Part shown: piece after piece, positions 1-59,069 of the stretch
Position numbering within the stretch: position 1 is the stretch's first letter
How the letters are laid out: each line of letters begins with the position of its first letter
Virus record (IMG/VR): IMGVR_UViG_3300046532_001353
Location: 1 to 59,069 of that record
Reading direction: 5' to 3' (one strand)
From: a virus
Lineage: Duplodnaviria; Caudoviricetes
Length of the DNA: 59,069 bases
The notes under the pieces: generated by a model
Database searches by the model: none
The model's input: the letters and a program-made list of their open reading frames with translations, nothing else
Told to the model about the DNA's origin: nothing
Made by a program: the position numbers and the translations under genes

Positions 1-344
1 GTAATTATGATCGTTCTGAATTTGGTAGTCCTGAAGCTTTGAATGCAGATGATTCTGTATTGGAAGAAATATACAACAAACAGTATTCTGTTAAAGAATT
101 TACTGATCCTTCAACATTTAAATCTTATAGTGAGCTTAACCTTAAGTTAACTAGAGTTTTAGGTGAAGATGCTGGAACTTCTCAAGAGAAATCAGCAATG
201 GCAGAATCAGTAGATGATTCACCGTTTAATGATGAACCTTCTATTTCGGACCCAGTTGCAGTAGCAGCTGATCCAATAGCAAGAGCTGATTCAGATAATG
301 ATGATACTATGAGTTATTTCGCTAAGTTAGCGGCAGAAGCTTAA
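1..344 (+). CDS. gp32: Single-stranded DNA-binding protein gp32, C-terminal part (5' end outside window)
   Basis: Frame is open from the window start (NYDRSEFGSPEAL...). Contains FKSYSELNLKLTRVLG and an acidic tail ending DDDTMSYFAKLAAE, typical of T4-like gp32. Confidence 0.9.
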   Translation, partial: NYDRSEFGSPEALNADDSVLEEIYNKQYSVKEFTDPSTFKSYSELNLKLTRVLGEDAGTSQEKSAMAESVDDSPFNDEPSISDPVAVAADPIARADSDNDDTMSYFAKLAAEA

Positions 345-350
345 TCTATG

Positions 351-376
351 AACCCGTCGAAAGGCGGGTTTTTTTT
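351..376 (+). terminator. Rho-independent terminator after gp32
   Basis: AACCCGTC-GAAA-GGCGGGTT stem-loop followed by a T run, between convergent genes. Confidence 0.9.
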
Positions 377-2825
377 AATAGTTATTATAAGATCCACCAG
401 CATCAAACTTAATGGCCTCTGATGAATAATAGTTATTATAGGTGTTATACAAGTTAGTACCACCAGTACCATTCATGTTTCCATTACTTCCTGTTAAATC
501 TACTTTAGAAACTCCTAGTGCTTCTTGTAATGCTCTAATTCCACCAGCTGCATTTTGATAATTCTCTAAACTAAGATTTTTTAAACCTGTTGTAATAGTT
601 AGATCATTACCTGCACCATACATTGCATATTTTCCACCATTAAATGCAGCATCTATACCATGAGCCATATATACAAAATCATCAGTAAATTTGGTAAATT
701 CAAAATTACTTGCTTTTAATTGCATCCCAGTTAATTGATTCATTACATTTACAACCTTTGATATACCATCAGCTGATTTACCTAATGTAAGGTCACCTAT
801 TGTAGCTAAGCTTTCCATAGGTTTAACAATATTGTCTATCATGGTTTGTAAACCAGAGGCACTTGTGTCTTTATCAGCCTTACCACTTAACCATTCCATA
901 TTAAAAAAGTTACTAAACCCATCAAAAGTATCACCTATAGTATCAGCTGTACCAGTTCCAAACAAAGCTGTTCCTAATGCGGCTATACCAGCTCCTAATG
1001 AAACTAAACCAAGACCAGTACTAGTCAGATTTGCTCCATTAACCTGGTTAAATCCAGCTAATCCACCCCCCATATGATTTAACATCGTACCGAATGCAGC
1101 GCCATCAGCACCTAAGAATGCGGCTATACCAGTAACACCAGCTAGACCAGCAAAGAAACCACCAATACCAGCTCCCATTGCTGTCATACCTGCAGCAGCT
1201 AACGGCATTGCAGCACCTAATCCAGCACCAGCTATAATAAACCCAGATAAAGCTAATTGTTGTGGTCCAGTAAATGCACCTAAACCTTCTGCAATATTTG
1301 TAGCTTGATCTTTAAATGCTTTACCATCAACGTTGGCAAGAGAACCAAGTTTAGCAGCTGCAGTCATACCAACCATGAAACCACCAATACCAGCACCCAT
1401 TATTGATGCACCGGCTGCTGCCTTTCCTGCATTTGCAATAGCAACCTTTCCTTTCCCGCCTGTCATCATAGCAGCACCAGCACCAGCCATTAAACCTAAA
1501 ACACCTAATGTTTTTGCATCAAGAGTTTCTAAGGCCTTTAATGCTTCAACCGTATTAAGAGCATTATCTTTAAATGTTGTACCACTAATTTTTGTTAATG
1601 CAGCAGGAGCAGACATACCAACCATGAAACCACCGATTGATGCTCCAGCGATTGAGGCTCCTGTAGCTGCTAACGCTGTAGTTCCAATGCCAAGTTTACT
1701 TGTTGCCATTAAAGCACCACCACCTGCAAGAACACCTAAGATAGCTAAAGTTTTTACATCCATAGTTTCCAAAGCCTTTAAAGCTTCGACTGTATTAAGA
1801 GCGTTATCTTTAAATGATGTACCTTCTATTTTAGTTATACTTGAAACAGCAACAATACCAGTCATAAAACCACCAATAGCAGCACCAGCCAACGATGCAC
1901 CAGCTGCAGCACCAGTCGCCTTACCTAAGCTTTTATATCCCAGGCCTGCTCCAGCGACAGCTATTAAACCTAAAGTAGCTAGCGTTCCAGTACTTAAAGT
2001 ACCAAGTTCTTCTAATGCATCTGCTACATCAGCAGCATTATCTTTAAATGTTTTACCATCAAAACCAGTTAAACTGCCCGCAGCTACGACACCTGACATA
2101 AAGCCACCAATACCCGCACCCATTGCAGTCATACCAATAGCAGCTTTAGCACTCTTGCCAACTCCGCCGGCCATTCCTAAGAAAGCACCACCAGCTAACA
2201 TAACACCTAACATAGTTATGGATTTATTGCTCATCTTACCGAAGTGTTCCCAACCTTCAGATATATTCTTTGCTTGTTCAGGGAAACCTTCCCCTCTAAA
2301 TGCTTTTACGCCTGACCAAACCATTAAGCCACTCATAAATGCACCAATACCTAAACCCATTAAACCTAGACCAGCAGCACCTTTTGCTGCTTTACCTAAG
2401 AAACTAGATTTTCCACCAGCATCTTTTTTATTGTCTTTATCTTCTTTATCTTTATCTTTGGATTCTCTATCAGCTTCACTTTGAGCACTATCTAATGCTT
2501 TCCAGCGCGCTGTAAAAAGATCTCTTAATTCGTCTTGTTTACCACGAGTTGAAGGTTTATTTTCTTCTTCAGCCTGACCTAACTTACCCTTTTCAAGGAA
2601 TGTCTTTGCTTGACCTGCTAAGAACCTACGTTGGAAGTCTTGACCAGCACTCATGATATTACTTTGTTGATCTACTTGTACTTCATCAACTGCAGCCATT
2701 CTTTCAGCACGATCGCGATCTTCTTTATCGCGTATTAAATCTTTTCGACTGACAGCATTAAGTTTCCTTAATTCAGCAACAATTAATCCTAATTGCGGGT
2801 CAGATTGTTTATTTTTTTCAGCCAT
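375..2825 (-). CDS. Putative tape measure / baseplate hub protein (gp29-like position)
   Basis: 816 aa; charged helical N-terminus, then about six Gly/Ala-rich hydrophobic repeats (GIGGFM...FKDNA...EAL). Lies directly downstream of gp26/gp51. Confidence 0.6.
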   Translation of the reverse strand: MAEKNKQSDPQLGLIVAELRKLNAVSRKDLIRDKEDRDRAERMAAVDEVQVDQQSNIMSAGQDFQRRFLAGQAKTFLEKGKLGQAEEENKPSTRGKQDELRDLFTARWKALDSAQSEADRESKDKDKEDKDNKKDAGGKSSFLGKAAKGAAGLGLMGLGIGAFMSGLMVWSGVKAFRGEGFPEQAKNISEGWEHFGKMSNKSITMLGVMLAGGAFLGMAGGVGKSAKAAIGMTAMGAGIGGFMSGVVAAGSLTGFDGKTFKDNAADVADALEELGTLSTGTLATLGLIAVAGAGLGYKSLGKATGAAAGASLAGAAIGGFMTGIVAVSSITKIEGTSFKDNALNTVEALKALETMDVKTLAILGVLAGGGALMATSKLGIGTTALAATGASIAGASIGGFMVGMSAPAALTKISGTTFKDNALNTVEALKALETLDAKTLGVLGLMAGAGAAMMTGGKGKVAIANAGKAAAGASIMGAGIGGFMVGMTAAAKLGSLANVDGKAFKDQATNIAEGLGAFTGPQQLALSGFIIAGAGLGAAMPLAAAGMTAMGAGIGGFFAGLAGVTGIAAFLGADGAAFGTMLNHMGGGLAGFNQVNGANLTSTGLGLVSLGAGIAALGTALFGTGTADTIGDTFDGFSNFFNMEWLSGKADKDTSASGLQTMIDNIVKPMESLATIGDLTLGKSADGISKVVNVMNQLTGMQLKASNFEFTKFTDDFVYMAHGIDAAFNGGKYAMYGAGNDLTITTGLKNLSLENYQNAAGGIRALQEALGVSKVDLTGSNGNMNGTGGTNLYNTYNNYYSSEAIKFDAGGSYNNY

Positions 2826-3006
2826 GTTTACTCTGCTCTCTATTACGTTCTTCTATCCATTGTGTTAGAAGGCTAACATATATATCCCTCTCCCACGGTA
2901 ACATATTATTCAAATCTTCCAATTGAAAATTATGTTGATGCATTAAAGCAAAATTTGTCTTATAATGCGTTACTAATGAATCGTGTGAAAGGGCTATATA
3001 AAAAAA
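2818..3006 (-). CDS. gp51: gp51-like baseplate hub assembly ORF missing from the ORF track; possibly expressed by -1 frameshift from gp26, or from an internal ATG at 2943
   Basis: Manual translation FFYIALSHDSLVTHYKTNFALMHQHNFQLEDLNNMLPWERDIYVSLLTQWIEERNREQSKHG*. NFALM..H and NMLPWERDIYV are typical of the short gp51 of marine T4-like phages. The TGA stop overlaps the start of the next gene. Confidence 0.75.
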   Translation of the reverse strand, partial: FFYIALSHDSLVTHYKTNFALMHQHNFQLEDLNNMLPWERDIYVSLLTQWIEERNREQSKHG

Positions 3007-3701
3007 TCAGCTAGTCCTTTTAACTCCCTTGTATTTTCGTGTCCACATTTTTTGCATGTGAATTCTATATCATAACCAACATACGGTGTTTTAACAAGCA
3101 TTGCCATTATTTCAGAAAATTGCTCAGAACTCATATTTTCAGTAAACTCAACCACTTCTTCAAATGGTACATCACTTGTTGAATGTATATCTTCACCATG
3201 ATAAATTGTTCCAATTGATTTAGCAACCATATTGATAAGTTTTTCTGTACCAGTATCGCCTTCTACGCCTCTATCGCCCATAGTAGGCCAGCGTAATTCA
3301 ATTGCCATATTATCACTAAGTTTTATTTGAAGATCTTTATTATCAAAATCATTATTCTTAATTTCTAATTTATCTAAATTAACTTTAACGTTATTTGATT
3401 CTTCGCATTCATCAGCAGAACAAGTAATACCTAACTCTATTCCTTCACCTACACTGCTTGCACGTAATGTTAAAAATATAAATTCAATATCAAATCCTGT
3501 TAACTTATCTATTTTAACACTATCATCTAAACATGATGTAATTATTGCAGTTACAGCTTGTTCAATTTGCATATCATCTTGAGATTCTAAAGCTATTAGC
3601 AATAGTTTCTCTTCTCTGACCACGTATGGTCTGTATTTAATACTTTCGCCTGTTGAGGGCACAATCATATCATACTTTGGGGTTGCTAGTTTTGGCAACA
3701 T
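2994..3701 (-). CDS. gp26: Baseplate hub assembly protein gp26-like
   Basis: MLPKLATPKY...IKYRPYVVREEKLLLIA, FDIEFIFLTLRASSVGE, Cys pairs (CSADEC, CKKC), ends GLADFF. Confidence 0.85.
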   Translation of the reverse strand: MLPKLATPKYDMIVPSTGESIKYRPYVVREEKLLLIALESQDDMQIEQAVTAIITSCLDDSVKIDKLTGFDIEFIFLTLRASSVGEGIELGITCSADECEESNNVKVNLDKLEIKNNDFDNKDLQIKLSDNMAIELRWPTMGDRGVEGDTGTEKLINMVAKSIGTIYHGEDIHSTSDVPFEEVVEFTENMSSEQFSEIMAMLVKTPYVGYDIEFTCKKCGHENTRELKGLADFFI

Positions 3702-3733
3702 ATCATTACTTCTCCATTATTATAAATTATTTC

Positions 3734-4525
3734 TTAAAAACCACCAGCTACTGGTTGTTTATTCCAAGGGCCACCACCCTTAGTATTCCAAGGTCCTTTT
3801 ACTGGTTCACTTGTTTCTCCAATTAAAGTCTCTTTTTTATTTGTGTTTAATTTTTTCATTACTTTATCATCTGTAAATTTAATATTAAGATTCATAAAGC
3901 CATTGAAATTGTTTAGTGCTCTCCAATTGTCATATTCCCAAGTTACAGTTACTTCTAATAGTCCATCAGAGCCATTACCTAATTCAATTGCCGACATTTG
4001 TATAGGATATGCATTCTCTAACTTAACTGCATAACCTGGAATTATATCATTAGATTGAGATAATTGCTGTATTGTTACATCACTACAGTAGTCTCTTTTG
4101 TACATTGCTTTATAATGATCACCTGTACTATCAATAATCATTTCTTGCCACATATCAAAATACTTTTTAATGTAATAGTCATTCGTTAATAAGAATGACA
4201 TACTTACTTCATCAGTCATCATTGAATATGGCTTCTTTGACATATTATGATCATGTGTAGCTTCTGTTGTAGTTATACGTTTACCTGGAATTGAACATGT
4301 TTGACATAACAAAAACATATCTATCGGGTTACGAATAAAATCTCCTAAATGAACACCATCACCAGATATCATATTATTTAATAATGTTGCTGGGTCAAAT
4401 CTCATTAAAGAATTCATAGATTTTGAAGGATGAGGAATATATACACAGAATCTATTTCCACGCGCTATACCACCATGAGTGTTGACTGCAGATTTCATTG
4501 AGTCTATGTTTACTGGTTTTCCCAT
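3734..4525 (-). CDS. Tail-tube-fold protein, gp54-like tail tube initiator
   Basis: GGIARGNRF, CSIPG, FDMWQEMI, LENAYP..MSAIEL, VTVTWEY pattern of gp19/gp54-family proteins; position between gp2 and gp26. Confidence 0.65.
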   Translation of the reverse strand: MGKPVNIDSMKSAVNTHGGIARGNRFCVYIPHPSKSMNSLMRFDPATLLNNMISGDGVHLGDFIRNPIDMFLLCQTCSIPGKRITTTEATHDHNMSKKPYSMMTDEVSMSFLLTNDYYIKKYFDMWQEMIIDSTGDHYKAMYKRDYCSDVTIQQLSQSNDIIPGYAVKLENAYPIQMSAIELGNGSDGLLEVTVTWEYDNWRALNNFNGFMNLNIKFTDDKVMKKLNTNKKETLIGETSEPVKGPWNTKGGGPWNKQPVAGGF

Positions 4526-5103
4526 TAGTATTGTTTCCTTGAATCAGCCCAAACTGTTTGCACACCAGCTTTCTTAAATGAGGCTGTTTGTAAAAATATT
4601 GCAATATTCCATTCTTCAGCAGATACTTTCATAATTTTTGAATTCACATTTTTTGTAAGATAATGTTTGAAGCATGGTTTAAAGTATTTATAGTTCTTTG
4701 TTGCTTTTAATAAGTTATATGTAATTCTAAACTTAGTCGACTTATTAAATTTTTTATTAGATGCTATAGCGCCTAATTTATCTAAGAAGATCGCACGAAC
4801 TTTTGGCGGTAAATAATGTAAATTAATACCATAGAATCCATCTTTTGCTGCACCTACAACAATAGTCAAAGGAAATGTATCATAGTAAGGCAATGTTTGT
4901 TTAAGCTTAGGATCATATGTGTACATCACCATATCACCTGAACTAGCCTCAGTTGCTTCTAATCTATCATCATTAAGAACAGACTTACCTAACGGCCCAA
5001 GCTCTTTAGCTTTCTTTTGAAACCAAGTTGATGCTTCTTTTGATCTTGCTACTAAACCTTTACGAAATGCTTCCGATTCTAATTTGTCAAATAAACTGGC
5101 CAT
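4525..5103 (-). CDS. gp2: DNA end protector protein gp2
   Basis: YDPKLKQTLPYYDTFPL, GFYGINLHYLPP, FKPCFKHYL motifs. Confidence 0.9.
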   Translation of the reverse strand: MASLFDKLESEAFRKGLVARSKEASTWFQKKAKELGPLGKSVLNDDRLEATEASSGDMVMYTYDPKLKQTLPYYDTFPLTIVVGAAKDGFYGINLHYLPPKVRAIFLDKLGAIASNKKFNKSTKFRITYNLLKATKNYKYFKPCFKHYLTKNVNSKIMKVSAEEWNIAIFLQTASFKKAGVQTVWADSRKQY

Positions 5104-5128
5104 TAAATTTCCTTTTTAATCATAACTA

Positions 5129-5136
5129 TATTTATA
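5129..5136 (-). promoter_or_regulatory. T4-type late promoter
   Basis: Exact TATAAATA on the minus strand upstream of gp2. Confidence 0.75.
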
Positions 5137-5629
5137 TCCGTTTCTTAAGTGTTTTCCATATTCTTTTACCGGTCTTTGTTTTACTTACTTTAAATTTCAT
5201 AGACATTGTTTTAATTCCCATAGCTTCTAATTCATTCTCAGTCCATATCTGAAACTCATAACCTCTATCATCTGCATACTTCTTTGCATACTTCCACTTA
5301 GATGTATTCTTCATATAAGTTAATGCTTCATTAAGCTTCTTACGTTTAGGTGGTTGTGTTTGCGCATGTGGTTTAATTTCAACCAAGATGGTACGACCTG
5401 TATTCGTTCGTATAGTAAGATCAACAAAGTATCTATGTGGCTTACGATCAGTTGAACATATATATGGTATGACAGTTTCTTCAGACTGCCACCACTTAAC
5501 CCATGTTGCTTTATCCATATATCTAAACGTATTGCGTTCCCATAATGACCTATAATGTATCATATCAATATTACCATTATATTTTTCAGGGTGTTTTGGT
5601 CGCCAAGAGCCAGAATATGTCTTTTTCAT
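5132..5629 (-). CDS. gp4: Head completion nuclease gp4 (TnsA-like PD-(D/E)xK)
   Basis: YSG.WRPKHPEKYNG, YRSLWE, W.SEE.VIPY, HRYFVD, LVEIKP, KW.YA, FQIWTE. Confidence 0.92.
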   Translation of the reverse strand: MKKTYSGSWRPKHPEKYNGNIDMIHYRSLWERNTFRYMDKATWVKWWQSEETVIPYICSTDRKPHRYFVDLTIRTNTGRTILVEIKPHAQTQPPKRKKLNEALTYMKNTSKWKYAKKYADDRGYEFQIWTENELEAMGIKTMSMKFKVSKTKTGKRIWKTLKKRI

Positions 5630-5634
5630 ATAAC

Positions 5635-5658
5635 TATTTATACAAATTCGTATAAATA
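5635..5658. promoter_or_regulatory. Back-to-back divergent late promoters (gp4 leftward, gp48 rightward)
   Basis: TATAAATA on the minus strand at 5635-5642 and on the plus strand at 5651-5658. Confidence 0.85.
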
Positions 5659-5684
5659 ACTATTATACAAATAAAGGACTTATT

Positions 5685-6899
5685 ATGGCAGATAGCAATC
5701 AAGGCGGTTTAGCTCCAGGACCACACCGCGCCGATGATACCAGAGTAAACAATGATTATCTATGGGAACATTGGAAATACCCAGAAACTGTAGGTAATGA
5801 TACTGGCGTTGACGATATAAATTTTAATAGTAATTCAACCAGTGAATACGCAAAGAATAGGATGTCTAATACATCACCAATGACACATGAGCCATTTATG
5901 TTATTTGAGTTTATGAGAGTTGATAACGATAATTACGGTGAAAAAACATCTCAATTTGTTTCATCAGGCGCTGATGCGCTTTGGAATGGAACCTACAAAA
6001 ATGGCGGAAAAAATGTTGTACAAGCTGCTAAAACTGGGTTTACACGTGGACAAGATATGGCCAGCGATGCCGGAGCATGGCTAGCCACTGAAGCTGAAGG
6101 TTCTGATACGCAAGATGCTATTGATAATGCATCATTTGGTAATAGCGCACTTGGTAAAGGTGCTGAAGGTGTATTTAACAAAGTAAAAGAATGGGCTCAA
6201 AGTATTGGTACTCTTGTAAAAAGAAAATATATGGGTTCAATTTGTTTATATATGCCAACTGGTATAGAAATAAATGATCAAATGATTTATAATGATGATT
6301 CAAGAAAAATGGGAGCATTTGCAGAGACTTTATTCTCAGATAATTATAAAGACATATTTAATCCAACAACATTAACAAGTCCAGAAGCACTAACTGCTGC
6401 TGGTTTTATAGGTGGGCAAGCATTTGGTGGTAGTGGTGTTATGTCAGCTCTTTTAGGTGCTGGGCTTGGCACAATAGTTAGTACAGAAATTCAAAGAGGT
6501 AGTGGTAAAGTTGCTAATCCAAATGAAATTGTAATGTATAGTTCAACTGCATTAAGAACATTTTCATTTGCTTGGACTATATTACCAGATTCTGCAAAGG
6601 AATCACAACAAGCAACAGGCCTTATTAAAATGTTTAGAAAAGCTGCTCATGCAACAAAAGATAATAAACTGCTTATAACAGTACCTGATCATGTCATCGT
6701 ATCATTTCATGGTGCTGGTGCAAAAGGTGTAGAAATGATTCAATTACCTCCATGTGTTATTGAATCTGTTAATGTTTCATATAATCCAAATAACACTTCA
6801 TTTTTTAAAGAAAATAATTCACCTGTTGAAATTGGGTTAGCAGTAACACTTAAAGAAATGGTTCCATTATATTCAGATGACATAGACAAAGGATATTAA
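5685..6899 (+). CDS. gp48: Baseplate tail tube cap gp48-like
   Basis: ICLYMPTGI, NPNEIVMY...LRTFSFAWTILPDS..ES, CVIESVNVSYNP, LTLKE-type C-terminus; located before gp53. Confidence 0.8.
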   Translation: MADSNQGGLAPGPHRADDTRVNNDYLWEHWKYPETVGNDTGVDDINFNSNSTSEYAKNRMSNTSPMTHEPFMLFEFMRVDNDNYGEKTSQFVSSGADALWNGTYKNGGKNVVQAAKTGFTRGQDMASDAGAWLATEAEGSDTQDAIDNASFGNSALGKGAEGVFNKVKEWAQSIGTLVKRKYMGSICLYMPTGIEINDQMIYNDDSRKMGAFAETLFSDNYKDIFNPTTLTSPEALTAAGFIGGQAFGGSGVMSALLGAGLGTIVSTEIQRGSGKVANPNEIVMYSSTALRTFSFAWTILPDSAKESQQATGLIKMFRKAAHATKDNKLLITVPDHVIVSFHGAGAKGVEMIQLPPCVIESVNVSYNPNNTSFFKENNSPVEIGLAVTLKEMVPLYSDDIDKGY

Positions 6900-6901
6900 T
6901 T

Positions 6902-7612
6902 ATGTACTTTAAATCAATACAAAATGTAGCAATAGATGTAGATGGATCTGGTATTTTAGATAGATTAAAAAATCTAACTGCAAAAGCAAATATTTCAAAT
7001 TCATTAGTTAATAATGCTGGTTATTATCAGACCGTAAAAATTATAGATGGTGAAAGACCAGATCATTTAAGTCAACGGTTATATGGCACATCAATATATC
7101 ATTGGACATTCTTATTACTTAATCCACAGATAAAAAACATATGGGATGATTGGCCTATGAAGCATGGTCAATTAGTACAGTATTGCACAAATAAATATCA
7201 ATACCTTGCTGCTGATACTGATACTGACTTAAATGAAAAATTTATTTTAGGTGAAACAGTTAAAGGTTCTGTATCATCTGCACTAGGTATTGTTAAAGAG
7301 ATCCATGTTAATATGGGTTATATTGTAATAGAAAAAACATCAGGCACATTTACTATAACCGGTGAAACTATTCAAGGTATTACTTCTACAGATTCAGCGG
7401 ATGCTAATTTTATTAAGTCACAAGCTTACGCACCTCACCATCATGTTGATGCTTCTAGTAACTGGGTAAAGCGCGCTGCTTCTGGTACAACTCCATTTAC
7501 TTACATCGATTATGAGTCTGCTGTAACTGAACAAAACAGAAATATTAAGGTCATTAAACCTGAAAATATAAGTGAAGTAGCTCGCCAATTTGCTAGCGCA
7601 ATGAATGTCTAA
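6902..7612 (+). CDS. gp53: Baseplate wedge subunit gp53
   Basis: MYFK, IIDGERPDHLSQRLYG...YHWTFLLLN, DWP (LysM-like region), NRNIKVIKPE. Confidence 0.88.
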   Translation: MYFKSIQNVAIDVDGSGILDRLKNLTAKANISNSLVNNAGYYQTVKIIDGERPDHLSQRLYGTSIYHWTFLLLNPQIKNIWDDWPMKHGQLVQYCTNKYQYLAADTDTDLNEKFILGETVKGSVSSALGIVKEIHVNMGYIVIEKTSGTFTITGETIQGITSTDSADANFIKSQAYAPHHHVDASSNWVKRAASGTTPFTYIDYESAVTEQNRNIKVIKPENISEVARQFASAMNV

Positions 7613-8748
7613 TGTATAACATACAAAATTTTAAGGTCTATATAGATAATACTGATATAAGCGCTATGGTCGTAGGTATGACTATATATGAAAGTATTCA
7701 TGGCAATATTAAAGCTACTTTAAATGTAGATGATAAAGTTAATTTCTTTGATGTGTTTTTTAGAGGCATAACATTAAATATAGTTAAATTAAGTTATACC
7801 TATTTTGATGTACCAACAGAAATAATTTTATATGCTGATGGTATTACTGATCAAAAAATAACTAAACAAGGAAAAACATATATTATTAAAGCAGTTTCTG
7901 TAAATAATTTTAATGAAGCTACCGCTAGAATTTGTAATGCATATAATGGAACATCAGCTGATATACTTACTGATATATGGGGAGAAACTCATGCTGAGAA
8001 GAATATATTAATGATTGATTCTGATGTTACTTCAAATGGAAAATATGTTGTACCTAATATTTCTGCTAGACAAGCTATGAATGATATAGTAAATACCGCA
8101 TATTGCAAAATGAATACTCCAATGTTTTTATATCAAAGACTAGCCGATAATGGAATAACAAGATTTACATCAATAGATACTATGCTAGAAACTAATTATT
8201 TGACTACTAACGGAAAGCCTTTCACAATACATTCTCAGGAAATAACTCAAGGTAGTGCTGAAGCCCCATTACGTACTGTAGGATCTAGTTCTAAATTTAC
8301 TTTAACTGATTACAATATGGATTTTATAAAAAAAGTCTCAGAAGGTATGTGGGGAAAATCAATATTAGAAGTATCATTAGATGAAACTACAGAAACAGTA
8401 ATTAAACCTGCAGAAGTAACTAATATTCCAATAACAAAATTCAGCCGCAGTAAAGATTTATTTGATGAAAAATCATTAATGTCAGGATATTCAGCAACGT
8501 CATCAGAACTTATAAGAAATATGAAATTTAGATTATTTAATACAGTATTAACTGCCAATGATGTTATAGCTATTCCAGGTGTAGGTTGCGGAATGCTTAT
8601 TAATGTTGAACAGGGCGGTGGTCAAATGTCAGGAACAAAATCCGATGGTCTTTATATAATTTCTTATGTAAGCCACAATTATAGAATGGAAGATGGCAGT
8701 ATGGAATATTCACAAAATATAGGCTTAGTAAGGGAAGGTAACATATAA
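7612..8748 (+). CDS. Putative baseplate hub protein (gp27-like position)
   Basis: 378 aa, coupled between gp53 and gp5; IYESI near the N-terminus and GLYIISYVSHNY near the C-terminus resemble contractile-tail hub proteins. Confidence 0.5.
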   Translation: MYNIQNFKVYIDNTDISAMVVGMTIYESIHGNIKATLNVDDKVNFFDVFFRGITLNIVKLSYTYFDVPTEIILYADGITDQKITKQGKTYIIKAVSVNNFNEATARICNAYNGTSADILTDIWGETHAEKNILMIDSDVTSNGKYVVPNISARQAMNDIVNTAYCKMNTPMFLYQRLADNGITRFTSIDTMLETNYLTTNGKPFTIHSQEITQGSAEAPLRTVGSSSKFTLTDYNMDFIKKVSEGMWGKSILEVSLDETTETVIKPAEVTNIPITKFSRSKDLFDEKSLMSGYSATSSELIRNMKFRLFNTVLTANDVIAIPGVGCGMLINVEQGGGQMSGTKSDGLYIISYVSHNYRMEDGSMEYSQNIGLVREGNI

Positions 8749-10286
8749 TGTATTATTTTGGTATAGTAGAAGATATAAATGATCCTTTAAAACTTGGTAG
8801 AGTTAAAGTTCGAGTGCATGATATACATACACTTAGTTCAGGCGGCAGTAAATATAATATAGATACTGTTGATCTTGGGTGGTCAAATGTTGTATTACCA
8901 ACAACTACACCGGGAATAAATGGTAAAGGTCATTCAGTAAATTTAAACGCAAGAGTCTTATGGAAAGAAGGCGATGTGTTACCAGATGGTAAAGCTATTG
9001 GTGATGAAAGAGTAACTGGTTCATTAGTTTGTGGTATATTTTTAGACCGTACTTTACAAGAGTTTATGGTCATAGGATCTCTTCCTACTAAAAGTCATGG
9101 CCAAGAAGATAATAATTTAAGAGTTAGAGGTGAAGCTAATCCACACGTTGGAGAGCCTATTGGTGTATATCAACCAAAGAATGTATATAACCCAATATTT
9201 CCAAACAATAATGTATATGAAACAGAAAGTGGCCACGTAAAAGAATATGACGATACGGAAGGATACGAACGTATAACAGAAAGACATAGGAGTGGCACTC
9301 AATATTGTATAGATCCAAATGGTTCAAAGAATGAAACAATTGTAAGAGACAATTATAGATTAGTTGTAGGTCAAGATACACTTGAGGTTACTGGTAATGT
9401 TAAAATTATTGTAAGTGGTAATGTTGATTTGGCTGTAGCTAAAGATCTTAATGCTCATGTCGGTGGTAACATGAATACGACTGTTGACGGCAATGCAGAC
9501 TTACTTGTTAAGGGTGACATTGATGGCGAGGTAAGGGGTAATATTGATATTGACGTAGGGAGCAGCGATCCAGAACATGTTATATACAATGATGAAGGTA
9601 TTGCTGTACACCATGTAAAATTAGGTGGCTATACAAGAAATAACGCTATTGAGCAATGGTTCCCTAAAGTAAAGACAGACACATTCACCTTGACACATAA
9701 AAATATGAGGAAAGTTAAAGAGATGTCAGCTACGGCACAAGCACCATATGCAGCTGCATTAGCTACCTTCGCTGACTATGATCCTAGCAAAGTAAAATTA
9801 GTTAATGGCTCTTGGACATATCCAGACAAACCATCATACCCAGCTTCATTCGGTAATATTGAATTACATACCGAAGGTGGTTTAAATGCTATCATTGGTG
9901 GTGAAGCTGATATGACAATATTCCAAAATGCTAAATTAGATATTAGAAAAAATGCAGACATTGACATTGGTGGCAATGTTGATATGGATGTGGTAGGTAA
10001 TATTGTTATAGATGCTACAGGTGATGAGAGCATTATTGATATAAATTCCACAGGTGATTCAAGTCAAATTGATGTAAATTCGGCAGGCACTCTTAAATTA
10101 TTCTCAACTGGTACAACAGATATAGAGAGCACAGCTGACATGACATTAAAGTCAACTAATATAAAATTAGATGGTAATGTTGTTGTAACTGGTACAACTC
10201 ACACAAGTACATCACAACAGCTTGATGGACATAATCATACTATTACTGGTGGATCAAGTGCTGGAAATACTGGCAATCTTAGTTAA
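8748..10286 (+). CDS. gp5: Baseplate central spike gp5 (OB-fold plus beta-helix, no recognisable lysozyme domain)
   Basis: FGIVEDINDPLKLGRVKVR, NNVYETESGHVKEYDDT.G.ERI.ERHRSGT, VxGN beta-helix repeats, C-terminal HNH (HxH). Confidence 0.9.
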   Translation: MYYFGIVEDINDPLKLGRVKVRVHDIHTLSSGGSKYNIDTVDLGWSNVVLPTTTPGINGKGHSVNLNARVLWKEGDVLPDGKAIGDERVTGSLVCGIFLDRTLQEFMVIGSLPTKSHGQEDNNLRVRGEANPHVGEPIGVYQPKNVYNPIFPNNNVYETESGHVKEYDDTEGYERITERHRSGTQYCIDPNGSKNETIVRDNYRLVVGQDTLEVTGNVKIIVSGNVDLAVAKDLNAHVGGNMNTTVDGNADLLVKGDIDGEVRGNIDIDVGSSDPEHVIYNDEGIAVHHVKLGGYTRNNAIEQWFPKVKTDTFTLTHKNMRKVKEMSATAQAPYAAALATFADYDPSKVKLVNGSWTYPDKPSYPASFGNIELHTEGGLNAIIGGEADMTIFQNAKLDIRKNADIDIGGNVDMDVVGNIVIDATGDESIIDINSTGDSSQIDVNSAGTLKLFSTGTTDIESTADMTLKSTNIKLDGNVVVTGTTHTSTSQQLDGHNHTITGGSSAGNTGNLS

Positions 10287-10293
10287 CAACGGG

Positions 10294-10301
10294 TATAAAT
10301 A
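10294..10301 (+). promoter_or_regulatory. T4-type late promoter
   Basis: TATAAATA 6 nt upstream of the gp25 ATG. Confidence 0.75.
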
Positions 10302-10307
10302 AGCTAT

Positions 10308-10706
10308 ATGGCAACAATTGCAAGACAAGAAACATACAAAGATTTAGATTTTACTTTCAAGCAAAATCCTAATACAAATGACGTTGGAATAAAGAAGGAT
10401 AACGCTTCAGTAAAACAAAGTGTATTAAATATACTTCGTACAAATCATGGTGAGCGTCCATTTAATTATTTCTTTGGTGCAAACCTTAGAGCATATTTAT
10501 TTGAGAACATGTCACACATAACAGCAGCGAGTATGTCTACTGCTATTAATACAGCTTTAAATAATTTTGAACCAAGAATAGAAATACTCAATACAAATAT
10601 CCAAGCAAAAGCATCAGAGAATGATGTAATTATAACAGTAACCGGTCGAGTTAAATCAAGTAATCAAATAATTGATATAGCCACCACAATAGAGAGATTA
10701 CGATAA
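10308..10706 (+). CDS. gp25: Baseplate wedge subunit gp25
   Basis: YKDLDFTF..NP.TND, SVLNILRT..GERPF...FG, FEPRI, ends IERLR. Confidence 0.92.
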   Translation: MATIARQETYKDLDFTFKQNPNTNDVGIKKDNASVKQSVLNILRTNHGERPFNYFFGANLRAYLFENMSHITAASMSTAINTALNNFEPRIEILNTNIQAKASENDVIITVTGRVKSSNQIIDIATTIERLR

Positions 10707-12592
10707 TGGCAATTGAACGTAGAATTAACTCAAGTGAATTAGACTTTGATCAAATAAAAGCAAATCTAGTTGCATACATGAAGGCAACTGATACTACCTT
10801 CAATGACTACAACTATGAAGGCTCAGCAATGAGTACCATTATTGATGTATTAAGTTATATAACACATGTAAATTCAATGAATGCAAACTTTGCTTTGAAT
10901 GAAACATTCCTTGACACAGCTCAGCTACGAGCTTCTGTTGTATCACACGCCAAACTATTAGGATATACGCCAAGATCAATTTCACCTTCTGTTGCCGTTA
11001 TAAATGTTAAAATGAATTATGATGCTACAGCAACTCCTTTATATAATCATGATGGAAGTAATAACCCACTTCCTTTAAGTATGCCTAGAGGTACAAAATT
11101 TCAAACATTAATTGATGGTGTTACATATCCGATGTTTGCTTCATCTACTGCTACAATTAATTTTGATGCTACTGACGGCTGGGTATTTCCAAATGTTAAC
11201 ATTGAACAAGGCACATTAGCTGAAATAACATATACATATCAAAATAATGTGTATGAACAATATTTAATTCCTGTTACAAACGTAAATACAAAATCAATTA
11301 AAGTTACAGTTATAGATTCTAGTTCTTCAAGTTCATCAAAGGTTTATACTTTAAATACTAATGTAGTAAATCTAAATGCCACGAGTGAAGTATTCTTTTT
11401 AGAAGAAGGTAGAGATGCTTATTACGAGATTAAGTTTGGTGATAACATTGTCGGTAAGAGACCTGGAAATGGTAATAGTATTAAAATAGAATACTCTACA
11501 ATAGCTGCAGGCACAAACGTTAACGGTGCTTCAGTATTTACTATGACTGATTCATTAAATGGTAATAGCAATGAAACTATCACACTAGTAACTAAAGCTG
11601 TAGGTGGTGCTGCAAGAGAATCAAAAGAAGCAATTAAATTTAATGCTCCTCTTGCTCATGTATCTCAAAATAGGGCTGTTACACCAGATGATTATAAGGC
11701 TATTATAAAAAATGAATTTGCTGATATTGAAGCTGTTGCAGTATGGGGCGGAGAAGATCATGATGTACCAGATTATGGTAAGGTATATGTAAGTATTAAG
11801 CCACTATCAGCTGAGGTGTTAACTGATTCACAAAAAACTACCATAAAAACAAACATTCTAAAGCCAAAAAACGTTGTAAGTATCACTCCGGTTCTTGTCG
11901 ACCCAGAATACACCTACATAGACCTCGAAGTATACTTTAAATATAATCCTAACCTAGCTACAGTAACAGCAACTGGTCTTGCAACCTCAATACGGTCTAC
12001 ACTCATTGCATATAACAATGCAACTCTTAAGAGTTTTGGTGGTGTGTATAGGGATTCAAATGTTCTTAAAAAGATAGATGATACTAACATTGCTATTCTA
12101 TCTAATATTACTCGTATTAAGATGACTAAGAAGATTGTACCAGCTCTTGGTACAGCAACTAAATACTCACTTAAGTTTAACCAAGCTCTTACAGATTTAG
12201 ATGCTACTACAGCAACTACTGGTTCTTATGTGACATCGACCATATTTACCTTTGCTGGTGTTGACTGTAGACTTAAAGATTTCTATGATAGTTCAAGTGA
12301 TACACGAATTATTCAAATAGTTGATACAAATAACTTAGTACAATCAACAAATGTTGGTGATGTGAATGAAGAAGCTGGAACAGTTACTCTTACATCATTT
12401 AATCCTACAACACTTCCTACAGGTTCTACAACAATAGATGTTACGGTCAAGCCTGCATCATCTGATATATCACCTAAAAGAAATGAACTATTAACTATTA
12501 ATACCTCAACTGCTACAATTATAGGTGAGATAGATACAATGGCAACTGGCGGTACAACTGCTGGAATCGATTATACTACAGTGAGTAACTAA
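10706..12592 (+). CDS. gp6: Baseplate wedge subunit gp6
   Basis: ELDFDQIKANL, FNDYNYEGS, NETFLDTAQLRASVVSHAKLLGY.P, QNRAVT..DY, WGGED...PDYGKVY. Confidence 0.93.
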   Translation: MAIERRINSSELDFDQIKANLVAYMKATDTTFNDYNYEGSAMSTIIDVLSYITHVNSMNANFALNETFLDTAQLRASVVSHAKLLGYTPRSISPSVAVINVKMNYDATATPLYNHDGSNNPLPLSMPRGTKFQTLIDGVTYPMFASSTATINFDATDGWVFPNVNIEQGTLAEITYTYQNNVYEQYLIPVTNVNTKSIKVTVIDSSSSSSSKVYTLNTNVVNLNATSEVFFLEEGRDAYYEIKFGDNIVGKRPGNGNSIKIEYSTIAAGTNVNGASVFTMTDSLNGNSNETITLVTKAVGGAARESKEAIKFNAPLAHVSQNRAVTPDDYKAIIKNEFADIEAVAVWGGEDHDVPDYGKVYVSIKPLSAEVLTDSQKTTIKTNILKPKNVVSITPVLVDPEYTYIDLEVYFKYNPNLATVTATGLATSIRSTLIAYNNATLKSFGGVYRDSNVLKKIDDTNIAILSNITRIKMTKKIVPALGTATKYSLKFNQALTDLDATTATTGSYVTSTIFTFAGVDCRLKDFYDSSSDTRIIQIVDTNNLVQSTNVGDVNEEAGTVTLTSFNPTTLPTGSTTIDVTVKPASSDISPKRNELLTINTSTATIIGEIDTMATGGTTAGIDYTTVSN

Positions 12593-13794
12593 TGGCAACA
12601 ATTGGTAAATATAATATATCGTCATATATAGATGATTTAATACCAGATCACGTAGAGTCTTCTTATCCAACCCTTGTTGAATTTCTTAAGACATATGCAT
12701 TATATTTAGAGCGTCAAAACAAATCAGGATATTATTTAAATTCATTAGATATCCAAAGGGATATTGATCATGTAGAAACTGATCTACTTACAGAACTACA
12801 GAATGAAATTGGTGTTGCGGTACCGAGAGATTTTGCTACAGACCCAAGAATGTTCTATAAGAGACTTGTTGAGTTTTATATAAGTAGAGGTACACCAGAA
12901 TCTATTACATCATTCTTTAGAATGATTTATGACGATGATGTTGAAACATATTTTCCATTCACAGATGTATTAATTCCATCTGATGGAAATTGGACAGATC
13001 AAACAGCTGCAATTATAGCAGATAGAACTGCATTTACGCCATCAAATATATTTACAATATCTGGAACACCAACAGTAGTTAGTGGAAACAATGATGCTAA
13101 TAACCCAGCAATGTTTGATGATGACGTTGTATTTGTAAATAATACCCATCAGACTCCAGCTACAGATTATGTTGAGTCAGTCTATTCAGATACTACTACT
13201 AAATACAAATTAACATTTACTAGTGCATTAACAAATGGTGATGTAGTTACTACATATGCTAAAGGTTTATTTACCACAGCTAATGGATTCTTGTCAGATA
13301 AGAAATATGTACAAGACTCTTATTATTACCAACAGTTCTCATATGTATTAAGAACTGGTAAGAATGTATCTGATTGGAAGAATGCATTTACAAGATTAGT
13401 TCACCCTGCAGGATTTAAGTTCTTTGGTGAGATTGCAATATTTATTGCACTACTTGATCAAGGAAATGTTAAAGCGCAATATGGTTGGTTACCATTTGTT
13501 GGTAAGATACAACTTACTTTAGGTGCACATCAGATTGGCCCAATAAGTTTTAATAGTCATATATTAGAGAAATCATATACTCACTTTGCAAGAGGAAGTT
13601 CAGAATTTAAGAAAATAGGTATGAATAACCATTGGGACAACATGAAATTTAGATATTTAGGTCCAAATTCAGATTTGGCTTCATATACAATTCAAGATAG
13701 TATAAATAACACTATAGGAATACAATTCGGAGTGGGTGGTGGTGAAACTACTCCATCAAGTAACAGGAGTTCACTTTATGTACATACTCCATAA
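12592..13794 (+). CDS. gp7: Baseplate wedge initiator gp7-like (short form)
   Basis: FY.SRGT.ES...FFRMIY, PSDGNW, QDSYYYQQFSYVLR, LVHPAGFKFFGE. Confidence 0.8.
   Translation: MATIGKYNISSYIDDLIPDHVESSYPTLVEFLKTYALYLERQNKSGYYLNSLDIQRDIDHVETDLLTELQNEIGVAVPRDFATDPRMFYKRLVEFYISRGTPESITSFFRMIYDDDVETYFPFTDVLIPSDGNWTDQTAAIIADRTAFTPSNIFTISGTPTVVSGNNDANNPAMFDDDVVFVNNTHQTPATDYVESVYSDTTTKYKLTFTSALTNGDVVTTYAKGLFTTANGFLSDKKYVQDSYYYQQFSYVLRTGKNVSDWKNAFTRLVHPAGFKFFGEIAIFIALLDQGNVKAQYGWLPFVGKIQLTLGAHQIGPISFNSHILEKSYTHFARGSSEFKKIGMNNHWDNMKFRYLGPNSDLASYTIQDSINNTIGIQFGVGGGETTPSSNRSSLYVHTP
13701..13708 (+). promoter_or_regulatory. Candidate late promoter inside the 3' end of gp7, serving gp8
   Basis: TATAAATA about 110 nt upstream of the gp8 start. 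Confidence 0.55.
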
Positions 13795-13817
13795 CGTAAA
13801 ATAAAAGAGGAAATAAA

Positions 13818-15341
13818 ATGGCAGCAATAATCACAAGCAAATTTAGATTGGATTCGACGAATAAGTTCGTTGAAAGTCTTAGTGATAATCAATTCTACAT
13901 GGCACTGGGAAGGCCTAATGCTTGGACTGATGATACAGTACCAACAACCCCATATGAAAATGACTACACGTCACATACTTTATGGGAAAATATGTTTGCC
14001 ATGAAGAGAGTTGATGCTGCTGATATTGTTCATAGTTCCCCAAGAAACCTATGGGTTTCAGGTACTACATATGTAGAATATGATGATCAAGACACAAATA
14101 TAGAAAGTAAATTATACTTTGTTGTTTCAGATAATAACAATGTGTTTTTATGTTTAAGAGCAGGGTCAGGGGCAAGCACATATAACCCAGACACTGTAGG
14201 AGTTCAAACATCAGGTGTCATTGGTACTACAACTACTAATGATGGTTACATATGGAAATATATGTACACTATCCCAACAACTGATGTAACTAAATTCTTA
14301 ACATCATCATTTATTCCAACAAGAAAAATTTATGAAGTTCCTGTAGCAGGTGCTGATGCAGCATTAGTTGCTCAGTGGGCTGTTCAAGGTAATGCAATTG
14401 ACGGAGCCATATATAACCTTAAGATAACTACTGTGGGAACTGGATATACATCAGCTCCAACATTAACTATTGCAGGTAACGGAACAGGTGCTACAGCTAC
14501 ATGTACAGTATCAGGTGGAGCCATTACAAGTGTTACAATGACAGCGGTAGGTTCAGGGTATACCCACGCTACTGTTACAGTAACAGGCGGTGCAGGTTCA
14601 AATGGTGCAATAAGACCAGTTATAGGCCCAGTTGGTGGATTCGGGTTTAACCCAACCAATGACTTACGTTCACATTACATAACTATCAACACTACATTTA
14701 CGGGTGATGAGTCAGGCAGTATTCCTGATTCAAACGACTTTAGACAAATAGCAGTTGTAAAAAATCCAATTGAAAAAGCTACTGAATCAGCAACTCTTTC
14801 AGCATCAAATTCAATGGTGGTTGGCAATTTCTATAAGATTTTAACAATAGGTACATCTACTGATGCACATTTCACAACTGCAGGATCAACGAGTGGTAAT
14901 CCAGTTGTTGGAGAGATATTTAAAGCTATCGCTACAACATCATCTGGTTCAGCTACTATTGCTCAAGTTGCAGAAGCAAGTGCATATAATACATGTAAGA
15001 GTGTAACAATTCCTGCTTCATTAGCTAGTACATATGTTGCTGACTTTGCTTTCGAAGGTCATACAAGTGGTACAGTTGGTGCTAAAGGTATAGTGGTAGA
15101 ATATAATAACACAAGTGGTGTATTACATTATATACAAAACGAAACTACTGGGTTCGGTACATTTACTACTTCGCATTTGACGAGAGCAACTGGTTCAGGT
15201 GGTGCTGGTAATCAAATCTCAGCAGTAGGTGCTCCTCTTATTAATCATCATCAAGGTGATGTAATGTTTGTAGAGAATAGGACAGCAACAACAAGAGCTG
15301 CAGGACAAGTAGAAACAGTAAGATTAGTAATCGCATTTTAA
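13818..15341 (+). CDS. gp8: Baseplate wedge subunit gp8
   Basis: MAAIITSKFR, DGYIWKYMYTI, KFLTSSFIP, NDFRQIA..KNP, GDVMFVENR...R...Q.ET.RLVIAF. Confidence 0.9.
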   Translation: MAAIITSKFRLDSTNKFVESLSDNQFYMALGRPNAWTDDTVPTTPYENDYTSHTLWENMFAMKRVDAADIVHSSPRNLWVSGTTYVEYDDQDTNIESKLYFVVSDNNNVFLCLRAGSGASTYNPDTVGVQTSGVIGTTTTNDGYIWKYMYTIPTTDVTKFLTSSFIPTRKIYEVPVAGADAALVAQWAVQGNAIDGAIYNLKITTVGTGYTSAPTLTIAGNGTGATATCTVSGGAITSVTMTAVGSGYTHATVTVTGGAGSNGAIRPVIGPVGGFGFNPTNDLRSHYITINTTFTGDESGSIPDSNDFRQIAVVKNPIEKATESATLSASNSMVVGNFYKILTIGTSTDAHFTTAGSTSGNPVVGEIFKAIATTSSGSATIAQVAEASAYNTCKSVTIPASLASTYVADFAFEGHTSGTVGAKGIVVEYNNTSGVLHYIQNETTGFGTFTTSHLTRATGSGGAGNQISAVGAPLINHHQGDVMFVENRTATTRAAGQVETVRLVIAF

Positions 15342-15354
15342 ATAGGAAACAAGC

Positions 15355-18300
15355 ATGGCAATTTCATTTAACGTAGAACCATATTGGGACGACTTTGAGT
15401 CGGTTGCCGCAGGCAACACTCTTAGTCCTAAAGAACAATATCAAAGGATATTATTCAGACCTGGTAAGGCTGTACAAGCAAGAGAGTTAACTCAACTACA
15501 AACACAATTACAAAACCAAATATCTTCTGCGGGAGACCATGTATTTAAAGATGGTTCGGTAGTTGTTCCAGGTACAGTTCACTTACACAATAAAATTGAC
15601 TATGTTAAATTAGATTCTGTTCATGCCAATAATGATACAGTTGCCGAATTAGTAGGTACTGAATTTACTGATGGTACTAACATAGCTAGGGTTGTCCATG
15701 CTAGTTTAGCTGACGGTTCAGATCCAATTACTATATTCGTTAAATACATATCAGGTACAGTCTTTGCAGATAACGCAACGATCACTGCTTCAGGTAGTAA
15801 GTCAGCTGAAGTTAAAGCTTCTGCAGCAACCGGATTCGGTTCAATCGTAGCACTTGAAGATGGTATTTATTATATCAAGAAACACTTTGTTGTAGCTAAG
15901 GCTAAAACAATTGTATTATCTAAATATACACATAACGTATCATTTGATATTGGTCTATTGGTTACTGAAGCTATCGTTAGCCCAGGTGAGGATGCATCAT
16001 TAAATGATAACGCTACAGGTGCACCTAATGCTTCGGCTCCAGGTGCACATCGTTATTCTATTACAGCTACGTTAAGTAGTCAAGCAGTCAATGCTACATC
16101 AGGTAACTTTGTTCTTATCGCAAGATTAGAAGATGGTTTCATTACAAAGAATGCACGAACAGCTGATTATAATCATTTAGCTGATGAATTAGCTCGTAGA
16201 ACATTTGATGAATCAGGTAACTACTACGTTAATCCATTTAAAGCATTAGTGAAAGATCATGCATCTGATACTACTAAATTAACTCTTGGTATTGAGCCTT
16301 CAAAAGCTTATGTAAGAGGTTATGAGATACAGACATTAGGAACAACTAATGCACACTTTGATAGAGCAAGGACATCAGAGAAGGTTACAGATAAAGTTAC
16401 AGAGATAACTCATAATAACTATATTGAAGTTACATCTCTTGTCGGAACCCCAGATATTACTACATTCGGTCCATTTGATATTGAAAATTCAAGTGGTAAC
16501 TCAATTGGTACTGCGAGAGCAAGATCAATCGAACGTGTAAGCGGTAATGGTGATACAGCTGCAACTCGATACAGAATTCACATCTTTGATTTCACTGGCA
16601 CAATGGTTGGTGCAAAAACACTAGATCATGTATCATCCAGTGCACAAACTCCAGGTGACCCAGCAGGAAATGGTGGTACTGGTTCGTTTACAGCAATTAT
16701 TGCTGATCCAAATGCCGATGCTGCTATAGGCCCAGCAGCCACAGCATATAACATTGGACCAGACACCTTAATATACGCATTACCATATCCAAGAATTAAA
16801 ACATGTGATAGTGTAGTTGGTGGTGGTACTCCAGACTTTAACTATCGTTTTGAAACAAATAGAATTATTGCTGCAACAGGTATTGTTAACTCTGGTACAG
16901 CGGTATTTACAACTACGGTTGCTAATGAAGCGTTTGGTACAAAGTCTAATAACACTAATTGGATCATAATAAATGATACCGATGCTACTGTTGGTGGTGA
17001 AATAGTTACTGTTGGAAACATTGCTTTCAATGCTGGCTTAACAACAGCAACAATTACTGGATTAACAGCACAAAATGGTGACACAGTAAGATTGATTGCA
17101 CCATTTATAAGAACTGCAAACCATAAGACTAAAACACTAAGTGGAAATACTGCTGTAGCATTTAATGCTGGCACAGACTTTACTGGTACAGGTCAATCAC
17201 TTGGTAAAGCAGATGTATATGAGATAGTCTCAGTTGTTGAAAATGTAAGCAATACCAATGTTACTACACACTTTGATTTAGACAATGGCCAAAGAGATGA
17301 TTTCTATGATGTTGGTCGGGTTAAACTTAAGACTACATCAAACTATACTGCAGCTGCAGCACTTGATGTTACATTTAAATACTTCACTCATTCTACCACA
17401 GGTGATTTCTTTACAGTTGATTCATACACTGGTGTGATTGATTATGATAAGATACCTAAGGTTGGTAATATAGAATTAAGAAGTGCAGTTGATTTTAGAC
17501 CAAGAATAGATGATTCTGGTGGTAACTTTACTGGATCAGGTGCTCTTGTAGCAGTTGCTCCAACAAGATTTAGTCAATTCGAAACTGATATTCAATACTA
17601 CTTAGGAAGAATAGATAAAGTTTATTTAGATTCTAAAGGTAACTTTGGATTTGCTACAGGTGTCCCGGCAGTTTATCCAGAGCCGGCAGAAATTCCAACT
17701 GATTCAATGCATTTATATACAATGACTATTCCGGCATATACATTAACAGCCGATGAGGTAACCCTTGACTTTATTGATAATAGACGCTATACAATGCGTG
17801 ATATCGGTAAGATCGATAAGAGAGTAAGCCAAATAGAATACTATTCAGTGCTATCATTCTTAGAAGCTGAAGCACAGAACAAACAAATTTTAGATAGTAA
17901 TAATGATCCAAGATGGAAGTCTGGTTTCTTAGTAGATGCATTCTCAAATACAAGAATGTCTAATTCTTCATCTCCTGAATATAGAGCTTCAGTTGATTTA
18001 AAGAATCGTATATTACGCCCTGGCTTTGGCCAAGGTAATGCTGCATTAGCGTATCATGCATCATCTACTACGACAAAAACAGGTGACTTAGTTACATTGC
18101 CATATACTACAAATACTACGGCAAGTAATATGATATCACAGACACAATATTCAGGACAAATTAATGTTAACCCTTATGATGTCTTTAATTGGACTGGAGC
18201 CATGGCGTTAACTCCTGGCACAGACGAATGGAGAGATGTAGACCGTAGGCCTGAAGTAGTCATTAACAATGATGGTGAATTTGATGCTATGAAAGCTGCT

Positions 18301-20577
18301 CTCCAACCTCAAGTAGGTACTGTATGGAATGATTGGTCAACTAACTGGACTGGAGAAAAGAGCTGGTCTAGATCAGGTAACTGGAATATCCAAACAGAAA
18401 AAGGTAATTCAAGACGTACAGGTATTCAACAAAGTATAACAGTACAAACATCTAGGTTTAGTTCAGGTGATCGTATAGTAGAAGTTAACTTTATACCATT
18501 CATGAGAACAAGATTAGTTTCTTTCACTGCTACACGCATGAAGCCTGCAACACAAGTATATGCATTCTTTGATGGTGTATCTATGGCTAACTTTGTTTCT
18601 ACTACGGCATCAACATATACACCTTTAGTTGGTATTAATAGTGTTACTGCTCATCCAGCAGGAGCTACTACATTAACAACTGATGCTAATGGTGCTGTGA
18701 CAGGTACATTCTTAATACCTAATAACAGTGCACTTAACTTTAAGACAGGTGAAAAAGAATTTAAACTAACTCAATCATCTGCTAATAATGATGAAATAAC
18801 AGAAACATCAGCTACAGCAATGTATAGTGCTTCTGGCTTACTCGAATCAAGGGAAAATGTTATTATTTCAACAAGAACCCCAGTTATTCAAAGATTGTCA
18901 GTAGAAGACACAAGGGTTGATAATAGAGAGACAGGAAGAACTAGGGTTAATTGGTGTGATCCATTAGCTCAATCAATATTACTTGACCAAGCTGCATTTG
19001 TTAGTGGAGTAGATCTTTACTTTACATCTAAAGATGCTGGCATACCAGTGAATGTGTCAATACGTGAAATGGTAAATGGATTCCCTACACAAAAGATTAT
19101 TCCATTCTCTGATGTAACGCTTAACCCAAGTGCTATTAGTACATCTACTGCAACAACATTCACATTCCCATCACCGGTATACTTACAAGATGGTGTTGAA
19201 TACGCAATTGTTATTATGTCTAATTCAAATAAGTATAACGTACGTTATGCTGAGATTGGTAAAGAAGATCAAAATGGTAATAGAATTTCACAACAGCCAT
19301 ATGCAGGTGTATTATTTAAGTCACAGAATGCTTCAACATGGACAGCTGATCAGAATAAAGACTTAACATTTGTATTGAAGAGATGTGTATTTGATATTTC
19401 TGCTACACGTACTGCGGTATTGAAAAACGCTGTGCTACCTTCACGTGCATTAGTAACAGACCCATTAACTACTGTGGCATCAGGTGCAAGTGCATCTAAT
19501 ATCTTTACAGTAGCTCATAGAGACCACGGAATGTCTGCAGCTGATACGGTAACGTTAACTGGCTTTGATGCAACTAACGGTTATAATTTCAGTACAGCAA
19601 CAACAACTGCTGGATCATTTGTAACTGGGACACAATATAAGATAGTAGCAACAGGAAATACTACTCAAGCACAATGGGAAACAGCAGGTGTACCATCAGG
19701 TACAACAGCGGCCGCTAACATTGTATTTACTGCAATTGCGAGTGGAGCAGGAACTGGAACAGCATATGCTCATGAGTTAAATAAGATACATACGATTACC
19801 GCAATAGCAAGAGACAGTTATACTATTACAGTTGCTGGATCAGGTCACATAGCTGCTATTACTGCTGGTAACGGCGGTGGCTCAGCATGTCAGGCAACTC
19901 AAGGATTAGAATGGAATACTGCACGTCCAGTTATTCAACAGATTGTATTACCTAATACAGCACAATCATGGACAGTTAAAGATACTGCGGTAGGTAATGG
20001 AACAACTATAGGATCTACGGCTGCAGCACTTCTTGCAAATGAGAACTATACTCCATTAACACCTAAAGTTATTAAGTCTGGTGCAACACCTACAATACAC
20101 CTTGATGGTTCATTTAGTTCAACAACTGATTACCTATCACCAGTGATTGACATGGAAAGATGCTCAATAATTACTATTGGTAATAGAATTGATAACAGTA
20201 CTGCGGTTGCTGAGACTGATCCTTCTAAAGGAACTAACTTAGCTAAGTATGTAACTAAAACAATTGAATTAAATGATAGTTCAGATGCACTTAAGATTTA
20301 TTTAGATATCAATAGGCCTAACGGGTCATTTGTTGATGTATATTATAAGATTGGTAACACGGCTGGAACATTTGATGCTGTATCATGGGTGGCAATGACA
20401 CCTGAAGGTAACAGTGGTCAAGTTAAATACTCAGATGGTACAACATATGAAGAGACAGCATATGAATCTACTGTCGCACCATTTTCAATATTTGCAATTA
20501 AGATTGTGATGAGATCTTCAGGTACAAGTGTTGTTCCTATGTGTCAAGATCTTAGAGCCATAGCGTTGAAGGTATAA
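15355..20577 (+). CDS. Large virion structural protein, VrlC/DUF4815-like
   Basis: NVEPYWDDF, RILFRPG.AVQARELTQLQ, LARRTFDESGNY, DFRP, NRRYTMRDIG, NVNPY, DPLAQS, LFKSQNASTWT, DLRAIAL. Confidence 0.85.
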   Translation: MAISFNVEPYWDDFESVAAGNTLSPKEQYQRILFRPGKAVQARELTQLQTQLQNQISSAGDHVFKDGSVVVPGTVHLHNKIDYVKLDSVHANNDTVAELVGTEFTDGTNIARVVHASLADGSDPITIFVKYISGTVFADNATITASGSKSAEVKASAATGFGSIVALEDGIYYIKKHFVVAKAKTIVLSKYTHNVSFDIGLLVTEAIVSPGEDASLNDNATGAPNASAPGAHRYSITATLSSQAVNATSGNFVLIARLEDGFITKNARTADYNHLADELARRTFDESGNYYVNPFKALVKDHASDTTKLTLGIEPSKAYVRGYEIQTLGTTNAHFDRARTSEKVTDKVTEITHNNYIEVTSLVGTPDITTFGPFDIENSSGNSIGTARARSIERVSGNGDTAATRYRIHIFDFTGTMVGAKTLDHVSSSAQTPGDPAGNGGTGSFTAIIADPNADAAIGPAATAYNIGPDTLIYALPYPRIKTCDSVVGGGTPDFNYRFETNRIIAATGIVNSGTAVFTTTVANEAFGTKSNNTNWIIINDTDATVGGEIVTVGNIAFNAGLTTATITGLTAQNGDTVRLIAPFIRTANHKTKTLSGNTAVAFNAGTDFTGTGQSLGKADVYEIVSVVENVSNTNVTTHFDLDNGQRDDFYDVGRVKLKTTSNYTAAAALDVTFKYFTHSTTGDFFTVDSYTGVIDYDKIPKVGNIELRSAVDFRPRIDDSGGNFTGSGALVAVAPTRFSQFETDIQYYLGRIDKVYLDSKGNFGFATGVPAVYPEPAEIPTDSMHLYTMTIPAYTLTADEVTLDFIDNRRYTMRDIGKIDKRVSQIEYYSVLSFLEAEAQNKQILDSNNDPRWKSGFLVDAFSNTRMSNSSSPEYRASVDLKNRILRPGFGQGNAALAYHASSTTTKTGDLVTLPYTTNTTASNMISQTQYSGQINVNPYDVFNWTGAMALTPGTDEWRDVDRRPEVVINNDGEFDAMKAALQPQVGTVWNDWSTNWTGEKSWSRSGNWNIQTEKGNSRRTGIQQSITVQTSRFSSGDRIVEVNFIPFMRTRLVSFTATRMKPATQVYAFFDGVSMANFVSTTASTYTPLVGINSVTAHPAGATTLTTDANGAVTGTFLIPNNSALNFKTGEKEFKLTQSSANNDEITETSATAMYSASGLLESRENVIISTRTPVIQRLSVEDTRVDNRETGRTRVNWCDPLAQSILLDQAAFVSGVDLYFTSKDAGIPVNVSIREMVNGFPTQKIIPFSDVTLNPSAISTSTATTFTFPSPVYLQDGVEYAIVIMSNSNKYNVRYAEIGKEDQNGNRISQQPYAGVLFKSQNASTWTADQNKDLTFVLKRCVFDISATRTAVLKNAVLPSRALVTDPLTTVASGASASNIFTVAHRDHGMSAADTVTLTGFDATNGYNFSTATTTAGSFVTGTQYKIVATGNTTQAQWETAGVPSGTTAAANIVFTAIASGAGTGTAYAHELNKIHTITAIARDSYTITVAGSGHIAAITAGNGGGSACQATQGLEWNTARPVIQQIVLPNTAQSWTVKDTAVGNGTTIGSTAAALLANENYTPLTPKVIKSGATPTIHLDGSFSSTTDYLSPVIDMERCSIITIGNRIDNSTAVAETDPSKGTNLAKYVTKTIELNDSSDALKIYLDINRPNGSFVDVYYKIGNTAGTFDAVSWVAMTPEGNSGQVKYSDGTTYEETAYESTVAPFSIFAIKIVMRSSGTSVVPMCQDLRAIALKV

Positions 20578-20771
20578 TGAAAATACCAGTTGAAGGACAT
20601 GCAGGCTTAGTAAGAGACACAAGATCAGGTGCTATTATAAATATGAGTAGCGGCGGACAAGAATATTCTGTAAATCGTGCAAGGATTACGGCAGATGCAG
20701 AAAGACTGAATAGAGTAGAACAAGATGTATCTGAAATTAAAGATATGCTTAAACAATTAATAGAGAGATAA
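20577..20771 (+). CDS. Small conserved T4-like phage protein
   Basis: VEGH..LVRD..SGAIIN followed by a short coiled coil; translationally coupled to its neighbours. Confidence 0.7.
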   Translation: MKIPVEGHAGLVRDTRSGAIINMSSGGQEYSVNRARITADAERLNRVEQDVSEIKDMLKQLIER

Positions 20772-20772
20772 T

Positions 20773-22029
20773 ATGGCAACAGTTAACGTAACAACAGCAA
20801 ATACCTTCGAACAATGGAGGGTAAAGACTAATGAGATTGGCACTGCAATAGGTAATACAGCCGAAGTAACTGTAAGTGATATTGGTGCTACATCCATTGT
20901 TGCTGCTCTTAAAGCACACCAAGGGATTGTTGTTGGTAGTGTAACAGTGGCTGGATCAACAATGACTGGCAATTTGGTCTTTAATGATAATGCGAAGGTT
21001 ATACTTGGTACATCATCAGACGGTTTAGAGATATACCACGATGGTACAAATTCATATATAGCAGACACAGGTACAGGTGATCTAAAAGTTACAGCAGCTC
21101 AAGTAGATTTTTCTGGTAATGTAGATGTTGATGGTACACTAGAAGCAGATGTAATAACAGTTAATGGTGCTACTCTTGACGAAACAATACAAGATTCTAT
21201 TGGCACTATGCTTAGTGGCAATACCGAAGAAGGTATTACTGTAACATACGATGATACGGATAACGAGATTGACTTTGCTTTATCAGCTACTCAAACAACA
21301 ATAACATCCCTTAAAAATGCTGCTTTAGTCATAGGTAGAGATGCTGATAACGATATAGATTTTGCAACTGATAACAATATCATATTTAGAGCTAATGGTG
21401 CAGATCAAATTAAATTAATAGATGGTGTATTACAGCCGATAACAGATAGTGATGTTGACTTAGGTACGACAGGTGTTAGATTTAAGGATGCCTTTGTAGA
21501 TACTATTACAGTGACAGGAGAAATTGATGGTGCAAGCTTAGATATTAGTGGTAATGCTGATATTGATGGAACATTAGAAGCAGATGCTATTACAGTAAAT
21601 GGTGTTGCTCTTACCTCTCATATACAAACACTTGTTGGTGCGATGGTGTCAAGTAATAGTGAATCAGGTATTGAAGTAGATTATCAACCTGGTGATGCAA
21701 CTATTGACTTTAATGTAAGTGACCCAACCATTACTTTGACCGGTGATATAACAGGCGCTGGTACAATAACGAACTTAAATTCAGTAAGTATTGTTACTAC
21801 ACGTGCAGCAGGAAGCACAAGCACTGATGACATAGCGGACAATGCAATAACTAATGCTAAGATGGCAGATAATGCTATTAATACAACAGAAATTCTTGAC
21901 GATGCAGTAACAACTGCAAAAATTATTAATGATGCAGTGTCAAGAGCAAAATTAAAAGACGAAGTAGTATTAACAATAACGAATTCAGCCGGGTCAGTCG
22001 TTAAGACAATGTACGGTGCAGGTTCATAA
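20773..22029 (+). CDS. Fibre-like virion protein
   Basis: N-terminal NTFEQWRVKTNEI, beta-rich acidic repeats, 10-residue IADNAITNAK repeats near the C-terminus. Confidence 0.65.
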   Translation: MATVNVTTANTFEQWRVKTNEIGTAIGNTAEVTVSDIGATSIVAALKAHQGIVVGSVTVAGSTMTGNLVFNDNAKVILGTSSDGLEIYHDGTNSYIADTGTGDLKVTAAQVDFSGNVDVDGTLEADVITVNGATLDETIQDSIGTMLSGNTEEGITVTYDDTDNEIDFALSATQTTITSLKNAALVIGRDADNDIDFATDNNIIFRANGADQIKLIDGVLQPITDSDVDLGTTGVRFKDAFVDTITVTGEIDGASLDISGNADIDGTLEADAITVNGVALTSHIQTLVGAMVSSNSESGIEVDYQPGDATIDFNVSDPTITLTGDITGAGTITNLNSVSIVTTRAAGSTSTDDIADNAITNAKMADNAINTTEILDDAVTTAKIINDAVSRAKLKDEVVLTITNSAGSVVKTMYGAGS

Positions 22030-22040
22030 AACAACGATAT

Positions 22041-22048
22041 TATAAATA
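22041..22048 (+). promoter_or_regulatory. T4-type late promoter
   Basis: TATAAATA followed by a GAGGA Shine-Dalgarno and the ATG at 22062. Confidence 0.8.
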
Positions 22049-22061
22049 GGTATAGAGGAAG

Positions 22062-22397
22062 ATGGCAGTATATTCAGATTTACAAGTAGATCAAGGAGCA
22101 GATTTTTCAGCTGAAGTCATAGTAGATGACTCAGATGGAACATTAGCAAATTTAACTGGTTATACAGTTGCGGGGCAGATAAGGAAAACTTATTCATCCA
22201 CAGCTAAGGTTGATTTTGTATGCACAGTGGTTGGGGCTACTACCGGAAAACTAAGAGTAGGATTGAGCAACACTCAGACAAATGCAATGAAGGCTGGGCG
22301 ATATGTATATGATGTAGAGATAACTCATACGAGTTCAGGAACAAAAACAAGAGTGATAGAAGGACAATTAACAGTTAATCCAGGGGTAACACAGTAA
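22062..22397 (+). CDS. Small conserved virion/fibre-attachment protein (Ig-like)
   Basis: VDQGADFS...NLTGYT..GQIRK.Y.S...GRYVYDVEI...TRVIEG..TV.PGVT, a family common in marine T4-like phages. Confidence 0.65.
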   Translation: MAVYSDLQVDQGADFSAEVIVDDSDGTLANLTGYTVAGQIRKTYSSTAKVDFVCTVVGATTGKLRVGLSNTQTNAMKAGRYVYDVEITHTSSGTKTRVIEGQLTVNPGVTQ

Positions 22398-22639
22398 TGG
22401 CATTACAAGGTAAGATTACAACAACAAGAAGCTTAAACGCGGCAAGTGCAACACAAAGAACAATTGAAGCCAAAAAATTACTACTTACATCGGGACAAGC
22501 TTTAGCTACATTGACAGATGTAGATGTAAGCCAGAGACAAGATGGTTCAGCGATCCTATGGGATGACGCTACATCAACATTTAAGGTATTACCTACGATT
22601 GAGAATTCAAACCTCAAAGTCATAGGTGGAAGTTTTTAA
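22397..22639 (+). CDS. Small fibre adaptor-like protein
   Basis: L..LTDVD....DGSAILWD fibre motif; ends IGGSF. Confidence 0.55.
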   Translation: MALQGKITTTRSLNAASATQRTIEAKKLLLTSGQALATLTDVDVSQRQDGSAILWDDATSTFKVLPTIENSNLKVIGGSF

Positions 22640-22674
22640 CACGCTTAGGCAAATAAATTTAATTAGGAGATAGT

Positions 22675-24834
22675 ATGTCAGGTACAGTAATTATAACCAA
22701 ATATAGTACGGCTACTGGCTCGCCGGCAACAAATGCCTTAGCGGTCGGTGAATTAGCCTACTCATTTAATTCGGATAGATTATTCATTGGTGAAACATCA
22801 GGTGCTGATGTAGTAGCGAAGGTAATAGGTGGTCAGTTATTCACTGATATGATGGACCACACAGCTGGTACGTTAACAGCCTCATCAGCCATTATAGTCG
22901 ATGCGAATTCAAAAATAGACCATTTAATAGTTGATAACTTAGATTTTAATCTAAATCATATTACATCAACAAATACCAATGGTAATATTAACATTACGCC
23001 AAATGGTTCAGGTAGTGTAGTAATTGATGGGCTAAATTATCCACAAGCGGATGGTTCAGCATCACAATTTTTACAAACAGATGGTTCAGGTAACTTATCA
23101 TTTGCCACAGTAATCAGCTCATTCACAGTTGCAGCCGAATCAGGCACAGCTGATGTAGTTAATACAGGCGAAACACTAACCTTTGCAGCTGGCGCAGGTA
23201 TTGATACCGTTGTATCAGCCAATACAATCACAATTTCAGGTGAAGATGCTACAACAACAAACAAAGGTGTTGCAAACTTCAATTCAGGCCACTTTGCGGT
23301 ATCATCAGGTGAAGTAACAATAGCAGCTGACGGTATTGATAATACACTAATTGATTTTGGTTCAGGCTCTGGTCAAGTTGATACAGATGATGTACCTGAA
23401 GGCTCAACAAACTTATTCTATACAGACGAAAGAGTTGATGATAGAGTTAATGGATTATTTGTTGCAGGCGAAGGCATTGATCTTACCTATAATGATGGTG
23501 CAGGTACATTTACCATTGATGGTGAAGATGCAACCACTTCTAATAAGGGTGTAGCTTCATTTGCTACTGCTGACTTTGCAGTATCATCTGGTGCAGTAAC
23601 CATTAAAGCGGCTGGTGTAAGTAATACACAGTTAGTTAATGATGGTATAACCATTGGTAGTGATGATACAAGCCTTGGCGGTACAATTACAGATCTTAAC
23701 GGAATTACTTCCCTCGATGTTGATAATATCACCATTGACGGTAATACAATATCAACAACGGATTCGAATGGCAATTTAGACCTTGCACCGAATGGATCAG
23801 GTACAGTAACAGTACCTTCTAACTATGCTGGAAGAGCTGGATTTACTTCAGATTCCCTTGTAAACAAAACATATGTTGACTCAGTAGCGAATGGATTAGA
23901 TGTTAAAGCATCGGTAAGAGTAGCTACAACAGCCAACCTTGCCTCAGCATATAACAATGCAGCTGGTACATTAACAGGCTCAAGCAATGGAGCAATTGCA
24001 ATTGACGGTATATCTGACCTAGTAGTAGGTAACAGAATTCTTGTTAAGAATCAGTCAACAGCAGCTCAAAACGGTTTTTATAAGGTCACAACAGTAGGTA
24101 ATGGGTCCACTGCGTTTGTAATAACAAGGACACCAGATGCTGATGCAGCCTCTGAATTAACAGCTGGAGCATTTACATTTGCTGAAGAAGGTACATTAAA
24201 TGGAGACAATGGTTATGTAATGAGCACTAACGGTGCGGTTACATTAGGCACAACAGCAATAACCTTTGAGCAATTCTCTGGAGCTGGTCAGATCAGTGCT
24301 GGCGATGGTCTCACAAAGAATGGTAACACGATTGATGCAGTCGGTACAGCGGATAAGATCACTGTTTCTGCGGATGCAATCACCATTGCTTCTACATATA
24401 TTGGCCAAACATCCCTAACAACCTTAGGTACTATAACGGCAGGTACATGGACAGCAACTGATGTTGCAGTAGCTCATGGTGGTACAGGTGCTTCTACAGC
24501 CTTAGCTGCAAGAACAAACTTAGGTGTTGGCGAAGGTGATTCACCAATGCTTACAGCGGTTAACGTTGGACATGCTTCTGATTCTACCTTAGCAAGAGCC
24601 TCAGCAGGTGATCTATCTATTGAAGGTAACATTATATATAGAGCAGCAGGCACTGATGTACCGATAACAGATGGTGGTACAGGTGTATCTTCTCATACAG
24701 GTAATGCTTACTGGGTTAGCAATGCTGCTGGCACGGCACTATCTTACATTACAGGTACGCAATATCAGCACCTTGGATTCACTTCAGGCGGAGTCCCTCA
24801 AGCATCAAGTACTATCGATGGCGGCACCTTCTAG
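22675..24834 (+). CDS. Fibre protein
   Basis: N-terminal LAVGELAYSF, KTYVDSVANGLDVKASVRVATTANL domain, AHGGTG repeats, ends IDGGTF. Confidence 0.75.
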   Translation: MSGTVIITKYSTATGSPATNALAVGELAYSFNSDRLFIGETSGADVVAKVIGGQLFTDMMDHTAGTLTASSAIIVDANSKIDHLIVDNLDFNLNHITSTNTNGNINITPNGSGSVVIDGLNYPQADGSASQFLQTDGSGNLSFATVISSFTVAAESGTADVVNTGETLTFAAGAGIDTVVSANTITISGEDATTTNKGVANFNSGHFAVSSGEVTIAADGIDNTLIDFGSGSGQVDTDDVPEGSTNLFYTDERVDDRVNGLFVAGEGIDLTYNDGAGTFTIDGEDATTSNKGVASFATADFAVSSGAVTIKAAGVSNTQLVNDGITIGSDDTSLGGTITDLNGITSLDVDNITIDGNTISTTDSNGNLDLAPNGSGTVTVPSNYAGRAGFTSDSLVNKTYVDSVANGLDVKASVRVATTANLASAYNNAAGTLTGSSNGAIAIDGISDLVVGNRILVKNQSTAAQNGFYKVTTVGNGSTAFVITRTPDADAASELTAGAFTFAEEGTLNGDNGYVMSTNGAVTLGTTAITFEQFSGAGQISAGDGLTKNGNTIDAVGTADKITVSADAITIASTYIGQTSLTTLGTITAGTWTATDVAVAHGGTGASTALAARTNLGVGEGDSPMLTAVNVGHASDSTLARASAGDLSIEGNIIYRAAGTDVPITDGGTGVSSHTGNAYWVSNAAGTALSYITGTQYQHLGFTSGGVPQASSTIDGGTF

Positions 24835-24853
24835 TTCATTACATTATCTTTAG

Positions 24854-24877
24854 AGAGCCTCTTCATTGAGGCTTTTT
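24854..24877 (+). terminator. Rho-independent terminator
   Basis: AGAGCCTC-ttcatt-GAGGCTTTTT, about 20 nt after the fibre gene stop. Confidence 0.8.
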
Positions 24878-25539
24878 AATGCATGTCATTCAGATGAGCC
24901 GTCCGCACAACCACTTGACAGATTTAGTACACGTTCGCCTACATATCCATAACTATATAGATAACATACAGAAAAGCATACATATACACCATATCTTTCA
25001 TCCACTTATCCCTATAGATCTATATAGAATAGACCTATAATACATACCTACAGGTCGGTACATGCAGGTTATTAGTACATCGGAGGTGACAGTATGCTAT
25101 TGTTTGATACATCCTGCACTCATTACTAAGGAGGGTACAAAACAGTGCTGTGTTCGTCAGACTCATCCATTCAACTGACTCTACTCTCACTGATTGACTC
25201 AATGGCCTCAGAACTATTATCCTGATCGCCACAACAGCTTAGACTCAATCGCAATACTTATCCAATAGATCCTTATAGACCACAGAAGAGACCTGTAGAC
25301 ACCGCCTCAGCGTTTAATACAGAAGGGATATAGATCTATACGGTGTTTATATAGTATAAAGCAATAGATCTATAGAGGAATACAACTGGACACGAGGCAA
25401 ACGGTATAGCTTTAAGGCATACTGTATACCTCTGAGGCTCAGCGCCTTATATATAAAAATGAAAAAAAAAAATAGGGGATCACTAGAACGCAGCGGTACA
25501 CACTCATGTTCACACACGCACACAGGCTTTTCTAAACCT
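24878..25539. other. Long non-coding region with repeated TAGATCTA palindromes
   Basis: No convincing ORF. TATAGATCTATA at 25013-25024 and 25329-25340, ATAGATCTATA at 25364-25374, degenerate copies near 25029 and 25264, A11 run at 25462-25472. Confidence 0.7.
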
Positions 25540-25785
25540 TTATTTACCGATGTGTTTAATGTTCTCCTTTGATATAACTTGGTATGCTCCCTTGTTATAG
25601 GCAGGTGCCACCGTATAACCCGCGGATATATCTATCTTCTCCTGTCTATACTGCATGCTTTCGGTCGCTTCTCCTTGCCGAAAACTGGTTACACTCGGTA
25701 TATCCTCGGTAGTTCTTACGGTTGGCCACGGTGTTTTACCTGCTTTACCGAGTTGTGTATTGCTTTTACTATGATAGTTCCACAT
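25540..25785 (-). CDS. Small conserved hypothetical phage protein
   Basis: AAGGA SD before the ATG; the C-terminal TVAPAYNKGAYQVI...IKHIG motif recalls a small protein family of T4-like phages; upstream sigma70-like promoter. Confidence 0.75.
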   Translation of the reverse strand: MWNYHSKSNTQLGKAGKTPWPTVRTTEDIPSVTSFRQGEATESMQYRQEKIDISAGYTVAPAYNKGAYQVISKENIKHIGK

Positions 25786-25817
25786 GTTATATCCTTATTA
25801 TAATTATATACTAGTAT

Positions 25818-25846
25818 ATTATACCATAGTTTCCACCAAATGTACA
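25818..25846 (-). promoter_or_regulatory. Sigma70-type early promoter
   Basis: Minus strand TGTACA-N17-TATAAT with an extended -10 (TGGTATAAT) and AT-rich upstream sequence. Confidence 0.7.
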
Positions 25847-25971
25847 GGCTTATTTCACCTTTATGCGGAAAAAAAATCGCGTACTTTATCCAGTCGAGGG
25901 TCGCGGTTTTAATCATTATATATAATACTGTATGGAATGATCTATACTAACACACACACGGAGATAATACA

Positions 25972-26226
25972 ATGGCAAATAAGAATGCTTACGAGTTAAG
26001 AACTGATATACTGGCAATGGCTCAGTCATCGGTAATGGATAAATTCAATAATGAGTTTGGAGTATGGGACAATTCGGTAGAACGAGTACATGAAACTGGA
26101 CAGGTTTTACCAGGCAATACTGCACCACCTATCTATCCAACAACAGCAGATATACTTAAGACGGCAAATGAACTCTATACATTTGTTGAAGCTGGTGATG
26201 GAACAAAGGATTGGCGTAAGAGTTAA
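25972..26226 (+). CDS. Small conserved hypothetical phage protein
   Basis: GGAGA SD preceded by a CA repeat; NAYELR.DIL.MA ... YPT..DI...A.ELY.FV pattern. Confidence 0.75.
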   Translation: MANKNAYELRTDILAMAQSSVMDKFNNEFGVWDNSVERVHETGQVLPGNTAPPIYPTTADILKTANELYTFVEAGDGTKDWRKS

Positions 26227-26272
26227 TTGATGAGATCACTTGCATATAGTATTATTTGGTAATTACAACTAT

Positions 26273-26280
26273 TATAAATA
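26273..26280 (+). promoter_or_regulatory. T4-type late promoter
   Basis: TATAAATA upstream of the second fibre operon. Confidence 0.8.
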
Positions 26281-26332
26281 AAGGTAACAGTGGCTATATA
26301 GTCACTTATACAATTAGATAAAGAGCATAGAT

Positions 26333-26614
26333 ATGGCTGGTACGATAGTAAAAATCAAGCAGAGCTCGGTAGTAGGTAAAGCACCTAGTGCGAGTGATCT
26401 TCAACAAGGCGAATTAGCACTCAATACCGCCGATGTCAAACTATACTCAAAGAACGGTGATGGAGATATCATCACATTAGCAGCAGGTGCTGTAGCAGCT
26501 ACTCCATTGACTATTGATATGGGTGATGTTAACAGATTAATTCATATAGATGCAGGTGATTCAGACGATGTTTCATTTGTAACTCATGGTGCATACGACG
26601 GCGGGGGAGCTTAA
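26333..26614 (+). CDS. Small fibre adaptor protein
   Basis: IKQSSVVGKAP..SDLQQGELALNTADVKLY fibre N-terminal motif; C-terminal IDMGD, IDAGD, YDGGG. Confidence 0.65.
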   Translation: MAGTIVKIKQSSVVGKAPSASDLQQGELALNTADVKLYSKNGDGDIITLAAGAVAATPLTIDMGDVNRLIHIDAGDSDDVSFVTHGAYDGGGA

Positions 26615-26617
26615 AAC

Positions 26618-29600
26618 ATGGCAACAATATTTAAGATAAGAAGAGATACGGCGAGTAACTGGTCAACTAATAACCCAACCCTTGCACAAGGAGAAATGGG
26701 TCTTGACCTTACAAACAACTTTATTAAAATGGGTGATGGTTCCACTGCATGGAACGGGCTAGGCCAATTCACTCAAAATATTGAGAACGTAGAAGACTTA
26801 GTAGGTGCAATGGTCACCTCAAATACTGAGACATTTATATCAGTAACCTATGATGATTCAGACGGGTCATTAGACTTCGTTGTTCCTGTATTAGATGAGG
26901 ATAACCTAGCATCAGATTCAGTAGGTCACCTAGCTACACAACAAAGTATTAAAGCATATGTTGATGCAACTGCAGCAGCATTAGATACCGCACAGGATCT
27001 TGACTTCCAAGGTGATAGTGGCGGTGCATTAAGTATTGACCTTGATGCTGAGGTATTAGATATTGCTGGTGGAACAGGTATTGATACCGTTGGTTCAAGT
27101 AATACTCTTACAGTAGCTATTGACAGTACGGTTACTACATTAACAGGTTCACAAACTCTTACAAACAAATCTTTAACAAGTCCTGCCGTAACAGGCAATG
27201 TATCAGGTGATGCATTCCTTGATGAAGATAACATGGCGAGTAACTCGTCAACTAAATTAGCATCTCAACAAAGTATTAAAGCTTATGTAGATGCATCGGT
27301 CACGGCTCAAGACTTAGACTTCATTGCTGATTCAGGTGGTGCACTAAGTATTGATCTAGATTCAGAGTCATTAACAATCGCAGGTGGCACAGGTATTACC
27401 TCGGTAGGTAGTGGTAATGGTGTTACATTAAACATTGACTCAACAGTAGCAACATTAACTGGTACACAAACAATGAGTGCTAAGACACTTACCTCTCCTG
27501 TTATTAATACAGGTGTGAGTGGTTCAGCTATATTAGATAGTGATACAATGTCAGGTACAAGTGCTACTACTCTTGCTTCATCAGAATCTATTAAAGCATA
27601 TGTTGATTCACAAGTCACAGCACAAGACCTAGACTTCCAAGGCGATAGTGGCGGTGCATTAGCAATCGATTTAGATAGTGAGTCACTAACAATTGCAGGC
27701 GGTACTGGTATTACAACAGTGGGTTCAAGTAATACGGTCACAGCTTCTATAGATGCTACGGTTGCTACCCTTGCTGATACACAAACATTTACTAATAAGA
27801 CACTCACAAGTCCTACAGTTACTTCAGCAGTATTAAACACAAGTGTAAGTGGTAGTGCTTTCCTTGATGAAGATAACATGGCAAGCAACAGTGCTACTAA
27901 GTTAGCATCACAACAATCTATTAAAGCTTATGTTGATGCCCAAGTAGATACAGAAGACACCCTTGCTGAATTAGATGATATAACTATTACATCCGCAGCT
28001 GATGGTTCCCTATTACTTTATGATACTGGCAATTCAGTTTGGATTGACAATGTCATGTCAGGTGATGCTACACTAGCAGACACCGGTGTAATAACTTTTG
28101 CTACGGTTAACTCTGATGTTGGCCAGGCTGGTAGCGCAACAGCTATCCCAATTGTTACAGTTAATGCTAAGGGATTAGTTACTGCGGTAAGTACTGCAAG
28201 CATTGTAACTCAATTAACGGTTGGAGCAGATACAGGTTCTAATGATGCAGTAGCATTAGCAAGTGATGTATTAGATTTTACTGGTGGCACAGGTATAGAC
28301 ACTACAGTTTCTGATAATGATATCTCAATTGCTATAGACTCTACAGTAGCTACACTAGCAGGTACACAAACATTCACGAACAAAACATTAACCACTCCTA
28401 CAATAACGAGTGCAACCCTCAACACAGGTGTAAGTGGTTCAGCATTCTTAGATGAAGATAACATGGCATCTGATTCTGCTACTAAGTTAGCATCACAGCA
28501 ATCAATCAAAGCATATGTAGATGCTACAGTAACTGCACAAGACTTAGACATTGCTGGTGACTCTGGTACAGGAGCTATTGATTTAGATTCTGAATCATTG
28601 ACAATAGCAGGTACAGCAAATGAAATTGAAACATCTATGTCAGGTAATACTCTTACAGTTGGATTACCTACTAACGTTACCATTGCAGGTAACCTAACAG
28701 TTTCAGGAACTCAAACAACAGTATCCTCAACCACAGTAACAGTTGCAGATCCAATGCTTTCATTGGCTACAAACAATGGTTCTGCAGATGCAGTTGACAT
28801 AGGTTTATATGGCTTGTATGATACGAGCGGGTCACAAGATTTATATGGTGGTATCTTTAGAGATGCATCAGATTCAGGTAAGTGGAAACTATATAAGGAT
28901 TCACAATCCGAACCAACTACTACAGTTAATGTAGGTGCTACTGGCCATGCGGTTGGTACATTGGTTGCTAACCTTGAAGGTAATGTAACAGGAAATGTAA
29001 TAGGTAACCTTACAGGTAATGTAACGGGTAATACATCAGGCACGGCCTTAACAGTTACACAAGCAGCTCAGCCAGCTATCACTTCAACGGGTACTCTTAC
29101 AGCATTACAAGTTGATAACATAAACATTAATGGAAATACTATTTCAACTACTGGCGGTACCGATTTAAATATTGGCCCAGTGGCTGGACAACAAATTGTA
29201 TTAGACGGTACGATTGAAATTGACGGGGGAGTAGTTACAGGTGCTACAAGCATTACATCAACAAACTTTGTTGGTGACTTAACCGGCTCAGTAACAGGAG
29301 CATCAAGCTTAAACTTACTGAAGTCCGGCGGAGCTATGACTGGCGCTATAACTACCAGTAGTACCTTCGACGGACGAGATGTTGGAACAGATGGAACAAA
29401 ACTAGATACCATAGAAACAAATGCTGATGTAACAGATGCAACAAATGTTAATGCTGCTGGTGCTCTTATGTTATCAGATACTACAACTGCTGGTTTAGGA
29501 ATTGTAATTGATGAAGATGATTTATCATCTGACTTAGCTACTAAGGTACCTACCCAACAAAGTGTTAAAGCTTATGTAGACTCTCAAGTCACGGCACAAG

Positions 29601-31525
29601 ATTTAGATTTAACAACAGACTCTGGTACAATAGCTATTGATTTAGATTCTGAAACATTATCTATCTTAGGTGGTACAGGATTAAGTTCATCTGCTACAGG
29701 TAATGCAGCAACGATTTCAATTGATAGTACAGTTACTACATTAACAGGTTCACAAACATTAACTAATAAAACATTAACAGCTCCTACATTAACTTCACCA
29801 GTATTTAATACTGGCGTTAGTGGTTCAGCAATTAAAGATGAAGATAACATGGCTTCTAATAGTGCTACTCATCTTGCTACTCAACAAAGTATTAAAGCTT
29901 ATGTTGATGGTCAAACAACTGATGAGACTGCAGAGGGTTCAAGTAATTTATACTTTACAAGCGAAAGAGTTGATGATAGAGTCAATGCATTAATTGTTGG
30001 TGGTACAAACGTAACTGCCACATATAATGATGCTTCTAATACATTAACAATATCTGCTGCCGAAGGAGCTAGTGGTTATAATCTAACCTCTAACGATACA
30101 GATGACTTATCAGAAGGTTCATCTAACTTATACTTCACTAATTCAAGAGCTGATGCAAGAATAGTAAATGCACTGAAAGATGAAGACAACATGGCATCTA
30201 ATAGTGCTACACATGCACCATCTCAACAAAGTGTTAAAGCTTATGTTGATGATCAGATCGGTGCAGAGAATACATTAGCAGAAGACAATGATGTTAACAT
30301 TACATCAGCAGCTGATGGTTCATTACTATTGTATGACACTGGAACAGCTAAGTGGATTGATAATGTTATGTCAGGTGATGCTACCTTAGCAGACACTGGT
30401 GTAGTCACATTAGCTACAGTTAATTCAAACACAGGTTCAATTGGTTCATCAACAGCTATTCCAGTTATCACAACTAATGCTAAGGGTCTTGTCACGGCAG
30501 TAAGCACTGCCTCAATCACAACAGCCTTATCGGTTGGTGCTGATTCAGGAACTAATGATTCAGTTGCTCTTGCCAGTGATGTATTAGATTTCACAGGTGG
30601 AACAGGTATTGATACAACGGTATCTAATAATGATATATCGATTGCTATAGACTCTACTGTTGCTACACTCACAGGAACACAGACATTAACTAATAAGACA
30701 ATCAACTCACCAGTATTAAATACAGCTGTTACTGGTTCAGCTATATTAGATGAAGACTCTATGAGTTCAAATTCTAATACTAAGTTAGCAACTCAACAAA
30801 GTATTAAAGCATATGTTGATGGATCTATTACTACTCTCATTGGCGGTGCACCTAGTACATTAAATGATCTTAATGAATTAGCTGCGGCGATTAATGATGA
30901 TAGTAATTATAACACAACATTAGTTACTGCATTAGCAACTAAGCTACCACTAGCTGGTGGTGCTATGACAGGAGCTATTACAACTAACTCAACCTTTGAC
31001 GGTGTTGATGTTGGAGTAAGAGATGGTGTATTAACCACAACAACGAATACTGCTAACGCTGCCTTACCTAAATCAGGTGGAGCAATGACAGGTGCCATCA
31101 CAACCAATAGTCTTATTGATGGAAGGAACCTCTTCCAAGATGGAAATAAATTAGATGCTATTGAAGCATCGGCTGATGTCACAGATGCTACGAATGTAGA
31201 AGCTGCTGGCGCAGTAATGGAATCAGGTAATACTGGTGCCGCGAAAATTCCTGCTGGAACAACTGCACAAAGAGATGCTTCTCCAAGTGTTGGTTACTTC
31301 AGATGGAACACAACTATTCCAAGGGCTGAGATATATGACGGCACAGAGTGGAGTTTAGTTGGTGGTGGAAACACTACTAAGAAAGCGTTATGGGAACACA
31401 GTTACACCGTTGCAGAGAATTATGAAATGACCTCTGGTAACAATGCGTTAACTGCCGGACCTATAACGATCAATTCAGGTTTCTCAGTTACGGTCCCTAG
31501 TGGATCTACCTGGGCAATCGTTTAA
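26618..31525 (+). CDS. Long modular fibre protein with an Mtd_N-like N-terminus
   Basis: IRRDTASNWSTNNPTLAQGEMG N-terminus; nine DEDNMAS...QQSIKAYVD repeats; QTLTNKTLTSP motifs; C-terminal IPAGTTAQR and AGPITI..G.SVTVPSGSTWAIV. Confidence 0.8.
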   Translation: MATIFKIRRDTASNWSTNNPTLAQGEMGLDLTNNFIKMGDGSTAWNGLGQFTQNIENVEDLVGAMVTSNTETFISVTYDDSDGSLDFVVPVLDEDNLASDSVGHLATQQSIKAYVDATAAALDTAQDLDFQGDSGGALSIDLDAEVLDIAGGTGIDTVGSSNTLTVAIDSTVTTLTGSQTLTNKSLTSPAVTGNVSGDAFLDEDNMASNSSTKLASQQSIKAYVDASVTAQDLDFIADSGGALSIDLDSESLTIAGGTGITSVGSGNGVTLNIDSTVATLTGTQTMSAKTLTSPVINTGVSGSAILDSDTMSGTSATTLASSESIKAYVDSQVTAQDLDFQGDSGGALAIDLDSESLTIAGGTGITTVGSSNTVTASIDATVATLADTQTFTNKTLTSPTVTSAVLNTSVSGSAFLDEDNMASNSATKLASQQSIKAYVDAQVDTEDTLAELDDITITSAADGSLLLYDTGNSVWIDNVMSGDATLADTGVITFATVNSDVGQAGSATAIPIVTVNAKGLVTAVSTASIVTQLTVGADTGSNDAVALASDVLDFTGGTGIDTTVSDNDISIAIDSTVATLAGTQTFTNKTLTTPTITSATLNTGVSGSAFLDEDNMASDSATKLASQQSIKAYVDATVTAQDLDIAGDSGTGAIDLDSESLTIAGTANEIETSMSGNTLTVGLPTNVTIAGNLTVSGTQTTVSSTTVTVADPMLSLATNNGSADAVDIGLYGLYDTSGSQDLYGGIFRDASDSGKWKLYKDSQSEPTTTVNVGATGHAVGTLVANLEGNVTGNVIGNLTGNVTGNTSGTALTVTQAAQPAITSTGTLTALQVDNININGNTISTTGGTDLNIGPVAGQQIVLDGTIEIDGGVVTGATSITSTNFVGDLTGSVTGASSLNLLKSGGAMTGAITTSSTFDGRDVGTDGTKLDTIETNADVTDATNVNAAGALMLSDTTTAGLGIVIDEDDLSSDLATKVPTQQSVKAYVDSQVTAQDLDLTTDSGTIAIDLDSETLSILGGTGLSSSATGNAATISIDSTVTTLTGSQTLTNKTLTAPTLTSPVFNTGVSGSAIKDEDNMASNSATHLATQQSIKAYVDGQTTDETAEGSSNLYFTSERVDDRVNALIVGGTNVTATYNDASNTLTISAAEGASGYNLTSNDTDDLSEGSSNLYFTNSRADARIVNALKDEDNMASNSATHAPSQQSVKAYVDDQIGAENTLAEDNDVNITSAADGSLLLYDTGTAKWIDNVMSGDATLADTGVVTLATVNSNTGSIGSSTAIPVITTNAKGLVTAVSTASITTALSVGADSGTNDSVALASDVLDFTGGTGIDTTVSNNDISIAIDSTVATLTGTQTLTNKTINSPVLNTAVTGSAILDEDSMSSNSNTKLATQQSIKAYVDGSITTLIGGAPSTLNDLNELAAAINDDSNYNTTLVTALATKLPLAGGAMTGAITTNSTFDGVDVGVRDGVLTTTTNTANAALPKSGGAMTGAITTNSLIDGRNLFQDGNKLDAIEASADVTDATNVEAAGAVMESGNTGAAKIPAGTTAQRDASPSVGYFRWNTTIPRAEIYDGTEWSLVGGGNTTKKALWEHSYTVAENYEMTSGNNALTAGPITINSGFSVTVPSGSTWAIV

Positions 31526-31543
31526 TAATATTTAGGAGACGAA

Positions 31544-34500
31544 ATGTCAAAATTAAAACTACAGGGTGATGCAGGCGGAACTGGTATATTTACTATCGCT
31601 TCTCCTAATTCAAATACTGATAGAACAATAACTCTACCGGATGATGCCGGTACAATCTTAACAGCAGCACAAACAAGTTCAGCGGGATATGCTTTTGTTG
31701 TAGATGAAGATAACATGGCAAGTAACCTTGCTACTAAAGTACCTACACAGCAAAGTGTTAAAGCTTATGTTGATGCTCAAATAGCTAGTGAGAATACACT
31801 TGCCGAAGATAACGATGTTAACATTACATCTGCGGCAGATGGTTCATTACTATTATATGATACAGGTACATCAACATGGATCGACAATGTAATGAGTGGT
31901 GATGCTACGATGACAGATGGTGGTGTTATAACTATAGCAGCCGGTGCAATTGATACAGCAATGATTGCAGCAGATAATATTGTTGGTTCAATCATAGCAG
32001 ATAACACAATCGATTCAGAACACTATGCAGCAGGCAGTATTGATTTAGAACATATGAGTGCCAACTCAGTTGATTCCGACAACTACGTTGATGGCTCTAT
32101 TGATACAGCTCACTTCGCAGCAGGTTCTGTTGATGAAGCAGCAATGGGTGCTAACTCAGTAAACTCTGCTGAACTAATAGATGGAAGCGTAGACCTATCT
32201 CATATGAGTGTAAACTCAATTGATAGTGATCAATACGTTGATGGATCTATTGACACTGCTCATATTGCAACTTCACAGATTACAAATGCTCTTATGGCAG
32301 ATGATGCTATTGACTCAGCAGAGATTGCTGATGGTGCTATTGATACAGTACATATTGCAGCAGATCAAATTACTTCAGCATTGATTGCTGATGATCAAAT
32401 TGATAGTGAACATATAGTTGATGGATCAGTTGACCTAGCTCATATGAGTGTTAACAGTATTGATTCAGATCAATATGTTGATGGTTCAATTGACACAGCC
32501 CACTTTGCGGCAGGTGTAGTAGATGCAGCGGCGATGGGTGCTAACTCAGTTGACTCATCAGAATTAGTTGATGGATCAGTTGACTTATCTCATATGTCAG
32601 CTAACTCAGTAGACAGTGACCAATACGTTGATGGTTCAGTGGACAATGTTCATATGGCTAACTCAAGTGTTACAGTAAGTGATGGTTCAAACACATCACC
32701 TATTGCTCTTGGTGGTACATTAACTTTTGCTGGAACTACTAATGAAACTACAGTTGCTGAGAATGCAGGAACAATCACGGTCGGCTTACCAGACAATGTA
32801 ACAATTGCAGGTAACCTAACAGTCAGTGGTACAACAACAAGTGTATCTTCAACTACAATTACAGTTGCTGATCCATTAGTTGCTCTAGCCACAAACAACA
32901 ATGCAGCTGATGCAGTTGATATTGGTATCTATGGTTTGTATGATACATCAGGTTCACAAGACTTATATAGTGGTTTATTCAGAGATGCTTCTGATTCAGG
33001 TAAATGGAAAATCTTTAAAGACAATCAAGCCGAGCCTACTACAACAGTTAATGTTGGTGGTGCTGGTTATGCAACTGGTACTTTAGTTGCTAACTTAGAA
33101 GGTAATGTTACAGGCGCCTTAACAGGTAATGCTGATACTACAACTGCTTTTGCAACTGCAAGAACGATTGCTCAAACAGGTGATGTAGTCTGGTCATCAG
33201 GAAGTTTTGATGGAACAGCTAATGTAACTGCGGTTGCAACTATTCAAGCTAACGCGGTTGATAGTGCAGAGATTGCAAGTGGTGCTATTGACTTAGCTCA
33301 TATGTCAGTTAACTCAATTGACTCTGATCAATACGTTGATGGTTCAATTGATACTGCTCACATTGCTAATGATCAAATCACTGCAGCGTTAATGGCAGAC
33401 AATAGTATTAATTCTGATATGTATGTTGATGGTTCAATTGATACTGCTCACATTGCAGCAGATCAGATTACATCAGCTCTAATTGCAGATGACCAAATTG
33501 ATTCAGAACATTATGTTGATGGATCTATTGACACTGCTCACATAGCGATAGACCAAATCACAAATGCGTTAATGGCAGATGATGCTATTGACTCTGCTCA
33601 AATAGCAGATGGTTCTATTGATACAGTTCATATAGCAGCTGATAATATTACATCAGCATTGATTGCAGATGATCAGATTGATTCAGAACATATAGTTGAT
33701 GGTTCAATAGACTTAGCACATATGAGTGTTAACTCTATAGATTCAGACCAGTATGTTGATGGTTCAATTGACTTAGCTCATATGTCAGTTAACTCGGTTG
33801 ATTCAGATCAGTATGTTGATGGATCAGTAGATAATGTTCATATGGCTAACTCAAGCATTACTGTTACTGATGGTTCAAACTCTACAGCTATGGCACTTGG
33901 TACTACAGTTACTTTTGCTGGTACTTCAAATGAAATTGAAGTAGGTGAAAGTTCAGGAACAATCACAGTTGGTTTACCAGACAATGTAACCATTGCAGGT
34001 AACTTAACAGTTAGTGGTACAACAACAAGTTTATCCTCAACAACAATCGAAGTTGCTGATCCATTAATTGAATTAGCTACAAATAATAATGCAGCTGATG
34101 CAGTTGATATCGGTGTCTATGGTTTATATGATACAAGTGGTTCACAAGATTTATACTCTGGTTTATTCAGAGATGCTTCAGACTCAGGTAAGTGGAAACT
34201 ATTTAAAGATAATCAAGCACAACCTACTACAACGGTTAACACTGCTGGTGCAGGCTATGCAGTTGGTACCTTAGTTGCAAATGTTGAAGGTGCTGTAACA
34301 GGTAACTCTACTACAGCAACTGCCTTAGCAACTGGTAGAACAATTGCTCAAACCGGAGATGTGGTTTGGAGTTCAGGAAGTTTTGATGGTTCAGCTAATG
34401 TAACAGCAGTTGCAACTATTCAAGCTAATGCAGTGGACTCAGCAGAGATTACAAGTGGTGCTATTGACTTGGCTCATATGAGTGTAAACTCTATTGACTC

Positions 34501-35794
34501 TGATCAATATGTAGATGGTTCAATTGATACAATTCATATTGCTGCAGATCAAATTACAAATGCATTAATTGCAGATGATCAAATTGATTCAGAACATTAT
34601 GTTGATGCTTCAATTGATACTGCTCATATTGCTGATGATCAAGTAACTGCAGCTAAGTTAGCTAACTCGATTAATACTGATATAGCTACTGGTGTAGCTG
34701 CCTTGCCTAAAGCAGGTGGAGCAATGACAGGAGCCATTACAACTAACTCAACCTTTGATGGAGTTGATATTGCTACAAGGGATGGAGTACTAACAAGTAC
34801 AACTACTACTGCTAATGCAGCATTACCTAAAGCTGGTGGTGCAATGACAGGAGCCATTACAACTAACTCAACCTTTGATGGAAGAGATGTTGCTACTGAT
34901 GGTACTAAGTTAGATGGTATTGAAGCAAGTGCTACAGCTGATCAAACTAAGTCTGATATAGAAGGTCTTGGTATTGATGTACCAGCGGCTAACCTTACTG
35001 GAACAGTTGCAGCGGCTAGATTAGATACAGCAACAACAACAGCTGAAAGTGATGATAGTACTAAGATAGCAACAACAGCTTATGTTACAGATAAGATTAC
35101 TACCCTCATTGGTGGTGCTCCAAGTACATTGAATGATTTGAATGAATTGGCAGCAGCGATTAATGATGATGCTTCTTACAACACTACATTAACTACAGCG
35201 TTAGCTACTAAGCTTCCTAAAGCTGGTGGTGCTATGACAGGTGCCATTACTACTAACTCCACATTTGATGGAAGGGATGTAGGAACAGATGGTACTAAGT
35301 TAGATACAATAGAAACTAATGCTACGGCTGATCAAACAGCAGCACAAATCAAAACCCATTTAGAGAATGGAATTGATAGTGTTCATTATGTTGATGGAAG
35401 TATTGATCATGTTCACCTAGCTAATGATATTATTGATGGAGATAACATTGGTGATAATGTTATTAACAGCGAACACATAGCAGCAGATTCAATTGATGCA
35501 GAACACTTAGCACCTAACAGTGTTAATAGTGATGCTTACATTGATAACAGTATTCTTGCAATACACCTTGTTTCAAATGCAGTAACAACTGTTAAAATTC
35601 TAGATGATAATGTAACTGGAGCTAAGATAGCTGATGATGCAATTGACTCAAACCACTATGCTGCAGACTCTATTGATGAAGAGCATATTGCAAATGATGC
35701 AGTAGGTTCAGCAGAATTAAAATCATTAGCAACACTATTGATTATTAACTCGGCTGGAACAACTGTTGCAACATATCATTGTGCTGGAGCTTAA
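31544..35794 (+). CDS. Long modular fibre protein with 10-residue acidic/His repeats
   Basis: Dozens of SIDTAHIAAD/QIDSEHYVDG/SIDSDQYVDG decamers, a large internal duplication, and modules shared with the upstream fibre gene. Confidence 0.8.
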   Translation: MSKLKLQGDAGGTGIFTIASPNSNTDRTITLPDDAGTILTAAQTSSAGYAFVVDEDNMASNLATKVPTQQSVKAYVDAQIASENTLAEDNDVNITSAADGSLLLYDTGTSTWIDNVMSGDATMTDGGVITIAAGAIDTAMIAADNIVGSIIADNTIDSEHYAAGSIDLEHMSANSVDSDNYVDGSIDTAHFAAGSVDEAAMGANSVNSAELIDGSVDLSHMSVNSIDSDQYVDGSIDTAHIATSQITNALMADDAIDSAEIADGAIDTVHIAADQITSALIADDQIDSEHIVDGSVDLAHMSVNSIDSDQYVDGSIDTAHFAAGVVDAAAMGANSVDSSELVDGSVDLSHMSANSVDSDQYVDGSVDNVHMANSSVTVSDGSNTSPIALGGTLTFAGTTNETTVAENAGTITVGLPDNVTIAGNLTVSGTTTSVSSTTITVADPLVALATNNNAADAVDIGIYGLYDTSGSQDLYSGLFRDASDSGKWKIFKDNQAEPTTTVNVGGAGYATGTLVANLEGNVTGALTGNADTTTAFATARTIAQTGDVVWSSGSFDGTANVTAVATIQANAVDSAEIASGAIDLAHMSVNSIDSDQYVDGSIDTAHIANDQITAALMADNSINSDMYVDGSIDTAHIAADQITSALIADDQIDSEHYVDGSIDTAHIAIDQITNALMADDAIDSAQIADGSIDTVHIAADNITSALIADDQIDSEHIVDGSIDLAHMSVNSIDSDQYVDGSIDLAHMSVNSVDSDQYVDGSVDNVHMANSSITVTDGSNSTAMALGTTVTFAGTSNEIEVGESSGTITVGLPDNVTIAGNLTVSGTTTSLSSTTIEVADPLIELATNNNAADAVDIGVYGLYDTSGSQDLYSGLFRDASDSGKWKLFKDNQAQPTTTVNTAGAGYAVGTLVANVEGAVTGNSTTATALATGRTIAQTGDVVWSSGSFDGSANVTAVATIQANAVDSAEITSGAIDLAHMSVNSIDSDQYVDGSIDTIHIAADQITNALIADDQIDSEHYVDASIDTAHIADDQVTAAKLANSINTDIATGVAALPKAGGAMTGAITTNSTFDGVDIATRDGVLTSTTTTANAALPKAGGAMTGAITTNSTFDGRDVATDGTKLDGIEASATADQTKSDIEGLGIDVPAANLTGTVAAARLDTATTTAESDDSTKIATTAYVTDKITTLIGGAPSTLNDLNELAAAINDDASYNTTLTTALATKLPKAGGAMTGAITTNSTFDGRDVGTDGTKLDTIETNATADQTAAQIKTHLENGIDSVHYVDGSIDHVHLANDIIDGDNIGDNVINSEHIAADSIDAEHLAPNSVNSDAYIDNSILAIHLVSNAVTTVKILDDNVTGAKIADDAIDSNHYAADSIDEEHIANDAVGSAELKSLATLLIINSAGTTVATYHCAGA
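32600..34530 (+). repeat. Internal duplication of a ~250-codon fibre module
   Basis: The block VDNVHMANSS...YDTSGSQDLYSGLFRDASDSGKWK...VATIQANAVDSAEI occurs twice about 1.19 kb apart (~32600-33350 and ~33790-34530), nearly identical in protein. Confidence 0.85.
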
Positions 35795-35803
35795 TATTAA
35801 CAC

Positions 35804-35844
35804 GTCTATTTATACTTTTCCATTTCAGATTAGTATAAATAGAC
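35804..35844. promoter_or_regulatory. 13-bp perfect inverted repeat carrying late-promoter consensus in both arms
   Basis: GTCTATTTATACT (35804-35816) / AGTATAAATAGAC (35832-35844); TATAAATA on + at 35834-35841 and on - at 35807-35814. Confidence 0.8.
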
Positions 35845-35866
35845 TTAACAAAAGGAATAAATAATT

Positions 35867-36778
35867 ATGGCAGCAAGAACACCAATAAAATTAGATGGTT
35901 CAAACCTAAAGGAAATGTCGAGTACCGATTATAATAACATCGTTGCTAGGACAGCTTATCTTTATATGACTGATCCGTCTGTCACATTGTCACAGGTTGG
36001 TTCTAGTGGTTCATTGGATTCTATGAATGATACAAGAACTCAGGCAGGATCAGCTACAACACATGCGAGTAGCTTTCGTTCTGCAGGTGATACACCTGAC
36101 GTGAGTACTGTAACAGTTACATATGATAAAATAACTGAAGCAACTGCTTCGTTATCAGCACCAGCTGATACGAACAGTATAAGATTTCCAGTTTGGAATA
36201 ACGGTGGGAATATTCAAGCTATGACTGTACAAGAAATGTATGATACATATGTTAGTGCTGCAACAGATTCTCTTATAGCATCTCAACCATATAAGATTCA
36301 TACATCTACATCATCGCCATCTGGATATACTATTGTTTCTTCAACTGCGGTGTTTACAGATACGATAGCTAATGCTGGAGCATATACAGCAGGTGGTATT
36401 ACTGAAACACAAGATCAACCAACTACTGTAACTAACTATTATCTTCATAGAAACACTGGTTCATCTGTATCATACAGCGCAACACCAATGTATATTGATG
36501 CAAGTCAAAATCTTAAAGAATATACATCTGCAGAGTTTGATGCTATTATGAAAGAAGTAATTAGATACTCTACAGTTAATTCAGGTGATAGCTGTAGACT
36601 AAGATATTATATCGGTGGAGCAGGTACAAACATGGGTTCCGGTATAGTTAATACTAAATTGAATAGTTCAACATACGCTCAACGTGAAGTTGGTGGAGAC
36701 GACTATCGTACACAGGAATTTCCGTCAGGTTCGGCGGCAACAATATCAACATACTATTTAAAAGCGAGGAAATACTAA
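35867..36778 (+). CDS. Hypothetical Ser/Thr-rich virion-associated protein
   Basis: AAGGA SD, late promoter upstream, follows the fibre genes; ends YRTQEFPSG...ISTYYLK. Confidence 0.6.
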   Translation: MAARTPIKLDGSNLKEMSSTDYNNIVARTAYLYMTDPSVTLSQVGSSGSLDSMNDTRTQAGSATTHASSFRSAGDTPDVSTVTVTYDKITEATASLSAPADTNSIRFPVWNNGGNIQAMTVQEMYDTYVSAATDSLIASQPYKIHTSTSSPSGYTIVSSTAVFTDTIANAGAYTAGGITETQDQPTTVTNYYLHRNTGSSVSYSATPMYIDASQNLKEYTSAEFDAIMKEVIRYSTVNSGDSCRLRYYIGGAGTNMGSGIVNTKLNSSTYAQREVGGDDYRTQEFPSGSAATISTYYLKARKY

Positions 36779-37566
36779 TGGCAACATTACCAATGATTAA
36801 CAAAGACAGTTATGTCACAGCAACTTTTGTTGATGCTGAAAGAAAAACTTTAGAAGTTTTAGTAAGGCATCATACAAATGAAAATGAAATGACACCAATT
36901 ATGATTGAGGCTGATGAAGAGCAACAGGATTTTAAAGATCTATTGGAGCTTGTTACTATTGATCAACTTCATGAACAAACATGGGAACAGAAAAAGTCAG
37001 AGAGTGAAGCTTTCATGGCTATGGCAAGGAATATTGCTAAGGAAGAATTTGCACAACAAGAGATGGCAGCGATAACAAACATCGCAGCAAGAGAAGATGA
37101 AACAATTGCAAAGGCTACCGAATCAGTGAATGCAGCTAGTGCTGCTAATGCTGCGGTTGACCAGAATACATTGTTGACAAAGACAAGAATCTATCCTACT
37201 ATTGTTGATACTATTTTTTCAAACATGGAAAATGAAGATCACTTATTTGCTTTAAAGCTTGCATTGTTTGAAGTACAAGAGATTAGAGAATCAACTGACA
37301 CAGCAACTAAGACAGCTTTAAGGAAAGGTAAAAATAAAATTGAAGTATTACAACACGCCTTTACGATTTGCGGTGTAAGAAGAATGGACACTGATGATAA
37401 GGCAGCTACTAAAGCTTCAGATAATGATGCAGCAATAAAAGAACTTGCAGCTTCTACTCAAGCAACTGATGGTGTTCCAGCTAGTGTTAAATTAACTACT
37501 GGTGCTATCTCTAAACAAAAGAAAGCTACAGTTAAAAAGACTACGGCAAAGAAGAAGAAGGCATAA
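36778..37566 (+). CDS. Hypothetical protein with a Lys/Ala-rich C-terminal tail
   Basis: Coupled TAATG start; acidic helical body; ends KQKKATVKKTTAKKKKA. Confidence 0.6.
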   Translation: MATLPMINKDSYVTATFVDAERKTLEVLVRHHTNENEMTPIMIEADEEQQDFKDLLELVTIDQLHEQTWEQKKSESEAFMAMARNIAKEEFAQQEMAAITNIAAREDETIAKATESVNAASAANAAVDQNTLLTKTRIYPTIVDTIFSNMENEDHLFALKLALFEVQEIRESTDTATKTALRKGKNKIEVLQHAFTICGVRRMDTDDKAATKASDNDAAIKELAASTQATDGVPASVKLTTGAISKQKKATVKKTTAKKKKA

Positions 37567-38122
37567 AATATTTAGACCACCAGCCGGTCCAGCCTTCTTC
37601 CATTAAGTGGTGTAGTTGACCTAACGTAACTATACCCATCGCAGCATGCGGTGTAGTTGTATTAATCTTTGGGCATACTGGATCAAATATATTATATTCT
37701 ATTTCTTTATAATAAAACTCATCACTACCTAAATTATATTTTTCCATATAGACATCTGCATATGGCCAGAACTTTTCCCATATATGAGATACATCACCAG
37801 TCCAAGAAACAATAGATGAGTTGAGAGGTGTATGGCCAAAGTCTGGTCTCCACCACTTATCATCTAACAATGTAAATTCTTCTCTCCATAAGTTTGGTAA
37901 CCTCTTATAGATAACCACATCTAAATCAAAATATAGATTCTGACCATCTCTATACTTGTCATACATCTGGAATTTATTATACCAGTTACCATATAAGTCT
38001 TCTTCGATAACTACAAACTCATCATACTCTATACCTGAATAAGTATCTATCATATGCTTTAAGTTATCAACATGCCATTGAGTAAACTTATCACCGAATC
38101 TGCAACATATTATTCTCTTCAT
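37541..38122 (-). CDS. Glycosyltransferase-like protein (GT-A, DxD)
   Basis: IICCRFGDKF..WHV..L..M, WYNKF, LYFDLDVVI, NSSIVSW, GSDEF. Confidence 0.7.
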   Translation of the reverse strand: MKRIICCRFGDKFTQWHVDNLKHMIDTYSGIEYDEFVVIEEDLYGNWYNKFQMYDKYRDGQNLYFDLDVVIYKRLPNLWREEFTLLDDKWWRPDFGHTPLNSSIVSWTGDVSHIWEKFWPYADVYMEKYNLGSDEFYYKEIEYNIFDPVCPKINTTTPHAAMGIVTLGQLHHLMEEGWTGWWSKYFMPSSSLP

Positions 38123-38904
38123 TTCCAGTTATCTTCAATCCATTTAAAGTTATGTTCATGTATAGTTTCCTTTGGGCCTAGGAAATGTACTACTTTAATC
38201 TTTGTATTCACATCATCTAAAATCATGTAATCAGCATCAAATGATTTACAATACTTTTGATTAAGTTTAACATTTTTAAAATAGTCTTTCTTTGCACCAT
38301 GATATTTAGCTATCCATTCAGGTGGTGTCTTAGTTATTTTAGTTGGTTTAGATCTATCATCCCAAACCACTTTCCAATTAACATAATTTTGTTCTCCATA
38401 ATATTTGAAATGAACAACATTATCTTTATACCATTTCGTTTGCCAATATTCAGGATTTGTAATAAAGTCATCCCATACAAATGCTAAACTTCCAGATTTA
38501 AATTTATAAAACCCACCGTTTGTTTCTAATGCTAATCCCTGCTCTACTATCTCATCTGAATTCCACCATACACCATAAGTAATTAATTCACCTTCTTCTA
38601 CAGGGTGTCCTATAAGATCATCAACATTACTCGTAATCACTTGGTCAATATCCATTACTATAATATCATCACCTGGAATTTGATATGCATAGTTAGGAGA
38701 AAAGAATTTTAGCTTATGCCAATGTAATTTGACAGGGCTATTACGATTATATGGTAGTACTATATCTGCTTCAACATTAGGATCATCACTGATGCATATA
38801 GATTGGAATTGAATGCTTGAGTTTCTTCTTATACTTCTAAATAGTTTCCCTACATAATCAGGAGTATACTTATCTCCAAAGTACACTGTACATATCTTAA
38901 GCAT
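38119..38904 (-). CDS. Glycosyltransferase-like protein (GT-A, DxD)
   Basis: ICTVYFGDKY..DYV.KL, HWHKL.FF, VMDIDQVI, NGGFY, GEQNYV, VVHFLG. The probable start is the ATG at 38904, overlapping the upstream stop, rather than 38928. Confidence 0.7.
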   Translation of the reverse strand: MLKICTVYFGDKYTPDYVGKLFRSIRRNSSIQFQSICISDDPNVEADIVLPYNRNSPVKLHWHKLKFFSPNYAYQIPGDDIIVMDIDQVITSNVDDLIGHPVEEGELITYGVWWNSDEIVEQGLALETNGGFYKFKSGSLAFVWDDFITNPEYWQTKWYKDNVVHFKYYGEQNYVNWKVVWDDRSKPTKITKTPPEWIAKYHGAKKDYFKNVKLNQKYCKSFDADYMILDDVNTKIKVVHFLGPKETIHEHNFKWIEDNWK

Positions 38905-39757
38905 TGTATGCTCTCCATACACAATCAAAGTCTTTACAAATTGCGTGTACTATCTTTGTTTGTTTTGGAATGAACCCTTGTCTATCAAAGAAGTAATGCC
39001 ATTCATCATCAAGCCATTGTACAGATATCTCATTAACTTGTAATTTATAAGAAAAAATAGTTTCATTATCATACATAAACATATCAAGAATATTCTGAGG
39101 ATATAAACCAGTTGCAGCATACCCATCGCTTTTTAATGATGTCATTAATTCTATTATATGTCTAAACCCACCAAAGTAATCTAGCTCTTTTACTTGTTCT
39201 TTAGTTGCACCAATGATTCCAGTATTGATTACATTATTAGCATGAGGGTAACCACCATCTATTAACATAGCTTGACAATTATAATATTTTGCTGATGGAC
39301 TTCTAATACTATGATTAACTCTTAAGTTTTTATTAATAGCATTGTTATTATGAAGAACACACATACCCTTTGATAGATCCCAAGCATCGAAGAAACTTTC
39401 ATCAGTTAAAGGTACTGCATCAAAATCTAAATATAAAATTTCATCATACTCTTTTGCTAGTTCATTAAGAGCATATATCTTATAAAAGTTTATTACTTCA
39501 TACCCAGTAAACTCTGGAAAGTCTGAAGTAAATTGTTGTTGCCATTTTATATACTCATCATTATAAGTATACATCTTAAAGTCTGCACCAATCTTATAGG
39601 CGTAAGCTTCTTTAGAGTCAACTAATTTATTGTAATGTTCTTTAAAAGCATTAACAGTTTCTTTTGCTTTCTTTACTGTATCATTTTTATTTTTTGAGTT
39701 GCCGAAATGTTGAGTTGCTGGTATGTCAACATAAATACTATATACTATTCTTTTCAT
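38897..39757 (-). CDS. Glycosyltransferase-like protein (GT-A, DxD)
   Basis: YDEILYLDFDA, INTGII, DNETIF, WLDDEWH, IVHAICK. Confidence 0.7.
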   Translation of the reverse strand: MKRIVYSIYVDIPATQHFGNSKNKNDTVKKAKETVNAFKEHYNKLVDSKEAYAYKIGADFKMYTYNDEYIKWQQQFTSDFPEFTGYEVINFYKIYALNELAKEYDEILYLDFDAVPLTDESFFDAWDLSKGMCVLHNNNAINKNLRVNHSIRSPSAKYYNCQAMLIDGGYPHANNVINTGIIGATKEQVKELDYFGGFRHIIELMTSLKSDGYAATGLYPQNILDMFMYDNETIFSYKLQVNEISVQWLDDEWHYFFDRQGFIPKQTKIVHAICKDFDCVWRAYNA

Positions 39758-40467
39758 AACTTTCCTATTAATAGGTATCTAGTACCTCTCTCATCTTCTA
39801 ATTCATCCTCTACTAAAACATTTGCTTCAGTAGGTAGTTGTCCTTTAAATTCTTCTATACTATTTACGCAATTAATATGACCTGGTATATCAAACATATT
39901 ATTAGAAGTAAAAGCAAAGTGAGCAGGTTTAACTCTAGTCCACCAAGGATTTTTATATTTCATTCCTCGTTCTTTATTCATCACTCCCCATTCATTCATA
40001 GGTAACATATGTTCGCATGAAGTATTGATAAATATATCTGCAGTGTCAAACATATCTCTATACTTTTCAAATGCATCACCAGTTATCCAAGTAATCTTAT
40101 TATGATTATCGAATAAACGATTATCACCAATCGTAATAGCTTGGTCGTCTATATCAATTGCAGTTATCTTTTTAACTTTATCATGTAGTAATGGTATAAG
40201 AATACTTCCATACCAACAACCAAATATAACAACTTCAGTATCTTTGTTTAAAAGATCTAGTTTATCTAAGTTATTAACTAATAGTGATTTAGCTTTAAAT
40301 TGATTTTCACTATACGAATCAAATATATCTTCTTTACGATCAGGCTCATGTTCAAATATAGTAAATATACTATCAAGTAATTTAAAATTTAAACCTCCAC
40401 CTTGGTTAGATACTTTTAATATATTTTTAATATATGTTAATTCATCTCTTTCTAACATTAGCTCCAC
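39754..40467 (-). CDS. Class I SAM-dependent methyltransferase
   Basis: VVIFGCWYG (motif I), ITAIDID, INTSCEHM. Confidence 0.75.
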   Translation of the reverse strand: MELMLERDELTYIKNILKVSNQGGGLNFKLLDSIFTIFEHEPDRKEDIFDSYSENQFKAKSLLVNNLDKLDLLNKDTEVVIFGCWYGSILIPLLHDKVKKITAIDIDDQAITIGDNRLFDNHNKITWITGDAFEKYRDMFDTADIFINTSCEHMLPMNEWGVMNKERGMKYKNPWWTRVKPAHFAFTSNNMFDIPGHINCVNSIEEFKGQLPTEANVLVEDELEDERGTRYLLIGKL

Positions 40468-42038
40468 CCATCATGAGTTACTTTTTTAATTAACATCCAA
40501 TCATTAATTACTAATATATCTATAGCAGATTCTCTAAAGGTTCTGATAGCATGCCATGGCTCTTCTACAATAGGTTCTTGAGAATTAAAGCTAGTATTTA
40601 ATAACATAGGTATACCTGTTACTTTATAAAACTCATTAATGATATCATAGTACTTCTCATTTTGTTCTCTATTAACTGTTTGTATTCTTGCTGTTCCATC
40701 AACGTGTGTAACACCAGGAATCTTATCGGATATGACCGGCATAATTCTTGACATATATGGAGATGGTTGATTCGTATCAAAGTATTCTTGATAATGTTCT
40801 TCCATTACACTAGGAGCAAATGGTCTAAAGTCTTCTCTCATTTTAATTGAACTATTAATAATTTCTTTTATATCAGGATTACGTGGGTCTGCTAGTATAC
40901 TTCTATTACCTAATGCTCTATTGCCACTCTCAGATTTACCTTGAAACCAACCAACTGTTTTACCATTAGCAATTGCTTTAGCAACTCTTTTCATATTAAG
41001 AGGTTGCCAGAATAGTTGTTCATATCCCCATTCGAATTCTTCATCTTTATTAGGTTTCCAATCATAAGCTTTACCAGCATATGTACTTACTGCATGTTTG
41101 TTACCATTCAATACATAGTTAGCATGTTGGTATGCACCACAGGCTTGACCTTCATCACCTACAGCTGGAGGTACGAAAACATTTTCCCATGTCTTAGTAA
41201 ACTCTTCATTCATATATCCATTATAAGATACACCGCCAGCAACGCAAAGATTATTTGAAGACTTAAGAGGATAAACAAATTCTTTTATTTTATCCATTGT
41301 AAATAACTGAAGCGTATATGCTAGATCTTCTTTCCTATATCTCCTTAAGTCTATGTGTTCAAATTTCTCTTGCTTCTTTTCTGTTATAGGGCCTGACAGT
41401 ATTGTTTCAAATATTTCATAGAAGTAATCATTCCTTTGACCATAAGCAGATAGTCCCATAAGTTTCCCTGCGCCTAATGTACCAAATCCTGTTAGGTTTG
41501 ACATGTGATTCCATAACCAACCAATAGGTAATACATCTGATAGGTTAGTCATCTTTCCATCTCTATCAAAGAAGCAACATCTATATCTATTTCCAATACC
41601 ATCGATAGCTAAGCAGTCTGATTGTTCAAAGCCTGAATTCATAAAGGCGTATGTAGCATGTGATTGATGATGATCTATAAAGTATATACCATCTTTATAA
41701 TAATGATCCCATAAGTTTTTAGGTTGCCAATCAAATATCTCGTCATGGTCTTTTAATATACCTTCAAGTAATTCTGGCTTTGACATTCTTACACCGCCAT
41801 AAGTATAAGTAAATGCTAAGACACCATCATCAGGTTTCTTAAAATATTCTTTTGTAAATTCATCATTCAACCTGTAATCATTAGTGTTTAATATATCTGA
41901 TTGATGAGCATAAGCTTCTGCATGGTAAGGTAAGTTATGCTTAAACCTTGTTTGTCTTTCTCTTTGATTATGCCATACTCCATCATATGTATTATGATCG
42001 TGTAGGTTGAGTGCTACACCCATTATTTTTTTATTCAT
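40458..42038 (-). CDS. O-carbamoyltransferase (NodU/CmcH/TobZ family)
   Basis: LHD, DHHQSHA, AIDGIG, GKLMGLSAYG, AGGVSYN, PAVGDEG, RALGNRSILADPR, REDFRPFAPS, HVDGTARIQTV, LLNTSFN. Confidence 0.93.
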   Translation of the reverse strand: MNKKIMGVALNLHDHNTYDGVWHNQRERQTRFKHNLPYHAEAYAHQSDILNTNDYRLNDEFTKEYFKKPDDGVLAFTYTYGGVRMSKPELLEGILKDHDEIFDWQPKNLWDHYYKDGIYFIDHHQSHATYAFMNSGFEQSDCLAIDGIGNRYRCCFFDRDGKMTNLSDVLPIGWLWNHMSNLTGFGTLGAGKLMGLSAYGQRNDYFYEIFETILSGPITEKKQEKFEHIDLRRYRKEDLAYTLQLFTMDKIKEFVYPLKSSNNLCVAGGVSYNGYMNEEFTKTWENVFVPPAVGDEGQACGAYQHANYVLNGNKHAVSTYAGKAYDWKPNKDEEFEWGYEQLFWQPLNMKRVAKAIANGKTVGWFQGKSESGNRALGNRSILADPRNPDIKEIINSSIKMREDFRPFAPSVMEEHYQEYFDTNQPSPYMSRIMPVISDKIPGVTHVDGTARIQTVNREQNEKYYDIINEFYKVTGIPMLLNTSFNSQEPIVEEPWHAIRTFRESAIDILVINDWMLIKKVTHDGWS

Positions 42039-42870
42039 TTAGTATGCTCGCATATTTTTTAATATTAAAATGTCCTTTCGGCTGTACATATTCTGTACAT
42101 GTCTTACAATAGTTTTCATATTTAAATAATCTGAAGTTCATCATCTTATCTATATTCTCTTGACTGATCTCAAATTCTTTAGAGGTGATTGCATTGTTAG
42201 CAAACTTCTTACTGCAATGAACTATGTTTTGATTTTCAAAGTTAATAACAGGCACCATAGGAAATGCTGCACACATCTTCCTATCTATCTCTGCAGCCTG
42301 TTTAGTTATTTGTATCTCACCAAAATCAGGTGCCCTACCATTAAACTCTTTCCATAATGTATTTTTATTATCTAATTGTTTCATCGCTTCAGGATATAAA
42401 TGTTTATACTTCTCAAAGTTAGGTGTCTTAATAACTAAGTTATAATTATTCATATCATTCTCTTGATGATATTCATAATTGGGATTTCCTAACAACGTGA
42501 TTTCATCTTCATAAAAATCTAATATCATATGCTCAACATATATTATATCGGGATCTGTTAATACTTGCGGCCATCTTCTTCTTACTGTTGAGTTAGATAA
42601 TACCTCACATACATGATTAGGATTGCTTTTAATTTCTGCAATGACTTCATCTAAGTTCTTAACTAACCCAGGCTCACCACCAAGTAAGTTACATCTTACT
42701 TTATAGTTTCTTAAATAGTGTAAGGTACTCCTTAAGAAATCCATGTCAACTGTTAGGTTCCTTTGTTCCAGAGTATAGCTGGTACAATAATGACAATCCT
42801 TATTACAAGTCATTGTCAAAAAGAAGTCTATTGCTAGATAATTATTCTGTACGTCTATTAATTTTATCAT
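42031..42870 (-). CDS. Radical SAM protein with C-terminal auxiliary Cys cluster
   Basis: CNKDCHYC, LLGGEP, C-terminal C..HC..CKTC. Confidence 0.85.
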   Translation of the reverse strand: MIKLIDVQNNYLAIDFFLTMTCNKDCHYCTSYTLEQRNLTVDMDFLRSTLHYLRNYKVRCNLLGGEPGLVKNLDEVIAEIKSNPNHVCEVLSNSTVRRRWPQVLTDPDIIYVEHMILDFYEDEITLLGNPNYEYHQENDMNNYNLVIKTPNFEKYKHLYPEAMKQLDNKNTLWKEFNGRAPDFGEIQITKQAAEIDRKMCAAFPMVPVINFENQNIVHCSKKFANNAITSKEFEISQENIDKMMNFRLFKYENYCKTCTEYVQPKGHFNIKKYASILNE

Positions 42871-43144
42871 AAAAGAATTTGTTAAATGCTATTAGTAATT
42901 TTTCTTTGGATTTTTCTTTAAACGGAACATCATTCCATTTTGCGTAGTCTGGCATAGTATACATTTTTTCAACTAGATAAGAATATATAGGTTCAACCGG
43001 TTCAATTAAATCTTCATTAAAGATGACATCATCTATTACAAGTTTCATAGTTATACATAACTGTTCTAAAGGCGCATCATCTATTTCCACCATGTTAGCT
43101 TTCTCATCAATTAAAACAATCTTATTGTTTATTATTTCTATCAT
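42842..43144 (-). CDS. Hypothetical protein
   Basis: 100 aa ORF overlapping both neighbours in the operon. Confidence 0.6.
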   Translation of the reverse strand: MIEIINNKIVLIDEKANMVEIDDAPLEQLCITMKLVIDDVIFNEDLIEPVEPIYSYLVEKMYTMPDYAKWNDVPFKEKSKEKLLIAFNKFFYDKINRRTE

Positions 43145-44208
43145 GCCATTATCATTATAGTATTATAGACTTCACTTATTTCTTCATCAGTTAAATATGG
43201 ATGCATAGGTAATGTAAGTATTGTATCACTTATTAGTTTTGAATTTGGGCAGTCATCTTTTCTATGTACAATATTATCATACATTGGATTTTCAGATATA
43301 GGTCTAGGATAATGTATACTACTTCCTTCTATTTTTTCTTTTATAGAATCTCTTATTTCTTTACTCTTAAACCTCACAACGTATTTGTGGTAAGTGTGGT
43401 CTAAGCCATCAGCTTCATTTATAATAATAATATCATTTACGTTTTTAAGTTCTTCATTATATTTCTCAGCAATGACCTGTCTTTGGAAATTCCATTTATC
43501 CATCTTTGTTAATCTAAAATTAATAAAGTCAGCATTCATACCAAGCATCTTAGAATTATATCCTAGTACTTCATGTTCACCATGCTTTCTTAATTTTCTA
43601 AATAACACCGCTTCTTCTTTGTTATCAGTGAGTACACAACCTCCACCAGCTATACCAGCAATTTGTTTATTAGCATTAAAACTTAATGTACTAATATCTC
43701 CTATTGAACCTGCCATTGTTCTATTTAAACTAGAACCTAATGCTTGACATGCATCTTCAATAAAGACAATACCATTCTCTTTACAAAAAGCTTGTATCTC
43801 TGTTGTGTCAGATATACTTCCGAATAAGAATGGATAAACAATTGCTTTTGTTTTATCACTCACCATATTAAGAATACTATCAAACGATATATGATATGTA
43901 TCTAAATCCACATCACAAAATACAGGAGTAGCTCCAGCTAAAGATACACATGATGCTGATGATATCCAAGAGAAGTTAGTAACTAATACTTCATCATCAG
44001 GTTTAAGATCTAAACTCAATAAAGAAAAAGTTAAAGCATCAGTTCCACTACTACAAGCAACTGCAAACTTTCTACCAGTTAATTCTTTTAACTTCTTCTC
44101 AAGAAATTCTATATTCCTTTCTTGTTCTTTTTGCATTGAGCTATCAAAGAGTTTTAAATACTCTTCTTTATTTTCTAAATATTCTCTATCCCAACCTGTC
44201 ATATACAA
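43141..44208 (-). CDS. DegT/DnrJ/EryC1/StrS family PLP-dependent sugar aminotransferase
   Basis: ACSSGTDAL, GATPVFCDVD, IEDACQALG, SFNANK (PLP lysine), GYNSKM, LTLPMHP.L. Confidence 0.93.
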   Translation of the reverse strand: MYMTGWDREYLENKEEYLKLFDSSMQKEQERNIEFLEKKLKELTGRKFAVACSSGTDALTFSLLSLDLKPDDEVLVTNFSWISSASCVSLAGATPVFCDVDLDTYHISFDSILNMVSDKTKAIVYPFLFGSISDTTEIQAFCKENGIVFIEDACQALGSSLNRTMAGSIGDISTLSFNANKQIAGIAGGGCVLTDNKEEAVLFRKLRKHGEHEVLGYNSKMLGMNADFINFRLTKMDKWNFQRQVIAEKYNEELKNVNDIIIINEADGLDHTYHKYVVRFKSKEIRDSIKEKIEGSSIHYPRPISENPMYDNIVHRKDDCPNSKLISDTILTLPMHPYLTDEEISEVYNTIMIMA

Positions 44209-44992
44209 CCTCCACCTGTTTCTTTATCCATTCCATTAATCTTTCCTGCCCTTTAGCATTAGGGTGTGCATCTATATTAGATATAACCCAATCCTTTTCA
44301 TTTGTTGTTCCCCACCCAAGTAATTTATATTCTAACGTGTACCCTCCAAGTTCTTTAGTTAATGGCCAGCCTGGAAATTTCTCTTTATCGATAAGCTTAT
44401 CATATTCTTTATATATTCTCAATACATTTGAATTACTTTTTTCAGGATCTCCAAATGGAAATGGTGTACACTCACCTTCTGGAGCTCCAGCGAATACTTC
44501 ATTTTCAGTAGGCTGTAATCCTTCTAAGAATTGTCTATATGGATGTAGCATACCAAATTGCATATAGGGAATGTCATGCCTTTCACATAATATTTGAAAT
44601 GACATTATTAATCTAAGACTTTTACGTGCCCAAAATTGTAAGTCACCATTACCATTGATTCTTTTACTATGCCAACTATATCTATTATTAGTATCTTTCC
44701 AAGCTATATGACCTCTAGATATTTGATAATCTAATCTATTAATTTGTGTCCATGCAGGTATAACCATTCCTATTCTAGATTTGTCTTCCATACTTAAAAT
44801 TTCATTCTGTAATCTTGAATATATATATTCGTTCCCTGAGCCAGAATTAGATAAATTAATAATATCCATATCCCACTTTTCTGCTAATAGTTCTGGCCAC
44901 TTAGGCCAAGATACATCCATGTCTGGGTGAGCACCTGATCTAAAAGATGTATCACAATAACTATCTCCACATACTATTAATAATTTTTTCAT
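44186..44992 (-). CDS. SGNH/GDSL-hydrolase-like protein
   Basis: CGDSY, WPELLA, NLS.SGSGN, DAHPNAKG. Confidence 0.7.
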   Translation of the reverse strand: MKKLLIVCGDSYCDTSFRSGAHPDMDVSWPKWPELLAEKWDMDIINLSNSGSGNEYIYSRLQNEILSMEDKSRIGMVIPAWTQINRLDYQISRGHIAWKDTNNRYSWHSKRINGNGDLQFWARKSLRLIMSFQILCERHDIPYMQFGMLHPYRQFLEGLQPTENEVFAGAPEGECTPFPFGDPEKSNSNVLRIYKEYDKLIDKEKFPGWPLTKELGGYTLEYKLLGWGTTNEKDWVISNIDAHPNAKGQERLMEWIKKQVEVVYDRLG

Positions 44993-45753
44993 ATAAATCC
45001 TTTTAAAAATTCTGCTATTGCTTTTTGTCCTTCTGCATTTGGATGACCATCAGCTTCTGATATAACTAATTTTTTTTCTAATGTTTCTTTGAGCGTGTGT
45101 CCTAATACTTTATTCTGTATAGAAAACCCACCTATATTTTCTGATATTGGCCATCCTATAAACCTACTAGTATCTATAATATTCTCAAAAGATAGTATAA
45201 TACTTAAACACCTCTCTACGGAATCTAATTCTTTTGCAAAGTTATGATACTCATCACTAATATATACTTTTTTGCCAGGCTTATTATAATTCTGATTATG
45301 TGCTCTATAGTAATCTTCAAATAAATGTCCTGTCTGAAATTGTATATATGGTAAGTCATACCTTTCACAAAGTATTTGCAAGCTTTGATAGTTTCTTAAA
45401 CTTTTTCGTGTCTGACCTTCTGGAGGAGCATGTTTGTCAAAGCCTAATGACCTCCATGAATATTTATGATTACCATCTGCGGTTGTGTTTTGCCAATCTC
45501 TTCTTTGACCTTGAGACCAACCAGCTATAACTAAACCTATTTCATCTTTAGGGGTTTTAGTAATTTCATCTAACAATGTTGAGTATACAAAGTCATTACC
45601 CATTCCACCTCTAGCTAAACAAACTAATTCCATATCTAAATATTCAGCTATATACTCTGGCCACTTACGCCAAGACGTATCCATTTCAGGATGTGATGAA
45701 GACCTAAACTCTAAGTCTGAAACACTGTCTCCGCTAACTATAAGTTTTTTCAT
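44989..45753 (-). CDS. SGNH/GDSL-hydrolase-like protein
   Basis: SGDSV, WPEYIA, GGMGN, DGHPNAEG. Confidence 0.7.
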   Translation of the reverse strand: MKKLIVSGDSVSDLEFRSSSHPEMDTSWRKWPEYIAEYLDMELVCLARGGMGNDFVYSTLLDEITKTPKDEIGLVIAGWSQGQRRDWQNTTADGNHKYSWRSLGFDKHAPPEGQTRKSLRNYQSLQILCERYDLPYIQFQTGHLFEDYYRAHNQNYNKPGKKVYISDEYHNFAKELDSVERCLSIILSFENIIDTSRFIGWPISENIGGFSIQNKVLGHTLKETLEKKLVISEADGHPNAEGQKAIAEFLKGFI

Positions 45754-46510
45754 AATGCTTAAATAAAGTTTGTGCTATTAATTCGTGCCCTCCAGCATTA
45801 GGGTGATTATCAGCTTCTGATATTACATAATGGTTAGGCCATTCACCAAACAATGATATATTGAGAGATTCATTTTTCCAAAACAAACAATTATCTATAA
45901 GAGGATCATAGTCATCATATATTTTTTCAATCTCTTTTAATACTTTAGCTTTATCTCCAGAATATGATACTGAATCTTTTTCTCTATCTAACCCGTCATA
46001 TATTATTTGTTGTTCAGTAGGAGGCAATCCTCTAATATACTCTATATACATAGGTATCATTTGAACATGCATAAATTTTAGTGCTTCACTATTGCATAAG
46101 GTTTGAAAGTCAAGATAATAGTTTAAACTTTCATGTAACCATCCAAGTATATCACCATCCTTTTTTATTGGCATTCTTTCATGGCGCCACCTACCATATT
46201 TTCCAAATTGCCAATCTGTTCTAAAACCTTGTGACCATCCAGCTATGATTAATCCTATTCTGTCATTATGAATAGGTGTGTATGTTTTACCGTTATACTT
46301 TTTTGGATGCTTTAGAATAAAATCTCGTAGTGATGAATAGATATAATTATTCCCTGTGCCTGATCTTCCTAGGTTAATACAATCCATATCTAATTTCTCA
46401 GCTAGTAGTTCTGGCCACTTTGGCCAAGAGCAATCTAGAAGTGGATGAGAAGCTGAACGATTGAATGGATCGGTGAAGCTATCACCGGAAACTAGTAAGA
46501 CTTTTCTCAT
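45734..46510 (-). CDS. SGNH/GDSL-hydrolase-like protein
   Basis: SGDSF, WPELLA, SGTGN, DNHPNAGG. Confidence 0.7.
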   Translation of the reverse strand: MRKVLLVSGDSFTDPFNRSASHPLLDCSWPKWPELLAEKLDMDCINLGRSGTGNNYIYSSLRDFILKHPKKYNGKTYTPIHNDRIGLIIAGWSQGFRTDWQFGKYGRWRHERMPIKKDGDILGWLHESLNYYLDFQTLCNSEALKFMHVQMIPMYIEYIRGLPPTEQQIIYDGLDREKDSVSYSGDKAKVLKEIEKIYDDYDPLIDNCLFWKNESLNISLFGEWPNHYVISEADNHPNAGGHELIAQTLFKHYEKTYS

Positions 46511-47352
46511 GCGCTAAGAGATTTTAAAGTTCCATCGTAACCTTTTGGAGCCTTACCTATTATTGGTAAATCTTTTATTGGATATAGTTCATCACCAAAT
46601 GCCCAGTTCCTTTCATAACACCAGAAACATTTACCACATACTCGTGTAAAACCCTGTGTCCACCATGCTGTGCCAGTACATGATTTAGTATCTGGATAAA
46701 TTTCTTCAAGTAAAAATTTATGTTGGAAATAAATATCAGCAATAAACTTTTTATCAACATTAATAAATGGTTGGTATACTTGGTTGAAACATGTTTGCCA
46801 GTTGCTTTCATGTGTACGTCGTGGTTCACTTACATCCAAGAAGTCATGCTTTATCATCTCTTCTTCAGTTGGATTTTTTGACATACCATCAAATCTCAAT
46901 GGCTTATCATATTTTAACATGAGATTTCTTGTGATTCTATCTATTAATAATACCTTTGTCATTCCAACAATAGTCATGTCTTTATATCTTTCATAATTCT
47001 TTATACAATACTTAGCATCAGCGAAATGCTTAGGATCTTTATCATCAAATTCAAATACTTGTATATCATTTAAGTTAGCATGTGGAAACTCTTTCTGCAT
47101 CTTTTCAATAAACATTATAGCTGAATCAGCATCGCCCGGAGCATTCAAATCTCTACACGTGTATGGTAACCATTCAATATCTGGAAAATGTGTTAAGCCA
47201 AGATATAATGCTGATGCAGAATCACACCCACCTGATAGTGATACTAAAACTTGTTTAGGTAAACCATTATCGTCAAGTTTAACATCATTCAATGTTTTAG
47301 TTTCTTCATAGGTGAAGAATGGTATCGTTATATTATTATATGTTATTTCCAT
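46507..47352 (-). CDS. QueC-like PP-loop (adenine nucleotide alpha hydrolase) protein
   Basis: SLSGGCDS PP-loop, QPF.NVDK, TKSC...CGKCFWCYER zinc motif. Confidence 0.7.
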   Translation of the reverse strand: MEITYNNITIPFFTYEETKTLNDVKLDDNGLPKQVLVSLSGGCDSASALYLGLTHFPDIEWLPYTCRDLNAPGDADSAIMFIEKMQKEFPHANLNDIQVFEFDDKDPKHFADAKYCIKNYERYKDMTIVGMTKVLLIDRITRNLMLKYDKPLRFDGMSKNPTEEEMIKHDFLDVSEPRRTHESNWQTCFNQVYQPFINVDKKFIADIYFQHKFLLEEIYPDTKSCTGTAWWTQGFTRVCGKCFWCYERNWAFGDELYPIKDLPIIGKAPKGYDGTLKSLSA

Positions 47353-48128
47353 TATGTATTCCTAGTATCTCGCCAAGCTTGTAAAGCTGGTGTAACATTA
47401 AAATATTCTTCATTCTTTATTTTCTTAACTGTATTCTTTGGGTCTGGTCTTGGGAAGTTAGCATAGATCTCTTTCATATTATCTTTAATGTTTCTTGATT
47501 TAGGATCAAAGCCTCTATTTGTTTTAACTAACAATAAAGTAAAGCCTTCATCTTTTGCCATCTGTTTTGCAATTTCTATTTCATGTTCGTTATAACCAAA
47601 TATAATATATTGCCAAACAATAGCTACACCCATTGATTTACCTAATCGCATTGTCTCCCACACCTCATCAAAGTTAGAACCAATACGATACAGTTCACTC
47701 TTTTTATCTATACCATCAACACCAAAATACCAAGCGAACTCATTCATACCATAAGTAAATGCTTCTTCCCACCATTCACGTGTATGACGACCTTTCACTG
47801 ATTGACCACATGTAGCAATCCGTACACCTCTACCTGTACCATCTAACATCTTTAAGAATTCTAGAAAGTGTGGATTATATATTGGATCTGATAGTTGACC
47901 ACAGAATGTTATACAGTGTTGATAGTAATCTATGATCTTTTGAAAGTCTTCTTTCTCTAAATCATATGCTCTCTTAATACGTGGTCCACCTTCTTTCTTT
48001 TGTCTTAAACATTGTGGACACCTTAAGATACATCTATGAGATGAATCAATATTGGGTGAACCCCATACTTCGTTATGTGTATACCAGTCAGCTATACGAT
48101 CAGTAGGTTGTAGTTCTGTAAATCTCAT
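47352..48128 (-). CDS. Radical SAM protein
   Basis: CILRCPQC, FCGQLSDP, FGVDG, LYRIGSNF, WQYIIF.YNEH. Confidence 0.85.
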   Translation of the reverse strand: MRFTELQPTDRIADWYTHNEVWGSPNIDSSHRCILRCPQCLRQKKEGGPRIKRAYDLEKEDFQKIIDYYQHCITFCGQLSDPIYNPHFLEFLKMLDGTGRGVRIATCGQSVKGRHTREWWEEAFTYGMNEFAWYFGVDGIDKKSELYRIGSNFDEVWETMRLGKSMGVAIVWQYIIFGYNEHEIEIAKQMAKDEGFTLLLVKTNRGFDPKSRNIKDNMKEIYANFPRPDPKNTVKKIKNEEYFNVTPALQAWRDTRNT

Positions 48129-48523
48129 TATATTGTAGATTGTAGATATAAGTTATTATCTTTCTTTAGATTACCACATTTGTATTTACAATGTTTCATT
48201 GCTTGCCCTTGATTATTAAGTAGTGTATCAAAGAAATGATCCCATTCATCTGATAGAAATATATCTTTTAATTCATTAACCTTATTAACTCTAAGGTGTT
48301 CATCTTTTAATCCAAAGTATTCAACACCGTAATCATTCTTTGGATCATCTAGCCAACAGCATGGTAACATAAAACCATCTGATGTATAAGCAGCAGGCTT
48401 ATGATATGACTTAGGGTTAAAGGTTAAACACCGTGGTTTAATCAATAACTTCCATTCACCTATATCAAGCTCTTGTTCCTGATCTTCTTTTTGTTTATTC
48501 ATTGCTGCTTCACTTGAACTCAT
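48128..48523 (-). CDS. Stand-alone SPASM/twitch-like Fe-S domain protein
   Basis: PRC...DGFMLPCCWLD...CKYKCG; coupled to the downstream radical SAM gene. Confidence 0.7.
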   Translation of the reverse strand: MSSSEAAMNKQKEDQEQELDIGEWKLLIKPRCLTFNPKSYHKPAAYTSDGFMLPCCWLDDPKNDYGVEYFGLKDEHLRVNKVNELKDIFLSDEWDHFFDTLLNNQGQAMKHCKYKCGNLKKDNNLYLQSTI

Positions 48524-49314
48524 TACTGTAGCTCTCCATTTAAGTATACATCTGTCACACCTTCAAATGTAGGGAAACGATAAAGACCATCTTCATCTCC
48601 TGTACGACGATCATTAAAAGGTATATCTTTATTTAAAACTTCTTGATGTAATCTCCTATCAACACCGTCCTGTTCATATCCAACACCAATGATAAGTTTA
48701 GCGTTATACACATTATCTTGCGTTTGTTTATTTGTAGGTAATAGTTCACCTATGCCTGGTGAGTCAAGTGCTGAACATATTCCAGTTTTATATCCCATCA
48801 TTGCAGCTGCAAGTATTAATTGACCAACTGAAATTCCAATTGAGAAATCTATCTGCTCTTCATAAATAGTCATTACATTTTTTGATCCACCTTCTTGAGC
48901 TAAGAAGTGAGTGCCACCTCTTACTGTACGACGATCTTCAGTATATACAAACATAGCATTAGCTAAAATTTGAGAATTCTTTATTGAGTAATCATCGTCT
49001 TGCCAGAACTCTCCATCTTTATCTTTAAACATATCTCCATAATCAGCTTTCCCATCTGCGTACATACTGTCTTGGAATTCTGGATTATCAACAGGGAATA
49101 AAGAGAACTTCTTTGTTTGATCATAAATTGCTCTTATCTTTTCCTGGTCAGTGAAAACATGTAATGCATAGTGTGTTTCCATTTGTTTCTTTGGACTATT
49201 TTTAGCAGCATATATTAATGCGTCTAAATCTTCTTGTGGAATTGTTTTATCTAAGTCCCAATTCCTTTGTGCTTGTTTAGATACTTTTGCAGCATCTATT
49301 ATTTGTTGGTTCAT
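48523..49314 (-). CDS. Nitroreductase-family flavoprotein
   Basis: QRNWD..K.IP.ED...L..AA.NSP.KQ, SIGISVGQL.LAA..MGYKTGIC, IIGVGY. Confidence 0.75.
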   Translation of the reverse strand: MNQQIIDAAKVSKQAQRNWDLDKTIPQEDLDALIYAAKNSPKKQMETHYALHVFTDQEKIRAIYDQTKKFSLFPVDNPEFQDSMYADGKADYGDMFKDKDGEFWQDDDYSIKNSQILANAMFVYTEDRRTVRGGTHFLAQEGGSKNVMTIYEEQIDFSIGISVGQLILAAAMMGYKTGICSALDSPGIGELLPTNKQTQDNVYNAKLIIGVGYEQDGVDRRLHQEVLNKDIPFNDRRTGDEDGLYRFPTFEGVTDVYLNGELQ

Positions 49315-49326
49315 ACAATTTCTCCT

Positions 49327-50733
49327 TTATGTATTTATAATATCTAATCCAGAATCTTTCGGATTGTGATACTCTTCTAATTCAGGGAATACTTCAAATA
49401 GATTCATTTCCCATTTAGTTCCTTTATAATATTCATCATTCTTTAATGCATAATCAAATGTATCTTGATAATCTAATTTCTTTTTAAAATCTGGTTTGTT
49501 AGGTACAAGGCCAACAGGCTCTTCCTTTAATAACTGTTGAATATCTGGAAAGCCTTCGTAAAATGGAATAAGTTTTTCTTTAAGTGGTGTGGGTAATACA
49601 TTAGCACATAACTTAGCAGGGCTTCTAATGTTTGACCAATTAACTTGGTCAAATAAATCTAGATTATCATTAACCCAATCTATTAATTGCCAAAATCTAA
49701 GTACAGATAAAAATGATATAGCTCCATTTATATTTACTGTTACATTTGGATATTGACGAACATGTCTAATGTTATTAACAATCTCTTCCCAATTAGATCT
49801 ACGTCTTATATAATCATTTGCTTTACCCATTGAATCTATTGATACTGTAAATTCAAATACATCAAAATGAGGAATGAATTTTGTAATTTTTAATCTTTCA
49901 AAATCTAATGTAGACATATTAGTTTGATATTTTACTGTCATATTTTTAGCTTCACCTGATTCAACTATTCTTTCTAATAGGTTATAAAACTTTTTCATTA
50001 CTAATGGTTCACCACCAATTAATTTTAGATTATATATGTATGGAGCTATACTAACAATGTCTTCAACGATATCATCTATTGTATTTTTATCTACTTTCTC
50101 TGGACTCTTTTTAGCAAAATCAGAAAAAATATTTTCACCTTGTAATTCATCTGAATGTATTGAAACTAACCTAGTACTAGAATCATATGGAATACACATA
50201 TAACAATCTAAGTTACATGTATTTCCAAAAGCTTTTACTTGTACCTCAAGTAATCTTTCATTAAACGTAATTCTATTATCTCTTTTGAATTCCTCTACAG
50301 CATTACGTATACGTGGCCAAAGCCTCTTATCATTTGATTGAATTTTTAAAGCAGCTTGACGTCTTGACCTTCCAAAATGTTTCTCTTGGTATCTACAATT
50401 CTTACATACTTTTTCTGCAAGTTTAAGATCAGAATTAGGAGTAGTCATTTCTGTACGTAATGCATTTAGTAAAGAATCTTTTTTATAGTATTCTGTGCCT
50501 TTTACGTTTTTAATATTTGGACCTATATTTTCTTCAGCCCAAGAACATGGAATAAGTTCACCTCTAGTACTCGTATAAATCATTTGAAATGGCGCAGTAC
50601 AAAACCAAATATCTTCATCTTTAATTTGATTTTCTAAGTTAGGTATTTGTTCAAACCATTTACTAGTATCTACTTTGCCACCACCTAAGAACTTATCACC
50701 TGGCCCACCTTTTGTTAATTTTGTATTAATCAT
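49327..50733 (-). CDS. Twitch-domain-containing radical SAM protein
   Basis: N-terminal FCTAPF...PC...CKNC; GNTCNLDCYMC....SS; LIGGEPL; YQTN; VSID......DYIR..S.W. Confidence 0.88.
   Translation of the reverse strand: MINTKLTKGGPGDKFLGGGKVDTSKWFEQIPNLENQIKDEDIWFCTAPFQMIYTSTRGELIPCSWAEENIGPNIKNVKGTEYYKKDSLLNALRTEMTTPNSDLKLAEKVCKNCRYQEKHFGRSRRQAALKIQSNDKRLWPRIRNAVEEFKRDNRITFNERLLEVQVKAFGNTCNLDCYMCIPYDSSTRLVSIHSDELQGENIFSDFAKKSPEKVDKNTIDDIVEDIVSIAPYIYNLKLIGGEPLVMKKFYNLLERIVESGEAKNMTVKYQTNMSTLDFERLKITKFIPHFDVFEFTVSIDSMGKANDYIRRRSNWEEIVNNIRHVRQYPNVTVNINGAISFLSVLRFWQLIDWVNDNLDLFDQVNWSNIRSPAKLCANVLPTPLKEKLIPFYEGFPDIQQLLKEEPVGLVPNKPDFKKKLDYQDTFDYALKNDEYYKGTKWEMNLFEVFPELEEYHNPKDSGLDIINT
49332..49339 (-). 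promoter_or_regulatory. T4-type late promoter, internal to the enzyme cluster
   Basis: TATAAATA then an AAGGAG SD and the ATG at 49314. Confidence 0.75.
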
Positions 50734-51335
50734 TTAAATCCTCTTTTAAGTGGATTTAAATATCTAAATAATTCATCCTCTATAAGAAATCGTTCAATAG
50801 TAATCTTTTTCATAAGGCCTTCTTTTTTTATAACTTTATATAATGTTGTAAATGCTAACATGTTTTTATCAGCCGAGTTAATACCACCAATTTGATATTC
50901 ACCACACATAGGAAGATATATTGTTACATCATGTCCAGCCTTAGCCCATTCTATTGCAGAATAACCTGTAGATCTTAAAACACAACCAGCAGTATTACAA
51001 CCTCCTATAATAAGTTTTTTTATATTATATCCTCTCTCAGCTGCTAACAGTTGAATGTCAGAAACGTTATAGCCTGCATCAGCATCAAAGGTTATCCAGT
51101 CATGCTGGCCATCTGCTCTTGCCATTTTTTCTACTTCTGTAGTTTTTGGATGTTTATCATGATTATCAGACATGATTAAAAATGATCTATGTGAGTTATT
51201 GATCTTATCTTCTGGCATACCATATATCAATCCATTCAAACAGGCATAGCGAAGCTCATTCATATAATCATCACCAAGAATAGGGTGACCTTCAAAGTCA
51301 ATTAATAGTATAGTAGTTTTATCTTTCAGTGTCAT
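50730..51335 (-). CDS. Isochorismatase/cysteine-hydrolase-like protein
   Basis: ILLIDFE near the N-terminus and IIGGCNTAGCVLRS. Confidence 0.5.
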   Translation of the reverse strand: MTLKDKTTILLIDFEGHPILGDDYMNELRYACLNGLIYGMPEDKINNSHRSFLIMSDNHDKHPKTTEVEKMARADGQHDWITFDADAGYNVSDIQLLAAERGYNIKKLIIGGCNTAGCVLRSTGYSAIEWAKAGHDVTIYLPMCGEYQIGGINSADKNMLAFTTLYKVIKKEGLMKKITIERFLIEDELFRYLNPLKRGFK

Positions 51336-51347
51336 AATATATTACAT

Positions 51348-51355
51348 TATTTATA
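51348..51355 (-). promoter_or_regulatory. T4-type late promoter
   Basis: TATAAATA 12 nt before the ATG at 51335. Confidence 0.7.
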
Positions 51356-52067
51356 TCCAGCGAATTACTTCCTCTGGCTCAGGCTTCCTATCGTCTATAT
51401 CACCTTGTGGTTCAAACTTTTTCTGCCACTCTCTTTTAGATACTTTACACTTACCAATAGTTTGCATCAACATAACAGGATGATCTACACCTGGAATATC
51501 TTGCCAACCATCTTCGTAATCACCTGGGAAACAAAGAGTTGTTGAAGTATCTAATCCTTCTTCTAAAGCAAATGCTCCTAGGTTAGCAGCAAACATTCCA
51601 ACTTCTATAGATACACCTCTAATAATATTTGGCATTTCTGATAAATGCATTGGTTCATAATAGTCTCCTTCTTCTACATTCTTTTTATACATAGCGTTAG
51701 GTTCACAAAGTCTTTGACTATAGACTATAAGGTAAGGTGCTGTCTTAACATGATTAAAGAAAATATTAGTGCCTTCCTCTTCCCATTCAGTGATGTCATT
51801 ATCTATAACACCTGGTGTAGTTTTATCTCGTGGAATGTTATTTTCATTAGTCATCTTTTTATTATTCTTAGATAACTGCCATATCTTCTTGCCCAAAGCC
51901 ATTTGGTCTGGTCCATATACATTTACATGATATGGCATAAAGTTATTTTTAGAAGGTGTGACTTTCCATGCTTTCCAAAGAACTTTTTCTATTAATGCTT
52001 TATCGGGAATTTCTTTATCCCAATTCATTACATGTCTTCTACTTCCTATTAATTCTAATGCGTCCAT
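51351..52067 (-). CDS. Nitroreductase-family flavoprotein
   Basis: RRHV..W....PD...I...L..A...TPSKNN..PY, APYLI, EVGMFA.NL...ALEEGLDTS...CF. Confidence 0.8.
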   Translation of the reverse strand: MDALELIGSRRHVMNWDKEIPDKALIEKVLWKAWKVTPSKNNFMPYHVNVYGPDQMALGKKIWQLSKNNKKMTNENNIPRDKTTPGVIDNDITEWEEEGTNIFFNHVKTAPYLIVYSQRLCEPNAMYKKNVEEGDYYEPMHLSEMPNIIRGVSIEVGMFAANLGAFALEEGLDTSTTLCFPGDYEDGWQDIPGVDHPVMLMQTIGKCKVSKREWQKKFEPQGDIDDRKPEPEEVIRWI

Positions 52068-52093
52068 AATTATTTCTCCCGGTTATTTATTAC

Positions 52094-52101
52094 TATTTAT
52101 A
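52094..52101 (-). promoter_or_regulatory. T4-type late promoter
   Basis: TATAAATA upstream of a GGAG SD and the ATG at 52067. Confidence 0.75.
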
Positions 52102-52103
52102 TA

Positions 52104-53123
52104 TTAAGAAGATCTACTATTTCTCAACAATTCTATCCAAAGTTTGTCGTTATGAACAACTTCCTTTGCATTATTTTTTGCAAGGTAAAAGTCTACACCA
52201 TCAGCCTCTGGTAAATTACCTATTTGTTCTCTATGGTTTGCTGAAGCTAACTCAGTCTCTATTGTTATCTTACCATCTAATGTATCCAGAGCAGTTATGA
52301 TTGGCCCGATATCTTGGTTCTTTAATCCACGTTTCCAATACCAATAACCACCATCTTGTACAGGATTGGTTCTATGATAAATTATTTCTTTGCCTAACCA
52401 TCTTGCTTCTTGAAATAATCTTGGAGCAGGATCAAATGTTTCTTTAGTATAAACATATGTTTTAAATTTGCCTAACAGATTATCAACAGGACATCTCAGA
52501 TTATTATTCTCTAAGTCTAAATATTTTTGAGGATAAGTTAATATGCCATGATCAGGATATTCACCTATTATTTTTTGTAATGATTTATAATATTCTGGAT
52601 TAGTTCCTAAGAATAAATGATCGAATTGAATATCTTCTTTAACTTCTTTGTATACGGGGAAGTGTATTATCTTTTCGAAATGTTCTCCAATACCATTAGG
52701 ATAAACATCTGTATCACATAAATCAATAATTCTTTTTGGTTTAAAAAACTTTAAAGCTTTAGGATATTTTTCAGGATGATTCTCTGAATAAACAGAAACA
52801 AGGTTGCCACTAAATAATTTTTTAACAGAAGCTTTTTGCATATCACTATAATCATTCCAAGTCATATGAGCTAAGGTTAGCATACTCCTACCCATAATTA
52901 ATGTTAAAGAATCATCGAACACAAATTCATTATTAAAGACTATGTTTTGACAATGAATATACTTATCTTTAATAGCATCAGTATAATCACCTGAAGTAAA
53001 ATCCCTATGTGTTATAACATATACCTGAGCTTGAATACCCTTCTCATTCAAGTGGGAACAATATTCATAACTATAAAACAGTAAACCATCTGCTGGTTTA
53101 CTGGTACATACTATATTTAACAT
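52104..53123 (-). CDS. Hypothetical protein, weakly GT-B glycosyltransferase-like
   Basis: First gene of the leftward operon; YVY...FDPAPRLFQEA..LGKEII resembles the GT-B nucleotide-binding segment. Confidence 0.4.
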   Translation of the reverse strand: MLNIVCTSKPADGLLFYSYEYCSHLNEKGIQAQVYVITHRDFTSGDYTDAIKDKYIHCQNIVFNNEFVFDDSLTLIMGRSMLTLAHMTWNDYSDMQKASVKKLFSGNLVSVYSENHPEKYPKALKFFKPKRIIDLCDTDVYPNGIGEHFEKIIHFPVYKEVKEDIQFDHLFLGTNPEYYKSLQKIIGEYPDHGILTYPQKYLDLENNNLRCPVDNLLGKFKTYVYTKETFDPAPRLFQEARWLGKEIIYHRTNPVQDGGYWYWKRGLKNQDIGPIITALDTLDGKITIETELASANHREQIGNLPEADGVDFYLAKNNAKEVVHNDKLWIELLRNSRSS

Positions 53124-53152
53124 CTCTTATTAAATCATCTAATTATTAGTTC

Positions 53153-53170
53153 TATTTATATGTATAAATA
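53153..53170. promoter_or_regulatory. Back-to-back divergent late promoters heading both arms of the enzyme cluster
   Basis: TATTTATA-TG-TATAAATA: minus copy 53153-53160, plus copy 53163-53170. Confidence 0.85.
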
Positions 53171-53175
53171 AAGGT

Positions 53176-53805
53176 ATGAATAAAGATATATTATATTCCT
53201 ACCTTGTGCTGTATGGAATACAAAGTGAATTGAATATTAGATTACATGATCCTGAACAGTTTGTTAACTGGACAGAAGAGAACTTTGAATACGTAAGATA
53301 CAATCCTAGGAAGCCTATCGATCGATGGGGGTTAAGCATAACAAGTTATGATGGTGGACTAAGCGGTATTCCTGATTTAGATAGTTTGGGAGATTACTGT
53401 ATAGAAAATAATGTTTCTCTTGAAGAGAGTGACTTCAATGTACCAACAGAAGTTTATAAACAATCAAAAGAATTGCAAGAAGTACTAGAACCATTTAAAG
53501 AAAATTGTTATAGAACACATATATTAAAATTAAATCCAGGTAGTTACTTCCCTAAACATAGAGATCTAAGGCTAGATAATTTTAATCACTTTAGATTAAT
53601 TATGCCTTTAAAGAATCCGTGTACATTTGTAATAGAAGATAAAATTTTAACTTGGGATGTAGGTACAATGTATTTTGTAGATACTGCTAAAGTACATTAT
53701 CTATTTAATGCTACGCATGATCCAAGTTATTGGTTAGTGCTTAATGTTGAATTGACAGAAGAAGTATATGAAGAAGTAACAAAACATTTTTTTTATAAAG
53801 CATGA
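53176..53805 (+). CDS. 2OG-Fe(II) oxygenase, aspartyl/asparaginyl beta-hydroxylase-like
   Basis: R.HILKL.PG.YFPKHRD (HxD), MYFVDT.KVH, distal His. Confidence 0.7.
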   Translation: MNKDILYSYLVLYGIQSELNIRLHDPEQFVNWTEENFEYVRYNPRKPIDRWGLSITSYDGGLSGIPDLDSLGDYCIENNVSLEESDFNVPTEVYKQSKELQEVLEPFKENCYRTHILKLNPGSYFPKHRDLRLDNFNHFRLIMPLKNPCTFVIEDKILTWDVGTMYFVDTAKVHYLFNATHDPSYWLVLNVELTEEVYEEVTKHFFYKA

Positions 53806-54347
53806 TAATAATACCTATCAATGATGAGTTAATACCAGAGCTAGAAGTGTTCTGTAAAAAGGCAAAGGAATTAGGTTATACTAATAATTCTAGTCTTAAA
53901 TTAATGCGGTATGACTGGTGTAAAGAGATTGGTGAATACTATTGCGCAATTAAAGGCAACGATATAGTTGCTGTAGCTGGGTGTCATCCATTACCAGAAT
54001 TTTCTCCTGATGCTTGGCGTATAATGTTTAGAGGATGTGAATTACCTGGAGCATCTCCATACAAAGGATTAAACAAAGGGGATTGGAATAGTATAACACA
54101 AAGAGATTTTATACCTAAATTTATTGACTACATTCCATCTGAAAATTTATATATAAGTACTAATATAAGTAATGAACATTCTGGCAAAGCTTTAAGGAAT
54201 CATAAGATTATGAATATATTAGCTAGACAAAGGGATGCTTATATAGATGATGTATGTGATATGATATTAAATAATACACATCAAACAATATGGAAGTTAA
54301 ATATAAATCAATACTTGAATAGAAGGAGTAAATTAAATGTGGTTTAA
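53802..54347 (+). CDS. Hypothetical protein, possibly GNAT-fold
   Basis: IVAVAGCH.LPE....WRIMFRG; ATGA-coupled to the upstream gene. Confidence 0.4.
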   Translation: MIIIPINDELIPELEVFCKKAKELGYTNNSSLKLMRYDWCKEIGEYYCAIKGNDIVAVAGCHPLPEFSPDAWRIMFRGCELPGASPYKGLNKGDWNSITQRDFIPKFIDYIPSENLYISTNISNEHSGKALRNHKIMNILARQRDAYIDDVCDMILNNTHQTIWKLNINQYLNRRSKLNVV

Positions 54348-54591
54348 TTGGAATCATTTAAAAGAAGCTAAAGAAAAAGCCGGAGGGAAAGGAGGCTATT
54401 GGTGGCATTTTAAGTTTGCATTCATAGAAGCTTTATGGTTATTACTTGCAAGTATAGCATCTTTAATACACGCTGTCTTTCCTTTCTTAATTGACTTTAA
54501 AATTGTTAAAGCAAGAATTAATAGACTTAAATATCTTAAGTCAAAATTACCTAATGACCCAGACTTAAAGAGGATACATTTTGATGATTGA
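54337..54591 (+). CDS. Small membrane-associated protein (DUF6356-like)
   Basis: HLKE.....Y..HFKFA...A..L..AS..SLIHA.FPF pattern. Confidence 0.55.
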   Translation: MWFNWNHLKEAKEKAGGKGGYWWHFKFAFIEALWLLLASIASLIHAVFPFLIDFKIVKARINRLKYLKSKLPNDPDLKRIHFDD

Positions 54592-55420
54592 TACGATTGG
54601 TTATAAGAATGGAGAGTTCTTACCTTTAGAATATTGTGGCCCAACTATATTAGACTTTGGATTTATACATTGTGATTCAACATATGATGTGATACCTATA
54701 TATGATGGTAAAGCCTTTTGTCTTGATAGACATTTAAATAGATTTGTAGCTTCAGCTGAATACTATGATCTTGAATTACCTTATATGCATTACCTAGGAG
54801 TTGCTGGTGAGTTGATGGAAAGAAATCCTGGTATAAAAGATGCGTTCCTTTGGATAATTGCATGGAGAGGATACCCTAAGTCAGGACAGCCAAGAGATAT
54901 TAAAAGTGCACCAGTGAATGTGGCAATGTATATAAAGCCTAGCTATCCTTTAAAGGAAGGAGCTGATATAGTAAATGTACAACTATCTGATCAGCTTAGA
55001 GTACCTGATAATGTCTACAGCCAAGCAGCAAAGAATTTTTCATGGATAGATTTTACAAGAGCACAACTAGGTAAAACAGATACATATGACACTGTCGTTT
55101 TATTAGATCAGACAAGACATATAACAGAAGGCCCAGGATTTAATGTTGGATTTGTGTGGGAAGATTACATATATACACCATTAAATAATTGTCTTAATGG
55201 CGTGACAATGAGTGTTGTTGAAGATATATGTGAAGATACTCCAGGCCAGTTTACTAGATGCCACTTAAAAGAAGACGTATGGAATTTTGCAGATGAGATC
55301 TTTTTAACATCTTCATCAGGCGGTGTTACTGCAACACAACGAACAGGGAAAGTAACCGAATGGTTACAACGTGAATATATAGAGAGGACAAAACATTATG
55401 ACTACATTACAGAACTTTAA
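54581..55420 (+). CDS. Fold-type IV PLP enzyme (branched-chain/D-amino acid aminotransferase, PabC-like)
   Basis: DFGF...DSTYD, LDRHL.RF..SA, AKNFSW (PLP Lys), ITEGPGFN, LNGVT, ADEIFLTSS.GGV. Confidence 0.88.
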   Translation: MMIDTIGYKNGEFLPLEYCGPTILDFGFIHCDSTYDVIPIYDGKAFCLDRHLNRFVASAEYYDLELPYMHYLGVAGELMERNPGIKDAFLWIIAWRGYPKSGQPRDIKSAPVNVAMYIKPSYPLKEGADIVNVQLSDQLRVPDNVYSQAAKNFSWIDFTRAQLGKTDTYDTVVLLDQTRHITEGPGFNVGFVWEDYIYTPLNNCLNGVTMSVVEDICEDTPGQFTRCHLKEDVWNFADEIFLTSSSGGVTATQRTGKVTEWLQREYIERTKHYDYITEL

Positions 55421-56021
55421 AAATACATGGGATAAATTTTTTAGCAAAGATAAAATACCTGTAGACACAGGTAAATATTTTAGAATAGTTCCTAATAGAC
55501 TTACAGAAGAAACTAAAAAAGAATTACTTAAATTAGCAAATGAGAAAGATGCGTTTGTAGATATAAGTTATAAAGTAAGTTTTTTTAAATACCCATCTAA
55601 ACTTCAGAAGTTTGCACCTTGGGGTGTTGCTCAAATGTTAAGAGTATCTGAAGAAGATAGTACAATACATAAAGATAATAATAGAACAAATGAATTTGAT
55701 AATACTTATATGCCAAGACGAACAGTGATTAATTATCCTCTTACTGATAATCCTTCAAAAACAAATTGGTATGATGATAATAAAAATTTAGTTGCTACTA
55801 CAACATATGATAAACAATTATATCCAAGTTTGCCAGATGAGTGTTTTACATTAGAAGGTAAAAACTATAATGCAGCTATACTTAATACTGGTGGAGGTTA
55901 TCATAATGTTGAATTTAAAGATGGTGATGAACCACGTATAGTATTTCAATTATGTTTTGATAGTGATATAGATGATGTACATGAAATGTTTAAATATATG
56001 CATGGCGGATGTAGAATATGA
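55398..56021 (+). CDS. Putative 2OG-Fe(II) oxygenase/cupin-fold protein
   Basis: IHKD (HxD), INYPL, ILNT...HNV, PRIVFQL.F. Confidence 0.55.
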   Translation: MTTLQNFKNTWDKFFSKDKIPVDTGKYFRIVPNRLTEETKKELLKLANEKDAFVDISYKVSFFKYPSKLQKFAPWGVAQMLRVSEEDSTIHKDNNRTNEFDNTYMPRRTVINYPLTDNPSKTNWYDDNKNLVATTTYDKQLYPSLPDECFTLEGKNYNAAILNTGGGYHNVEFKDGDEPRIVFQLCFDSDIDDVHEMFKYMHGGCRI

Positions 56022-57037
56022 TGGAACTGAAGTTAGATTTTGATGATGTATTAATTAAACCTCGTAGATCACTCAAACCTCTTACAAGGAAAAGTGTTAA
56101 TATAGAAATACCTTGGCTGGATAATACAGCGCACCCTATTGTTATTTCGAATATGCCTTCAACTGGAACATATAAAATTGCAGAGCATATGACACCAATG
56201 AAAGTGTTTACATTTATTCATAAAGAATATAAAGTACATGAGCATAGAGATAATTTAGCTAACATGGGAGATCGTAGTTACATTGGTATTACAAGTGGTG
56301 TGAGAGATAAAGATGTAATGAGAACAATAGATATTATATCAGGCTTTGAAGATATTGGCATGATTAATGTTGATGTAGCTAACGTATATGCTAATGTTGA
56401 TGGAATGATTAAAACTATTAAAACATTTAAAGAACATTTCCCAAATATATTATTATGTGCTGGTAATATATGTGATAAAAATTTAATGGAAGAGTTAGTT
56501 GAAGCTGGTGCAGATTATGTTAAAGTAGGTGTAGGTTCAGGTGCTGCGTGTATTACTCGAACAGAAGTAGGCGTAGGTATACCTCAGTTAAGTGCCGTAA
56601 TGGAATGCTACGAAGAAGCACAACGTATAGGATGTAAAATAATATCCGACGGTGGTTGTGTTACTTCGGGTGATGTAGCTAAAGCAATTGCGGCAGGCGC
56701 TGATATGGTTATGATTGCTGGTATGGTATCTAGTTGTTATGAATGTAGTAACATGGTAGAGATTGATGGTCAACAGTATGTAAATCTATATGGATTGGGT
56801 TCAACAAAGCAATATAATATACACACTATAAGCGAAATGGAATACAGACCTAATGAAGGTAGAGACTTAATGATTCCAGCAAAGGGTTATATAAAGGATA
56901 TCATTAATCAAATCCTTGGTGGATTGAGAAGTGTATGTACATATGTAGGTGTATCTGACATTGAAGAATTATCAATACATGCAGAATTCATTAGAGTAAA
57001 CAGTACTCATAATAAATCTTTAGAAAGATATGGATAA
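56018..57037 (+). CDS. guaC: GMP reductase
   Basis: KLDFDDVLIKPRRS, DVAN, AGN, GAD.VKVGVG.GAAC.TR...GVG.PQLSAV.EC, IISDGGC...GDVAKA..AGAD.VM, YRPNEGR, ILGGLRS.CTYVG; no CBS domains. Confidence 0.88.
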   Translation: MMELKLDFDDVLIKPRRSLKPLTRKSVNIEIPWLDNTAHPIVISNMPSTGTYKIAEHMTPMKVFTFIHKEYKVHEHRDNLANMGDRSYIGITSGVRDKDVMRTIDIISGFEDIGMINVDVANVYANVDGMIKTIKTFKEHFPNILLCAGNICDKNLMEELVEAGADYVKVGVGSGAACITRTEVGVGIPQLSAVMECYEEAQRIGCKIISDGGCVTSGDVAKAIAAGADMVMIAGMVSSCYECSNMVEIDGQQYVNLYGLGSTKQYNIHTISEMEYRPNEGRDLMIPAKGYIKDIINQILGGLRSVCTYVGVSDIEELSIHAEFIRVNSTHNKSLERYG

Positions 57038-57752
57038 CTATTTACAACAGATTTTAAATTGGAAACGATTTGGAATAAATATCACATCTTCTGGAACATC
57101 AGGAGATCCAAAGCTTATCCATAGATCACCTGATAATCTTCGTGCATGTAATGAGGTTGCTATACATGCTCAACAATTAACTAGCAAATCTAAAGTATTA
57201 ACTGTAACAAAAACTGATCATGCTGGTGGATTACTATTACAAACATTACCAGCTTATACATTAGGGTGTAAAGTCATTGATGTAGAAAAGTTTAATCCTT
57301 GGAATTTTTTAAAGAAGGTGAAAGGATATACACATACGTTCTTAACACCTGAACAAATGAAAGCAGTAATGATGACTAAAGGGTTTAAAGATTGTGACTT
57401 AAGTGGTATAAGAATACTTGGTGGTAGTAACCCAGTTAGTTATGATATGATAGAAGCATTTGTATCTAAGGGAGCACTTGTTCAACCTAACTGGGGTATG
57501 AGTGAAGTAGGCCCAATGGTAATCAATATTGAGATAAATAATATAGAACATATAAAATATTTAAAAGAAAGAACACCTAAAGGCCATACTATACTAGGGA
57601 ATGCATATTGGTGTGATTGGAAAATTGATAATGGTGAACTATATGTTAAAAGTAATATGTGTATTGAGCCTGGTTGGTTTGCCACAGGTGATATTGTTTC
57701 TTTAGATAATGAAGAAAGAATGTATTATGAAGATAGAAAATTGTATAAATAA
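57030..57752 (+). CDS. Truncated AMP-binding (ANL/acyl-CoA synthetase) enzyme
   Basis: TSSGTSGDPK P-loop, H.GGL, WGMSE.G, GEL.VK, WFATGD, YYEDRK; only 240 aa. Confidence 0.75.
   Translation: MDNYLQQILNWKRFGINITSSGTSGDPKLIHRSPDNLRACNEVAIHAQQLTSKSKVLTVTKTDHAGGLLLQTLPAYTLGCKVIDVEKFNPWNFLKKVKGYTHTFLTPEQMKAVMMTKGFKDCDLSGIRILGGSNPVSYDMIEAFVSKGALVQPNWGMSEVGPMVINIEINNIEHIKYLKERTPKGHTILGNAYWCDWKIDNGELYVKSNMCIEPGWFATGDIVSLDNEERMYYEDRKLYK
57744..57751 (+). promoter_or_regulatory. T4-type late promoter upstream of the structured RNA candidates
   Basis: TATAAATA ending 7 nt before the first closing stem begins at 57759. Confidence 0.75.
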
Positions 57753-57758
57753 CCTTAT

Positions 57759-57876
57759 ATAGTTAATAGATGGGTGTTCTTTGACACTCTTTCGGTCCCT
57801 TAACTGACTTCTTCGGTTGTCAGCGGCTACGTGGGATACCTTTTATCGATGACGAGAGCATCCTTCTATTAGCTAT
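57759..57876 (+). ncRNA. Candidate structured ncRNA 1 (family not recognised)
   Basis: ATAGTTAATAGA-T-GGGTGTTCTT pairs with GAGAGCATCC-T-TCTATTAGCTAT (12 bp, U.U mismatch, 10 bp, four G-U pairs); internal CTGAC..cUUCGg..GTCAG hairpin. Confidence 0.7.
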
Positions 57877-57883
57877 TATTATC

Positions 57884-57989
57884 TAGGTATTAAGTGAGTC
57901 ACTGTTCGCACTCGACTTCGTAAAAAGGTTTCGGCCTTCATCCTTTCGGGGATGCGTTTATTGATCCGAGGTGACTCTCTTAATAGCTA
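57884..57989 (+). ncRNA. Candidate structured ncRNA 2 (family not recognised)
   Basis: TAGGTATTAAG-T-GAGTCACT pairs with GGTGACTC-T-CTTAATAGCTA; internal AAGGT-TTCG-GCCTT and CATCCT-TTCG-GGGATG hairpins. Confidence 0.7.
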
Positions 57990-58005
57990 TGTACACAATA
58001 TAATT

Positions 58006-58452
58006 ATGATTGAAAAAATACTAGCGGGAACACTCGCAATTTCATTAAGTGGATGTAGTATGTTAGGTGGTTTCAACGCACTAGATCCCAAGAATTTAAT
58101 TAAGACAGCAGCAACGACTGGTGTCACATACGTTGTTGCGGGCCCTATACCAGCGGCGGTCAATGCAGCAACATCTATAGCAGTTGATTCAGTTTTACCT
58201 GATGACAAACCTGCAATAAGCGATATCGAAGCTGGGAATGAAGAACAATTGAAGGCATATATGTTTGCAAATTTAACGGAAACCATTTTATATGGTGTAA
58301 TAGGATTTTTAATATTTACAAATGTCGTAGGACCTTGGGCAGCACAGCGTAGAGCAAAACGTAAAGCTGAACAGATAGCGCAAGAACAACGTAGGAAAGA
58401 AAAGTACGATGCAATGAAAGCTGAACTTGCAGTAAGAAATAAAGTCGGATGA
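58006..58452 (+). CDS. Lipoprotein with C-terminal transmembrane helix
   Basis: From the ATG at 58006: MIEKILAGTLAISLSG|C lipobox; TM segment ILYGVIGFLIFTNVVGPW followed by basic QRRAKRK. Confidence 0.7.
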   Translation: MIEKILAGTLAISLSGCSMLGGFNALDPKNLIKTAATTGVTYVVAGPIPAAVNAATSIAVDSVLPDDKPAISDIEAGNEEQLKAYMFANLTETILYGVIGFLIFTNVVGPWAAQRRAKRKAEQIAQEQRRKEKYDAMKAELAVRNKVG

Positions 58453-58781
58453 AAACATACAAAGAAGTAGAAGCAATCGATTGTATATGTGAAGACATGT
58501 ACAAAGACTTGGTTGTTGAAAAGTACGAAGGTAAAACATTAAATGATCCTACACGTTCACCTAAAGGTTCTCCTGGTAAGTTCCATGTATATGTAAAGAA
58601 CGCTAAAGGCAATGTTATAAAGGTAAACTTTGGTGATCCTAATTCAGAGATTAAAAGAGATAACCCTGCAAGACGTAAATCATTTAGAGCACGTCATAAC
58701 TGTGCAGATAAAAAAGACAAAACAACTGCAGGGTATTGGTCTTGCTATCAATGGAGAGCAAGCGCAAAGGTAGATAATTGA
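58449..58781 (+). CDS. Conserved phage protein (DUF6321-like)
   Basis: KF.VYVKN.KGNV.KV.FGDP...IK...P.RRKSFRARHNC.....K..A.YWSC..W. Confidence 0.75.
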   Translation: MKTYKEVEAIDCICEDMYKDLVVEKYEGKTLNDPTRSPKGSPGKFHVYVKNAKGNVIKVNFGDPNSEIKRDNPARRKSFRARHNCADKKDKTTAGYWSCYQWRASAKVDN

Positions 58782-58792
58782 TAAGGAGTTAC

Positions 58793-58951
58793 ATGCAAAA
58801 AGTTACTGACCGTAACATTAAAAAAGATGTACAATTAAAACATACTAAACAAAGATTACATGGTATGTTAAAAGATAAGTCTCATAAGAAAATTAATCTT
58901 GTAAAGAGTTTGAAGAATCTTAAGAAACGCAACGAAAGAAAGGGACTATAA
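58793..58951 (+). CDS. Small basic hypothetical protein (52 aa, below the ORF-track cutoff)
   Basis: AAGGAG SD; MQKVTDRNIKKDVQLKHTKQRLHGMLKDKSHKKINLVKSLKNLKKRNERKGL*. Confidence 0.6.
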   Translation: MQKVTDRNIKKDVQLKHTKQRLHGMLKDKSHKKINLVKSLKNLKKRNERKGL

Positions 58952-58953
58952 TT

Positions 58954-59069
58954 ATGTGGAAATATATAGGTTACGCTGGTATTATTATACCAGTGCTAGG
59001 TGCTACTTACGGTGGTTTAATGATAGCATCAGATTTAGAAATCAAACTCAACCAAGCTTACGATATGGC
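58954..59069 (+). CDS. Membrane-anchored hypothetical protein, runs off the window
   Basis: MWKYIGYAGIIIPVLGATYGGLMIASDLEIKLNQAYDM..., open to the window end. Confidence 0.55.
   Translation, partial: MWKYIGYAGIIIPVLGATYGGLMIASDLEIKLNQAYDM

Follow-up and report, generated by a model that had tools for sequence, protein, structure and literature searches.

Tandem structured RNAs of an uncatalogued family in the predicted 5' leader of a late lipoprotein gene of marine T4-like phages

Phage T4 encodes two stable RNAs, rnaC (species 1, 139 nt) and rnaD (species 2, 119 nt), whose roles are given as unknown in a 2010 review; according to the same review, the T4-type phages have neither a functionally characterised riboswitch nor a trans-acting small RNA (PMC3014915). 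In the variable regions of T4-like phages, the boundaries of exchangeable modules are marked by PeSLs, which combine a promoter with a stem-loop and are small early-promoter/terminator composites with many copies per genome (PMC4122927). The intergenic regions of IMG/VR were screened by Fremin, Bhatt and Kyrpides (2023), and the main-text sections of that study report 8495 DNA-virus candidates and 879 motifs located at most 25 nt upstream of genes (PMC10690425).

The stretch of viral DNA analysed here (the window) is 59,069 nt long. It carries T4-like baseplate genes, and among cultured phages its gp6 homologue is closest to those of OM43 phage Melnitz (40%) and pelagiphage HTVC008M (35%). The source of the window is therefore an uncultured marine T4-like myovirus. 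The baseplate genes and the gp6 relatives make a late-promoter role of the sequence TATAAATA plausible, and an earlier note on this DNA, which had read it as a late promoter, thus agrees with a T4-type box in a T4-like myovirus. The note had further described two back-to-back elements behind TATAAATA that share a matched plan (a helix of 11-12 positions, a U.U mismatch and a further 8-10 bp), and had interpreted them as a pair of small RNAs, perhaps processed, that might serve as protein decoys or mimics, antitoxin mimics or packaged RNAs. The plan was borne out by the predicted folds and by nine homologues with compensatory changes, and the CACUC motif 3' of the stem in both elements and the UUCG hairpins (one in element 1, two in element 2) were found as described. 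From sequence comparison and modelling we conclude that the two elements are tandem members of an uncatalogued structured-RNA family of narrow spread, which appears to form the 5' leader of a lipoprotein late mRNA in one marine T4-like lineage. Since the data show a lineage-specific 5' leader of a single gene that is absent from most relatives, a cis role is at least as likely as a freestanding small RNA.

The arrangement resembles that of T4 rnaC and rnaD, which are likewise two back-to-back non-coding RNAs, 6 nt apart; in the window, element 1 starts 7 nt after TATAAATA and the two elements, of 118 nt and 106 nt, are 7 nt apart. However, the T4 pair lies in a tRNA cluster, whereas the window has no tRNA genes and its elements occupy a predicted mRNA leader behind the late promoter. 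In addition, rnaC has a tRNA-like T arm and neither T4 RNA has a closing helix of ∼23 bp. When the family model R1 was run on the T4 tRNA/rnaC/rnaD region (4 kb), the best score was 12.6 bits and no match fell on rnaC or rnaD (L214:1409-1672). The leader is also similar to a PeSL in being a promoter with a stem-loop at a module boundary, but it stands behind the late box, measures 85-250 nt, is multi-looped, occurs at one site per genome and carries no terminator-type U tract after either closing helix. The Y RNAs (including YrlA), 6S RNA and the phi29 pRNA share with the elements a long closing helix with conserved bulges that is formed by the 5' and 3' ends. They differ from them in that the elements have no Rfam match, no tRNA-like module and, in the short forms (L212 and L156), no three-way junction. 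A Ro/TROVE gene (PF05731) was absent from the three phage records searched (G000-G002, 42-78% complete). RNase III hairpins of the T7 R1.1 type and 5' stabilising stem-loops are alike in having a two-turn helix with a central mismatch, a position between genes at the start of the message and a paired 5' end. In contrast to these, the helix of the elements, known here as a predicted fold, encloses a conserved multi-loop interior (40-75 nt) and occurs in tandem. The screen of IMG/VR covers the collection that holds the relatives of the window, and the family is not described in its main-text sections; since the candidates are listed in its supplements, a prior listing is possible (PMC10690425). 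In the papers returned by a literature search, no description of the motif was found. The coordinates of the locus are given in Table 1.

Table 1. Features of the leader and its flanking genes in the window
Feature	Position	Strand	Basis
Upstream gene, 240-aa AMP-binding (acyl-CoA-ligase-like) protein	57030..57752	+	ORF; Pfam PF00501, E 1.3e-14
T4-type late promoter box TATAAATA (putative)	57744..57751	+	sequence; box precedes lipoprotein gene in relatives
Element 1 (type 1a)	57757..57878, fold 57759-57876	+	predicted fold; R1 67.5 bits; P5 covaries with L200 copy
Element 1, P1	57759-57770/57865-57876		
Element 1, U.U	57771/57864		
Element 1, P2	57772-57781/57854-57863		
Element 1, CACUC	57785-57789		
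Element 1, P5	57795-57799/57833-57837		
Element 1, apical c(UUCG)g hairpin	57804-57823		
A/U-rich linker between elements	57879..57883	+	unpaired or weakly paired when whole leader folded
Element 2 (type 1b)	57884..57989	+	predicted fold; R1 85.6 bits; covariation with L200 and L176 copies
Element 2, P1	57884-57894/57979-57989		
Element 2, U.U	57895/57978		
Element 2, P2	57896-57903/57970-57977		
Element 2, interior: loop CAC/UC; P4 UCGA/UUGA; two u(UUCG)g hairpins			
A/U-rich unstructured spacer up to start codon	57990..58005	+	unpaired in MFE of all complete leaders
Downstream gene, 148-aa lipoprotein	58006..58452	+	lipobox LSGC, C-terminal membrane segment, basic tail; phrog_19883

Element 1 was predicted to fold into a 12-bp helix, the U.U mismatch and a further 10 bp around a branched interior (MFE -39.6 kcal/mol, z -4.19), and element 2 into an 11-position helix with one G.G mismatch, the U.U mismatch and 8 bp (MFE -34.1, z -3.39). 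For either element, none of 200 shuffles was as good. When the whole leader was folded jointly, each element retained its own fold and the final 16 nt before the ATG at 58006 were unpaired. The R1 scores of the two elements indicate that they are true homologues, a relationship that goes beyond the shared plan. In the fold models, each unit is a self-contained rod with a closing helix of ∼23-26 bp, conserved internal loops and a variable tip. The closing helix consists of P1 (12 bp), one fixed U.U and then P2/P3. Between the foot of the helix and the mismatch lie 12 bp; only in the L212 type is the mismatch replaced by a U-A pair. The conserved unpaired motifs of type 1 are CAC opposite UC, UUCG opposite UUUAU, and UUUAU(C/U)G.

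A DNA similarity search against 50,697 phage records gave no match for the leader or for positions 55000-59069. Homologous loci were fetched via the flanking proteins. In 9 of 12 viral loci and 67 of 80 metagenome loci, TATAAATA stands exactly 5 nt before the lipoprotein ATG, and no leader is present. This TATAAATA-N5-ATG layout, judged from its sequence, should yield a leaderless mRNA. The remaining 13 metagenome loci comprise nine with complete leaders (107-254 nt), three that end inside the leader and one that is uninformative; these counts refer to the 80 loci, and a further 66 loci confirmed by tblastn fall outside them. Together with the viral relatives L081 and L082, the metagenome loci gave nine further homologues, so that with the window pair 11 distinct elements are available. 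They were grouped into type 1a (element 1 of the window, element 1 of L200, L167, L156 and L212), type 1b (element 2 of the window, element 2 of L200 and L176) and type 2, which has a different interior (L211, L173 and L175). The units of the family are 85-122 nt long. Both elements of the window show the layout of the R1 family, in which a 12-bp P1, the U.U mismatch and the P2/P3 clamp are followed by the lipoprotein ATG, and L200 carries a second tandem pair, again 1a followed by 1b. In all nine complete leaders the helix begins 3-7 nt after TATAAATA, and the spacer and the AUG are unpaired in the MFE structure. The 5' arm of L156 contains a 7-nt tandem duplication (L156:1089-1110) right before the helix and so has a longer unpaired 5' end. 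No target-site duplications were consistent at the leader borders among the loci compared.

The TATAAATA-N5-ATG pattern was also found at two more sites of the window, 5627-5642 on the minus strand, where it opens ORF 5132..5629(-), and 53163-53178 on the plus strand, where it opens ORF 53176..53805(+). Its three occurrences compare with 0.37 expected, and three of 100 shuffles reached three. On the basis of such sequence patterns, leaderless late mRNAs may be common in the phage group of the window. Two further intergenic structures were noted. Between ORFs 31544..35794 and 35867..36778, a perfect inverted repeat with 13-bp arms (35804-35844; z -4.2) contains two divergent TATAAATA boxes and may serve as a late promoter in both directions or form a hairpin. 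The region 2860-2995, between two minus-strand ORFs, is structured (z -3.6 on the minus strand and -4.4 on the plus strand); its closing helix encloses three hairpins, and it matched neither R1 nor Rfam.

The 11 sequences were aligned with MAFFT, and RNAalifold yielded a closing helix of 23 bp. In this helix 95.9% of the 246 cells are standard pairs, and 13 of the 23 pairs show changes on both sides. None of 500 column shuffles reached any of the five measures used. As a control the partner was slid by 1-3 columns, upon which pairing fell to 36-54%. The inner helices covary within types: P5 reads GUCCC/GGGAU in the window and GCUCC/GGAGU in L200, and covariation was also seen in P3 of type 1b. 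The fold is kept by selection. Between the window and L200, 94 of 123 aligned columns are identical in element 1 and 84 of 116 in element 2, compared with 190 of 240 third codon positions in the ligase gene and 91 of 140 in the lipoprotein gene. Such identities indicate that the elements drift at about the synonymous rate of their flanks and yet keep their pairs. The ligase genes of L200 and L212 are identical at 688 of 720 positions, and their leaders differ in copy number and in tip insertions; near-identical ligases with different leaders point to rapid turnover or exchange of leader modules.

The plus strand folded better than its complement in 11 of 11 elements, by 5.8-16 kcal/mol, and the R1 scores of element 2 and element 1 (85.6/67.5 bits) dropped to 24.2/22.6 on the minus strand. 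Of the paired cells, 32 are G.U, which become A.C mismatches on the opposite strand, and UUCG-capped hairpins recur among the elements. Taken together, the fold energies, the R1 scores, the G.U cells and the UUCG hairpins point to RNA of the plus strand; in this respect the note, which had argued against DNA palindromes, was right. It had also set the elements apart from tRNAs and from simple terminators: ARAGORN found no tRNA gene in the window, no terminator-type U tract follows either closing helix, and the sole terminator-like site in the leader is a 6-bp hairpin inside element 2. Its failure to recognise the family is matched by Rfam 15, which gave no match in the whole window at gathering thresholds and no match at E<=1 in eight homologous loci. 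At E<=10, the region 57500-58200 gave only two noise matches, of which mir-286 (57958-58052, 15.2 bits, E 9) overlaps the 3' end of element 2 and snoZ188 lies outside the elements.

The ORF upstream of the leader ends in TAT AAA TAA, and TATAAATA is formed by its last two codons and the stop codon. Wherever a locus extends far enough upstream, TATAAATA is present before the lipoprotein gene, regardless of which gene lies upstream. The lipoprotein start chosen by the ORF finder is an in-frame ATG at 57952, inside element 2. This ATG is not conserved, and the relatives indicate a start at 58006, 16 nt past the end of element 2; with 58006 as the true start, 54 nt of the RNA would be masked in an automatic annotation. 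We rejected the view that the leader is coding, as ATG 57952 is unconserved and the leader lengths differ by non-multiples of three. No Shine-Dalgarno motif was found in the spacer. The lipoprotein matches phrog_19883, a family without assigned function, and shows 39% identity with a protein of the SUP05 podophage Lau218; its lipobox, membrane segment and basic tail recall unimolecular spanins, a possible resemblance that comes without a family match. The following gene (58449-58781) had been called DUF6321-like, a designation that was not upheld, because no Pfam match to that family was obtained at E<=5. Its sole match is phrog_7595, again a family without function, and it is very widespread, a relative being encoded in 596 of 598 pattern-matched viral-contig stretches. 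On the other side, the leader is preceded by a run of metabolic-type genes (54581-57752) that encode a class IV aminotransferase, a 207-aa protein of unknown function, a protein of the GMP reductase/IMPDH family and the half-length (240 aa) AMP-binding protein. In public data, 551 proteins of similar length are homologous to this short ligase.

In the 59-kb window, searched with filters off, R1 matched nothing but the two known sites, and in the 140-kb contig of L082 it matched one site. There was no site in a 94-kb relative and no match in other phage loci of 459 kb and 75 kb. Exact and gapped arm patterns run on viral contigs returned only two known relatives plus chance matches in coding DNA, and core-motif patterns on the same kind of contigs returned either no match or seven chance matches that R1 rejected. 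These searches suggest that the family is single-copy per genome, in the sense of one site, and bound to one locus. A mobile multi-copy element was ruled out by the single site per genome. The elements were present in 12 of 12 loci with an AMP-ligase-like module upstream and nowhere else among the loci compared. All eight loci with the ligase directly upstream carry type 1, and all four with another gene in that place carry type 2; in L082 that gene lies between the ligase and the box. The 67 loci with other upstream genes all lack the element. A linkage to the ligase family as such was discarded, as 78 more distant ligase loci (271 kb) gave no R1 match and in most of them coding sequence follows directly after the ligase. 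On the lipoprotein tree the carriers are scattered, and eight changes are needed, at least four of them forced by well-supported branches. Because the carriers are scattered and presence tracks the upstream module, the junction between promoter and ATG is a recombination boundary between modules.

Parts of the stretch were found in six RNA-library runs, four of which were examined as contigs, and cover over the elements was patchy and shallow. A 190-nt contig without differences spans 57917-58106 and joins element 2 to the ORF, and a second contig (235 nt, 5 differences), from a relative, covers 57599-57833 and joins the 3' end of the ligase gene to element 1. These bridging contigs, being shallow, silent on transcript ends and open to DNA carry-over, are compatible with co-transcription and no more.

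The T4 late box lies about one helical turn before the start site (PMC2988020). With this distance, the late start would fall ∼6 nt after TATAAATA, at the foot of the helix, so that the 5' end of the RNA would be base-paired. Each unit would then fold independently and keep the A/U-rich start region accessible. Bacterial mRNAs whose 5' end is paired are protected from 5'-end-dependent decay, and the RNase III sites of phages are classically helices of two turns with a central loop. We therefore favour, at about even chances, a leader module that would act in cis by stabilising or insulating the late mRNA or by being processed from it, possibly by RNase III. The paired 5' end and the long helix would protect and insulate the message, and the two-turn helix with its central mismatch would be a likely entry for a double-strand-specific nuclease such as the host RNase III, whose cut would detach the folded RNA from the mRNA. 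Relatives that lack the module would express this gene from the leaderless layout. RNase III substrates have about two turns (at least 20 bp) and often a central internal loop, and the consensus of the 11 sequences has 23 pairs with a single U.U. RNase III processing of the elements is possible on this basis, that is, from helix length and comparison with T7 sites. The three phage records (42-78% complete) yielded no RNase III gene, so a host enzyme must be assumed. The position after the box, the single locus, the existence of a leaderless alternative state and the retention in 12 of 12 loci of the lineage despite near-synonymous divergence count for a cis leader. Against it count the conserved internal loops and the second copy, both of which are kept and neither of which a plain 5' stabiliser needs, and the sequence of the closing helix, which is better conserved than the interior and would also fit a trans RNA that is recognised and excised.

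In a different reading, the late promoter gives rise to stable small RNAs that are excised (for example by RNase III within the clamp) and act in trans as decoys or mimics for a host RNA-binding protein or defence factor, with the lipoprotein mRNA as a mere downstream passenger. We hold this to be possible but doubtful. Each unit folds autonomously, the internal loops CAC/UC, UUCG and UUUAU are common to types 1a and 1b, two diverged copies are retained in both the window and L200, and the clamp keeps its sequence, in contrast to the interior "cargo", which differs among types 1a, 1b and 2; T4 rnaC and rnaD, 6 nt apart, offer a precedent for the layout (PMC3014915). Conversely, the family is tied to one locus of one narrow lineage and most close relatives do without it, neither of the partner genes sought (Ro/TROVE and RNase III) was found in the three phage records (42-78% complete), and no Rfam small RNA is similar. 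On balance, a released trans RNA accounts nearly as well as a cis leader for the conservation of the inner loops, the retention of a second copy and the better preservation of the clamp sequence. A bolder form of this reading, which we consider unlikely, is that of "clamp-and-cargo" hairpin RNAs, in which the two-turn U.U helix would mark the RNA for excision and the fast-changing interior (types 1a, 1b and 2, and the tandems) would, late in infection, titrate a host factor that binds RNA or serves in defence; if true, no earlier small-RNA system acting in trans would be known from T4-like phages.

Compact folds with conserved internal loops that separate a promoter from its gene and vary in presence among close relatives could also be self-cleaving ribozymes or other self-processing insulators that trim the leader. 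This we regard as very unlikely, given that no Rfam 15 ribozyme family matched the window (E<=10) or eight homologous loci (E<=1) and that the conserved core differs between types 1 and 2. The probability is, if anything, slightly smaller that the elements are sensors (riboswitches or thermosensors) tuning lipoprotein translation by alternative pairing with the start region. Conserved unpaired nucleotides do lie within a closed fold just upstream of the start codon, and UUUAU appears complementary to the spacer in several homologues, although this complementarity, drawn by eye, is short and A/U-rich. However, a riboswitch joins an aptamer to an expression platform, and no such platform was found: the start region is unpaired in every MFE structure, the clamp isolates the fold and no terminator follows. 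Moreover, type 2 has an entirely different interior, and a ligand pocket would not survive such an exchange. We give least credence to an element that acts as DNA, as a recombination or replication hairpin or cruciform, or that does not act at all and is a neutral hitch-hiker at the module junction. Such a role would suit the module boundary between promoter and ATG, where presence follows the upstream gene and not the lipoprotein tree (at least four forced changes), and PeSLs are reported to mediate such shuffling in T4-like phages (PMC4122927). It is at odds with the strand asymmetry of the folds (5.8-16 kcal/mol in favour of plus, 11/11), with the 32 G.U cells and UUCG loops typical of RNA, and with compensatory evolution at about the neutral sequence rate, since a neutral remnant would not keep its pairs; one copy per genome also makes the element unusable as a dispersed recombination repeat.

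The cis leader thus remains our preferred reading. The family is narrow and its function is only proposed, and for these reasons it would not amount to a major surprise. It adds a family supported by covariation to the sparse list of RNAs encoded by phages, here in abundant uncultured marine myoviruses. The locus also offers a natural experiment, in which close relatives appear to express the same late gene either leaderless or behind one or two copies of a folded RNA. As both layouts exist among relatives, the effect that the RNA may have on mRNA stability, processing and translation would be directly testable by a leader swap.
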